DNA of 64,000 nucleotides from contig NIVC01000695.1 in assembly GCA_002269645.1 (NCBI GenBank), positions 62,001-126,000 of the forward strand. Direction: 5' to 3'. The first letter of the stretch is position 1. Every line of letters begins with the position of its first letter. Made by a program: the position numbers and the translations under genes. Below the pieces are notes generated by a model. That model did no database searches. It saw nothing but the letters and a program-made list of their open reading frames with translations, and had not been told where the DNA came from. The DNA comes from Macrostomum lignano. Lineage: Eukaryota. Positions 1 to 64,000 of this stretch are shown one piece after another.

Positions 1-1345
1 GGCTCTTTAATGTTTGACATAGTGGCTCTTTAATGCTCGACATTGTGGCTCTTTAATGTTCTACATTGTGGCTCTTTAATGTTTGACATGGTGGCTCTTT
101 AATGTTCTACATGGTGGCTCTTTAATGTTCTACATAGTGGCTCTTTAATGCTTGACATTGTGGCTCTTTAATGTTCTACATATTGTGGCTCTTTAATCTT
201 CGACATGGTGGCTCTTAAATGTTCGACATGGTGGCTCTTTATTGTTTGACATGATGGCTCTTTAATGTTTGACATTGTGACTCTATTGTTCTACATATTC
301 TGGCTCTTTAATGTTCGACATGGTGGCCCTTTAATGTTCTACATTGTGGCTCTTTATTGTTTGACATGATGGCTTTTTAATGTTTGACATGGTGGCTCTT
401 TAATGTTCTACGTGGTGGCTCTTTAACGTTCGACAGGGTGGCTCTTTAATGTTCTACACGGAGGCTCTTTAATGTTTGACATGGAGTCACGTATGTGTTT
501 GACATGGAGTCACGTATATGCTTTACATGGTGGCTCTTTAATGTTTGACATGGAGTCACGTATATGTTTGACATGTAGTCACGTATATGTTTGACATTGT
601 TGGCTCTTTAATGTTTGACATAATGGCTCTTTTATGCTTGAAATGGTGGCTCTTTAATGTTCGACATGGTGGCTCTTTTATGTTTAACATGGTGCTCTTA
701 AATGTTCGACATATTGGCTCTTTACTGTTAGACATGGTGGCTCTTTACTGTTTGACATGGTGGCTCTTTAATGTTTGACATGGTGGCTCCTTAAAATTTC
801 GACCTGGTGGCTCATTATTGTTCGAAATTGTGGCTCTTTTATGTTCGACATGGTGGCTCTTTAATGTTCTACATGGTGGCTCTTTAATGCTCTACATTGT
901 GGCTCTTTAATGCTCTACATGGTGGCTCTTTAATGTTCTACATGGTGGCTCTTTAAAGCTTGACATTGTGGCTCTTTAATGTTCGACATGGTGGCTCTTT
1001 ATTGTTTGACATGGTGGCTCTTTAATTTTCGACATGGTGGCTCTTTACTGTTCGACATGGTGGCTCTTTAATGTTTGACATGGTGGCTCTTTAACGTTCG
1101 ACATGGTGGCGCTTTAATGTTCAACACGCTGGCTCTTTAATGTTTGACATAGTGGCTCTTTAATGTTTGACATCATGGCTCTTTAATGTTCTACATTGTG
1201 GCTCTTTAATGCTCTACATGGTGGCTCTTTAATATTCTACATGGTGGCTCTTTAATGCTTGACATTGTGGCTCTTTAATGTTCTAATATTGTGGCTCTTT
1301 AATCTTCGACATGGTGGCTCTTTAATGTTCGACATGGTGGCTTTT
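1..1345. repeat. 23-bp tandem satellite (consensus GGTGGCTCTTTAATGTTYGACAT), running off the window start
   Basis: Period of 23 read directly, e.g. ggctctttaatgtttgacatagt / ggctctttaatgctcgacattgt / ggctctttaatgttctacattgt; about 58 units. Confidence 0.97.
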
Positions 1346-1350
1346 TATTT

Positions 1351-3700
1351 GATGTGGCCGCAGCCTTCTGCTGCAAGCATAGGGCCGCAGTTACATCTTT
1401 AATGCCCAAACGCTCCACCCTCCGCGTTCTATATTAACGAATGCAGGCCCGCTTGTCTGAATTTTTCTCAGAACCGTTTTGACCGCTGGTCAGTCTCGTC
1501 GAGAGCTATCTCCGAGAAAGCGCTCTAGCGCCGGTTAACAGCGAAGCAAAGCTCCTGAGCAGGTCTTGGTAGAGCACTGCAGCGCTCAAGCAGAAGCACG
1601 CTCCTGAGCAGGTCTTGGTAGAGCATTGCTAGTGATATAGCTCTGGTTTTCCAGCCTACCCTATTGGCAGGAAATCAGTTGGCTGAAGCCATTCTGCTAG
1701 TGTCTATTCGCGACACAGGCGCGAATAAGAGTGAGAGTGAGTGTGCAGTCGCAGCACTCGTGCGCGATTCTTAGAAATAGCTGTTGGTTATAGGCCTAGG
1801 GTCTATTGCTGCTTCAGGCGCATAGATCTATTCCTCGCCGCCCATCTGCGCGAGACGTAGCTATTAGGTTAGTAGGGGTTAGGGGTCCTCTGAGAGCTAA
1901 ACTCAGACACGCTCAAGCGCGGACATTGTCAGTGCCAGGACTGCGCCGCTCAGGCCATTTGCTACCATTGAGTCCTGTCACTTGGACATTGAAATCTCTG
2001 AGACTAGTTGTTCTAGCGTTATTTATTTGCGTGGAGCCCAAACAGACCCCTTCATTGCGGATCCTACGGTTCCCACGCTGGTGGCAGCACTACCCTTAAT
2101 TTTAGATTTCTCCCCAGTCTCAGCCCCCATAAGTATAACCGCTAAGACTGCCCCGGCCAATAGCAGTCCACCTCGTTCTATCCCGGTCAGTAAAGCGAGT
2201 TATTACATTGGTGGAGCAGTGGTTGGGATTACGATACCGACTCTAACTCCAGACCAAATAGTTAGGAAGTTTAGTAGTGAAGCAGCTGTTGGGAATACCA
2301 TACCTGTACAGAGCTTCCCGGTGTGTGAAGTTCTGGGAAGAGTACACTGTGACGTAGTAGGCCCCGTTGCCCAGAATAGCAAGAGCGGGAACCGCTACAT
2401 CTTGACGCTGTGCGACGCGATGTCGAATTACCCATTCGCCTATCCCATAAGGAACCAGAAAGCCAAAACTGTCAAGATCCTGCAGGAGCGGTTGATCCCT
2501 GACTTTGGTGTACCCTGCTGGATACACTGATCAAGGAACCAACTTTACTGGCTCAGCTTTCAAGAAGTTCTGTGACCTGTTTGGCATCTGGCATACGACA
2601 ACACCCTACAATCCAGCTTCTAATGGGCAAATCGAGAACCTCAACAAGCAGCTGAAGAGCGTCCTCACCTGCCTCCTCGAGCGCAACCATAACGACTGGG
2701 ACACCTTTCTACCAGCCTGTCTGATGGCTATCCGCTCTATGACAGGTTTCACGCCTCACTACCTGGTGTTTTGTCGTGACTTCCGACTCCCAATCGACAA
2801 CGCGATCAAGAAGATGCCCGAGTATGCCGATCTGCCCGACTACGTCAAGGACTTCCAGTGCCGCTTAGACGATGCGACCGAGCTAGCCAAAGACCGCCTG
2901 CATCTGCATCGACGAGTAGCTGCGCGACGAGCACTACTCGAACCTGCCCGCCGTTAAGAAGCTCAAACCTGGTGACATGGTTTTCCTCAACAACCCGGTG
3001 CTCGAATCGGATGAGGTGGCGAAGTTCCATCGACCTCGCAAAGCGCTGTACGAGGTAGTCGAACCTAAGGGCGAGGTCGTCTACAAGATTCACCGTAGAC
3101 TACCAAACCCGCGGGCCAGGCGTGACGAGCTAATTGTCCATTGCCGGAATTTGCTGCCTCATGCCTGATGCCGACTACCAGCTGACTTCGGAACCGGAGG
3201 TCGACAAGGCCAAGAAGCGCCGCAGGTCGACCGACGTTTCGGATGGTGCAGGACCCGCGAACCTGACACCGATCCCGGAGGATGATCTGGAGGATGACGA
3301 TGATGACAATGACGCATGGCCGGCGTTCCGATGGCACTTCCGGCCGTTGGCGATCCCGGATGTGCGGCCAGGTGAACCGGTCACGACACCAGCGAACCAG
3401 GCAAGTGAATTTCGGCGTGAGCCACTGCCATATGGTGATCGCCATGTTAATGTGCCTGGTGTGAATGCGTCTGCATCCGTTGCTTCGTTTTCACCTGTCC
3501 ATGCGTCCCCCTTCCCGAACCTTTTTCTGCGGCGCAGTCTCCTGCGCCATCATCTTGCACCGTTCAGGTGGAAGCGTCTCCCTTACCGGTAGCCAGTAGG
3601 CCAGTTAGGGATCGGAGGCCGCCCGAGAGGCTTCTGATTAGCGATCCTAGGGCCAAAACAAAACTAAATTTTAATCGCACCGCCCGCATGCGCGTGCACA
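1351..3700 (+). mobile_element. Internally deleted Ty3/Gypsy LTR retrotransposon A (LTR-like/leader, short N-terminal ORF joined to integrase, no protease or RT)
   Basis: Starts TGTGG at the satellite edge and has a 26-bp direct repeat (1551-1576, 1600-1625). Integrase motifs RVHCDVVGP, YILTLCDAMSNYPFAYP, TDQGTNF, TTPYNPASNGQIENLNKQLK and the tail RDRRPPERL follow. No second LTR copy was found, so the left boundary is tentative. Confidence 0.75.
2300..3600 (+). pseudogene. Gypsy integrase (rve core, SH3-like domain, acidic tail), frameshifted
   Basis: Consecutive ORF pieces 1982-2530, 2505-2957, 2977-3168 and 3134-3592 in shifting frames. D,D(35)E core residues are recognisable (HCD, TDQG, QIE). 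Frameshifts near 2525 and 2935. Confidence 0.9.
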
Positions 3701-3763
3701 AATTGAAACATTTCAGCGAAGCAATGCACAAACGCCCGCGTCAAGCGAGCTCAAGCTCTTCTT

Positions 3764-5021
3764 ATGAGGCTGAGCGAGGCCGGCCAAGCCGGAGCCAGCG
3801 AAGGCCGGGAACCCCGCCCTCCCCAGAGGCCATGGGAATCCCGCGCTGACCCCTGGCCGTACGGCAGCCGAGGAAGCATAATGACCAGGAGCGCCCAGAG
3901 AGGTCACCCTGGCGCGGGAATGAGCGAGCTCGGCGCAATAGCTCGCCATCACCTGAGCCGCGACGGCGCCGAGCCGACCACCGAGGTCAACGCACTGACC
4001 GAACTGAGCTTACCGAGGTCATCGACCTCACGGCTGACTCACCTCCGGGTGGCACTACAGTTCGGCGCGTGACTGCCCAGCGATTAGCGGCGGCTGTCGC
4101 GTATGCCCAACTGGAGCAGGAGGTAACCCGCGGCTTAGCTGCGGTCCGCCTCCAAATCAGAACCACTTTTGCAGATGCTGCCTTGGAGCCTCCCGACCAT
4201 TTAGAGGTTTGCCAACGCGACTGTGGCAGGTCCGTGGGCCCTGCGCACCCCGGAACTCACGGTGACCAGTCAGGGATGCGCGGGTTGCCGATGTCCCTGG
4301 CGGACGACAACCAACCGCCGATGGCCAACCGGGAGGAGCCGGCCGAGGCAGTTGGCACTTGGGAAGGCCTAGCCGAAGCCCTGTCCAGGGAACTGCCCCG
4401 CGCTCGCCGCCCACCCCCGAAGAGCTGCCGCAACTGGTGGACGCGAGCGTCCAGACGGATGCTCCAGGGCCGGCATCGCCCGCTGACGAAGATCGAGCCG
4501 CACTGCTATCCGCAGGGGCCTGCCTGGCGCGCAACATCCTGGTCGACACCGCCCGGCACGGCAACTGGCCCTTGACATTCGCCGGGCCAGTTTGGAGCCA
4601 CACGACTGCCGAGGAGCGATCGACCCTGCTGAAGGAAGCTGTCCGGTTGGTCGGCTCCGATCTGCAGCAGCCGTATCGGCCCTACGCCGTGCACCTGGTG
4701 GCGATTTGGGTCGCCCGGCATCTTGACAGCGGCGAGGATGACCTGCTGCCGGCCCTGGCCTGCCCAGTGATACGCTCTAGCCCTGACAGATTTCCGCCAC
4801 CCGCGAGGTCTCCTGTGCGAGGTTCTCCTCTCCCCTCTGATGTCCGTGCATTGCATGCCGCGCTGATGTTGCGCCCACTTAGTTCAGGTTCTCTTGCCCT
4901 CAGGGAATGCTCCAGTTTTAGCCTGAGCGGGGAGCACCCTGGATTCGTCTCATTTATTCAGGACCGAAGCGTTTTGGCAACCCCTTGGTGCTCACTTTTA
5001 AAAGGGGTGAATTGCTGCTAA
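3764..5021 (+). pseudogene. Accessory ORF(s) of unknown function downstream of integrase
   Basis: Three overlapping GC-rich ORFs (3764-4072, 4069-4575, 4359-5021) in three successive frames, consistent with one broken ORF. No recognisable domain. Confidence 0.4.
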
Positions 5022-5800
5022 ATGTATTTAGGCGCCATTCTACCGTGGGCCGGCGCCCCTACGTCAATATATAGGCGCCATTTCTTAAGTGGGCCGGCGC
5101 CCCCCGTGACATTTAAGGGTTCAGTAGCGGGCCAACGCCCCCGCCGTACTGGACTTCCATCCTTTTGTGGCCCCCGCCCAGCCAGCATTAATTTCTTACA
5201 GCAGCCATCTCAACAGCAATTTATCTGCAGCATTTGCCATGTTAGCGTTTTTTATTAAAACTTGCATTTGTTCTATTTTTAAATAAAGCGCGCAGCGCTT
5301 CACTCCCCCTCTTTATTTGAACGGGGAGAGTGTAGTTAGTCGATATTTGGTTAGGCGCCGCACTAGTCACCTGTTTCCCTCGCCCTCGCCCCAGGCTTTT
5401 GTCTGCCGCTGGGCAGTTGCCTGTCCATTCTCGCCTGTCCTCTGGCCTGTCCCTTGCCCGTTTGCCTGTCTGTCTGTTTGTCCTCGTTTGCCCCCTTTTG
5501 TCTCGTGTTCTCGTTTTGCAGTGCCCAGACAGCTTGATCTGGCCTGCCTCTGTTTCGTTCTCTGTTTGGCATCTCCAAATTAAGAGTGCTGTCCTGTTTT
5601 CCGGTCCCGAGGTCACAAGTGCCTTCACTTAAGGGCCTTTTTCCTAGCCGTCTAGCCAATTATCAGTTGTATCACATAGGATTATCACTCTCTAAATCTT
5701 CCGGTTTGTGTTCCCTCGTGTTCTTTATTTTCTTGTACTGTACCTGCGGCTATTGGAGAAAGACTGGTAGGACTCGCCGACCGGCGATAGGCGATTAGGA
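5000..5800. other. LTR-like non-coding block with polypurine tracts, TATA-like and AATAAA motifs
   Basis: AAAAGGGGTGAA at 5000-5011, duplicated TAGGCGCCATT..GTGGGCCGGCGCCCC, TATATA at about 5068, AATAAA at about 5282, and back-to-back purine tracts at 5301-5332. No partner copy found. Confidence 0.35.
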
Positions 5801-5979
5801 TTAATAGCTTTAAAATCTCCAAACGCTCCAAGTAGGTTTGTCTAGGGCCTAAATAATTGCTTACCGTGCATGCTATTATCTAATTGCCTATTTATCACAA
5901 GTGGAGCCCCTGGGAATCCAATAGTTAGCAGGCGGCAGTTTATTGGTAGGCGCTCTAAGTGAGCAAGCTTATACTAAAA

Positions 5980-7960
5980 CTCAACGAGTCTGTTCCAGGC
6001 TCGTAGCGGCTATTTCGTCAACCACGCAGTGTGCAGCAATTCCGCATTAACCGATGCCTGGAGTCCACTAACAGCCCGCAGTTTCTAGACTCACTGCAAC
6101 TGGTGAACGAAAATTGGCCCTCGCCTGGACAGTAACACCTCAGACTGTACACTCATACCGTTTCGCACCTTAGAAGGTCAACAACATGCGAACTTATTCA
6201 TTAACACCGAGAAAACTTTGGCTTTAACTTTCAGTTCGGCTCCCGAAACACACGCTACAATGCTCTATGGGAACAAAGAAGCTATACCTCACTGAACAAG
6301 GCCTCTATGTGGAAATACAGCAGAACGAAGAAAAATTCCTACAAACGATTCTCCAAAAACCTACTGAGGATTCAAACCCAACAGAAACCAATGACCTTAA
6401 CAAAACACGTTCAAGCCGCTCATTACCTTCGGATCAGATGGCCACAATAAGACCAACCACTAAGACGACTACCACTCCAACGTTGACCACCTCGACAGCG
6501 ACGAATTCATCTACTCGCTTCCCGGCAACTACAACGACTACCGCAGCCATAACGACTACAACCATAACCACTTTTGCAACCACAACAGAAGAAACAGCGA
6601 CCACAGAAACAACTCCTTCCCAAAGGCTTTGACTCCAACGACTCCAGCAGCACCAACGACTACAAAGACAACTGATACAACAAACACCCATCGAACGACA
6701 AGTTCCACGACAAGCCCTAGTACCATCACAACGCCGACAACGACCAGCGACTCGACAACAACAACGACGCCAACATCATCGACACTGACAACAACTAGCT
6801 ATTGGACAACGGAACCGAACCACTCGACACAAGTCACTACTCAACAGAATGCAGGGACAGATACGATACCATTTCTATGATCCCCTCGCAATTCCGCCCA
6901 GGCCACAGAATCCGATCCCTACCCTCAATGGACACCGATGTTGCCGATCAGCCGACCTAACACCCAAAACCAACCAGTCCTCACCACAAATATATACCAA
7001 TCTCGCTTCAGCAGAATTACTCTCAAGTCGTCTACAAGCTCTCGAAATTGAATTTCCACGAAAATCTACAAGCGATGCATACCCAGATCACCCAGACGAA
7101 ATGCAAAATGTATGCTCTTAAATTTAGATACAGTCGGATGTTGTAGCATACCAACCCAACATTTGCTGCCATACAACTATTCAACAACCACTTCCTATAT
7201 GCCTAGTCAATCGCAGGACACTTGTTCATACACCAATGCAAACCAGTGTACGATTTTACCTTTGTTCAGCCCGAGTACCGGTCAAACAGGTGCTCAACAC
7301 AGCCACCGCCAATTTTCAAACTGAACAATACAAGTCTACTAGCCTACCTAGACACTACGACCCTCATCCTGTCCGAACCTATTTTTTCCGATTTTTCCCG
7401 AAAAATGTCCGGGATAATATGGATGGATTTAATGGAATTATGAAGGACGTTAAAAAAATTGTCCCAAAAGCCCCCTCATGCATTCTACTCCGAAGCTAAA
7501 AGAACTCAGAAAAAAAGCAATATCTAACTTAAGGTCTGAGACCCAGAGCCTGAGATCATCTTGAAAAATACCCAACCATGATCATTGACGGGCTACAAAG
7601 GTGCGGTTTGACCTTCCTAGTGTGAAGCTTTGACTCCTCGTACACACCCCACAGGTAAAGATAGCTGATGTCTAGCTCTGGTACGACAACCCGTTCATCG
7701 GAAGCGGCTTGATGCACACACAGCAGCAGCGGCAAAAATCGCCCAAATAGCCATCGGCCACTGCGCTACCTGCTTCGGCATCGGCGTCGCCTGCGACTGC
7801 AACGCCGGAAATGCCACCGACAAAGTCCAGATCCAGAGTTGGTTATTACGTCTTCGCTCAGTCATGAGACGAACATTCAAACAAATCCACAGAGTCCGAG
7901 ACCAATGGGCACTATGTCACCACGCGGCTCTTGAGAAAAAGGCCAGTCAGATAAGGTGAC
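5980..7960 (+). pseudogene. Decayed Thr-rich (mucin-like), Cys-containing glycoprotein; env-like relic
   Basis: Frameshifted ORFs 6267-6632 and 6629-6880 are poly-Thr. They are flanked by Cys and N-x-S/T-containing pieces (NHAVCSNS, NTSDCTL, CCSIP, NYST, NNTS). A late HRKR-LDAHTAAAAKIAQIAIGHCATCFGIGVACDC segment lies at 7696-7800. Confidence 0.45.
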
Positions 7961-8426
7961 AATAATATTTTTAAAAAGCTGAGAAAAGCCCCGACAGTCC
8001 AGACGCTCATCGTCAAAAACTTTCTCTGGCGGTCAACGTAGCCGAAATTACAAAGTGATTAAAGGATTCTGACGAACAGCTCCCCATCGATGGGGCTCTC
8101 AATATTGAGGCATCTCAGCCGTTTGCTTGCATATAAGGTACGACTCGGCCATATCTGGTCATTTACAAGAAGTACATACGACTTTGCAGTTACATTTATA
8201 ACATCTAGTTTACTGGGAGCCATTTCTGGACTAAAGTGTTCTTAGTTTTTAGTATAATAATAAATGTAACAAGACAGAACAGTTGTATAAGATACAACTT
8301 GCCATTTGTACTGCTCATTTCACGTGTTTGAACCTCTATTCAAGTCTTTAACCTTTCAAAGTGCACGAATGCTTCCATTTCTGAATCCAAGCAAACATAC
8401 GTAAATCTGGTATCAACAAAAATCAT

Positions 8427-9780
8427 ATGATGTATGAAGTGCGGTTTGTTTTTATGCTTTTCACAATTGGTTTCATTTCCACAATTTTCCAGCCAATAAA
8501 AAACAAGCGCAGCAACTACAGTGCCATTGAACGCCAATTTATTAGAATGCTTCAAGAGAGCTCCGATGACGTTCCGTTGAGGGAGACTGCGTCTGCGTTT
8601 TCAACTGCTGCTGGAGCTGAAGCAGCGCACCCGAATGGGCTAGAGAAGAACTGGAGGCGGCCTTCTTTGGAGCTGGGGAAATCTTTCCCAATGATTCCGC
8701 TAAAGCTAGATCGCCCCCTGGCTGACTCAGAGCCTGCTACTCGGGATAGTGCTGATGCTGGTCCTGGTACTGAATTAGGAAGTGGTTCATCCCATGAGCC
8801 TCCTGGTTTTGAGCCCAACCTAGAACTTAATGAGTTAGATTTCGACTATTCCCCCCTCGGAAGCTGACTCCGATACTGAGCAAGTTGATGCTCCTCGTTT
8901 GAGTTTTTGGATGATTTGCTGCTTTACTTTACGAGTACTTTGTTAAGTGCCTTCCGAAAGCAATGTCGTGTCTTGAGTGACCGATTGAACGAATTGTCCG
9001 GCGAATCGAAACTTGCCTTGCTCACTTCAAAGCTACCGAATTTCGGAGTTGTTATACTAAGGTCCCTTTCTGTTCGGCAATTACCTATCGGTGCGTTTTT
9101 TAACCATTTCCTTCTTTTGCACTTCCGCCAACTATCGTTTTTCATCGAACAATTATGCGCACTTGCATGGGGTAGCTAATAGATGCCTTGAGATATTTTG
9201 GCTGATTTTCCTCGGGTATTTTACGTACGGTGTGCTTCGTACAACACCCACTTGTTGATCCACCTTCACCAGTTCTTGGTGCGTTATGGTCTGCTGTCCA
9301 AATTTTTCGCCTTTCCATTTGAAAAGTATATTGGTATGCTCAAGCGTCGTATTAGATGTACTCGTTGCGTAATACCAAATACCCTCAATCAAATTATTTC
9401 TTTGTGAAATCTACATACTTTACAGAAGTACTTCTTGACTTAGCTGCAGAGGGCCCGTGCATCCGGATGCAGCGAGGAGGCGTTGCCGCCTATTTTGCTA
9501 ACCCCTGGCGACTTAGAAAAGCACACTTCTAACCTCCGTTCACTGTAAAAAGTCCCACATGCTTGGCAAAGAACCTGTCCTTATTACTGCATTTAACTCT
9601 GATGGTTCTATTACTGGTACCAAGTTAATGTTTCGTGGCATTTCGTACATGTTTCCGTATGTTCCCTTAGGCACGCTTGAAATAGGAATTTTTGTCCAGA
9701 CCCCAACTCACTGGATTTCCATCAAACAAAGCCATTGGTTTCTCAGTTGATTCTGGTTTGTTATTTTCCCCATGGTTGAG
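8427..9780 (+). pseudogene. CACTA/EnSpm (CMC)-type transposase relic
   Basis: FNHFLLLH...YNTHLLIHLHQFLVRYGLLSKFFAFPFEKYIGMLKRRI matches the YNxHxLxHL...G-L...FxFE motif of CACTA transposases. Multiple stops and a large internal deletion; TIRs not found. Confidence 0.75.
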
Positions 9781-10552
9781 TCCTGTGTAAACCACCTGAA
9801 CCATTCTTGTAAACCATTCTTGTGAATGTATTTTATGTAACGTGTAATTCGGCCATAATAAAATTGATGCTTTATGTAAATAAATTTATGCATTTTATGG
9901 TTTTGGAGAACTAAAAAATGTACTTATTTTAATCACTTTTTTACTATTTTTACAGCATTGCTTGACAGGTAGAACTAGATAGTGTTTAGAAACCTTGTGA
10001 TCATGGCCAATACCCTAATCCTGGTGCTTGAATATCATTTCCGACCCGTATTTCATCGTATCGACGTTCAAATTGGGCTACTTATAATTCCAGAAAGCCG
10101 AATTTCCGGTATCCAGCTAAGTCTTAGCCCGCCGAAAGCAACATTGACGGAATCTGTTTTTTATATTTTGCTATTTAACTATTTTACAATTTATATATAG
10201 CAGCTGTGTAGTCGCGATTGTAATGTACGTATTTTCATATCTTTTACCACCATGCATCTAATGTTTTGATTTTACAATTTATATAGCAGCTGCATGTGTA
10301 TTCGCGATTGTAATGTACATACGAGCGTATTTTCTACATTTCCCTATCTTTTTTGTCGCCAAGCATTTAATGTCGTGATTTTGTGCTATACAAATCAGTG
10401 TAAATATCTTCCTGAATATAAAACATTTGAACAAGTCTACTTGTTCATAATTATAAGTTTTAAGATATAAGTTTAAACTTTAGGATCATTTCGGGCTTTG
10501 AAATAATCATACACCTGGATAAACTAGCTCATATATAATCCATTCTTATACT

Positions 10553-11801
10553 ATGCGATCTGTGCAGGCACTCCAATCGGATCATGGCACGATGGATTCC
10601 AAGGCTGATATTGGTTCCGGGCAGCCAGCAGTATACGCGAGCTATCCACATGGAGCTTCTACATTAGCTAAGCCAAGTATAGTAGAGGCAACTCAACTAC
10701 TGCACATGGAAAACCACGGAAATGGACAAAACAATTCAGAGAATAAGAGACAGATTTTGGAGACCCGGACTGAGCACCTCAATTGAGCAACTAATCGCTG
10801 AGTGCATTCCCTGCCTTGAAAGCAAGAAAGGACACTTTGTGCAAGCCCCAATTCAATCCTTTCCCATAGGCGAAGCATTTAGCCGCCTGCATATAGATAC
10901 GATCAGCCCAATCTCTAAAGAAAGCAAGCGAGGACACAAATATGTCTTGACAGTAGTCGACAGTACAACTAGATACCCCTTCGCTTTCCCTATTAGAAAT
11001 AAAAAATCAGAAAGTTATTAAAATACTACTCGAACGAATAGTAGCAGAATACGGACAGCCCACCTGGATTCATACTGACAACGGAAAAACTTTCGCCAGC
11101 AAACAATTTAATGCTTTCTGCGAACTTTACAATATTCGCCACACCTTTACTACCCCCTACCATGCCCAATCTAACGGATTAGTTGAACGTTTCAATAAGC
11201 AAGTTAAATCAATTATCACCTGCCTGATCAATAAGGATCACGGTGATTGGGATTTATTAATACCCGCAGCCCTAGTAACAGTCCGCACCAGCCCCAATGT
11301 AACAACAGGATTCTCCCCACATTTTCTATTATTTGGCAGAAAAGCCACCCTACCCTTAGATACCCAGATCAGAAATGCAGCAGAACATGCCGATTATCCC
11401 GCCTATACTACCAAGCATACCGAAAGACTAGAAGAAGCCCATAAAATAGTAACGAAGAAATTGGAAAAAGTAGTTGACAAGAGAAAGACCGCCGCAGAAA
11501 CCAATGAACTTCCCCCCAGAGTCCCCATAGGTTGTCTTGCTTTAATTAACAATCCCCAATTAGACACAGAAGAATCTCACAAGTTTCATAGAAAGAAGCG
11601 CTCAGCTTTCCGAGTCATAGCCCAGATTTCAGAAGTTGTATTTAAGGTTCAGAAGGAAGAAGATGGCACCCTAATAGGCAGAGAAATGCTCGTGTATCGA
11701 GACAATCTAACTCCAGTCCCAAATTCAACCTCAGAACAAATCATTAAGGAAGGCCAGTGAGATGCCCGCACTTCCGCCCCCGCCCCTGATTCCGCCCCTA
11801 G
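10553..11801 (+). pseudogene. Gypsy element B integrase, 5' part (H2C2 zinc finger, rve core, SH3-like domain)
   Basis: HMENHG/MDKTIQRIRDRFWRPGL..CIPC, LHIDTISP, YVLTVVDSTTRYPFAFP, HTDNGKTF, TPYHAQSNGLVERFNKQVK. NNPQLDTEESHKFHR is homologous to element A NNPVLESDEVAKFHR. Frameshifts and stops present. Confidence 0.92.
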
Positions 11802-11941
11802 TGTTGTGTTTGAATGTATTAGGAGTATTCGCGCTTGGCGAGACTGTGGGCGCAGCCACACACCCTTTACAAGTATATTTGAGTTTGTCCATAGACAATA
11901 ATTTATGCATGAATAAGAAACTAAAGCGGCTGGCTGCCACA
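11802..11941 (-). repeat. 3' LTR (140 bp) of Mag-like element
   Basis: Direct repeat of 16166-16307, preceded on the minus strand by the PPT. Confidence 0.97.
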
Positions 11942-11954
11942 TCCCCCTTTTTTT
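11942..11954 (-). promoter_or_regulatory. Polypurine tract (AAAAAAAGGGGGA) of Mag-like element
   Basis: Pure purine run abutting the 3' LTR TG. Confidence 0.9.
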
Positions 11955-12009
11955 CAAAAGAACATTGTTCGTTAATTGCATAGTTTGTTCATAAACAAAA
12001 AATTCATCA

Positions 12010-15000
12010 TTAAACAGCTTGATAGAATCTCGTCTGTTTGACAGTACGACCCGATCGTGTCACATATGGCGCATTTGTGTCAGCATTGGTCGTTTGTCGG
12101 TTAGCATCTTCAGCAGGATTACTTGTTGTTGGATGCTCATGAGTTGGCTGAATTCCGGATGATGCAGTTGAATCTTTCAGATGACTCTCTGAGATATCTA
12201 CTGGTCGCTGTAGCGCTAGATGTTTCGGTATTGCAGACAGTCTGGAGTTCGCAACTCTGGGTGCTAAAAATCGTCGGTTCCTTCTGTAGCATTTACCATC
12301 AGCAGTTTGCACTTGGTACGATCGTTCTGGATCCGTATGATCCCGCGATTGAATTTCTGCTGGAATCCACTGTCTCTTGTCCTCGTACAACCAGACTTGC
12401 TCTCCAGTCTCCAGTGGCTTCAAATCCCTAGCTGTACTGTTGTAGCGAATCGCGTCCTTCCTTCGCATGGCGTTCAGTGTTTCCAAATCATTCTTCGTCC
12501 ATGTTCGTTTTGGTATCAATTCCAATATTGGTACAGGTAGTTCGTACCTCAATTTCCTTCCCATCAGTAGCTCTGCTGGGGTCGGTAACCCACGCTCAAT
12601 CGGAGTATTACGGTAGTGAAGCATTGCTTTTTCAAAGTCTTCATTCTTTCTCAAGAAGCATTTCACTGTTTGCACAGCTCGCTCCGCTAATCCATTGGAC
12701 TGTGGATATCTTGGTGATGATGTTACAAGCGCTATCCCGCTTGATTTAGCATATAATTGGAATGCGTTGGACGAGAATGGCGGTCCGTTGTCGCATCGCA
12801 ACTTCTCAGGTGTTCCGAATGTGGAGAAATATTTCTTTAATTGCAGGATAACAAACTCAGCTGTATTTGATCTTAATGGATCTGCACAGATCCATCGGCT
12901 GTATCTGTCCACTAAAACTATGAATTTTCGACCTTTAAAATCGAACAGGTCAGTCGCGCACTCTTGAAATGGATAATCAGGATGCGGACTTTTAATGAGT
13001 GTTTCTTTCTGTGGTCGGGATTGGCTGCTTTGGCAGGCATCGCATGCTGCTATGTAGTTCTGGATGTCCCGACGCATCTGAGGCCAGTATACCGATCCTC
13101 TTGCTTTTAGCAGTGTTTTTTCAATGCCTTGATGTCCTTCATGAATGATGTTCAAGAATTCGTGGCGCATGGTCAGTGGTATAAATATCTTCCTGGTTTT
13201 CATAATTAATCTGTCGTGCTCGGCTAAATCGTGACGAACATTCCAGAAAGGCTTTAGTTGTTCTGGCAATTGGTTTCTGAGTTCCGGCCAACCCTCGCGA
13301 ATGCGATTCTTGATCGCATGGCAAGTTGAATCTGCATATGTGTGTTCCTGGATCTTCTTAAGTAGGTCTTCCGGTAGACAAACCTTTTGGATACCCAAGA
13401 TTTGATTCTCAAGCTCGGAGTCTATGTCACTCGCCGAATGCACGGATTGCAAGAAAGCACGGCTTAATGTATCAGCCAAATAAAGATATCTTCCCGGTTT
13501 GTATTGCACGTCTAAGTCGAATTCTTGGATCTTGAGTATCAGACGTTGAATTCTAGCCGATAGTTCATCCATTGGCTTCTTCATAATATACTGCAGCGGT
13601 TTGTGGTCAGACTCGACGGAGACTCTACGTCCCCAGAGATACTGTCTGAACCTTCGACAGCCAAATACTATCGCAAGCATTTCCTTCTCTATCTGGGCAT
13701 ATTTCTTTTGAGCGGATGTTAGAGCTGATGATGCATACTCAATGACATGTCCTTCCTGCAGTAGTGCTGCTCCCAAGCCATCTTTGCTGGCGTCGACAGA
13801 TAAAATTAGGTCTTTATTCGGGTCAAATGGCGCAAGCACAGGTGCTTCGCAGAGGCACTGCTTGATTCCTTGATACGCCTTTTCTTGGTCGTTGGTCCAC
13901 ACCCATTAGGATTCTTTCTTCATGAGTTCCCTCAAAGGACTTGTCAGTGCAGAAAAGTTTGCTATGAATCTTGACAAGTAATTTGCACTACCAATAAACC
14001 GTTGGAGCTGCGCTTGCTTTTCAGCACGCTGTTCAAAACTGTTTGGGTGCGGCATTTCTTTGATGCTGTTTACTTTTTGTGGATCTACTTTCACACCTTT
14101 GTCAGTTAGTATGTGTCCAAGAAATCGAAGCTCGGTTTTGCCAATGCTCGTCTTTTGCCTGTTCAGAGTCAGGTTCTTTTTCCTGCATTGCTCCAAAAGA
14201 TTTCGAACTGCTTGGTCGTGCTCTTCCCGAGTCTTTCCCCATACTATGATGTCATCGATGTAGTTAGCAGATTTTTCTACTTGACTTGTCACTTCTTCTT
14301 TGATGCGCCTTTGGTAAGCTTCAGGTGCATCCTTTAGACCAAAAGCTAGTCGATTCCATTTGTAAACACCAAATGGAGTGTGAAATGCAGTAAGAAGTGA
14401 ACTTTCTTGATCCAACTGAACTTGATGGAAGCCAGACTTAGCGTCAAATGTTGAGAAGTATTTTGCTCCTGTCATCTCGCTAATCATCTCGTCATAAGTT
14501 GGAATGGGGTATCGATTTCTGACAATATCATCATTTAGATTCTTTGGATCTAAGCACAGTCTAATCGAGTTATCCTTCTTCCAGACGATAACAACATTGG
14601 ACACCCAATCTGCCGGCTGGTCGCATTTTGTTATTATTCCTTGGCTCTGCAAACGGTCAAGCTCTTCACGCAGGGGCTTCATAGCCGCAAATGGGACTTT
14701 CCTTGGGCCTTGGACTTTCGGTATTGCACCTTCTCTCAATGAAATGTGATGCGCTCCAGGCAGACATCCAATTCCTTCGAACACATCGCTGTATTCCTTA
14801 AAGATCTTTGATTCCGTCAGCACTTCTTTATCTGTAGTCTTTGTTACGTTGAGGATTTGAATCAGGCCTAATTTCTCAGCTGTGTCGGTCGCTAATAGAG
14901 GTGTATTGTCTTCCTCAATGATAGTGAATTCTACTGTATGCACGGTGTCTTTGTGTGAGAGTCGCAATTTAATCTTGCCCTTCACATTAAGCGTCTGATT

Positions 15001-15312
15001 GTTATATACTGATAGTCTGGTGTGGTCTTTTTCTAATGGGTTGTCTGTGATTGTTCTTAAACGTTTCTCGGACATGATATTCACATCAGCGCCGGTATCA
15101 ATTTTGTAGTTGACGATGTGTCCAAACTCAGTGTCTAGCGACACAACTGTTCTTGAAACGGCTTTCACTTCATTTCCATTATAGTAATTCATAGAATATT
15201 TACTTACATCCCATGCAGCAGCTTGGTAAGAATTCGATGTTTCAGTCACGTCAGTAAGCTCATCTTCAACTGTACGAATCTGTTTTGATTGTTTTTTTTC
15301 TCTTTCCGGCAC
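12010..15312 (-). CDS. Pol (aspartic protease, RT, RNase H, integrase) with one in-frame TAA at 13906-13908
   Basis: KIDTGADVN (protease), NYIDDIIVWG (RT), LSVDASKDGLGAALLQ and YAQIEKEMLA (RNase H), HEGHQG..CDAC (zinc finger), TDLF..CDNGPPF..SNGLAE (integrase). ORFs 13906-15312 and 12010-13902 are in the same frame. Confidence 0.95.
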
Positions 15313-16094
15313 ATGGCCTTAAAATGGTTCTTTTGTCCACAGTTCAAGCAGGTCTTGCCATAGGCACTGCAGTTGGTGTGACCAAATTTGTGGTTCCTGC
15401 CGCAGTATCTGCATGCCTGTTGTCCTGTAGGAGCCTTTCGTGAGATAGACTTGGACTTGGCTCTGGTTGATTGCTGCAACTTGTGATCAGGGTCTTTTAC
15501 AATTCGACTGACAGAGTTTCTGTTTTCACTCTTTATACCTGTCATCTGCCTGGCTTGCATCTTTGAAGCTTCGGTGGCACGGCACAGAACAATAGCCTTT
15601 TCCAGTGTCAGCTTCTCTTCCTCAAGGAGCCGTTCACGGAGTGCTGAATTATGAACCCCATATACTATCTGATCTCGAAGCATGGCATCGTCAATGCATT
15701 GCCCATTTTTAGGCTTTGAAAAACTGCATCGCTTTATTAACAATCGTAGCTCATTTATGAAGTGATCAAAATCTTCAAACTGCTCCTGCTTACGCATTCT
15801 AAACTTGTAGCGATCAAATGTTTCGCTGTCCAGAGGAATGCAGAATTTCTCGAATTTGTCGATGATGTCTTTGTGAGCAGAGTCAGTAGAGAGTTCGAAT
15901 GTCTCGAATATGTCCCTGCCTTCTTCACCGATGGCGGTCAGCAGAATCGCATTCTTCATGCTGTCAGCCTCCTTGTCGCGCTTTGTGGCGGTCATGTATA
16001 AATTGAATGCGCCGATCCATTTTCTCCAGCGTTCTGACTTGGCCTCATCGAATACCATGGGCCCTGGAGGTCGCAGTCCAGCTGCGTCGGACAT
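15246..16094 (-). CDS. Gag with two CCHC-type zinc knuckles
   Basis: ATG at 16094 (MSDAAGLRPPGPM), WRKWIGAFNLY, LRDQIVYGV..LRERLL, CRYCGRNH..C and CLNCGQKNHFKAMC, typical of Mag/K02A2.6-like gag. Confidence 0.93.
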   Translation of the reverse strand: MSDAAGLRPPGPMVFDEAKSERWRKWIGAFNLYMTATKRDKEADSMKNAILLTAIGEEGRDIFETFELSTDSAHKDIIDKFEKFCIPLDSETFDRYKFRMRKQEQFEDFDHFINELRLLIKRCSFSKPKNGQCIDDAMLRDQIVYGVHNSALRERLLEEEKLTLEKAIVLCRATEASKMQARQMTGIKSENRNSVSRIVKDPDHKLQQSTRAKSKSISRKAPTGQQACRYCGRNHKFGHTNCSAYGKTCLNCGQKNHFKAMCRKEKKNNQNRFVQLKMSLLT

Positions 16095-16147
16095 GCCGCT
16101 GTAGTTGCCACCAAAAACGACACACAAAGCAATTATCTAATTGGAGT

Positions 16148-16165
16148 CTTTTACCTCTGACACCA
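16148..16165 (-). promoter_or_regulatory. Primer-binding site, tRNA-Leu type (TGGTGTCAGAGG...)
   Basis: Immediately follows the CA end of the 5' LTR. TGGTGTCAG is complementary to the tRNA-Leu 3' end used by Mag-clade elements. Confidence 0.85.
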
Positions 16166-16307
16166 TGTTGTGTGTTTGAATGTATTAGGAGTATTCGCGC
16201 TTGGCGAGACTGTGGGCGCAGCCACACACCCTTTACAAGTATATTTGAGTTTGTCCATAGACAATAATTTATGCATGAATAAGAAACTAAAGCGGCTGGC
16301 TGCCACA
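16166..16307 (-). repeat. 5' LTR (142 bp) of Mag-like element
   Basis: Direct repeat of 11802-11941, followed by the PBS. Confidence 0.97.
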
Positions 16308-16766
16308 CCTAGCTCCGCCCCCACCTCAAACCCCATTCCCGCTCCAATCCCCGCTTCGACTAAACCCAAAAGACAACTCCCAAATAAGGAAGGCCAACCC
16401 CGCCGAAATCCCCAAAAATTAGTTGTGCCAGAATCAGTTGAATTTGAAGAATCATCTGATGAAGAAAAAAATAAATGGAGATGCCAATTAAGAGAAGAAG
16501 AGAATGAAGAGATAGAAGGTAACAATGAAGCTCAGTCAGACGATGAAGCCCAGACAGAGGAAGAAAATGAAAAAACCGATGAGTCAAAAAGCGAAGCATT
16601 GAATGAAGAAATCCCTCAACCCTTACCCCCCTCTCCTGCCTCGCTGGATCCCGAGCCCGCGCACACCCACCCCTACAATCTAAGGCGCCCAACCCAAGCC
16701 AAACACAGATGCGGCTGTCATCTAAAGCGCTTGATAACAGCCCTCAGTCTATTGCGCAATCTTTAA
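16308..16766 (+). pseudogene. Gypsy element B integrase C-terminal Pro/acidic tail (continuation after the Mag insertion)
   Basis: In frame with 11461-11801 after removing the insertion and one TSD. Ends with HPYNLRRP, a typical gypsy pol tail. Confidence 0.8.
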
Positions 16767-17290
16767 TTTTAACCTTTCTACCCTTCCCTCGCCGTCCCCG
16801 ATTGCACAAAAGACCCCAAATTTCACACAAAGAAAGAACTCCCCACGGGCAATGCCAATGTACAAGACCCCCTAGAAATATCGATCCAAACCAAAATTAC
16901 AGCCTAAAGAAGACAAAAAATCGAATGAGTCACGAAAATGAGGAATCTAAAAAACCAAGAACAAAGGGAATGATAAATAAACACTTCAACTGAGATTGCA
17001 CAACCAATTTAGCTCCCCACTGTTATCTCCTGCAATAGCTATCTTGAATTCCTTGCATCACTCCTGTAGAGATCTCCAGAGGCATTACAAGCAGACTACT
17101 GTAAGTAGCAACATAAAAATGCGAAAAACTTGAATGTTGTAAAAACTGCAAATTGTCACACTCTATTTTTAAAGACCACGAAAGCAACAAATGACCATCT
17201 TTTGCAACACTTAAATTTAGAACTCCGAATATGGTATTGACGCTCAAACCTAATGTATTCCATAGGGGCCAAATTTCCAAAGCGCTAAAC

Positions 17291-18941
17291 TGTCACCTAC
17301 TAAAAATAAGCTGTTTCTCAATAATTTTTCCTATAAATACAAGCCAAAATCCGAGCTAAAAATCTCAGACTCGGAGCAGCCTCAAAAGATCTTGGGACTC
17401 GGAGCAGCCTCTAAAGATCTTGGAGCTTGCTGGAACAGCTAAGCGAGGCTACATCTCTGAGAGAGAAGTAAACCAATTGGTGAGCCGTTGCTCGAGCCTT
17501 TGTTATTGATTTTGAGAGCGATTTATTGCCGGCCGCTACTGTCCAGTCGATTTGACTGAGTTCATTGGATTTGAGGCCTCCCATTTTCCTAAGGGATTGG
17601 ATAGGATCTGCGGACCGATTCCGATACCCTTAGAGGATTATCGATTGATTGATTTTGGTTATCCTAGATTAACCGATAGGAGCACACGACTCCGATTCCG
17701 TTATTTCTAGAAGAAGACGCCCTTCTTGGAGGACCTCGTGATTATTACAGAAAGTTGATTTTATTATAAGGGCGCATCGTTGATATTGATTACTGAGCTT
17801 AAGGCCTATATTGATTTGCATTCGAGAAATACTGCGACGTCGCCTGATTTGATCCTCACGCTCTCATTCGGCCGATTCAAGACTTCAAGAAGATTCCTCC
17901 GGAGAAGAAGATTTGAAGAAACGAGCTCGGAGAACCTGCACTACACAGAAGAGGAGCCCGCAACAGTAAGTGATCACTTTATTTTGTTCCCAGGCTTAAG
18001 TGTCTGGAAGTGGGAGTTTTCGGGAGACTGATCACCTCCCGAATCAACTCTTCACTCCCAATGGCTAATGAAGATGAATTGAAAAGGCTGCAGGATGAAT
18101 TAAGCCTCAGCCCTAGTAAAGGAGAAATATTTGATAGTGACACTGAGAATGAGCTTCCAGTTCCTGAACGTCAACAGACCCGGCCCAAACCTCCCGCCGC
18201 TAAGCCACGACCCTCATCTGTAGTCGTGCGCCCTCCATCCTCACCGGTGTGTCTGGCAATCGAATCCACTTAATGAGACAGCAGGCCAAAGCTCCGATTC
18301 CTGTTTCTCCAGCTATAGCTCAGCGCCAGCCTAAAGGCAGTAAGCCCACCATCACACTGCCACTGAGCGAGATTCCTAAGAAGAACGCAAAATGCCACCT
18401 GAGACCGCGCCAGTCCACCCCGGCTTCGCCACAACGCAACCCTGACCGACAGCCAAGATCCCCAATATGACGGTCACCGCCACCTCCCAAGGCTGCGTCA
18501 TCTAAAGCTCAGCCCCAAGCTGCTACGATCGAAGCCCCACCCCCACCCCTCATGCAGGGAGCAGCTGAATCGAATCCAATTGAAGAAATCGGCAGCGTGT
18601 ACAGCAAACTCATTGCTGCAATGACCAAATTAAGTCGCGGCAAGTATCGCCATCTGGTAGCCAATCTACAGCGCTATCTGGTGCATGTAGGACGATTCCG
18701 TCTGGATGGCCACCCCTTTCTGGTACGAGAAGACCTGCGTCTCACGATCCTGGCCTTGCGGCACATTTCAATCGCTTACGCTGTCGCTGCCTGGCAGCAT
18801 GCGGTCGCCTATTCCCTGCTTGAGCTGAATCATGGATGGGCCAACAGGGCCAATGTCTGCACTGAGACTCTATGGCTAGGCCTAGAGTGCGGCTGGCCAA
18901 TGGCTGACCGACTCCCGACAAAGATGGTGCAATATCTGTAA
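17291..18941 (+). mobile_element. LTR-like segment, PBS-like TGGTGAGCCG, leader and broken gag-like ORFs
   Basis: TGTCACC start, TATAAAT at about 17332, 28-bp tandem duplication at 17368-17423, TGGTGAGCCG at 17478-17487, then Pro-rich ORFs at 18010-18941. No partner LTR found. Confidence 0.5.
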
Positions 18942-19069
18942 AACATTGACTCTGAAGTTTAAATTTTTTGCGAACTTTACTACTAACTCACAAAAATACT
19001 CATAAAATACTCACTTATAAAATTGTATTCCTATTTTTTCCTTTAGGAAGGCCAGATGTGCCAGCGTTA

Positions 19070-20301
19070 TTTGGTTGTCAAGAAAGTTCTCAGCAATTCT
19101 CGAAAATTCTACGGCGTGGTTTAATGGAAAGTTCTAGAAACCTGGCGCGTGTGGGTATATATAGGGGGTGTGAGTGTGCATATTTTCCAGCTTTTCACTC
19201 ATCCAGCGACGATTAACATGGCAGTAAATAAGTCATTGCAAAAATCTTCTATTTGCATTTGCTTACTGTATGACTTTAAATCTGGCCTGAGCGGCTCCAA
19301 ATTCAGTTGCCGTATCAATGCTGCATTTGGCGAAGGTACTGTGTCTATGTCAACAGCCAACAACTGGTTTTGACGATTCTGCGCTGGCGACGAATCCATC
19401 AAAGATCAGCCACGATTGGATAGGCCTTCCGAAGTTGATGACGAAGAAATTGGCGACATGGTGGAAGCTGACCCGCATCTGACAACACGTGAAATAGTGG
19501 CTACCCTTGGGGTGTCTCATACAACCGTATTCAACAAACTGCGTGCCATTGGCAAGGTATCAAAACTTAACAAGTGGGTGCCCCACCACCTCAGCAACCG
19601 GCGGAGGTAGCAACTTCATTGCTCTCGTTCCAGCGTACCACAGCTTGGCTGGAGTCGATTGGGACTGGAGATGAGAAATTGGTACTCTATGTCAACGAGA
19701 AGCGCCGACAATCTTGGGTCTCTGAGAATCAACCACTGAAGTATCATCCAAAACCGGAGTTGCCTCCGCGAAAAGTCATGCTGCCTGCATGGTGGGACAG
19801 CAAAGGTATCCTATAGCTGCTTCCTCGCAACACCACTGTCACAGCCGAGGTCTACTGCCAACAACTGCAGAAGGTGGCTGAGAAAATCGACAAACTGCAT
19901 CCAGTGCACGGCAAAGTTCGTTTCCTTCACAACAACACCCGACCACATACGGCTAAGATGACCCACCAGAAATTGCTGCAACTGGGGTGGGAGATTCTCC
20001 CACACTCACCATATTCTCCCGACCTTGCACCATCTGATTACCACCTATTTTCGGCCATGAGCAACAGCCTGCACAGTCAGAGCTTTGTTGATGACAATGA
20101 AGTCAATCAATGGCTCAAAAACTTCTTTAAATCAAAGCCAGCTAGTTTCTATAGTAATGGTATCAAAAGTCTGCCAGAAAAATGGCAGAAGGTCATTGAC
20201 TCAGATGGGGACTATTTTGATATTTGATGCTATTCAGCATTTAAAAAAACTCGGGCTAATGGAACATTCTAGAATTTCCAAGAACTTTCTTGACAACCAA
20301 A
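19070..20301 (+). mobile_element. Mariner transposon (cecropia/Hsmar1-like), decayed, 1232 bp
   Basis: TIR TTTGGTTGTCAAGAAAGTTCT at both ends, TA TSD at 19068-69 and 20302-03. Motifs INAAFGEGTVS, DPHLTTRE, KWVPHHL, TGDEK, HNNTRPH (second D is N), YSPDLAPSDYHLF. Stops and frameshifts present. Confidence 0.95.
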
Positions 20302-22429
20302 TATTTTTGTAATATGTAAAGCCTATTTTTGTTGTTATTCATTACCGCCTTACAAATCATTATCAGCCTTATTCTTCAATTGCCTAGCTAAATACATTAT
20401 TTTTATTTCGTTTTCAATGTAAATCATTGTTTTTGTAATCAATGTTTTTAGAATCATTAAAAGTAAGTATACATAAGTAAGTAACATGTTTCCCTATGGG
20501 AATAAATGTTGAAAACCTGCAGACGCGCGCTTTAGAATAGAGTCAAATTATTTTCCCGCACTTTAGGATTATTAGAGATGTCCCGAAAGAGCAGTTTCCT
20601 TGAAATCAAAATTTGTTAACTTTCCAAACTCAAAATTGAAATTTTCCGAAATCAAAATGCAGAAAAACAAAGTTTAATATGACCAATACTCACTTTTTAC
20701 ATTCAATTTACTGCTTATGCAAAATGAAATACATGTATATGTAGCAGAAATTAGTACATATTTAGTGATTTGTAGAGGCTTCCAAATTTTTACTTCTAAT
20801 TTTATTCGAAATTGAAATTTGCTCTTAATAAAAATTCTAATTTTGGAAAATTCAAATTGAAATTTTGGAACATTTCTAAGCTTTATAAATTATAAGTGTA
20901 TAGGCCCCTTCCACAGAGGTATTAGATGACCCCTTTCCATGCATATGTATTTGCTAGAGCAGCAGCCAGCAAGAAAAGAAAATTTCAAAAGTGCGCCGGA
21001 CACAGTCCGCGGATTTACAACTTTTTCCTATAGGGACATGTTTTAATACTGTAATTTTACTATTATTAGTTTCTTTTATATATGTTTGTTTAAATTTGTC
21101 TGCCATTTTTATTAGTAGCTGTATAAATACAAGTAAAATATAAGGTAAAAGAAATAAAAGCTTGTGTTCTTGCGATCTCGCAAGTTTGCAATCTTCCGCT
21201 TCCGGTGAATGAACAGTTTGTTCTAAAAATAGAAGTGATTCAGCTTTCAGTCTTCCTTTCTTTCCCCAATAACCTCCCCTATTCCCTTGAAGCGCTAATC
21301 GCTTCTCCCCTCCCAGCAAACATTTCCCCTCCCCCTCGTTGAAAGAACTGTGTTCCCCTTGACCCCTCTCCCCCTAGTTGTATATACATTCAAGCCTCCC
21401 TCTCCCCTTCCCTAAACGCACAGGCCATCCAGTCTGCGCACTCCTAGCGACTTATCCCAAGTTCTAGACAATCCTTTCCCCTATACTCTTTCCCCATTAT
21501 GCCTATTCCTTACCTAATGTCAGCATTCCCTATTAGATATTGAAATTCCCCATTAGTGCATTTTACCAGGCAACTCTGATCCATTGCGTGCCCTCACTTG
21601 GACCAGTTTAGTAATTATAGATAGACAGTGTCTTGCCGCTTGGACACTCACGCTGCCAGGAGTAACTTTAAAGCATACTCTTTCTAGAAGTGATTTTTGC
21701 ATATTTTCTCCCTAAATCCTAAGAAACTCCCAAATATCCCCTGTAATAATCTTAATCTAGTATCAGCAATAGAATAAAATTAATAAACCCCAACCCCTAC
21801 AACAATTTGGTAACAGTAATATAATTATTAATGGAGAGCAAAAAGGTCTGTTAGACAAGGAAGAAGTAAGCATTTTTTTGCTTTGTGAGAGACTGATATT
21901 TACGTATGGCTATATAGGCAAAGACCACTGTAGTGCGAGAAGAAAGACTCAGCACTCACAAACTACAGAAAAATTTTTGAAGGCTGATTTTCCGCAGGCT
22001 TTGTGTCTGACTACCAGTGCGCCATTTGTGTGCAACCATATAAATTTGTGCTTTATTCATGCTTATTGCTTTGCTCATTTTTGATGCATGTTGTACATGT
22101 AATTACATGCATACATGTCATTTTTTCTATTATTTTTTTTCAATAAATGGCTACAAGCACTAGACTTTCAAGATTTTCAAGTACAAGACACCTCGTGCAA
22201 TATGCCATAATTGTGTTCAAAATTTGCCTATAAACCTTTACTTATGATTTTTCTACATTTTACCACGCACATGTCCGTATCATCTATATAGGCAGTATGT
22301 GCAAATATGCAGACTGTGTTATGGGAACTATCGTACCTGCTGCTCTGGTCTATTTAATTGCCTACTAAGAACCTCTTATCACAATGTATCACAGAAAAAA
22401 TCAGCAAGTAGAAGTAAGCTGTAGAGACG

Positions 22430-23000
22430 CAAACTCATACAATATACAAAAAGCATTAGATCTCACAGTGCACTACCTAGACTCCATACATTGGAGTGAC
22501 AGAAGAAAGCAACTGGCATTGAACTATACTGCCAAATTGAAGTAGGTAAAATGTACACGAGAAAGGGGGCTTTGAAATTTGCAAGGCATATTAACTGAAC
22601 TTATGTGCCTTTTTCTAATTTTAGTGAGCTCCTTGCTTCTTCAGCTGCTTTTATGTTTTTATGTTTCTCCCTGAGCAGATGGAGCACCTTAGGGATAGAA
22701 AGTTTAGAAGTCTAGTAAGAATGTGTACCTAGCAAAAGGATACATTTCATGTGGCATTCTGACCTGCTTATTTGGCGGCAATTTGTTTCTTGATAAGTGC
22801 ACTGTGTTGTTTACATGCACTGCGCAGAAATTGAGCGCCACTCGCTAGCACATTAAAAATATTGTGATTAATTTCATGGAAGAAATTGAGCAACCCATTT
22901 GCAGGTTCTGTGGCTTAGAGGAGCCCGCTGGCCAAAGGAAGCGAATCAAATAGGTAAATTAATGCAATGTAAAATGCCCATGCATTTTACATGTACATGT
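22430..23000 (+). pseudogene. Possible decayed Ulp1/C48 SUMO-protease plus PHD-finger relic (transposon-derived)
   Basis: Stop-interrupted single frame reads LTVHYLDSIHW..., KGYISCGILTCLF, then PICRFCGLEE...CNVKCPCILH. Recognised by eye only. Confidence 0.3.
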
Positions 23001-24127
23001 ACAACAGTAAGGGATTTAACCAGTTTGCAAGACCTTTTCTGCATCATTTTAGATTGAATGCCCTTCCTGCCTCTTTTGGTACCACAAAATCTGTTGGAAC
23101 AGCTGGAAAAGCACAGCAAATGTTTGCTCCAATTGCACCAGACTTGATGCATAAGATGCTGACTGTGTTGAATAAAGAAAAGGACAATGCAGTTATCGCA
23201 GATCAAGTCTAACGTAATATTTATGGGGTGCTTTATGTTTTGTTACACGAAATGTTTTGATGCTTATTTTCTGTAGTTGATTCTCCATTGCTGACAGGAT
23301 TGCTCCATTGTCTGAGTTGATAACATTAATTCTATTTGATTTTACTGACGTGCACTGTTTAGCAAAATGATCACTTTTGTCATTAAATGTTGTAAAATGT
23401 TGTAAAAACATTTGCTAGGTAATATCTTAGCTTGTGAAGCGTCTTTGTGTGTCTAAAGTGTCTTTTTAAAGCAGAGATATGCCTAAAACAGCTGTGCAAA
23501 TTTCATGCAGAAAGACCAAAGTGGGAAAATCTAGCAGCTTTTCAAAAACCTACTATATACAATATTCAGTATATTAGGAAATGCGTAACAACAGTTGCTA
23601 AGGAATATATCAGCTTGTGAAGCGTTTTTGTGTGTGTCTGATGTGTCTTTTTAAAGCAGAGACATATGTAAAAGTTTCTATAAATACACAGTATCTTGCG
23701 TAATATATAGACAATTTTGTTAAACATTTACTAAACAATTTCTAAATGTCTATCTAAATGTCTGTTGGGAAAACAAAACATGTTGTGGCAACCATTTTTT
23801 CCCACCAGGCTAGGTCATACCCCACTCCAATCATAGCCAATAGGAAATGAGGAAATATATATATATAGACCTACTCTTATCTAAGCAGCCACTCAGAGCT
23901 ATGGCCATCTTGGTTATGCGCCAATTTTGAGCCCCAAGGGCCAATTGGCAACTGAATTTCTTATTTTTAAAAAATCCAAGATACAACATTAATCCACAAT
24001 GAAAAAGCATATTTTAAACAAAATGAACTAGAATTTTGTATAGCAGTCGTTCTTCAATATATACAGATAAAATTATAAATGTATGATATGTATAGTCTGC
24101 ATAAAATATTGCAAAAGTACAATTCTT

Positions 24128-24558
24128 GGTAATCTTTCCTTACCCGACCATAAATTATTTTCGGTTTCCTGTTTCAGTTTCTTTTAATTTTTTTGGCTGA
24201 AGTTGTGTATATATGTGGGGCGCACATTTTAAGAAAAGAAACATTTTTTAATTTTAATTTGTTTTTAATTTTAGATTTTTTAATTTTTTTATTAATTTTT
24301 CTCTAAAATTATTTCTCATGTCTTTAACGTGTTTTCCGCATCCTTTTAGCAATGGCTGGTCGACCTCGAGCCCCAACAACCAGAAGCGGTCATTTTGAAA
24401 ATTTCATATACTGGGTCCGGCACTACTACCCATGCTGACTTTTACCCATGCTGACTTTTAGTTTTTACCATAAGCCCGTAAAAATATTTACATTTTAAAT
24501 ATAAAAAATTCGAAAAAAACTTAGAAAATAATTTACGGTCGGGTAAGGAAAGATTACC
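24128..24558. mobile_element. 431-bp MITE with 34-bp TIRs and 8-bp TSD, Merlin-like
   Basis: TIR GGTAATCTTTCCTTACCCGACCRTAAATTATTTT at both ends (1 mismatch). TSD CAATTCTT at 24120-24127 and 24559-24566. GGTAA fits the Merlin GGNRM terminus. Confidence 0.85.
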
Positions 24559-25988
24559 CAATTCTTACCATATTTGTGATTTTATTCTTTTAAGCATTTC
24601 CTTTAAATTGTCCCTAGGGACTTCAGGGAGCATAGGCCTAGGAAAAAAGCAAAAAATTCCCCATCTCCCTAGGCCTAGGGTTTTCATTTTAAAAGTTTAG
24701 GGAATTGGCATCTTTAGTCAATATTATATAGCATGCATTAATACCATATAAGTTGATATTTTAATGAAAGAAAACATCTTAAAGATTATTTTGCAACATG
24801 GAATGAGCAGTAAATTTATGTTCACAAGTTTCAGTTTGTGGTTTTAGAAAAACTTAGAAATCCTTAGGCTTAGCTTAGAAATATTAAATCTTTTTGAATA
24901 GGCCTAAAAAAAAGTAGGCCTAAAATATAGAATACTTTTTGTTTTGTAAATAAAAAATAGCCTTTGCTAAGCTAAGGTCTTTAAGTCTTAAAATATCTCA
25001 TATAGTATAGTTTTTATATTCATAGGCCTAGTCATAGGCCTACTCATACTATATAATACAGTAGAAAACGAATTTTAGGCAAACCGCAAAAGTTTGTCTT
25101 GAATATTGCAATTAATATTCTTTATCAATAAATAAAGAACTTACTTACCTTAGGACCTAACCATTGATAGCAAGCTAGGTAGGCCCTAGTAGGTAGCTTT
25201 GCATTTGATCAAGTTATGGTCATCCCTTGAAATTGTGACAAATATTAAATAAGGAGGGAGACGTTTTGATGTTGGAAGTATGTAATCCAGTTCAGCAGCC
25301 GAAATCACATTAGTTAGCACATAAATAGAGAAACAGCACTTAACTTGGGCTTGGCTCTGCTATGGTGGTGTGCCTTGCAAAGGCCGGTTGGGGCCCACGC
25401 CGTTGGGGGTACAGGACAGTTCGGTAATAATGTGGCAGGCGCGGGATGTCCAGCCACTGAGTTGAGTAGTTTTTTAATCGATGACTAAATTTTTATTTTT
25501 GGCCTGTCCGTGCGTTGATCACTAAATTATTTTCCCTGGCTTGGAGTTGTCCAGCCGATGCTCCATCGAGTGTTCCACGCTCTGTACGCTCGCGTCCCCG
25601 CGCGAGAACTTTTGTTGGAATACACTCGCCACCGGGTTATATGCGTAATGTTTCAAGCCGTGTTCAGTGTCGCCTATTGAGTTTCCCTTCAGCTGCTCCC
25701 ACTTGCGGATGAGTTTGCCTGACTATTTAACCCCCTGATTTTTTGTGTGGAAATGCTATGCGCTCGTTCCGTTTGCTTTGCTCTCCCGCTCTTTTAACTT
25801 CCGTTTGTCATTAATTTTATCCAGTTGAAACTATAGTTTTATTTATTTAATTTAGCACCTAGATGCCGACTGCGTTTCACTCGTTCGTATTCAATTTAAG
25901 TTACCGACCTGCTCCATTGTAATCATTTATTAAGCCTAATAAACACCGACTATCTCTTAGTAGTATTTCTTTAGTAGCCATAGTATTT

Positions 25989-26335
25989 CTTGAGTCATTT
26001 GCCCGTGGGGCGTAAAATAACCAAAGTTCTCATCTCAAAGAAAGCTCTGAGACTTATCCGTTACGTAATACGTAAATTACGGTGGTGGCAGAAACTACCC
26101 TATTGAAAGTAACAAGCTCTGCAAATCGACACATTAATTTTACGGCCTCAGAACCTCCGATGTTTCATCGCTTGAACGACCGCGCCGCTAACGACCGCTC
26201 CGCTACGATTACGACTACCCTCCCCCGGACTTGAGAACCCGGCAGTCGGAGTAAAACAGGAGAAGAACTTCGTTGTGATTCGTCTGCGCGATTTTCCGGA
26301 TTTATTCGTGTGAACTCAACGCCGGCGGCAATTCA
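25989..26335 (+). repeat. Left copy of a diverged ~300-350-bp inverted repeat (partner 32610-32905)
   Basis: CTTGAGTCATTTGCCCGTGGGGCGTAAAATAACCAA, TACGGTGGTGGCAG, CTACGATTACGACTACCCTCCCCC and GCCGGCGGCAATTCA all recur as reverse complements at 32610-32905. Confidence 0.85.
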
Positions 26336-26802
26336 GACGAGGAATCCGCCCCACCTCAGCTGGTGTCAGAAAATTTTCAAACCAGCCTATTCCGAAAAAA
26401 ATCTTCTCCACCCCCACCTCAGTAACATTATGGACAATTCGGTAACAATATTTAATTTCGAGACTAACACTACTTATATCGCACCAACTTCTACATCATG
26501 GCCAAATTGGCCTATAATTTCATCACTTTACAGATATTGTTTGACAATATTATCTTTGTTAAAATGTATTTTGGTCTACGGACCGACATGCAACTTGGTA
26601 GCTAGTATTAAAATTTTTCAGGAACGTAAAATGAAGTTTCTTTCATCTGAGGTGGAAAGAGCAAACCCTAGGCATTAGGAAGGACTAAAAGTCCAAGCAT
26701 CTTTTATAGTTCGTGTTGCAAAATCGAAAGTTCAAACACTAAATCTAAAAGTTTAAAGAGAAGGGAGAGGATTGAGAGGCCGCGGAGAGGGAGGGAGAGA
26801 AG

Positions 26803-27167
26803 CAGGGGCGTCGCCATGGATTTAATGGTGGCGGGGCTGTACAAAGCGAAAAAAATTTACAAGCCGTACATAAGAATTTTTTTCAAAATCGCGGTGTTGT
26901 TTTAGTCTTGGCCATCATTTTAGCGCCGCAGACACTAGGAATTTTTTAGGAATTAGGAATTAGAAATTTCATTTTAGGAATTTAGGGCGCGTGGCATGTA
27001 TGCAGACACTTTTTAGCAAATTCAGCGCCGCAAACACTAATTTTAGAAATTTAGCGCCGCAGATCGACACTCGTTTCGGCGCCACAGACACTCATTTTGG
27101 CGCCGCAGGCACGCATTTGCGCTCTGAAGCAAAATTATTGATTTCCATCTCCAGGGCGACGCCTCAC
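26803..27167. mobile_element. Possible small MITE with internal TTAGCGCCGCAG repeats
   Basis: CAGGGGCGTCGCCATGGA versus TCCAGGGCGACGCCTC form imperfect TIRs. No TSD identified. Confidence 0.4.
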
Positions 27168-27231
27168 TCAGCAACAATACCGAAAACTTCAAAGAGTGGA
27201 GTTCGATTGGTCATGTGAAATATGTCATGCC

Positions 27232-27336
27232 CAGCAGCAAAAACAGCAGCAGCAGCAGCACCAACAGCACCAGCAGCAACAGCAGCAACAGCAGCACCAG
27301 CAGCGAGAGCAGCAACGACAACAACAACAGCAGCAC
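27232..27336 (+). repeat. CAG/CAA trinucleotide tract (poly-Gln if coding)
   Basis: About 35 codons of CAG/CAA/CAC directly visible. Confidence 0.9.
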
Positions 27337-27374
27337 GCACCAGACTTTACGTTCGGTCTAAGACTTTGTCGTAG

Positions 27375-27443
27375 CTCCTACTTGGCGCCGCGTTTTCGTC
27401 GCGGAGGGGAAACACGCCCAATGAGGGTGTACGAAGAGCGCCA
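27375..27443 (+). ncRNA. Candidate HDV-like (double-pseudoknot) self-cleaving ribozyme at the 5' end of the Ingi-type LINE
   Basis: Manual fold: P1 CTCC/GGAG(GGG), P2 TGGCGC/GCGCCA, P3 GCG/CGC with L3 TTTTCGT, P1.1 TT/AA, P4 ACAC..GTGT, J4/2 ACGAA. Confidence 0.65.
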
Positions 27444-29700
27444 TAACCCGGACACTGCGTCCAGCAAGAGTGATTGTACTGGAAGAGGAGCGCGCATAGG
27501 TTTTAACACCGGGGGAGCCAAGTATCCGGCCCGCTACCTCCCCGCTCTTCTGTTGCTCAGGGCCGGCGATGTTGAGACCAACCCGGGGCCTGCTAACAGC
27601 TGCGAGAACGTTAGCTGCGGCCGCCCTCTGCACGGCAAGTTCCTCACCTGCGCGAGATGTAACAGCCGCTTCCATCTGCAGAGGGACTGCTCCGGGTTGA
27701 GTCGCTGGGCCGCGAACAAGGCCGCGGACGCCCAGGAATGGCACTGCGCCAATTGCGAGAACGGCCCCACCACCCAGACAGACTCGTCGTCCTCTGACCA
27801 ACCGTCCATCCCTATCTGCCAGCCCACGGAGGAGCACACCGCTCGCAGGCAAGCTTTGCTCAACCGTATCCGGCAGGAGAAACCTACGTCCCTGCCTCCC
27901 TGCCTGTATGGTGCGCTGGTTCACCAGCTTTCTCGAAGGCAGGCAGATCGCTGTGCGGTCGGCTCCTCGCTTGGGAAATGGCGCAGACTGAAGGAAGGCG
28001 TCCGCCAAGGCGCCGTCAGCTCGCCTGCTCTCTTCCTAATCTATGTTAACAAGTGGTCCGGTCACACCGTGCCTCTCGTCAGCTACAGTGGCTATGCAGA
28101 CGATCTTGCTCTCTGGAGCACGGGCCGGAACCTCCCAGAAATCCAGGCTCGCCTCCAATCCGCCCTGCAGCTCGTCGAGGAATGGGCCGCTCATCTGCGC
28201 ATCGACATCAACTCTCTAAAACTGAGGGATGCCTCTTCTCTCGTGACAGATCCGACCGTCAACGCAACCTCAGCCCTCACCATCCGGGGCCAACAGATTC
28301 CCTTCAAGCAGAAGATTAAGTTTCTCGGAATCTGGATTGACCAAGGTCTGCTATTCGAAAAGCAAACTGACTCCTTCGCAGAGCTGGCATCCTTCGTGCC
28401 CTAGCCCACCGTGAATGGGGCTGGGATCGCAAGCTACTGCTGCGAGTCTACCGGGCTCTTGTCGAATCCTTCGTGTGGCACGCCGCCGCGGCCTGGACGC
28501 CCTGGCTATCTGCGACCCGTCTCAACGCCATCGACCGTGCCCAGAGTGAGGCCCTCTGGGTTGTCACTGGTCTCCCCCGCTCGACACCGGTAGAGGCCAT
28601 CTACTTTGAGTCGGGAATCCTTCCTATCAGCCTCGAAGCCCGCCGAAGATCGCCGCTTGCGTTTGAGAAGGCGCTCCGCAAACCTCCTGGCGACCCCTTC
28701 CGGCAACGTTGCGAGCGCCGCCAGGACACCCGGCTTTCTGCAAACCGAAGCCTCCGCGAACAAGCTAGACGCATCACCGATGAGCTCCTTGGTGGACACC
28801 GGCTCCTACCCTGGAATTCGTTGGCCGACGCCGGAGTGCGCATGTTCACCAAGCTGCTGTTCGAGCCCATTGAAACCGACGCCGCCCAGGCGGTCCAAGC
28901 CACCGAGACCGCGCGCTGCCCGAACGCCGCTACTTACTTCACCGACGGATCCGTCTCGGGTGGCGTTGAAAACGGGGGTTGCGGCCTGGATTCTCCTAAG
29001 CCAGGACGGCTCCATCAGCCGGCGCGGGTGCGTGGCCACGGGCCGCTGGTGCAGCTCCTTTGAGGCCGAACTTATCGCCATCTTCCAGGCTCTAAGCGAC
29101 ATCATTGCCAGCGCCCCGAAAGAGGCTGCCATTCTCACCGACAGCCAGAGCGCTATCGCGGTCCTGCAAGCTGATCGGCCAACCATCAACCCGCTCGTCG
29201 AGAGCGTTAAGGAACGCCATATCACCGCCGCCCGTCTTTCCAAGATCATCCTGCAGTGGGTGCCCGGGCACGCCGGAATCCCCTGAAATGAACTGGTGGA
29301 TGCCGAGGCCAAACTAGCGGCCACGCTGCCTCAGGAGCATGTCGGCACCACCCTGGATTCGGCTAGGGCCCGCATCCGACGGGTTGTTAACTATTCGCCC
29401 AACATGACAGGCCACCTGCTCGAGGTATATGGCCAAAAGATTACAACGCATGAGGGCCCTCGCAGGCAACAGTTCCTAGTCTCGCAGGTCCGCGCCGGGC
29501 ACTGTCCTGCATCGATCTACTACCGCAATCGCACCGGCATTGAGGTCGGGGGCAACTGCCGTCTCTGCGTAGAAGAGGTCGACCAATTCCCCCTCCTCAA
29601 CTGCCCGGCGCGGCCCTGCAGCAGCAACAGATTGCCTTAGACCAACAACAGGATGATGAGCCGATGGAGAGCTCCATGGATGAAGATGCTCCAATCCCAC
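27375..29700 (+). mobile_element. Ingi-clade (I-group) non-LTR retrotransposon, internally deleted: 2A peptide, PHD, partial RT, RNase H, CCHC-like tail
   Basis: LLLRAGDVETNPGP (27553-27591), PHD at 27601-27756, GVRQGAVSSPALFLIYVN and YADDLALW (RT), YFTDGSV..SSFEAELIAI..ILTDSQSA..QWVPGHAGIP (RNase H), CRLC..LLNC. Frameshifts and stops after 28404. Confidence 0.88.
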
Positions 29701-30933
29701 AATTTTTCCTCAGCAGGTCCAGTCTACAGTGTTTACTGTAGATTGTAGACTGTAGTCATTCCCAGAGCTTCTGAGAAGGAGAAATACATCCTGATACGCT
29801 CCGATGGCTTTAGTTACAGCCGACAGTGCAGCCGTGAAGCCAGAACATATTGGAGGTGCTCAGTCAGAAATGCGCACACTAAATGTACTGCCTCAGCTCT
29901 TTAGTCAAATGGCGTATACATTAGTGGCAAGAACGAGCATACTTGTCACCCAGCATGGTCGGGCAACCGGCGCGATAAGCTGACTGGTTGCTCGAGAAGT
30001 ATGCGATCAAGCTCAGGAGGAGCTCTTCAGACCTGCTGCTGAAATCGCAGAACAAGTTCTTCTGCAAAACGAAGGCAGCTTAAGAGGTCTGCCTCAGCTG
30101 CCGACAGTGAAACTGTTGGCAAAAGCAGCAAATCGAGCCCAAGCTGCACAGCGTCCCGATGAGCCACGAGATCTGAGATTTCAACTTCAAGAAGACGCAC
30201 TTCCAGATGGCTTCCTGCAAATTGAGGTCCGCATTGAAGAGAGTGGCAGACGCCACTTTATATTTGCTAGCCAGCGTCAATTACAGCTGCTGGGACGTTG
30301 CAAGGAGTGGTTCGGCGATTGAACCTTTTCGTCGTCAAGGAACCATTTCTACAGCTGTATATCTTTCATGGTTACGTTCGGCAGAATGAGTCTGTAAAGC
30401 AGATACCACTAGCCCACATTCTCATGTCTGGAAAGAGCAAACGAGACTACAGGCGTACGTTGCGAGCTGTCAAAGATCTGCTGCCTGAATGCAAACCGAA
30501 GAGCATCGTATTCGACTTTGAAGCCGTATTGTGGAGGGCTGCGAAGTCTATTTCCTAATGTGAAGCGTCATGGCTGCAGCTTTCACTATTCGCAGGCAAT
30601 TTGGAGGCATATTCAATCAGTTGGCTTACAACCTGACTACACTGACGACGAGGCTGTTTGGTAATTTTGTCGCAAATTAATGGCACTGCCTTTTCTGCCA
30701 GGCCATTGCGTGCAAGCTGCATTCATGGAGCTGAAGCAGACAATCCAAAACGAACACCTGCGTGCGTTGTGTGAGTACGTTTCCAACACATGGCTCAGCA
30801 GCACTGTCTGGCAATTGGACGAAATTAGTGTTTTCCGCCATACCATCAGAACGAAGAATGAGACTGAAGGCTACCACAAACGTCTCAACTAAAGGGCACG
30901 GGGTGGCAACCTTGGCTTTTACAAACTTGCAAC

Positions 30934-31967
30934 CACAGAATATACCAGAATGCTCAATCAGCTTCCAAATCGAAAGCCGAAATATAAAACCATAGACACT
31001 ACTCCTGAGGTGAAGAAAAGATAAGTAGTACTGAATTTTGAGAAGTAGTCACCTTTTTGTACGTCCATTCGAGGGGGAACATTTTTATGGACAGAAGGTC
31101 CCGATTGTATATTTGCAGCTGTAGCGAGAGCTTTCGTCTAATTAGATTTTTTGTCTAATCGTCATTCTTGATGGAAGCCGTAAGCCGTTTCACTCATGCT
31201 TGCGATCTGAGCACAGACGCAGTTGTGCTGGGCCAGATTTCTAAGCCTGGTAGCAGTCAAACTTGAAGTGGCGCATCGCCGTTTTAGAGTATCATTTTGG
31301 CATCTCAGTCGTGCTGAAGAGTTTCTCTCAGCCTTGAGTTTCTGCCTTAGCTGCTGCATGGTCGCAACTCTTCGACCGGTAGGCTTGGGTAAGGGCACAG
31401 TAATCGGCGGAGCGTCCTTTCTCGGAGACATGTCTAAAGGTTCACCTCGGACAGTCGGAGATTTTCGTTGCAGGACTGGTGGAATCGCTTTGTACAGATT
31501 TCTAGCAGGAAACGCCGTAGTCAGTAGTTGCATGCCCGGCTCTTGGCGAAGTCTTGGGCAGCTGTACATTTCGTCAGTGAAGTGGAGGCTGCACACGACG
31601 GCACATGCCCACTTGTGCTCGTTGGCTTCGCCAAGCAGGTCGGCTCTGTAGAGTCGGCGCGCCCATTCTTCGCATCTTGGACCATATCGATTTATTTGGA
31701 GCGGCCAAAAGGGGTATAAATCTAAGGAACGCAGGCAACTAAGCTGAGTTATTATACACTAGGCATCAAATAGATAGGATGGATGGACGGAAAGACAAGC
31801 GAAAAACATCGTCTATGGCAAAATCGATCTCAATACACTCGGGTTGATGAAAAAAGCCAGCACTGCTCACAAATCACTTCACCTTAGAAGTAGCGTAGCT
31901 AGCGAATAGTTTTAGCCTCAAAAATGTTTCGCAGGGAGCTTGATTGAGCATTCTGGTGTATTCTGTG
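30934..31967 (-). mobile_element. Non-autonomous P-element-like transposon (1034 bp) carrying a THAP domain
   Basis: TIR CACAGAATAYACCAGAATGCTCAATCA at both ends. 8-bp TSD CTTGCAAC at 30926-30933 and 31968-31975. Confidence 0.9.
31162..31722 (-). pseudogene. THAP zinc-finger plus coiled-coil fragment (P/THAP9-type transposase N-terminus)
   Basis: LYPF..RCEEWARRLYRADL..VVCSLHFTDEMY..LLTTAFP (THAP W, CSxHF and AVP-like box), then the helical QQLRQKLKAERNSSARLR. Confidence 0.8.
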
Positions 31968-32609
31968 CTTGCAACCCTACTTTACGACGAAGCAATGGTT
32001 AGCCAATCTCCAGGCCAAGCTGGTGTCTCAGGAGCGACTCATCCGCTATCAGAGGCTTGTCCATCGAACGAAAGAGGCCAAGCTGCATCGTTACTGGGCC
32101 GTGTACCAGCCGGGCATCAAAACTGCAGCTAGTGCTACTACGTGCTACTACGTGCTACTCGTGCTACTACGTGCTACTAAACCAGACAACCCCGGCGCAA
32201 TGCACAAATCAATCGATAATATATCGTGCTAGTAGTGATAATGAGGTGGGGTGGAGAAAGAAAATCTTGCTTGCACGGTCGTTAGGCGGCTGATGTAATA
32301 TATCTGAATCTGAATATGAGTATATGTAATTTAAAAGTAAACGATTTCGTAGCTATTTACTTTATGTCTGCTGTATTTGTATTATAGTATTTGTATTGTA
32401 TTTATATCTTTTACTGTACTTTCCACAGTATGTATTTATGTTATTTTGCACAATAGTTTTATAATGTAGCTTTTTTTAATGACCAAATTAATATATAATA
32501 AATTATCAATGTTCACTCGTAAAAGTTGGAGCTCTGATTTGGCACTCTCGACTGAAAATTAAAATGACGCTTCTCGGCAATTCATTCATTTCATTACACT
32601 GAGTGAGTT

Positions 32610-32905
32610 TGAATTGCCGCCGGCGTCGAGTTCGCACGAACTAAGCCGGAGAATCGCGCAGTCGAATCTTAACGATTTTTCTCCTGAATACTCCGTCCTC
32701 ATTTCCGGGGGGGAGGGTAGTCGTAATCGTAGTCGAACAGGCACGGTCGTTCGTAAACTCAAGGTACGTCGGAATTCGTTGATGCTTACTAATAGTAGCG
32801 TAGTGCTGCCACCACCGTAATTTATTACGGAACGTTGGGATCTCAGGGCTTGCTTAGAGTTGAGAACAATTGGTTATTTTACGCCCCACGGGCAAATTAC
32901 TCAAG
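32610..32905 (-). repeat. Right copy of the diverged inverted repeat (partner 25989-26335)
   Basis: Reverse-complement matches as listed for the left copy. Confidence 0.85.
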
Positions 32906-34443
32906 ATAGACTAGATTTATTGATCCAACGCAGATAAATACACTTACCATTAGTTTATTTGACTCTTATATTAAATTCAGTCAGGGCGCCACGTAAAAGA
33001 CAGAGCTTGTCATTTATGTGACTGGCCCTTAAAAAAATGTTCGCTAGCCTTTTTGAAATTCCTTCATTGAAGGGAGCGAGGTGGCCGAATTAAATTGGTG
33101 CTACGTCCTCAGTTTTCAAATGCAAGGACATGTAAGCCTAGATCGAGATGGCATAATTCTTTAACCAATTGCCGACTGCAAACGTCCGGCCTGGCAAACG
33201 TCCGGCTGGAAAACGTCGTAGACCCGTCTGCAGGATTTTGTACATCTGAATTCTGTGTAGGCGAGCGTAGCCATGCCCTAATAGATTCTTTTTTTATCTG
33301 CCCCTCAAGGTAAAAAAGTTTGCCAACCTAGTTTTTCTATAGGGGCATCTGTTGACTTACCAGCAGGACATATAAAGAACCAAAATCAGTTAAAATGTCT
33401 GCTCATGTGAACTACGAGTACTTCGTAGTCCACTGGCAGTCTGTAAGACTGCCTTACGAGTCTCTAGCTGTGGGTCAGCGATCGTGAACGACCATAGCGC
33501 CTCGCCCACCATGTATGCGTTCGATTATAGCTGCAAAGTACAGCAAATACTCAAAGTTGGCTGAGTTAGCTGTGGTGATTGGAGCTCGGCACGTCTCGTT
33601 TTATCGAATATAAGATGTTGGCGACATTAACAATTCTTCCCTGAATTTAGGGAATACTCGAAAAATTCAGCAGTTCCCGAATGACCATTGACTCTGAGCG
33701 CAGTTAGAGACTTCTCGTTAAAGACCTCCAAGACGAGTCATACAATGTGCTGTCTAGATTTCTCCTCAATCTCAATCAAGTCATCCCATTTTGTACAGAC
33801 TGATCAAAGGTCCATCTGTTGTTGTTTAATTAGAATTATTATTTTATTAGTGTTTATTTGTGATCCTTAAAGGGCCGTTTAGATGGTAAAAAATATTATT
33901 CAAATATCTCTTCGCATTTTTTCAACACGAACGGTAATGGACAAAATAAGCAACAGTTTTTTAGTGCTTTTAAAACAGAGATTGCATCCGTTGCGCTCCC
34001 GTATGATTATTGATGATCCTGAAAAGGGCTGAGAAGTTCAGCTCCTCTGAAGTTAGGAGTGGTGATGCAATGGCGGATTTAAGGGGCCGCTAGGTGTGGA
34101 TTGCAGAGGTGGATTTGCAATCGCGGATTTTTATCATTCAGAATTAAAACAAATTGAACAAGTTGAACAATAACTTTCTATCTTGCGGCTGTCAGTGTTA
34201 GAGTAGGAATCCAAATGTATTATTGAATAAAGTAGAAAATTTTATTGAATAACAAAGCAATATATTCCTTAGGCATTATTAAATTAGGGAAGTATCCTGT
34301 TTCTTATGACGTTATCATTCACTAGTATCAAGTGAAAAAAGCTGCATAAATGTGTCTGGACAATTGCAATCAAGTTGCGTTGCGTCACTGGCGCAAAGTT
34401 GAAGGGCATATTACAGGATGTGGTTACAGACACTCCAGCTGCT

Positions 34444-37400
34444 TCAGTTGATGAGGCCCAGCAAAATCAACGGTGCCAATGCCGCAATGCAGCCAGCGTG
34501 CAAAGCTGACTTTTGGTGCTGTGAGCTGGCCACTTTGAAGTAATTCTCCTCATCGTCTTTGTCTTCTTCTGAAATGTGAATAGCATTTGCTTATGCTTTT
34601 AGCAACTATGAACTACGAGTATAAAATATACACTACTGACCGGTCAACAATCATCCCAACTCACCCTTCGTGTCCTGGCACGCAGAGCACTCAGCGATCC
34701 GCTGCTCACACTGAGGCCCAGTGAAGCCTGGCTGACATTGGCACTTCTGTCTGTGATAGTAGGCTGAAATGATGGTGGCGATGGGCTGCTGTCAGTCAGT
34801 CAGTCAGTCAGTCAGTCAGTCAGTCAGTCAGTCAGTCAGTCAGTCAGTCAGTCAGTCAGTCAGTCAGTCAGTCAGTCAGTCAGTCAGTCAGTCAGTCAGT
34901 CAGTCAGTCAGTCAGTCAGTCAGTCAGTCAGTCAGTCAGTCAGTCAGTCAGTCAGTCAGTCAGTCAGTCAGTCAGTCAGTCAGTCAGTCAGTCAGTCAGT
35001 CAGTCAGTCAGTCAGTCAGTCAGTCAGTCAGTCAGTCAGTCAGTCAGTCAGTCAGTCAGTCAGTCAGTCAGTCAGTCAGTCAGCTACTCACCCGTGTCGT
35101 CAGCCATGTCGCAGTCAGGGCAGCAGCTGCCCCTGCTGGCGCAGTCGCACACCACAATCTTGGGAGTCCACACCGTGACGGCTCCGACCTCGTCCACCGC
35201 CGCCAGCTGCAGTTTGATGTCGCCTCGCCAGTTGTCGACGGGCTGCCACACGAGCTGCCAGCTGTTGCTGGCCCCAGCCTCCAGCTTCGCGGTCCCCCCG
35301 ACGGCCTCCAGCACGGTGACATTCGGTGAGGCGCCGTCGGGATCCGTCACGGAGAAGGTGACACCGACACTGTTGTTCCCGTTCACTCGCAGCTGGCTCG
35401 GGACGCTCTCAAACTCAGCAGGTCGGTTAGCCAGGACAACCCGGGTTCGAGTCTCGTCTCGAATAGCGACGGCCGCGTCTTGAGCGGCTACGACCGAGCG
35501 AAGCTGAGCGGCGTCGAACATGCAGGTGAGGTAGGAGGAGCCGGAGCTGCGGCACACCTGCCAGGGAGAAGGCAGCGAGAGGATTAAACTCAGTGACTTG
35601 ATGCAGCAGAGAGGCAGATTCAAACTATGCGTACACCGCGTGGCAAACAATGGATAAATAATCAGCGGTCCTAGTGCGTGACAACGATTGTCTGGCGAGC
35701 GCCGGTAGGCGCGAGCCATAGACAAATCGTTGTCACGTGCTGCGACCGCTGATTCTTTGCATTGTTTTTCTGTTTGACGATCCTACAGACAATGCATTGC
35801 TTGTAGTAATGGATTGTTCTGCATTAAAAATGTGAATAGCGATCGTCAAATTGCTAAACAATGCAAAGACGACGCTATAGCTCGTACCAAACACAATCAA
35901 GCCAAGAGAAAACAGCCGGTCATCCGGTCAAAGAGGCGATTGGATTTGCACTTACGCTCGTAGTGTGCAAACTCGGCCTCCTGTAGGCATTCTAAGAGCC
36001 TCAGATTCAGAAAAAGACGTCGTGTTTTTTTACTCCAGTACTTCCTTCTTGTGTTTGTTCAGCCCGATATATGGACTGAGTTGGCTACTCACCTCTTCCG
36101 AAGCGTTCTTGAGCTTCGCGTTCCCGCCGAACAGCGCTAGCATGTTGTCCTTGAAGTCCTCGGCAAAGGTCGGCACGAAGCTGAGATTGCAGAAGTCAGC
36201 TCGGCCCTTGCCAGCCGGGTAGTGCAGGTAGCTCGGCTCTGAGCTGTTGAGTCTCCAGCTGTTCCCGAACTCAAACAGCTGCCTCTCGGAGCTGCCAGCT
36301 GGCAGGACGCTGCCGTTTCTCAGTTTGAATCCGCTCGCGTCGCTGTTGCCCAGCAACCCGTCCAGTCCGCTCGGGTATTTTCCTGACAAGTCCAGTTGAA
36401 CGCCGACTCTGAGCGAGCTCGTCTCCATGGTAACGGTGACGCTGACGCCGGTAGACTCGTCGACAATGTCGATGGTGCTGTTGTCGGGGACCTCCAGTCG
36501 GTAGCTGTCCAGTCTGGTCGCGTTGCTCAGCGCCGCCAGCTCGCCCCTGACGCTGCCGATCCGACGTCCGTCGCTGCTGAAGACGTCGAGGTCGTCGGAG
36601 CTTTCGTTGCGGATCACCGACACGGCCAGCTCGTTGAGGCCGGACTTCAGCGCGACGCCGACGAAGGCCGTGGCGGCTCCACCGCTGACTGGCGCGGTGC
36701 GCGCTTGCAGCCGCAGCGTCGGTGAGTTCGGCCACCGTTCGCTGGTGAGCAGGTGGTACTCGCAGTGACCGTTGAATGTGTAGCTGCGGTTCGAGAGCGT
36801 GCTCAGGTGGGGGTCGCCTCGGTTGAAGCCTGGAGATCGGAGGTTTAGAGACCAATTGCTTACCAATGGGTATTCAGTGAGCGGAAAAGTCACCGTATCT
36901 GAATTTTTGAGGTGCTCTACCTTTGAGTAAGATTGGTTTTATATAAAGGAGTCGGATCTCTAATCAAGCGTTCTGTTAGTTCAAATTATCGATTTGAGAG
37001 TTTGGTTAGGGATATCGATTGATATAAAGGTTCCTATCAAGCCTGGATAGAGAAAGCAAGAATCGGAATTTGAGAAATTGTTTTCTTTTTCTACCGTACA
37101 CTAAAGTCCTTTCATTGGCTCAGGCGGAGCACAGCTGCATCCCAAACAAATTAATCACCTCCTTCAGGCGGCTTGTAGCTTCGGCTGGTGCACACGGGCC
37201 GCGCCCGGGAGAATGCGGTCATCATGCCGGCCGCTGAGCAGATTTTCGGGCCATAGGATTCGCTCAGGTACTGCGGCGACTGCTCGAAGCGCCACCACCA
37301 TCGCGTTTCGTTGGCACTGTCGCGGAAGAAGTACATGGCGTGCCCGGCGCCGCCAGAGCTGGAGCTGATGAGGTGACCACCTGAGTAGGGAGCGTTTTTT

Positions 37401-39926
37401 TCATTTTTTAATCCTAGATCATGAAGGATATTAAAATCAGACTGGGAATCCCAATTTGGGTTTGGAACAACCGCAACTGACGCTTCTAAGCGTTCCCCTA
37501 GCGTTCGGACAGGTTGAAATTAAGCTCACCGGTAGCCCTATCGAACATAATCCTTCGCATGATGTTCCTGATGCTCCAAATGCCGTAGTTTTTATTGCAC
37601 AGCTCACGGATTTCGCTGCCAGCAGCTGCCGATGACATTCTGTAGCAGCACCTGGTCGACACCAGGTGACGGCAGTTCTCAAGCTTGCATCTCCAGGAAT
37701 TTTCCGGCTTACAACCGCTCGCACTGCTGCCTGTGAAGCTCTGAGCGCACTGGTAGGTGGTGTTGCGGAAGCACATCCGGATGCTGCCACCGGAGCACTC
37801 AAACTCGTACGGGCTGTACCGCCTGTCAAGGACTGCTGTGCGAAAATCAAAGGGACAGTCGGAACAGCCGGGGGACGGGCTGACAGAAACCTTCGCCCTG
37901 GCTGCTGCGATCCAGCTGCTGCACTTTGACGAGTCGCTGGTCTGTCGGTACCAGCTACTGAGCTGCAACACGTGACGTCCGGGTCTTCCCGAACTTCCTG
38001 GGCTCAGGTTGGGCTGCTCAGGCCAGTTGTAGCGCCGACTGAAAGGCAACTCTTGACCGACTGACAGACCGTCCGTGAAGCCGGCGGCCGCGTACAAATT
38101 TCCCATGTGGTACGGGATGTTGAGAAATCGTAGAACGGGCAGTTGAAAGTTGCCGTAGTTGAATACGGCGTAGGAGTGGGTGCGGTTGCGTGTTACGACG
38201 GCTTGGAATTCGATGCTCTGAAATGAGTCATTGTTAACGCCGCGTGCTCAACTGTCAGGGGTGGCTCTGTATGAGAATCTATGAGCTACGGAGGGGGTCG
38301 TCAACTTCAAAAGAGGCCGCCAGCTATTGAGGGGTGCCATATAGCTACATAGAAGAATCTCAAAATTAAGCTCAACTGAAGTGACGCTTACATCCGTAAA
38401 GCTAAGTGTAGCTATCTACTCATAAGTATTTGTATTTTAAAGTACAAAAAATACTTTTCGTTGCTCTAATACGCAATGCGTCGACGTATACCAAAGTTTT
38501 ATACCGAATAGCTGACCGTCTAGAGATTTCTGCAGTCACTGGTGCTTAAATAATATTAACTACAGGAGGCAAAAGTTGTGCAAAGTCATCTTTTCTAAGG
38601 TTTCGTTTAACCTTGTTGCACTCAGTTGCTTACTTAGATTTACCTTTGTGCAGCAAAAAAGATGAGCAAAACAACTCACAGCTTTTGCCCGAGCTCGGTC
38701 GCACCAGTCCTTGCACAGGTTGTTCCAGCCCTTGACGTCGCTCTGCTTGTAACTGCAGCCATAGTAGCAGTTGACCTCCATCATGTACATCAGTGTCGGG
38801 ATGCGAATACGCCAAGTTACGATGAGCACAGTCAGCGGGTTGAACTCGGATCGAATCTCCTGCTCGATGATCTGCTTGACGGCTCGCCAGTTCGCCCTGG
38901 CGCTGTGACTGTTGGAATTCAGCAGCTCGTACCAAGCCTGTGTGGTCCACCTGTCGCTGTCTCGGACGTCAACCATCTCCCGAACCCAGTACGGAGCCAC
39001 AACTGGAGAAGTCAGCTGGTAAAGCGATCGCGGACTCCTGAACTCGTAGCTGAATAGCGTCTTGTTTGAGAAGCTGATCAATCCGTTGCCTCCCACCTGC
39101 GATTGATATAGCACTGCTGTTTTTACATTGTTACTTTCAAGAGGGCTGTGGACACCCAGGCATCAGACGTCAAAGCAGCTCTGCCACTATGTACGAGCTA
39201 TTTTAGCGGCTTTCAATTGAAAAAAAATATGATTTACGTGGCTGCTGTCATTATAACAATAGCTTTCCAACGACACTCACCCCAAACACGGAGCTTTCCA
39301 CATCGCCAATCAGAAAGGGAACGCCCGACGGTGCGTTAACGATGTCGTCATAAGGAATCTTGGTGGCCGAAGACGTTGGCAAGAGTGTCTCCGCTGTGAA
39401 ATCGGGCAGTGAATTTTAGAATCTCTATCTGATCTGGGATAGTCTTCATCTAACAAGGCTACCTACGAACTATTAAACAAATGGATACTCACGATAGCAG
39501 ACGGATCGGTTTCCATAGTAACCGGACTTGCAAACGCAGTCATATGTACCGATTAGATTGGTGCAGTCGGCATTGGAGTCGCATTTTGCAGCGCCGCTGA
39601 GGCACTCGTTTACGTCTGAAAATTGAAACCAGGTGCAAGTTTTACTTTCTCTAAACAACTAAACATCTCGACTCATCTGAGGCTACAATCTCACGAACTG
39701 CGTGCATCGATGTTTATTCTGGGGAAAATATTTGGCCCAGGAACTATTCATCGACCTTGGAGCTTTGGTCTCCGCGTGCACCTGATAAACCACCAAACCC
39801 GCTCACCAGTGCAATCATCCCGGCCATTGCCTTGGAAACCGTCGATACAAGTGCATTTGTACGACCCCGGCGTGTTGGTGCAGTTTCCGTAGAGACCGCA
39901 CGGCTTTGAATCGCATTCGTTCACGT
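34444..39926 (-). CDS. MUC4/SUSD2/Mesh-like surface glycoprotein: EGF_CA x2, NIDO, AMOP, VWD, EGF, hydrophobic (GPI-like) C-terminus; 5' exon(s) not identified
   Basis: Phase-consistent GT-AG exons: 39926-39807, 39615-39493, 39393-39281, 39096-38680, 38217-37530, 37380-37159, 36829-36093, 35557-35092, 34763-34665, 34568-34444. Motifs DVNEC (x2), [51 protein letters not shown], and ending [12 protein letters not shown]. Confidence 0.9.
34791..35083. repeat. Perfect (TCAG)n microsatellite, about 73 units, filling intron 34764-35091
   Basis: Uninterrupted tetranucleotide run. Confidence 0.99.
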
Positions 39927-40780
39927 CTGCAATTGTGAAGCATCATATACGGGTGACGAAATAAAGGGAAAAAGGTAATCTATGGAGTGGTGCTAGCGCC
40001 CCTTGGATCTGGCGCCCTTTTGGCGCTAGAGCCCCTTTGCTAGGCAACCCACTGCCATGATGGCGCCCCTAATATAAAACTTATCCTTCGGCTACTTTTC
40101 TCGGAAAGCTCGGGTTTCCGTTCTGCTTCTTAACAACATTAGGAAGAGATTTTCACCTACCGGTCTTACAGTCGCTCCCAGTCCATCCGGGATCGCAAGC
40201 GCCAGAGATCCCAATCCAGGCAAGCAGAAGAAAACAAATCTTCTTCGAGTCGAGTTTCATATCAAAAGAATTTTTGCCAGAAGAAGCAAAATAAGCCTGC
40301 TAGTCTTTGCCCTGGCTTCCAATTTGGCCTTTTTATGATTGTCCCAGGGCTTGCCCTACCCCGAGTTTTCTATGTGAACCCCTGGGACGCTGCGTACATT
40401 TCCACTCTCTCCCCGCCCTCTTTCCTCTTGTTTTTGCCAAGCGAAATTCTAAATTTAGAAGTTGCCCCAAATTAATTTGGGTCGCCCGGGCAGGGTACGA
40501 GATTTTTTACAATGCAATGCAGCCGCCAGTGTTTACAGGCCGTGGAAAGTTCTGGAACAATGAGTAATACTTTTACAGCTTTTGTCATGACCTTTGCTTA
40601 AGCTCATGGTCTTTGGCTTGAGTCTGGGTGGCCAAGCTTTCTCACGTGGTTTCCATCATGTTTTGATCAGCTATTTTCAGTGAGACAGAGATAGTGCTTA
40701 GTGCATAGAATTAAAGCCCGGTGGAATACTTCTCTTCAATTCGAGGGCCGCAACCGTAGGGGGCGTCACTGTTTGGTCTG

Positions 40781-41944
40781 GTCTCTTGGTGGGCGCCCCT
40801 GTCTCTTGGTGGGCGCCCCTGTCTCTTGGTGGGCGCCCCTGTCTCTTGGTGGGCGCCCGTCTCTTGGTGGGCGCCCCTGTCTCTTGGTGGGCGACCCTGT
40901 CTCTTGGTGGGCGAACCTGTCTCTTGGTGGGCGACCCTGTCTCTTGGTGGGCGATCCTGTCTCTTGGTGGGTGGCCCTGTCTCTTGGTGGGCGCCCCTGT
41001 CTCTTGGTGGGCGCCCGTCTCTTGGTGGGCGCCCGTCTCTTGGTGGGCGCCCCTGTCTCTTGGTGGGTGCCCCTGTCTCTTGGTGGGTGCCCCTGTCTCT
41101 TGGTGGGCGCCCGTCTCTTGGTGGGCGCCCGTCTCTTGGTGGGCGCCCCCGTCTCTTGGTGGGCGCCCGTCGCTTGGTGGGCGCCCCTGTCTCTTGGTGG
41201 GCGCCCGTCTCTTGGTGGGCGCCCCCGTCTCTTGGTGGGCGCCCGTCTCTTGGTGGGCGCCCCTGTCTCTTGGTGGGTGCCCCTGTCTCTTGGTGGGTGC
41301 CCCTGTCTCTTGGTGGGCGCCCGTCTCTTGGTGGGCGCCCCTGTCTCTTGGTGGGCGCCCCTGTCTCTTGGTGGGCGCCCCTGTCTCTTGGTGGGCGCCC
41401 CTGTCTCTTGGTGAGCGCCCCTGTCTCTTAGTGGGCGCCCCTGTCTCTTGGCATGGGCGCCCCTGTCTCCTGGTGGGCGCCCCTGTCTCCTCCTGGTGGG
41501 CGCCCCTGTCTCTTGGTGGGCGCCCGTCTCTTGGTGGGCGCCCGTCTCTTGGTGGGCGCCCCTGTCTCTTGGTGGGCGCCCGTCTCTTGGTGGGCGCCCG
41601 TCTCTTGGTGGGCGCCCGTCTCTTGGTGGGCGCCCCTGTCTCTTGGTGGGTGCCCCTGTCTCTTGGTGTGCCCCTGTCTCTTGGTGGGCGCCCGTCTCTT
41701 GGTGGGCGCCCGTCTCTTGGTGGGCGCCCCCGTCTCTTGGTGGGCGCCCGTCTCTTGGTGGGCGCCCCTGTCTCTTGGTGGGCGCCCGTCTCTTGGTGGG
41801 CGCCCCTGTCTCTTGGTGGGCGACCCTGTCTCTTGGTGGGCGAACCTGTCTCTTGGTGGGCGACCCTGTCTCTTGGTGGGCGATCCTGTCTCTTGGTGGG
41901 TGGCCCTGTCTCTTGGTGGGCGCCCCCGTCTCTTGGTGGGCGCA
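40781..41944. repeat. 18-20-bp GC-rich minisatellite (GTCTCTTGGTGGGCGCCC[CT])
   Basis: About 60 units read directly; explains the many overlapping spurious ORFs. Confidence 0.98.
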
Positions 41945-42464
41945 CCCTTGTCTCCTAGGCCCAACAAAACATGTAACAAAATTGTCACGCGATGAACTGC
42001 CCTTGCAGTTCTTATAGCTATTGTTGACAAAATGCGAAGCCAGCATGGCACTAGCACAGTTCTTCTAAGACAGACAGTAATTAACTGGATCTTTTTACGA
42101 CTCGGAAACACTGCAGCGAAATGTTCATTCAAGGGTGTGACGTGGACGAGGTAAAGAAGCAGAAAAAATAAACCTAAGTGTATCGTGCCAGCTTTTAGTG
42201 TTGCGTTTTGCTCTGTGGCACAATTTCCATGTCAATAAAAGGGTGTGATTCATTGCCTATTTCATATTTCTATGTCCAAGTATGTGGTTAATTTTTTTGA
42301 GAGAAAAATTTAGTACATCTTTAAAGATTCTTTCTATAATTATTGACGCAAATATGTGGATGCTGAGTGTGTACCCACCCGAATATGCGAGGTAAGGGAT
42401 AGAGATTAGACTAGAGAAATGGCAGAATATTTACACAGATTGTAGAGAGTTAAGAGGGAAAAAT

Positions 42465-42960
42465 GAAAGAGATGAGATGGAGAGATGAGGGAGAGATGAC
42501 AGACATAAGAGGGAGACATGAGAGACAAGAGACACGAGGGCGAGATGAGAGGGTTGATAGGGATAGATGAGAGACATGAGAGACATGAGAGGGAGACATG
42601 AAAGACATGAGAGACATGAGAGGGAGACATGCGAGACATGAGAGACATGAGCGGGAGACATGAGAGACATGAGAGGGAGACATGAAAGACATGAGAGACA
42701 TGAGAGGGAGACATGCGAGACATGAGAGACATGAGCGGGAGACATGCGAGACATGAGAGGGAGACGTGAAAGACATGAGAGACATGAGCGGGAGACATGC
42801 GAGACATGAGAGGGAGACGTGAAAGACATGAGAGACATGAGCGGGAGACATGCGAGACATGAGAGGGAGACGTGAAAGACATGAGAGACATGAGCGGGAG
42901 ACATGCGAGACATGAGAGGGAGACGTGAAAGACATGAGAGACATGAAAAACATGCGAGAC
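42465..42960. repeat. GAGACATGA-based purine-rich compound minisatellite
   Basis: Repeating gagacatgag/agggagacat blocks. Confidence 0.95.
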
Positions 42961-43439
42961 AAAAGAGACACGAGAGGAAGAAATGTTAGGGTGTTAGGGA
43001 GACATGAAAGACATGAGATACACAGAGGGAGAGATGTCAGGGATCTGAAATAACAAACTCTGGTCAAGGCTGCACACTGCACAGGTAATTTTTTTTTAGG
43101 TTAAAACAGAAATGAAGCCGTTATCACAATTTTTGAATGTTAAATAAATATTATAATAATATATTTACTAATAGCAACGCAATTGTGCATTAAACAGCGG
43201 CCTTGTGAACTGAGTGGCTTGATAATACAGTAAAATGTCACTACAGAAATAGGTCATAGGCACAAGAAGTTCCTTTTATCCTATAGTTACCGTATTCTAA
43301 CAAAAAATATTTTTAACCCAGAATTTCTCTTTTAGTTTGGAAGACTCTTGTTAAGCCTGGTGTAGTGTAACACACTTTCTTAGGTAAAATCCTTACAGTT
43401 TCGAAGTCATGTTTTGCATGGAACGATCTGAGGTCATAG

Positions 43440-43900
43440 TAAATGTATCTGAGGTCATAACTCCCTGATTTGGGATCATAATAGATGATCTGAGGTCATG
43501 ACCCTCTGATCCGGGGTCAAAATAGGTGTATCTGAGGTCATGACCCTCTGATCCGGGGTCAAAATAAGTGTATTTGATGTCATGACCCTCTGATCCGGGG
43601 TCAAAATAAGTGTATCTGAGGTCATGGCCCTCTGATCCGGGGTCAAAATAAGTGTATCTGAGGTCATGACCCTCTGATCCGGGGTCATAATAAGTGTATC
43701 TGAGGTCACGACCCTCTGATCCGGGGTCAAAATAAGTGTATCTGAGGTCATGGCCCTCTGATCCGGGGTCAAAATAAGTGTATCTGAGGTCATGGCCCTC
43801 TGATCCGGGGTCAAAATAAGTGTATCTGAGGTCATGGCCCTCTCTGATCCGGGGTCAAAATAAGTGTATCTGAGGTCAAGGCCCTCTCTGATCCGGGGTC
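43440..43900. repeat. 42-bp minisatellite (TGTATCTGAGGTCATGRCCCTCTGATCCGGGGTCAAAATAAG), about 10 units
   Basis: Period 42, seen as a 14-aa repeat in the spurious ORF 43476-43937. Confidence 0.96.
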
Positions 43901-44618
43901 TAGAGTCACGGAGCAATACATAAGTGACCGACTTCATATTTTGTAAAGTTATTCAGTTTGTAAGTCAGAGAACTCTAGTCTAGTTTAATAATAATAAGGA
44001 ATGATGACACAGCAGAATAAAAAATAGAGATGCATTTCACACACTACTCATACTACTTATAGATTAAGAGATGCGACCGGCTTACAGGAATGAATATTAG
44101 GGCACGGTAAGAGTCAATCAAATGAAAGCTACTGGTAGGATATTAATAATAATAAAAGGTCACAGAAACCCTGAAAAATAGAAATCAGTCACACTGGATA
44201 GTTAAATGAAAATTTGTACTAGAAAAAATAACAGCAGCGACAATTCAGGTATGACCTATGCATGCGCGAACGTGACTACTGACAAACATAAATAGAGTTA
44301 TAAAAGGCATATAGCGCATGTACCAAAACTGTCAGTAAAAAATCAATTACTCTCTTTATACTGAAAAAATGTACTGACCTGCCTACTTATTAATTAGCCG
44401 GTCAGTAGTATGCGTGCACAGCTAATTCACGGCGCAAATCCCTAACTTACTAGCATAGCAGGGACTGAAGCATGGATTCGCAAATAATAATTAAATATAA
44501 AAATGCCAAAGCAAAGAGGTTTCTTCTGGTTGACAAAAGAAATAAATTATACAACTGATGAAGCTACCTGCGTGAAATATATTTATATAATAAATTTACA
44601 GAGCAGACAAGTTTGGCA

Positions 44619-47600
44619 TCACAGCGAGTCTAAATTTCCTTCGCTATCGGCCGCTGAGGTCGCGAGTTCGCCGCTACCTGGCATGGGCTCGCGCCAGAAT
44701 TTTACCGTGTGGTCGCTGAAATTGTAGGTAGATAATTATTTAGATACTATGTGCATCAGTACTACAACAAATTAAAAGTACAGGCGCACCTAAAAAATAC
44801 AGAAGTGCTGTATAAAAGTTCAGACACCACTTGGGAAGAATAAAAGTTCCTATTCATTTTAAAATTAAGAGCCATACTATATTAAAGTTCAGACGCACGT
44901 GAAAAGTACACATGTACCATTGAAAAGTCCTGTCAACTTAGAGTGCATGTGTACTATTAAAAAGTTCTAACAACTTTAAAAGTACACGTGTACTATAAAA
45001 ACTCCTAGAATATTTGAACAATACACATGTACCATTGAAAAGTCCTGTTAACTTGAAAAGTACACATGTACTATTAAAAAGTCATGGCAGCTTAAAAAAG
45101 TGCATATGTACTATAAAAAACTCCTGAAATACTTCAAAACAGCACGCATGTACTATTAAAAAGTTCTTGCACACTTAAAAAGTACACATGTACTAAAGTT
45201 CAAATTTAGTTAAAAAGTGCATTTACGTACTAAAGAAAGTTCTGATGCACTTGAAAAGTACAAAGCTACTAAATAACGTTCAGTAAAGTACTAATCTAAC
45301 TAATGTACTTTAAGATAGGGCACTCACTTGGAAGCCGTGTACACTCGGCCGCCGCACTGATGCACAGAGTTAATCGCTGCCCCATTATGCGCAGTTGGCA
45401 ACTCGCCAATGCAAGTCAGATCGCCCACCGCGTCCCAGACTTTGAGCACGCCACTCCGACAGGCCGAGTAGAGTCGCTGAGCGTCGTCAGACAGGGCCAG
45501 GCCCTGCACCCAGTCTTTGTGCGCACTGTTCACGCAGGCCACCTGGTGACAATTCGGGCCCAAGTGCCATTTTTTGAGACCGCCATCGCGGCTAGCTGAG
45601 TACAGAGCCGACCCGTTCAAGGCCAGGGCTTCGATGCCATCGTAGTGAGGCGGCTGCAGGTCCGCAGTGGGCGTCAGCAACCCCATGGCGCCGTCCGACA
45701 CCCAGAACACCTTCATGTAGTGATCCTTGGATCCCGTGACCACTTGGCAACCGCCTAGCAACGATATTGATGTGGAATGGAAATCATATTCATAGTCAGA
45801 ATCATAGTCAGAAAAGCTCTCTTCATGCTCTGCTATTTAACTACTCGAACCGCTTCTATACCTGCTCTTCTACCATCTCTCTACTCCAAACTCTGTCTAC
45901 TCTACCATCTCTCTCCCTAGTCTACCCTCTCTCTCCCTACTCTACTCTAAATTTTCTCTCCCTACTCTACCAACTCTCTCTACTCTACCATCTCTCTCTA
46001 CTCTACCATCTTTCTCCCTACTCTACCAACTCTCTCTACTCTACTATCTAGCTACCATCTACCATCTAGGGCCTACTCTACCATCTAGCTCCCTACTCTA
46101 CAATCTAGCTCCCTACTCTACAATATAGCTCCCTACTCTACAATATAGCTCCCTACTCTACCATCTAGCTCCCTACTCTACCATCTAGCTCCCTACTCTA
46201 CCATCTAGCTCCATTCTCAACCATCTAGCTCCCTACTCTACAATATAGCTCCCTACTCTACAATATAGCTCCCTACTCTACAATCTAGCTCCCTACTCTA
46301 CCATCTAGCTTCCTACTCTACCATCTAGCTCCCTACTCTACCATCTCTCTACTCTACTCTTTCTACCCTATCCTACTCGTACATGCACCCTCTCTATGTA
46401 TACAAGAAATCCTACTCACCGTTAGCCCTCTCGCAGGCCAGCACCATGACGGGTGCCTGGTGACTGCCGTGCAATTTGCCAACAGCTGCAAATCGTCTCA
46501 GATCCCAGACTTTGACAGAGTTAGCCGTGGCCAGGAACATTGCATTGCCACTGTCTGGCAAGGCCAGATCCATGATGTTGGTCTCGCCAGCTGGGCAGAC
46601 ATTCTGCCGCAGGCCCATGGACACTTCGGGCGGTTCCGCTTGGCTCAGGCCGGTGGACAGCAGGGTTCGAACGCAGGGACCCGGCACTCTCTCGTCCCAC
46701 ACTTTGATGTAGAAACTGCACACGGTGAGGGCCAGCCGCTGGGCGCTCCAGTAGCGGACCTGGGATCGATGGGTTTCGGGGTGAGATTTTGATTCCATAG
46801 TTTATCTCATGGGTGAGATTTTGATGATTACATAGTTTATCTCATGGGTGAGATTTTGATTTCATAGTTTATCTCATGGGTGAGATTTTGATGATTCCAT
46901 AGTTTATCTCATGGGTGAGATTTTGATGATTACATAGTTTATCTCATGGGTGAGATTTTGATTTCATAGTTTATCTCATGGGTGAGATTTTGATGATTCC
47001 ATAGTTTATCTCATGGGTGAGATTTTGATAATTCCATAGTTTATCTCATGGGTGAGATTTTGATAATTCCATAGTTTATCTCATGGGTGAGATTTTGATA
47101 ATTCCATAGTTTATCTCATGGGTGAGATTTTGATAATTTCATAGTTTATCTCATGGGTGAGATTTTGATGATTCCATAGTTTATCTCATGGGTGAGATTT
47201 TGATTATTCCATAGTTTATCTCATGGGTGAGATTTTGATGATTTCATAGTTATTTCATGGGTGAGATTTTGATGATTTCATAGTTATCTCATGGGTGAGA
47301 TTTTGATGCCACAATCGCAAACAAGCGACACCCTTACCTTGGAAACATTGTTGTGATGATCCTCCAACGAGCGGATCTCCGCCATAGCGCTGAGGTCCCA
47401 CAATTTCGCCGTCCGGTCCTTGGATCCGGTCAACATTCGGTCGCCTCGAACATCCAAATCCAGCACCGGTTTGGTGTGACCCTCAGCCGTGTGACTGCAC
47501 TCCAGTAGCTGCTTGGCGCCTCCGGGGGTACTCGATGGACACGGATTGATGCTGCCTCTGCGGGAACGACAAATGGGAGATGAGTCATATTGAGTCAATA

Positions 47601-50600
47601 GTAGGGGTGAAGCTTTGACTCATTCTACTAGTAGTTGAAAATTGAGATATAAACGACTTGGTTTGGCTGGGTCAGTTTTTGGGGTCATCGAAAATTCAAG
47701 TTAAGGTCATACAAGGTCAAGTGAAGTCATACTATCAATCGGTTTTTATATTGAGTAATATCGGGTCATATTAGGTCACATTGAGTCATATTGGGTTCCA
47801 TTAGGTCTCATTGGGTCATACTGAGTCACATTGGGCCATAATGAGTCACATCAGGTCATATTGAGTCACATAGGGTCATAATGAGTCATATCAGGTCATA
47901 TGAGTCACATGGGCCATATTGAGCCACCTTGGGTCATAATGAGTCAAGCTTCATCGCAACCTGTCACCTTAGTTCTTATTGCAGAATTAATACGTAGAAG
48001 AAAGCAGAAAATCAGCAACATATGCGAAACAAATCCAAATGGCAGCAGCCCTTGCGCAATCTCAGAAATCGAATAATCAATACTATAAGTTCGGTTCGCT
48101 AACATAACCAAACATTTTAGCAGCATGCTATCTATCAATTTGAAAGCCCTTAATCAACGTCGCACGCTGATTCAAAACTTATATAAAAAATGAATTGAAT
48201 TTTCTAAGTTAGATTCCAAGAAACCACTAGAAACAAACAAAAAATAATTAGCTGTGACATGAGAGTCATTTAAACAAAAGATTTACGGGATGTGGTCGCT
48301 GAACTAAGAAACCCCAGAGCTATTTTAGACATTAGAATGCACACGATGCTATTAATATGTACAAGGAAATGAATGCTATTTTTAGCAACTGGGTAGAAGC
48401 AAGGGAATTCCCAGTGAGTTATTATAGGCACAGTATGTACACTACGTACATTTACAGGATCCCAGCTTACGTTTAAAGAAATAGATGCTAATTTTAGCAA
48501 CTGGGTAGAAGCAAGGGAATTCCCAGTGAGTTATTATAGGCACAGTATGTACACTACGTACATTTACAGGATCCCAGCTTACGTTTAAAGAAATAGATGC
48601 TAATTTTAGCAACTGGGTAGAAGCAAGGGAATTCCCAGTGAGTTATTATAGGCACAGTATGTACACTACGTACATTTACAGGATCCCAGTTTACGTTTAA
48701 AGAAATAGATGCTATTTTTAGCAACAGCGTATAAGCAAGGGAATTCCCAGTGAGTTATTATAGACACAATATGTACACTACGTACATTTACAGGATCCCA
48801 GCTTACGTTTAAAGAAATGGATGCTATTCTTAGCAACAGGGTAGAAGTAGGCCGGGAATTCCCATGCCATAATAAGCAAACTCGCACTTGTAAATTGCTA
48901 TAATTTCCAATTGATCGAAAACTTAAAACAAATAAAAAACTTTATCTAGAATTAAAATTAACCTAACTAAATATTGAACCATATTGAACTATTTTTAGAT
49001 AAATAAATGTCAGATTCACAACAATTTATAAATGACAAATTCATGATGTCACTTAACTAATGATTGCAGGTTACGCTGTGAAAGCTTCATTACAAATAGA
49101 GCAACCAGTTGTCACTAAGCAGCAAAAAACATAAGCAATTGTTTGTTAATTAGCCAATGGCCAGTGTGAGCCAAATTTGATTGCAACGCAGTCAGAGACA
49201 AACCGAGAACCAAAACTAATGAAGTTAGGCATACTCACCCTTTACTACTGAAAGTAATAAACCAAAGATATATGCGGATTAAAATTTTGCATTAAGTAGA
49301 TTAGGACTAAGGTTTAATGACCGCACGAGGCTGACCAATATCGAATGCAGATACATCTACAACCGCTACTCCGCTCTCTCCCTCTCCCCCTACCGCAGTC
49401 TCCATCTTCCCCTACCGCTGTCTCCCTCTCTCCTACTGCTGTCTTCGCTCTCCCCCTACCGCTGCCTCCACTTTCCGCTCTTTCCTTCCCTTCTCCGCTC
49501 TCTCCTCCCCCTTTCCGCTCTCTCCTCCCCCTTTCCGCTCTCTCCTTCCCCTTTCCGCTCTCTCCTTCCCCTCTCCGCTCTCTCCTCCCCCTTTCCGCTC
49601 TCTCCTTCCCCTCTCCGCTCTCTCCTCCCCCTTTCCGCTCTCTCCTTCCCCTCTCCGCTCTCTCCTTCCCCTTTCCGCTCTCTCCTTCCCCTCTCCGCTC
49701 TCTCCTTCCCCTTTCCGCTCTCTCCTTCCCCTCTCCGCTCTCTCCTTCCCCTTTCCGCTCTCTACCCGATTCCTAACGCCCCAATCATCTATTTTATCGT
49801 ACTGAAACTAACATGGACAACATGAGATTTCAGGTGCGACAAAAACACACAGTGATCAAGCTCAGCTTAAGCTCCAATTTATAAAAAAGGCAATAAATAA
49901 ATGCACTAATAGAAAAATCACCGATTAAGACAGCCCCCATAAAATCAGCCCCCATAAAAATTGCCAACCTCTCAATATTTGGCGAGCTCCTGACGCTGCC
50001 ACTGGTCAGCCTGTTGAACACATTCCCCATGGAGGCTGGCTGGCCGGCCGCGTCCCGACTTCGCAGACTGCCGCTCCGACGGAAGTTCTGATCGACACCG
50101 CTAGCGGCGGCGGCGGCGGCGGCACTAGCCGCGGAAGCAGAAGACTGCTGCAGCACAGCAATGGACTCGGCGTCGGCTGAAGCATTGTCAACTTCCGGTA
50201 TGTCGGCGTGCTGTCTCGGTATGTAGAACGACGTTGTCATGCCGTCTTTGGAGGCTGGACGCGACATCAATAATTGCTGCTGCTGCTGCTGAAGCAGCAA
50301 CTGTTGCTGCACTCGCTGAGCTGCCGGGCCGGATGTCGGTGGCGCCGCCGCGGCTGCTGCGGGAAACTTCAAAGGCCGACCGCCGCCCGACGATGGTGTC
50401 GTCGGCTGCAAAGCCGAAGGCGGCGCCGCCGCGGCTGCGGCAGCCACCGGCAGCCGAAAGGATTTCGGCCGGGCCGCTGAGGATGAGGCATTTCCGGGGA
50501 CTCGAGCTCCGGCAACCGGCAGCAGGGCGCTCTCGCTGCTATTGTTGCGCAGGGCGCCGCCTGCTAGGGCGCCTTCGTCCATTGAGCGGCTCATGTCGAC

Positions 50601-50711
50601 GGCCGACTTCAGGCCGAGCAGCTCTTCGGCGGTGGCGGTCTTGCGCTTCTGTAGGTGGATGGCAGTGGCGTGGGGACTCGACTGGATTACTGGCGCTGGA
50701 CTGCTGGGAGC

Positions 50712-50750
<39 letters not shown>

Positions 50751-50810
50751 GGACAGGCAGACAGGCAGACAGACAGACAGACAGACAGACAGAAAGACAG
50801 ACAGACAGAA

Positions 50811-50873
<63 letters not shown>

Positions 50874-50910
50874 AAGACAGACAGACAGACAGACAGACAG
50901 AAAGACAGAA

Positions 50911-50949
<39 letters not shown>

Positions 50950-50950
50950 A

Positions 50951-50985
<35 letters not shown>

Positions 50986-51014
50986 AGGACAGACAGACAG
51001 ACAGACAGACAGAA

Positions 51015-51065
<51 letters not shown>

Positions 51066-51074
51066 AAGACAGAA

Positions 51075-51117
<43 letters not shown>

Positions 51118-51126
51118 AAGACAGAA

Positions 51127-51161
<35 letters not shown>

Positions 51162-51162
51162 A

Positions 51163-51213
<51 letters not shown>

Positions 51214-53274
51214 TAGACAGACAGACAGACTGACAGGGATATAAATGTAGTAAACAATAAATCAGGCAGTTCTACGCTACCAAAAACTCTGCTACCGGGG
51301 AAAGAAAAGTGCATTTTAAAAACGAGACAAAAATTTATAAGTAAAAGTACAATGGCAACACCTGTTTATGGATGTACTCAATATGTAAGTCGTTAAGAAA
51401 AGTATTTGTTTCAAAAAGCAAATCAAATTTAGCGAACTAATTCCCGTTATTTGACTAAATTGAATTGAGAAAACTATACAATGCCTAAGCTTATACACGT
51501 AATTAAGTTATGCATTTTATTACCATGCTAATCTTGTACTGAAACCACTAAAATACAAATAATATATTGATGACGGTCAATCGATCGATAGATAACAAAA
51601 GGGGTGCGGTACTGTAATGTTATAATAAATAAGGTTTGTGTGATTCAACAGAAAAAGCTGTTTTGTGCCATAAAGCATGCCTACGAGACTATCACCAGGA
51701 CAGAAGTAGCTCGTATTGATTTAATAGCTTCAAAATAAGTTATCACTAAATCCACGGATGCTGGGATCGCTAGAAATGTCACTCGCAATTACCGTAAAGC
51801 TGTGAAGAAAATAGAGCGTCTAATCTTTCTTCAGGAGTTTGTCTGTGCAGTGTCACTAATTTAATGTGGCAGCTAAAATTTCCTTTCAATTCCTCGGGCA
51901 TCAATAACGGACATTTATTTTAATGTACACAAGTGAACGCAAGACGGACGAAACTCAGGGGGGCAGGCCAAATCTATCTCAACCAATGAGAGAGAAGTAA
52001 GGAGAGAGAGATAAGAGTCAGACGGGCGAAACTCAGCCTAGGGGGGGGAGGCCCAATCTGGCTCAGCCAATGAGAGAGAAGTAAGAAGAGAGAGATAAGA
52101 GTCAGACGGGCGAAACTTAGCCTAGGGGGCAGGCCCAATCTGGCTCAGCCAATGAGAGGGCAGTGAGGAGAGAGGTCAAAGTCAGACACAAGCGGGCAAG
52201 AGGAAAGCCTAACTGTTTATCGGCCTGGCTGGGGGCTGGGGCGCCACCTCTTTTCTCCCTTTCTCGCTGTGCACACGCACTAAATTTGGTAGCTCTCATA
52301 TTTTGAGTTCCCATTGCAATCTTGGGTCTGCAACTAATTTCTTTTCAAATAATTCCGAGTCTAAGGCATTCTAAAACTCTGCTGTAGCTGCAAATCTTTA
52401 AATATTTAAATAAAAAAAATTTGACTTTAATATTGCAGACATAAAACGCTAATTTTGCTACTAAAAATTTTGCGAGTGGCATAATGGTATTTTCTTATTC
52501 TATAATACCTGTGTGGCTAAATCTACTACGGCAAGGTAACAAATGGAGGTAGGCAAATTTCAGCTTAAATTTGGGAATTCTTTACAGCCCATAACCAAGT
52601 TTGTTAATGCAGGACACAACGACTTATTAAACAAGTACGGTGTAAACAGTCTGTGAATAAAAAATGATAGGAAAGTTGAATTTACCGAATTAAGCATCTC
52701 CAGATGGAATTTCCTTATCTGGGAAAATCAATTATAATTTATTTATTATAGTCATTTTTCTATCATAATTCATTCGTCATTCACAGATCGGTAATTAACA
52801 TAATCTTGAGCCATTAACAGATCAGTCATTAACATAATTTAGAGTCATTTACAGATCGGTCATTAACATAATTTAGAGTCATTCATAGATCGGTCATTAA
52901 CATAATCTTGAGTCATTCACAGATCGTTCATTAACATAATTTCGAGTCATTCACAGATCGGTCATTAATACAATTTAGAGCTATTCACAGATCGGTAATT
53001 AACACAATTTCGAGTCATTCATAGATCGGTCATTAACATAATTTAGAGTCATTCAGAGATCGGTCATTGTCAATTAACACAATTTCGAGTCATTCATAGA
53101 TCGGTCATTAACACAATTTAGAGCCATTCACAGATTGGTCATTAACATAATTTAGTCATTCACAGATCGGTCATTTACATGATTTATAGTCATTCACAGA
53201 TCGGTCATTAACACAATAAAGACGCACCTGTCTCGGCCTCGAATCGATAGTAGCAGCGCCACCCAGGTTGAACA

Positions 53275-53309
<35 letters not shown>

Positions 53310-56300
53310 CGAGGTGCAACGGCTGGCTTTGAGCTACTCCCGCCACCACCAGCCTCGCCGTTCTCCAGCGAGTCAGCATCCTCGTTGTCATCATCCGCCG
53401 CCGCCGCCGCTCCTCCTCCTCCTCCTCCGGCGGCCTCGCCATCGACGTCGCCATCCTCGCCGTCGCCGCCGCCGACAACGCCAAAGAACAGGTCGTCAGC
53501 ATCAAGGCCGGGCACGGGAGCCTGCTTGAGTGCAATCTGAAGCATCTCCAGAGCCTGCTCGGTCTCTTTGGCTTTGGCCTCGGCGTTGGCCCGAGCGTCG
53601 CGCAGTTCCGTCTCGCGTTGCAGAGCTGACAGGCCGCGGTCCAGGGCCAGCTGGTAGAGCCGCTCCAGCAGGTATCTTAAGGAGACATTGTTTTAGGTTT
53701 GGGGATCTGTAATATTTGGCTGACAAGCAGTAATCGCTTGGCGTCAATGTGCTGCTGAATTTGAGCGATATTTTTTGGTCCAATCTACAGATACTAGAAT
53801 AAATAGATGGGCCACTCAGCACATTTGCGTGTAAACTACTTTCAGTTCAGTAGTAAGTTAAATTGAAGCATTTTAATGCATTTTTAAAGTCAAGGCTCAT
53901 CTATTGGCTCTTACCCCTCCCTCCCTTCAAACTTCAACCCCCCACAGAACCTCTACCCCCGGCCCTACCGCCCAATTTTTATTACCTTCCTCGGTTGTTC
54001 CAACCCGTCCCCGCCGCCCAATTTTTATTACCTTCCGCGGTTGTTCCACCCCGTCCCCGCCGCCCAATTTTTATTACCTTCCTCGGTTGTTCCACCCCGT
54101 CCCCGCCGCCCAATTTTTATTACCTTCCTCGGTTGTTCCAACCCGTCCCCGCCGCCCAATTTTTATTACCTTTCTGGGTTGTTCCACCCCGTCCCCGCCG
54201 CCCAATTTTTATTACCTTCCTCGGTTGTTCCACCCCGTCCCCGCCGCCCAATTTTTATTACCTTCCTCGGTTGTTCCAACCCGTCCCCGCCGCCCAATTT
54301 TTATTACCTTCCGCGGTTGTTCCACCCCGTCCCCGGCGCCCAATTTTTATTACCTTTCTCGGTTGTTCCAGCCTAAATCTGCCCTTGTACATTTCTATTA
54401 TATTCAGTGGCTGATGTACATTATAGCTGAACCAATTAGCAAGTTGTTTACGCCTGCAAGCTTTGGGGTCTAAACTTTTCAAAGCAATTTCAGATGCCTT
54501 TTTTATAAAATAGCTTATGTATTCTTCATTGCTACTGAACTGAAAGTAGAAAGCTGTTTTACTAAGGATATATGCTTAATGCTTGATATGTGCTTGTACT
54601 ATAAACACACCTGGCCTCCTGCAAGCTGGTCAACCGGCCAAACAGCGCAGACGATTCCGGCAGTCGCTGCTCCTCCAGTTCGATAATCGATCGCTGGCAC
54701 TCAGCGATATTGTCCTGAGCCAGCTCGGCCTGAGATCGGGCATTTCTCATCTGCTCCAGCAGCTGATCCCAGTCAGGCCCAGCAGTCTGACCAGCCCGTT
54801 CGAACCTGGCCCGCTTAGCATTGAGCTGGTCAAGGCGCCGGGCCAGTTTCTCCCTCTCGTGCACCCAGTTCTCCATGTCGGCAGCCAGATGGCCGACAGT
54901 CTGGCGTCGGCCTACAGTGGTGGACAGAGCTCGCTCGATGCTGTCCCAGCGGCCTTTCATCGCCCTGGCCGACAGCTGGTGCTGCTGACCGGCGGTCGAA
55001 GCGGCGGCTGCGGCGGCGCGACGACGGGTCGCAGCGAGGCCAGCTGGACCTGAGGCAGTCGCCGAGTTTGTCGCTGAAGCTGCCGCCGCTGTGGCTGACG
55101 AATTCGAGGTGCTCGGGGTGCCGGCCGACACTAGGCGAGTTGGACGACGTCGGAGTGACTGAACCTAAGAGAGTGACAATGATAGGAGTGACAATTATTG
55201 ACAATGATGAAATGGTAACAGAAATAGTAATGAATACAATAAGTTATAAAAAAAGTTATAATGACGAGTGACATTAATAGGGTAGCAATGGATGAGAGTG
55301 ACATTGAAAGGAGCGACAATGATAAGAGTGACAATCGGGGAGAGTGACATTTATAAGAGTGACATTGTTAAGAGTGACAATGATAAGAGTGACAATCGAT
55401 GACATTTACAATGAGTGAGAGTGACAATGAGTGAGAGTGACAATTAGTTAGTGACAAAAAAAGAGAGTGAAAATGAGTGAGAGTGAAAATGAGTAAGAGT
55501 GACAATGAGAGTGACAGTGACAATGAGTGAGAGTGCCAATGAGTGAGAGTGACAATGAGTGAGAGTGACAATGAGTGAGAGTGACAATGAGTGAGAGTGA
55601 CAATGAGTGAGAGTGACAATGAGTGAGAGTGACAGTGACAATGAGAGTGACAATGAGTGAGAGTGACAATGAGTGAGAGTGACAATTAGTGAGAGTGACA
55701 ATGAGTGAGAGTGACAATGAGAGTGACAATGAGTGAGAGTGATAATGAGTGAGAGGGACAATGAGTGTGACAATGAGTGAGAGTGACAATGAGAGTGACA
55801 ATGGGTGAGAGTGACAATGAGAGTGACAATGAGTGAGAGTGATAATGAGAGTGACAATGAGTGAGAGTGACAATGAGTGAGAGTGACAATGAGTGAGAGT
55901 GACAATGAGTGAGAGTGACAATGAGTGAGAGTGACAATGAGAGTGACAGTGACAATGAGAGTGACAATGAGTGAGAGTGACAATGAGTGAGAGTGACAAT
56001 GAGTGAGAGTGACAATGAGTGAGAGTGACAATGAGTGAGAGTGACAATGAGTGAGAGTGACAATGAGTGAGAGTGACAATGAGAGTGAAAATGAGTGAGA
56101 GTGAAAATGATTGAGAGTGACAATGATAGGAGTGACAATTATTGACAATGATGAAATGGTAACAGAAATAGTAATGAATACAATAAGTTATAAAAAAAGT
56201 TATAATGACGAGTGACATTAATAGGGTAGCAATGGATGAGAGTGACATTGAAAGGAGCGACAATGATAAGAGTGACAATCGGGGAGAGTGACATTTATAA

Positions 56301-58582
56301 GAGTGACATTGTTAAGAGTGACAATGATAAGAGTGACAATCGATGACATTTACAATGAGTGAGAGTGACAATGAGTGAGAGTGACAATTAGTTAGTGACA
56401 AAAAAAGAGAGTGAAAATGAGTGAGAGTGAAAATGAGTAAGAGTGACAATGAGTGAGAGTGAAAATGAGTGAGAGTGACAATGAGTGAGAGTGACAATGA
56501 GTGAGAGTGACAATGAGAGTGACAGTGACAATGAGAGTGACAATGAGTGAGAGTGACAGTGACAATGAGAGTGACAATGAGAGTGCCAATGAGTGAGAGT
56601 GACAATGAGTGAGAGTGACAATGAGTGAGAGTGACAATGAGTGAGAGTGACAATGAGTGAGAGTGACAATGAGTGAGAGTGACAATGAGTGAGAGTGACA
56701 ATGAGTGAGAGTGACAATTAGTGAGAGTGACAATGAGTGAGAGTGACAATGAGAGTGACAATGAGTGAGAGTGATAATGAGTGAGAGGGACAATGAGTGT
56801 GACAATGAGTGAGAGTGACAATGAGAGTGACAATGGGTGAGAGTGACAATGAGAGTGACAATGAGTGAGAGTGATAATGAGAGTGACAATGAGTGAGAGT
56901 GACAATGAGTGAGAGTGACAATGAGAGTGACAGTGACAATGAGAGTGACAATGAGTGAGAGTGACAATGAGTGAGAGTGACAATGAGTGAGAGTGACAAT
57001 GAGTGAGAGTGACAATGAGAGTGAAAATGAGTGAGAGTGAAAATGAGTGAGAGTGACAATGAGTGAGAGTGACAATGAGTGAGAGTGACAATGAGTGAGA
57101 GTGACAATGAGTGAGAGTGACAATGAGTGAGAGTGACAATGAGAGTGAAAATGAGTGAGAGTGAAAATGAGTGAGAGTGACAATGAGTGAGAGTGACAAT
57201 GAGTGAGAGTGACAATGAGTGAGAGTGACAATGAGTGAGAGTGACAATGAGTGAGAGTGACAATGAGTGAGAGTGACAATGAGTGAGAGTGACAATGAGA
57301 GTGAAAATGAGTGAGAGTGAAAATGAGTGAGAGTGACAATGAGTGAGAGTGACAATGAGTGAGAGTGGCAATGAGTGAGAGTGACAATGAGTGAGAGTGA
57401 CAATGAGCGAGTGAAAACGGCAGTCTCACCTCCTCCTGTTTCCTGCGCAGCACCTGTTCAGTCTGCTTGGCCCTCTCCTGCAGGCTGCGCACCTGACCTT
57501 CAGCCTGGCGCTTCTCCTTGCGCAGTTGATGCATCTCGCGCACGTGCCTCTGCTCGGCAGCTTGAGTCCGTTTAGATTCGTCGCGAAGTTTCTGCATTAG
57601 AGTCACTTTGGTTCGTTTGAGATCGTCTAGCTCGGAGTGCATCCGATGCAGCTCGGCCTCCTTCTTGGCCTGATTGGCCAGGAGCCGGTTGTGCTGGGCA
57701 GAGGCCTTCTTCAGCTTGCCCACCTCCTCCTGGCGGGGCAGTGGGTGAAATTGGCATTTACTTTTTGCTTTGTAATTAATACTTCACTCTTAAAGGTACA
57801 CTAATTAGATTACCTAAAATAATTATCTAACTAAGGCGAACTAAATCTAAGTAAATCCAACTTAATCCTTACTGAGTTTAAGTCTAAGGAAATCTAACTA
57901 AATTTAGCTAAATCTAACTAATTCTGACTTAATCTAACAAAATCCAACTAAATTCAACTAACTTTAACTAAATATAAATAAACTAAACTAAGTCAACCTA
58001 AACTAACTAAATCCTACTAATCCTAACTTAATATAACTAAATAAACCTAAATCAATCTAAATTTAACTAAACCAATCTAAATCTAACTAAATCCAACGAA
58101 ATCCAACCAATTCTAACTAAAGATAACTAAATCTAACTAATAAATCCTACTAATTCTAACCAAACATATATAACTCAAACTAAATCCAGCTAAATACTAA
58201 CTCTAACAAAATCTAATTATACATTAAAAGTGACATATCAAGTATCGAACTGAAAATAGGCAAAATAGGCCTTCAAAACAATGGCATCGCACCTGCAGAC
58301 TCTGCAGCTTATTCTGATACTCCTGCTGCACCCGGCGCACTTTCTCTTCGCCGCTGGATTCAAGCAGCTCTAAATTTTGCAACACCCGATCTCGCTCAGC
58401 TTCGGTCTCTTTAATTCTGGCCTGCAAGTTTAGCAGCTGCTTCTCATAGTGATCTCGGACAGCTCGCAGCTGACGCTGTTTAGTCTCGATCTCCGTGATG
58501 AGGCGCTGCTTCTGTGAGATCTCCCGCTGAAGGTCGGCCAGGGAAGCATCGAGGTAGCTGCCGTTCTGCTCCGTCTCGTTCT
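44619..58582 (-). CDS. KIF21: Kinesin-4 family KIF21 (stalk coiled coils plus C-terminal WD40 repeats); motor-domain exons absent from the window
   Basis: Phase-consistent exons 58582-58293, 57729-57430, 55164-54611, 53675-53228, about 50648-49969, 47557-47338, 46759-46420, 45754-45328, 44715-44619. Motifs resembling KIF21A: ERDRVLQNL..EEKVRRV, KRTKVTLM..VLRRKQEEV, EARYLL, AEGHTKPVL..LTGSKDRT, PPHYDGIEAL, SAHKDWV. Confidence 0.93.
44880..45290. repeat. Degenerate AT-rich repeat (AAAAGTACACATGTACTAT-like) in the last KIF21 intron
   Basis: Recurrent gtacacatgtac/aaaagt motifs. Confidence 0.75.
45890..46375. repeat. 20-bp minisatellite (CTCCCTACTCTACCATCTAG), intronic
   Basis: Period 20 read directly. 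Confidence 0.95.
46790..47310. repeat. 32-35-bp minisatellite (ATAGTTTATCTCATGGGTGAGATTTTGATGATTCC), intronic
   Basis: About 15 units filling the intron 46760-47337. Confidence 0.97.
47700..47945. repeat. About 20-bp degenerate repeat (GGGTCATATTGAGTCACAT), intronic
   Basis: Recurrent ggtcat/gagtca motifs. Confidence 0.8.
48310..48860. repeat. 112-bp tandem repeat, about 5 units, intronic
   Basis: GGGTAGAAGC anchor at 48391, 48503, 48615 (variants at about 48727 and 48839). Confidence 0.95.
49370..49765. repeat. 20-bp pyrimidine minisatellite (CTCTCCTTCCCCTTTCCGCT), intronic
   Basis: Period 20 read directly. Confidence 0.93.
50716..51232. repeat. (AGAC)n microsatellite with AGAA variants, intronic
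   Basis: About 129 tetramer units. Confidence 0.98.
51940..52190. repeat. About 80-bp repeat x3 containing CCAAT and GGGCG motifs, intronic
   Basis: GACGGRCGAAACT anchor at 51943, 52021, 52105. Confidence 0.85.
52770..53215. repeat. 34-bp minisatellite (CATTCACAGATCGGTCATTAACATAATTTAGAGT), intronic
   Basis: About 12 units ending next to the donor at 53227. Confidence 0.95.
53960..54365. repeat. 46-bp minisatellite (CCCGTCCCCGCCGCCCAATTTTTATTACCTTCCTCGGTTGTTCCA..), intronic
   Basis: Period 46 (54001 to 54047), about 9 units. Confidence 0.96.
55165..57420. repeat. GAGTGACAAT(GAGTGA) 10/16-bp compound satellite with a higher-order duplicated block, filling a whole KIF21 intron
   Basis: Runs from the acceptor AG (55165-66) to about 10 nt from the donor (57429). 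The non-periodic block 55170-55500 recurs at about 56115-56450. Confidence 0.97.
57790..58215. repeat. Degenerate AACTAAATCT repeat, intronic
   Basis: Recurrent ctaactaaat motifs. Confidence 0.85.
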
Positions 58583-58669
58583 CTGTAGGATTTGGGTTTC
58601 CGTTTTGGGGATAGGCGGTTGTTTCTTGTCTTTGATGGTTGAATTGCTGCTCAAGGTGGGTACATTGTT

Positions 58670-59560
58670 GCTCATGATGGGTAGGTTTCTGTTCATGATG
58701 GGTAGGTTTCTGTTCATGATGGGTAGGTTTCTGTTCATGATGGGAAGTTTTATGTTCATGATGGGTAGGTTTCTGTTCATGATGGGTAGGTTTCTGTTCA
58801 TGATGGGTAGGTTTCTGTTCATGATGGGAAGTTTTATGTTCATGATGGGTAGGTTTCTGTTCATGATTGGTAGGTTTCTGTTCATGATGGGTAGGTTTCT
58901 GTTCATGATGGGTAGGTTTTATTTCCTGATGGGTAGGTTTCTGTTCATGATGGGTAGGTTTCTGTTCATGATGGGTAGATTTCTGTTCATGATGGGAAGT
59001 TTTATGTTCATGATGGGTAGGTTTCTGTTCATGATTGGTAGGTTTCTGTTCATGATGGGTAGGTTTCTGTTCATGATGGGTAGGTTTTATTTCCTGATGG
59101 GTAGGTTTCTGTTCATGATGGGTAGGTTTCTGTTCATGATGGGTAGATTTCTGTTCATGATGGGTAGATTTCTGTTCATGATGGTTAGATTCTGTTCATG
59201 ATGGGTAGATTTCTGTTCATGATGGTTAGATTCTGTTCATGATGGGTAGATTTCTGTTCATGATGGGCAGATTTCTGTTCATGATGGGTAGATTTCTGTT
59301 CATGATGGGTAGGTTTCTGTTCATGATGGGTAGATTTCTGTTCATGATGGTTAGATTCTGTTCATGATGGGTAGATTTCTGTTCATGATGGGCAGGTTTC
59401 TGTTCATGATGGGTAGGTTTCTGTTCATGATGGGTAGATTTCTGTTCATGATGGGCAGACTGTTGTACATGATGGGTAGATTTCTGTTCATGATGGGTAG
59501 ATTGTGTACATGATGGGTAGATTTTTTTCATGATGGCAGATGGTTACGCATGAAAGGTAG
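58670..59560. repeat. 21-bp minisatellite (CATGATGGGTAGGTTTCTGTT), about 42 units
   Basis: Period 21 read directly; source of spurious MNRNLPI/MMGRFLF ORFs. Confidence 0.98.
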
Positions 59561-60265
59561 ATTGTTGTCTATGAATGAATGATGGAGAGATTATTTAGAT
59601 TGTTATCTAGAATCTACCAAATAGATAGACTGTTGATTATGAAGAAAAATATTTTTGGTGAGCATAGGAGCCGTATTATTGCAACTCTTAATCAAATTAA
59701 ACTGCTGTTCAATTACATGCACACAAGTTGTTGCTTGTAGTCATGGTGATCAGGCAGCATATATGAGAACGGTTCTATTCAATGCGTACGAACTATTTCT
59801 TTCGGCACAATAAAACGCCATACTTATCAGTTGCACATAGTGAAGTTCGCATTAGTAGGGTACACGAGTTAATCAGCTTTATTTATTCTTTAAAGTTTCA
59901 CTACTTTAAGTAGTTTAAAAACTTAAGATAAATTAAAAAAAGTTTACTAAATCGTTTTTTAGAGTTAACTTGTTACCGAAATACCTTCATCCACGTATTG
60001 AATTAGGAAATCAATTTTAACCAATTAATGAAATTCCGAATTGAAAAGTGATCTACTGAATCTTTTTCAGAATGGAGAAGTAACTCTATTACGATATGTA
60101 TCGATAATAACTTTATACACTAAGAATAGACGCAATTGGAATTTGAGAAGAAAACTTGGAATTAGACAGTTATTAAGGAAGCTACCAATGGAAACCCATG
60201 CACCACAGCGTAGTGTCAGTGTCAATCAATAGTGAAATTCAAGATTGATTTTTTCCATCAATCGA

Positions 60266-63200
60266 TCAATCGATAAACAGGGCATCGATCAGCTGATCGC
60301 TAGCCACACTAGGCACTGTCAGCTGCATCTGACCGTCTGGCCACTCAGCCTGAGCCCTGCCAGCTGCCAGCCTGGCCAGCGGGTGCCCGGACCAGCAGCG
60401 CCTGGCGATCCCATTGCTGACATCCCAGTGCAGAACCCGCTTGGCTGCCTCCCCAGCCTCCTGACTGCCGTCCAGCACCAAACCGAAGCCGCCATTGACC
60501 GCCTGACCCCAGCCGGTGCCGCCGCCATTGTGCAGCGCAACCCAGGTGGCACCGCGGCAAGCGTCGCCCAGGGCATTGTGCACGGCCATATCGGCGCACA
60601 CAGCCGAGCCGTCATACACATTGCTAGTCTCTCGGAACGGACTGTCCGTACCGGACACGTCGTGATGATCCCGACTGAGCACCACAGGACCGGACAGCCG
60701 GCCGTCGCTAACGGCACAGTTGAAAGCATTGGCCAAAGCCAGCCTGCCAGACAGATCGGAGTACAATATCCGGGCTTGAGACCCGACCACCAGCTGATGC
60801 GAATCGGCCTCTATAATCCAGCGCCGATTGTCCAGATACTGTTGCGCAATGCACTCGGGCAGGCTGGGCTCACTGGCGAGCGAGTCCAGGACCTCGCTAG
60901 CCAGCCTGTCGGTCAGCTTGAGATCGGCGGCCAAGCCAGAGGCGCAGACCCATCTGAACGGGCCAAATCCCAGCGAGAAAATGTCGCCCATGATGTCCTG
61001 CACGTAGGATGGATAGCGAAAGCTTGGCGGCCTGCTGCTGGATGACGACTCGCTCTCGTCCAGTTGCTCGTCGTCCTTGTCGTCAACTCCGACATCCTTG
61101 ACGGCAAGGACGTCCGCCCCAGCACGAGACGCTTGCAATAGAAACGCGTTGCCGTAGTCGAAAAAGTACACGCTGCACTTTTCGCTTAGATAATTGATGG
61201 CTTCGATTTGACGACGTAAGCTGGCTTCGACAAGTAAGCGGAACTGATCCGGCTGGCTGTCCATCATGCGTCTGCGGATGGGGGGTTGGTGATGCTTGCG
61301 ATGATGAACAAAGCCAAACAATGTGCATTGGTTGCGCAACCGAAAACACACTAATTTTGGGTGCGCGTAAGCAATGTTAACTTGATTGTTTGCATTGTGT
61401 ACACAGTTCATGTGCTTTACATGTACAGTAGATTTTGTACATATTCATGTGCTGAATACACATTTAACGCAATAATTCTTACCTGGCCTCCTCGTACTCG
61501 ACTCCCACCGGGTAGTAACCGCCCAGAAACGGATTGTGGCAGGAAGTCTGATCCGATCCCAGATCAACCAGGCACTCCCCCGTGGTCACGTGCACTTCAA
61601 CCAGGCGTTCCCAAACGTCAACCACGTTGCCACGGTAACCGATTGATACACCTTTACCAGCAGCTCGATGCCGTTTAATCCGCTCGATCAGATCGTCCAA
61701 ACTGTCCGAGCGCTCGTCCAGCCAGCCCTGACGATGCCGTTTGGCCAGGGCCTCCTCGGACACCTCGGCAATGACGCCAACGCAGCCGCAGATAGCGGCG
61801 GCTTTAGCCTGAGCGCCGCTCATGCCGCCAAGGCCGCTGCTGACAAAAACTCGGCCAGCCAACAATGAACTGTCTGAATTGGCTGCTTGGCCTCCTCCGG
61901 TAGTTGAAAGCATTCGACGTCCGGCGTTTAACAACGTCAATGTGGTGCCGTGAACGATACCCTGAATTGCAAGGATATGATTGAAAAAATATCGTAGGGG
62001 CTAGATTAGCTACTGACATCAGTAGAGCATAAGAAATATCATTACTGTTATTAGGGACATTTCTACGAGCTTAGCAGTTTTATATTAATGAATTCATTTA
62101 AGATTAAAGTAGCGAAAAATATAACAAACTATTAGATCACGTGATGCAAATCTAGTCACGTGATAAACCCTTACTGAGATGATATGTCACGTGATAAAAT
62201 TTATGGACAATGAAGGTTACGCGATAAAATCTAATGACAGGATAGGTCACGTGATAAAATCTAGTGGACAAGATAAATCACATGATGAAATCTAGTGAAC
62301 GATATCACCGTGAACGATACCCTGAATTGCAAGGATATGATTGAAAAAATATCGTAGGGGCTAGATTAGCTACTGACATCAGTAGAGCATAAGAAATATC
62401 ATTACTGTTATTAGGGACATTTCTACGAGCTTAGCAGTTTTATATTAATGAATTCATTTAAGATTAAAGTAGCGAAAAATATAACAAACTATTAGATCAC
62501 GTGATGCAAATCTAGTCACGTGATAAACCCTTACTGAGATGATATGTCACGTGATAAAATTTATGGACAATGAAGGTTACGCGATAAAATCTAATGACAG
62601 GATAGGTCACGTGATAAAATCTAGTGGACAAGATAAATCACATGATGAAATCTAGTGGACAAGATAAGTCACGTGATAAAATCTAGTGGACAAGATAGGT
62701 CACGTGATAAAATCTACTGACAAGAGAGGTCACGTGATAAAATCTAGTGGACAAGATAAATCACATGATGAAATCTACCATGCGATAGGTCATGAGATAA
62801 AACCTACTGACAAGATAGGTCACGTGATCAAATCTAATAACAGGACAGGTCACGTGACAAACCCATACGCAGATCACGCGAATATCAGTATTACTAATAC
62901 ACAATACTAATATTAATACACAATAAGCACACCTGTAACAGTCAGCGCATCTCCTCACCTGTGGTCCAATATAGCAGAAGCTGCCCGCAGTCATCTGACC
63001 GTACTGGGTGACCCCCAAGGCGAACAGTCTCTCGTAGCCAGCCGCAGTTGAGTAGTTCGGCACCATCATACCATTGGTGACAATCATCCTTGGCGACTGC
63101 GGGCCGCTAGGAAACAGACCCATAGGATGGCCGCTGTGCAGTGTTAGCGTACTCTGCTCGGTCAGCTCGGCTAGATACCGCATAGCAACCCAAAATTGGG

Positions 63201-63645
63201 CCCAATTAGAGAACACCTGACCATTGCCGCCATACGTGACAAGCTCTTCGGGGAATTGAGCCACTGCCGGGTCTAAATTATTGCAGATCATTAGCATAAT
63301 GACGCGACCAGCCAAGCTCTTGCCCGGATACAGCTGAACAGGGTAGGCCCTAATGGGGAACCTGGGCTTGAACCGGTACATATAAATATGCCCGTATTTG
63401 GTCAGCTCGGCGGCAAACTCGCCAGCCAGAAGGCTGTGCAGCTCGGCTGGGAAATAGCGCAGCGCGTTGCGTACGGCCAGGCGTTTGTCCCGACGGTTCA
63501 GACGGTTGCCACGGCGGACTGGAGCATGGGGCAGGCTTGGGTCGGGCTCGTATGGAGGCGGCAGCGGTGACAGTGGCAGACCGTCGGCTAGACAAGACAG
63601 ATGCCGATCGTCAACGGAAGACTCCGCCTCTTTCGTAGTTGACAT
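60266..63645 (-). CDS. UROC1: Urocanate hydratase (urocanase), eukaryotic type, complete, 3 exons, 723 aa
   Basis: Exons 63645-62959, 61961-61483 and 61271-60266 join in frame (2172 nt). Motifs LAVRNALRYFP, AQFPEELVTYGGNGQ, YGQMTAGSFCYIGPQ|GIVHGT, SSGLGGMSGAQAKA, SDQTSCHNP, YPSYVQDIMG..GFGPFRWVC, RDHHDVSG, HNGGGTGWG. Confidence 0.98.
61949..62660. repeat. 360-bp tandem duplication that includes the UROC1 exon-2 acceptor
   Basis: 61949-62296 is repeated at 62309-62656 with an exact offset of 360. Confidence 0.96.
62130..62880. repeat. About 30-bp minisatellite rich in TCACGTGA palindromes, in UROC1 intron 1
   Basis: Unit about GGTCACGTGATAAAATCTAGTGGACAAGATA; 13 exact TCACGTGA counted. Confidence 0.93.
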
Positions 63646-64000
63646 TTTGTTGCTGTGCTGTTTGTGTTTCCGCTTTTCCAACGCAGCAATTCAGATTATA
63701 TTGTGTATATATGCGTGTGTATGAATATGCAACGCAGGGGACAGAGAGAGGAGACACGCAGAAGAGAGTGAATAAGATTAGATCGTAGAAGCTTTTATTA
63801 AATCCGACAAACACACCACACCCCCTCCGCACATTTGCTACCCTGGACTGGGGCATTGGGTAAGACAGGCACGCGATCCAAACCATGTGTTTTTGGCTAA
63901 AGTCAAGACCTGCCCTCTCAAGCGGCGTGTGCATTTCTGCTTCTGTCGATCGATCATTATCGGAATCGATTATTTAATGCCCCCCGTTCAACTGACAACA

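What the first reader, a model, noticed from the sequence alone, without database searches (positions are those of the whole stretch)
27375..27443. HDV-like ribozyme candidate with a compensatory UU/AA P1.1 at the 5' end of an Ingi LINE
Seen: CTCC-TACT-TGGCGCC-GCG-TTTTCGT-CGC-GGAGGGG-AA-ACAC(GCCCAATGAGG)GTGT-ACGAA-GAGCGCCA maps element by element onto the HDV fold. P3/L3 GCG-UUUUCGU-CGC resembles the CPEB3 ribozyme GCG-UUCACGU-CGC. The catalytic C sits in ACGAA (27432), and P2 is UGGCGC/GCGCCA. Where HDV has CC in L3 pairing with GG, this has UU and the partner position is AA, an apparent covariation. Only 4 of 7 P1 pairs are present, as if the first 3 nt (predicted CCC) were lost on insertion. 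Known: trypanosome L1Tc/ingi elements start with CCC and carry 5' HDV-like ribozymes. Inference: a metazoan Ingi ribozyme with an unusual A-U P1.1.
Basis: partly seen in the sequence, partly recalled or inferred. Interest (0 to 1): 0.8.

Follow-up and report, generated by a model that had tools for sequence, protein, structure and literature searches.

The report
Crippled HDV-like ribozyme in a LINE
The flagged 69 bases are very probably the remains of a small self-cutting RNA (an HDV-type ribozyme) that sits at the front of a jumping gene (a LINE retrotransposon). Related elements from other samples carry complete versions at the same spot, but this copy has lost part of one essential helix and is most likely dead.

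Summary
P2 is 6 bp, P3 is 3 bp with a 7-nt L3, P1.1 is UU/AA, P4 is present, and J4/2 is CGAA with C27432. P1 has only 4 contiguous pairs.

Alone the motif is only modestly significant, and no Rfam model detects it. The decisive evidence is comparative. Five distant relatives (27-43% protein identity where measured), all with the same N-terminal 2A peptide and PHD-type zinc finger (RT and RNase H are confirmed only in the full-length relative L005), carry complete HDV-like folds. These folds have 6-7 bp P1 helices and end 86-132 nt upstream of the 2A, as here. Every helix covaries: 17 of 19 pairs change on both sides, and 92% of cells pair against 60% when shuffled. CGAA is invariant.

The window copy is internally deleted (APE and the RT N-half are missing), frameshifted and lacks a complete P1. 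It is a fossil and probably does not cleave. "Ingi" and "CCC lost" remain untested.

HDV-like ribozymes at LINE 5' ends are known (R2, RTE, L1Tc). The new points are the link to this 2A/PHD LINE group (probably metazoan; source organisms unidentified), a CPEB3-like core and an A-U P1.1. I class it as a new member of a known kind, of moderate interest.

The parts
27372..27378 (+). Position of the P1 5' strand. Only CTCC (27375-78) pairs with GGAG of the 3' strand. TAG (27372-74) replaces the expected YYY, apart from a possible T27372.G27409 wobble. This is probably the 5' junction of a copy truncated by about 3 nt.
   Evidence: P1: 5 of 7 pairs, 4 contiguous. No YYYYTYY exists anywhere in the 480 nt upstream.
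27379..27382 (+). J1/2 linker TACT.
   Evidence: Under my assignments J1/2 is 0, 3, 5, 7 and 23 nt in the relatives (the stricter descriptor parses L001 with a 3-nt J1/2).
27383..27388 (+). P2 5' strand TGGCGC. C27389 is unpaired.
   Evidence: The centroid fold recovers P2.
27390..27402 (+). P3 (GCG/CGC) with L3 TTTTCGT. T27394-T27395 form the 5' half of P1.1.
   Evidence: The family consensus is GCC-TTCACGN-GGC. CPEB3 has GCG-TTCACGT-CGC.
27403..27409 (+). P1 3' strand GGAGGGG.
   Evidence: It lies directly after P3', as in all relatives.
27410..27411 (+). P1.1 3' half, AA, pairing with UU of L3.
   Evidence: Column pair 17-32 is CG in 5 sequences and UA in 1 (the window). Pair 16-33 is CG in 2, UA in 2 and UG in 2.
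27412..27430 (+). P4 hairpin. The register is either ACAC/GTGT, or more stably ACGCCC (27414-19) / GGGTGT (27425-30) with loop AATGA.
27421..27423 (+). First in-frame ATG of the LINE ORF. It lies inside the P4 loop.
   Evidence: frame of ORF 27196-28404.
27431..27437 (+). J4/2, A-CGAAGA. C27432 is the predicted catalytic cytosine.
   Evidence: CGAA is invariant in all 7 aligned sequences. L005 has the identical CGAAGA.
27438..27443 (+). P2 3' strand GCGCCA.
27547..27591 (+). 2A ribosome-skipping peptide, LLLLRAGDVETNPGP. It starts 125 nt after the ribozyme.
   Evidence: The motif GD(V/I)ExNPGP follows PMC3708506.
27601..27756 (+). PHD-type zinc finger, CENVSCG...HCANC.
   Evidence: The homologous fingers of the relatives hit Pfam PHD.
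27970..28338 (+). C-terminal half of the reverse transcriptase (YADD box). The APE domain and the N-terminal half of RT are deleted between about 27760 and 27970.
   Evidence: Pfam RVT_1 covers profile positions 110-205 only. tblastn starts at residue 408 of the L005 RT ORF.
29047..29283 (+). RNase H domain, in a different reading frame (frameshifted copy).
   Evidence: Pfam RNase_H, E = 3.4e-6.

Best explanation
Window 27383-27443 is the catalytic core of an HDV-like (nested double-pseudoknot) self-cleaving ribozyme. It contains P2, P3/L3, the 3' strand of P1, P1.1, P4 and J4/2 with catalytic C27432. It belongs to the 5' leader of a single-ORF LINE that encodes an N-terminal 2A peptide, a PHD-type zinc finger, reverse transcriptase and RNase H.

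In intact elements of this group, the ribozyme is inferred to cut a read-through or host co-transcript immediately 5' of a 6-7 bp P1. This would define the 5' end of the retrotransposon RNA. About 90-130 nt further on, the 2A peptide would release the LINE protein from whatever peptide was translated from the leader. Together these would insulate the element at both the RNA and the protein level.

The window copy is a fossil. Only 4 contiguous P1 pairs remain, consistent with a copy truncated by about 3 nt at its 5' end during insertion. The APE domain and half of RT are deleted, and the rest is frameshifted. The ribozyme here is probably catalytically dead.

Shown: the sequence mapping, the positional homology, covariation across relatives, and the damaged state of the copy. 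Inferred: self-cleavage itself, its role in 5' processing, and the cause of the incomplete P1.
For: 1. Element-by-element mapping, with the only strict-descriptor core in the 64 kb.

2. Relatives were found through the 2A/zinc-finger profile. They carry complete HDV-like folds that end 86-132 nt upstream of their 2A, compared with 125 nt in the window:
- L001: P1 ACAGCAC/GTGCTGT, P2 up to 8 bp, GCC-TTCACGA-GGC, CGAA.
- L005: a full-length LINE with RT and RNase H; P1 GTGGTGC/GCACCGT with a G1.U wobble, CGAAGA.
- L006: P1 GTATTCC/GGAATAC, P1.1 CC/GG.
- L008: P1 GCAGCAC/GTGCTGT, P2 7 bp.
- L009: L3 TTCACGT, an 11-bp P4.

3. On the 7-sequence core alignment, 91.7% of cells pair against 60% in shuffles and 28-44% when partners are slid. 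17 of 19 pairs change on both sides, and CGAA is invariant.

4. An unbiased descriptor hits 4 of 11 regions upstream of a 2A, against a 0-4.5% background per region.

5. Rfam in E-value mode gives sub-threshold, full-length hits to three different HDV-family models, exactly on my assignments: L005 to RF00094 at 29.4 bits, L008 to RF02682 at 26.9 bits, L009 to RF00622 at 15.9 bits. There are none in the control loci L002, L010 and L011.

6. Flanks upstream of P1 share no similarity among the 8 loci, so conservation begins at the ribozyme.

7. L007 is a second copy with an intact core but no P1 5' strand, as expected from 5' truncation.

8. The published precedent is L1Tc, which combines a 5' HDV-like ribozyme with an N-terminal 2A (PMC3185411 and PMC5814959).
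Against: - No Rfam HDV-family model detects the window sequence, even at E <= 10 on 401 nt.
- A leave-one-out covariance model built from five relatives (P2+P3+P4) finds the relatives but not the window candidate.
- P1 is incomplete, and no complementary strand exists within 480 nt upstream.
- The nested fold energy is no better than shuffles.
- The covariation alignment was registered by hand to the proposed structure, which inflates the pairing counts.
- The relatives are only 27-43% identical in protein where measured (L001 and L005). No copy of the window's own family was available, so the predicted full P1 is unverified.
- Other 2A LINE relatives (the L002 family, L003, L010, L011) show no clean HDV fold.
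- No cleavage data exist.
Confidence: 0.78

Rival explanations
1. The ribozyme in this very copy is still active. It would cleave with a short P1 (CTCC/GGAG plus a terminal U.G) 5' of T27372 or C27375.
For: All other elements of the fold are intact, including P2, P3, P1.1, P4 and the catalytic C. L1TcRz tolerates loss of P2 in one construct, which shows some structural slack in the class.
Against: Only 4 contiguous pairs remain of a helix that is 6-7 bp in every intact relative. The two mismatches lie next to the scissile site. The rest of the element is deleted and frameshifted, so nothing selects for activity. Rfam and the family covariance model do not score it.
Confidence: 0.1
2. Chance resemblance. 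A GC-rich 5' leader happens to contain short complementary segments and a CGAA that can be drawn as an HDV fold.
For: The generic descriptor (any C) finds as many cores in shuffled sequence as in the window, 5.3 against 8. The MFE z-score is 0.14. There is no Rfam or covariance-model hit. The 4-bp P1 match has roughly a 1-in-4 chance once J1/2 freedom is allowed.
Against: The strict CGAA core is expected 0.23 times per 128 kb. That is about 3e-4 for the roughly 150-nt interval where the relatives have theirs. L3 and J4/2 match the family (TT..CGT; CGAAGA is identical to L005). Five relatives have full folds at the same distance from the 2A.
Confidence: 0.07
3. The conserved structure is real but is not a self-cleaving ribozyme. 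It could be a translation-initiation or IRES-like element, or a constraint from coding the leader peptide.
For: The ORF stays open through the whole motif in the window and in L006-L009. The start ATG lies in the P4 loop here. L009 has no ATG between the ribozyme and the 2A. HDV-like ribozymes of R2 are reported to promote translation initiation (Ruminski et al. 2011, cited from memory and from reference lists).
Against: Leader peptides are not conserved among the relatives, whereas the base pairs are. The invariant CGAA, the 3-bp P3 with a 7-nt L3, and the P1.1 covariation are specific to the HDV catalytic core. Three HDV-family Rfam models give the best (sub-threshold) hits. A translation role would add to cleavage rather than replace it.
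Confidence: 0.05

Closest known systems
L1TcRz / Pr77 HDV-like ribozyme of the Trypanosoma cruzi L1Tc (ingi/L1Tc clade) LINE
   Same: An HDV-like ribozyme in the first ~77 nt of a single-ORF APE/RT/RNase H LINE whose protein starts with a 2A peptide. P1.1 is weak (a single pair in L1TcRz). It is proposed to free the element RNA from co-transcripts (PMC3185411, PMC4035085, PMC5814959).
   Different: L1TcRz is from a trypanosomatid and has no PHD finger. Pr77 is also an internal promoter, which was not tested here. No sequence relationship was shown. The window's clade membership is unverified.
HDV-like ribozymes at the 5' ends of R2, R4, RTE, Baggins and similar elements (Eickbush & Eickbush 2010; Ruminski et al. 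2011)
   Same: The same fold and the same proposed job: 5' processing of a LINE co-transcript, possibly helping translation. J1/2 length is variable, up to hundreds of nt in silkmoth R2 (PMC3774820).
   Different: They belong to different LINE clades, and none has a 2A peptide. R2 is rDNA-specific. The core sequences differ.
Mammalian CPEB3 ribozyme (Rfam RF00622)
   Same: P3/L3 is GCG-UUCACGU-CGC against GCG-UUUUCGU-CGC here, and relative L009 has the identical L3 UUCACGU. J4/2 is CGAA. P1.1 is weak.
   Different: CPEB3 is a single-copy intronic ribozyme and is not in a LINE. RF00622 does not hit the window and hits L009 only at 15.9 bits against a gathering score of 35.
Hepatitis delta virus genomic/antigenomic ribozymes (RF00094)
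   Same: Nested double-pseudoknot topology (P1, P1.1, P2, P3, P4) with a catalytic C followed by GAA. Relatives L005 and L008 have the G1.U wobble at the cleavage site.
   Different: HDV has L3 UCCUCGCU with two G-C pairs in P1.1, whereas here the pairs are U-A and U-A. The viral ribozyme works in a rolling-circle context. RF00094 scores L005 at only 29.4 bits against a gathering score of 50 and does not hit the window.

Membership tests
HDV-like self-cleaving ribozyme (nested double pseudoknot) | P1 helix of 6-7 bp whose first nucleotide is the cleavage site | tested here: not met
   Only CTCC/GGAG pairs (4 contiguous; 5 of 7 with the terminal U.G). There is no complementary 7-mer in the 480 nt upstream. 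The feature is met in relatives L001, L005, L006, L008 and L009.
HDV-like self-cleaving ribozyme (nested double pseudoknot) | P2 helix joining the segment 5' of P3 to the 3' end, crossing P1 | tested here: met
   TGGCGC/GCGCCA, 6 Watson-Crick pairs. The helix covaries across relatives; all 4 scored pairs change on both sides.
HDV-like self-cleaving ribozyme (nested double pseudoknot) | 3-bp P3 closed by an L3 of about 7 nt, followed directly by the P1 3' strand | tested here: met
   GCG-TTTTCGT-CGC-GGAGGGG. All 7 sequences have the same geometry.
HDV-like self-cleaving ribozyme (nested double pseudoknot) | P1.1: L3 nucleotides 2-3 pair with the two nucleotides after P1 | tested here: met
   UU with AA gives two A-U pairs. 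Relatives have C-G with U.G, C-G or U-A, and this helix is 85.7% paired. Whether A-U/A-U supports catalysis cannot be tested here.
HDV-like self-cleaving ribozyme (nested double pseudoknot) | P4 hairpin between P1.1 and J4/2 | tested here: met
   ACGCCC/GGGUGU (6 bp with one G.U) or ACAC/GUGU.
HDV-like self-cleaving ribozyme (nested double pseudoknot) | Catalytic cytosine at the start of J4/2 | tested here: met
   C27432 lies in CGAA. CGAA is invariant in all 7 aligned sequences. The role of the C follows PMC10879173.
HDV-like self-cleaving ribozyme (nested double pseudoknot) | Score at or above the gathering threshold of an Rfam HDV-family model (RF00094, RF00622, RF02682, RF01787/8) | tested here: not met
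   The window has no hit at gathering score or at E <= 10. The relatives score only sub-threshold, at 15.9-29.4 bits.
HDV-like self-cleaving ribozyme (nested double pseudoknot) | Mg2+-dependent self-scission giving a 5'-OH and a 2',3'-cyclic phosphate, abolished by C-to-U | not testable with these tools
   This is a biochemical assay.
Ribozyme family of the 2A/PHD LINE relatives (model R1 built here) | Significant score against a covariance model built from L001, L005, L006, L008 and L009 without the window | tested here: not met
   The window candidate is not found with default filters. With filters off, no hit appears in the correct register and the best score is 3.7 bits. The model is small, built from trimmed cores and dominated by sequence, so this is a weak negative.
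Ingi clade of APE-type LINEs | RT-domain phylogeny (RTclass1) places the element in Ingi | not testable with these tools
   No reference RT set was available. The supplement of PMC3708506 is not held.
Ingi clade of APE-type LINEs | Single ORF with APE, RT and RNase H, and an N-terminal 2A | tested here: inconclusive
   The 2A, the RT C-half and RNase H are present, but APE is deleted in this copy. Relative P0009 has PHD plus APE, and L005 has RT plus RNase H. RNase H argues against the CR1, Crack, L2 and Rex1 2A-LINE clades listed in PMC3708506. It does not separate Ingi from I, Nimb or other clades.

The most novel reading that the evidence does not exclude
A widespread, so far undescribed group of 2A/PHD/RNase H LINEs (probably metazoan; the source organisms are unidentified) uses HDV-like ribozymes whose core (P3/L3 GCC-UUCACGN-GGC, J4/2 CGAA, weak P1.1) is the closest natural counterpart of the mammalian CPEB3 ribozyme. 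This would suggest that CPEB3 was exapted from such an element. The ribozyme and the 2A would together form a two-level insulator, cutting the RNA and then skipping a peptide bond. That arrangement would let the element be expressed from host read-through transcripts even without its own AUG; L009 has none. The window lineage would show that P1.1 can be rebuilt entirely from A-U pairs.
Probability: 0.2. Interest if true: 0.7.

Novelty: new member of a known kind. Interest (0 to 1): 0.45.

Why it matters
HDV-like ribozymes are the known 5'-processing device of several LINE clades. In the literature I could search, the only pairing of such a ribozyme with an N-terminal 2A peptide is L1Tc of trypanosomes. 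The survey of 2A-bearing LINEs in multicellular organisms does not mention ribozymes (PMC3708506).

The window's fossil, together with five intact relatives, indicates that the ribozyme-plus-2A arrangement is conserved well outside trypanosomatids. It adds a set of natural sequence variants: an A-U P1.1, 4-8 bp P2 helices, J1/2 of 0-23 nt and a start codon inside P4. These are directly testable in cleavage and translation assays. It also gives a lead on the origin of the CPEB3 ribozyme.

For genome annotation, the motif marks the true 5' end of these elements. The locus in this window is itself a dead copy of no functional consequence.

Tried and rejected
- Rfam at gathering score over the whole window, and at E <= 10 on 27200-27600, gave nothing relevant.
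- Another copy in the window: none found.
- Same-family copies elsewhere could not be retrieved. The protein database holds only distant relatives of 44% identity or less. The window's own 402-aa ORF is not on record, so the source organism is not identified. P0007 is not on record either.
- The genome contigs and metagenome-contig scans gave only L002, L003 and L004. The viral-contig scan gave nothing.
- The leave-one-out covariance model R1 does not recover the window candidate.
- MAFFT on the natural sequences misaligned the window and L006 (A3). I therefore used hand-registered 47-nt and 51-nt cores (A2, A4), with the bias that this implies.
- A long J1/2 with P1 upstream of the CAG repeat, as in silkmoth R2: no YYYYTYY exists in the 480 nt upstream. 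The 6-of-7 matches I saw by eye in the window and in L003 are at chance frequency.
- Target-site duplication: none found. The only match is the CAGCAGCAACAG microsatellite.
- An upstream tandem LINE copy that would explain the CAR repeat: none.
- HDV fold in other relatives: I found none by eye, by descriptor or, for L002, L010 and L011, by Rfam. This covers the L002 family (many copies, 5' end near TCCAAAAGAGTACAGCC) and L011. L003 has P2, L3 and CGAA but a broken P3. L010 has P1, P2 and P3 but no CGAA or P1.1, so it is doubtful. L004 is an unrelated 2A in an AT-rich gene.
- The supplement of PMC3708506, wanted for reference RT sequences, is not held. Ruminski 2011 and Webb 2009 are not held.

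Full report
**1. The observation**

On the HDV topology it maps as follows:
- P1 5' remnant: CTCC (27375-78).
- J1/2: TACT.
- P2: TGGCGC (27383-88) with GCGCCA (27438-43).
- One unpaired C (27389).
- P3: GCG/CGC, closing L3 TTTTCGT (27393-99).
- P1 3' strand: GGAGGGG (27403-09).
- P1.1: AA (27410-11), able to pair with L3 positions 2-3 (UU).
- P4, then A-CGAAGA with C27432.

That loop contains the first in-frame ATG of the downstream ORF (27421). The quoted CPEB3 P3/L3 (GCG-UUCACGU-CGC) and its CGAA are correct (primer sequences in PMC5984629).

**2. Is it more than chance?**

Taken alone, only modestly.
- A strict descriptor finds one core in the window, this one. It requires P2 >= 6 WC, P3 of 3 WC, L3 6-8 nt, a two-pair P1.1, P4 >= 4 and CGAA. 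The expectation is 0.23 per dinucleotide shuffle, and 0 of 30 shuffles gave a core plus >= 4 contiguous P1 pairs.
- Without the CGAA requirement the window has 8 cores against 5.3 expected, so the generic motif is not informative.
- The nested MFE is ordinary (z = 0.14).
- No Rfam model hits, either at gathering score or at E <= 10 on 401 nt.
- P1 has only 4 contiguous pairs (5 of 7 with a terminal U.G). No fully complementary 7-mer exists in the 480 nt upstream.

**3. Context**

The motif lies at the front of a LINE on the + strand. The ORF (27196-28404 as listed; ATG at 27421) encodes the following:
- the 2A peptide LLLLRAGDVETNPGP (27547-27591);
- a PHD-type zinc finger (27601-27756);
- then, directly, the C-terminal half of a reverse transcriptase (Pfam RVT_1, profile positions 110-205).

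RNase H follows in another frame. Against the full-length relative L005, the window's RT match starts at residue 408 of the RT ORF. APE and the N-terminal half of RT have therefore been deleted, and the remainder is frameshifted. This is a dead, roughly 2.4-kb copy, and the only one in the window. Its 3' end and target-site duplication could not be defined.

**4. Relatives**

The protein databases hold no close relatives. A profile of the 2A/zinc-finger region retrieved distant ones from ENA assemblies, and I fetched their DNA. The window is 41% identical to L001 in the N-terminal region and 27-43% identical to L005; the other relatives rest on the profile hit.

Five loci have complete HDV-like folds just upstream of their 2A (segments as I assigned them, all verified against the fetched DNA):

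| Locus | Fold, 5' to 3' (the bar marks the predicted cleavage site) |
|---|---|
| L001 | \|ACAGCAC-TTCCCGCA-GCC-TTCACGA-GGC-GTGCTGT-GG-A-CGGG..CCCG-A-CGAA-TGCGGGAG |
| L005 (full-length LINE on a 481-kb contig) | AAT\|GTGGTGC-AACAT-GTCC-A-GCC-TTCACGC-GGC-GCACCGT-GT-CCATCTCC..GGAGGTGG-CGAAGA-GGAC |
| L006 | AAAT\|GTATTCC-(23 nt)-GGCGGA-ACT-TCCGTCC-GGT-GGAATAC-GG-G-ACGC..GCGT-G-CGAA-TACGCC |
| L008 | \|GCAGCAC-AAG-AACCGCA-ACC-TCAGCGA-GGT-GTGCTGT-GG-...-CGAA-TGCGGTT |
| L009 | (G)AGGTGC-ACACATC-CCAA-GCC-TTCACGT-GGC-GTGCCT(G)-G(A)-11-bp P4-G-CGAA-TTGG |

L007 has an intact core (GATCG-G-GCC-TTCACGA-GGC-ACGGCGC-GG...CGAAA-CGATC) but no P1 5' strand at all. It is a second 5'-incomplete copy.

In all seven loci the ribozyme ends 86-132 nt before the D of the 2A motif; in the window the distance is 125 nt (positions). 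Given 0.23 strict cores per 128 kb, a chance core inside that roughly 150-nt interval has a probability of about 3e-4.

**5. Structure tests**

- *Covariation.* I used a 47-column alignment of the paired and conserved segments (A2, ungapped) with the full pseudoknotted structure. 91.7% of cells form standard pairs, against 60.0 +/- 3.2% in shuffles (0 of 500 reach the observed value) and 28-44% when partners are slid by 1-3 columns. 17 of 19 pairs change on both sides. Every helix, P1.1 included, shows double changes. C13, T15, G23 and CGAA are invariant. Caveat: I chose the segments by complementarity, so the counts lean towards the structure. However, the positions of P2, P3, the P1 3' strand, P1.1 and J4/2 are fixed relative to each other and were not free choices.
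- *Unbiased descriptor.* A descriptor requiring P1 >= 6 contiguous, P2 >= 4, P3, L3 = 7 and CGAA was applied to the 300 nt upstream of each 2A. It hits 4 of 11 loci, where shuffles hit 0-4.5% of the time.
- *Rfam in E-value mode.* It gives full-length, sub-threshold hits to three different HDV-family models, exactly at my coordinates: L005 to RF00094 (29.4 bits), L008 to RF02682 (26.9 bits) and L009 to RF00622 CPEB3 (15.9 bits). There are none in L002, L010 or L011.
- *Upstream flanks.* The flanks of the eight loci share no significant similarity. Conservation therefore starts at the ribozyme, as expected if cleavage defines the 5' end of the transposed RNA.

**6. Negative results that limit the claim for this locus**

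- A leave-one-out covariance model (R1: five relatives; P2+P3+P4) recovers the relatives at 20-38 bits. It does not recover the window candidate, even with filters off. The model is small, built from trimmed cores and dominated by the relatives' primary sequence (GCC/GGC, TTCACG, GTGCTGT), so this is a weak negative. It is still a negative.
- No copy of the window's own family could be obtained. The prediction that intact copies start with CCCCTCC is therefore untested.
- Other 2A LINE relatives show no clean HDV fold. These are the abundant L002 family, L003 (P2, L3 and CGAA present but P3 broken), L010 (P1, P2 and P3 but no CGAA or P1.1) and L011.

**7. P1.1**

Under my register, the pairs formed in each locus are:

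| Locus | L3 positions 2-3 | Partner dinucleotide | Pairs |
|---|---|---|---|
| L001, L007 | UC | GG | U.G + C-G |
| L005 | UC | GU | C-G only, as in CPEB3 |
| L006 | CC | GG | C-G + C-G |
| L008 | CA | GG | C-G only |
| L009 | UC | GA | U-A + C-G |
| Window | UU | AA | U-A + U-A |

The C-to-U change in L3 of the window is matched by G-to-A in the partner (pair 17-32 is CG in 5 sequences and UA in 1). This is a genuine compensatory pattern, but it rests on one lineage, and its catalytic competence is unknown. Weak P1.1 helices are already known: a single pair in L1TcRz, and CPEB3 by my reading of its sequence.

**8. Mechanism**

By analogy with L1Tc and R2 (PMC3185411, PMC4035085, PMC3774820), I infer the following:
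- The element is transcribed as part of a longer RNA.
- The ribozyme cuts 5' of P1 and leaves the LINE RNA starting at P1.
- Translation enters the leader. The ATG lies in the P4 loop in the window, ATGs sit in J1/2 or at J4/2-P2 in relatives, and L009 has none.
- The 2A peptide then separates the leader peptide from the LINE protein.
- 5' truncation during target-primed reverse transcription would explain the window (about 3 nt lost) and L007 (P1 and J1/2 lost).

None of these steps was shown here.

**9. Comparison with the known and novelty**

This works like the 5' HDV-like ribozymes of R2, RTE, Baggins and especially L1Tc, which also has an N-terminal 2A. It is not detectably a member of any Rfam HDV-family model. 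The Ingi assignment is plausible but untested. In its favour, the element has RNase H, which the CR1, Crack, L2 and Rex1 2A-LINE clades of PMC3708506 lack, and Ingi-1_AC of Aplysia has an active 2A.

In the searchable literature I found no paper linking HDV-like ribozymes to 2A-bearing LINEs outside trypanosomatids. Ruminski 2011 and Webb 2009 could not be read.

Verdict: a new member of a known kind, represented in this window by a crippled fossil. The family-level finding and the CPEB3-like core are the interesting parts. Interest 0.45.

Noticed in passing
window 27230-27335; L007 ~60-85; L009 ~115-135; L003 1109-1131: A CAG/CAA microsatellite lies just upstream of the ribozyme in 4 of 8 loci, about 100 nt long in the window. 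It is absent from L001, L005, L006 and L008. It could reflect a target-site preference for CAR repeats, or it could be coincidence. It is not the tail of an upstream LINE copy in the window.
   Followed up: partly
window 25981-26338 and 32607-32913 (inverted); 29806-29901; 30298-30555: The LINE sits inside a ~6.9-kb unit bounded by ~360-bp inverted repeats of about 70% identity. The unit also holds a FLYWCH zinc-finger fragment (Pfam E = 1.4e-4, just below cut-off) and a MULE transposase fragment (E = 1.2e-3). It is probably a degenerate FLYWCH-MULE DNA transposon into which the LINE inserted.
   Followed up: partly
window 27196-27443; L007, L008, L009 gene calls: The reading frame that leads to the 2A stays open through the whole ribozyme and into the upstream flank in the window, L007, L008 and L009. 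L009 has no ATG anywhere between the start of the ribozyme and the 2A. L001 and L008 share CGAATGCGG, an AUG that spans J4/2 and P2. The window has its ATG in the P4 loop. This suggests non-canonical or read-through translation into the 2A.
   Followed up: no
L002 (JADGDE010000022.1, 'MAG: Thiotrichales bacterium isolate BB2'): A 4.3-kb contig filed in a bacterial MAG encodes a eukaryotic 2A/zinc-finger LINE. It belongs to an abundant family (P0012-P0028; some members lie on contigs of up to 1.2 Mb). This looks like host-genome contamination of the MAG.
   Followed up: no
L002 89-230 and proteins P0012-P0028: Copies of the L002 family diverge upstream of ...TCCAAAAGAGTACAGCC, which gives a sharp 5' boundary. 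They have a CCCCC-GCAAT-GGGGG hairpin with the ATG at its loop, like P4 of the window. I could not draw an HDV fold, and Rfam gave no ribozyme hit.
   Followed up: partly
window 40600-63000: This region is a dense run of unrelated minisatellites, with periods of 8, 10, 16, 20, 21, 23, 34, 35, 42, 46 and 112 nt. One family with an 8-nt period occurs at both 34.7 kb and 50.6 kb.
   Followed up: no
window 36606-36648 (-): Model R1 gives a weak hit here (11 bits, E = 1.6). It lacks CGAA and P2 pairing, so I take it as chance.
   Followed up: no
L010 ~1300-1420: Upstream of the 2A of P0009 (PHD + APE) there is a partial HDV-like arrangement: P1 CGCCATC/GATGGCG, P2 TCGGCG/TGCCGA, P3 TCC/GGG and L3 TTCAAGC. 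It has no CGAA and no P1.1. It may be a divergent or decayed ribozyme.
   Followed up: partly
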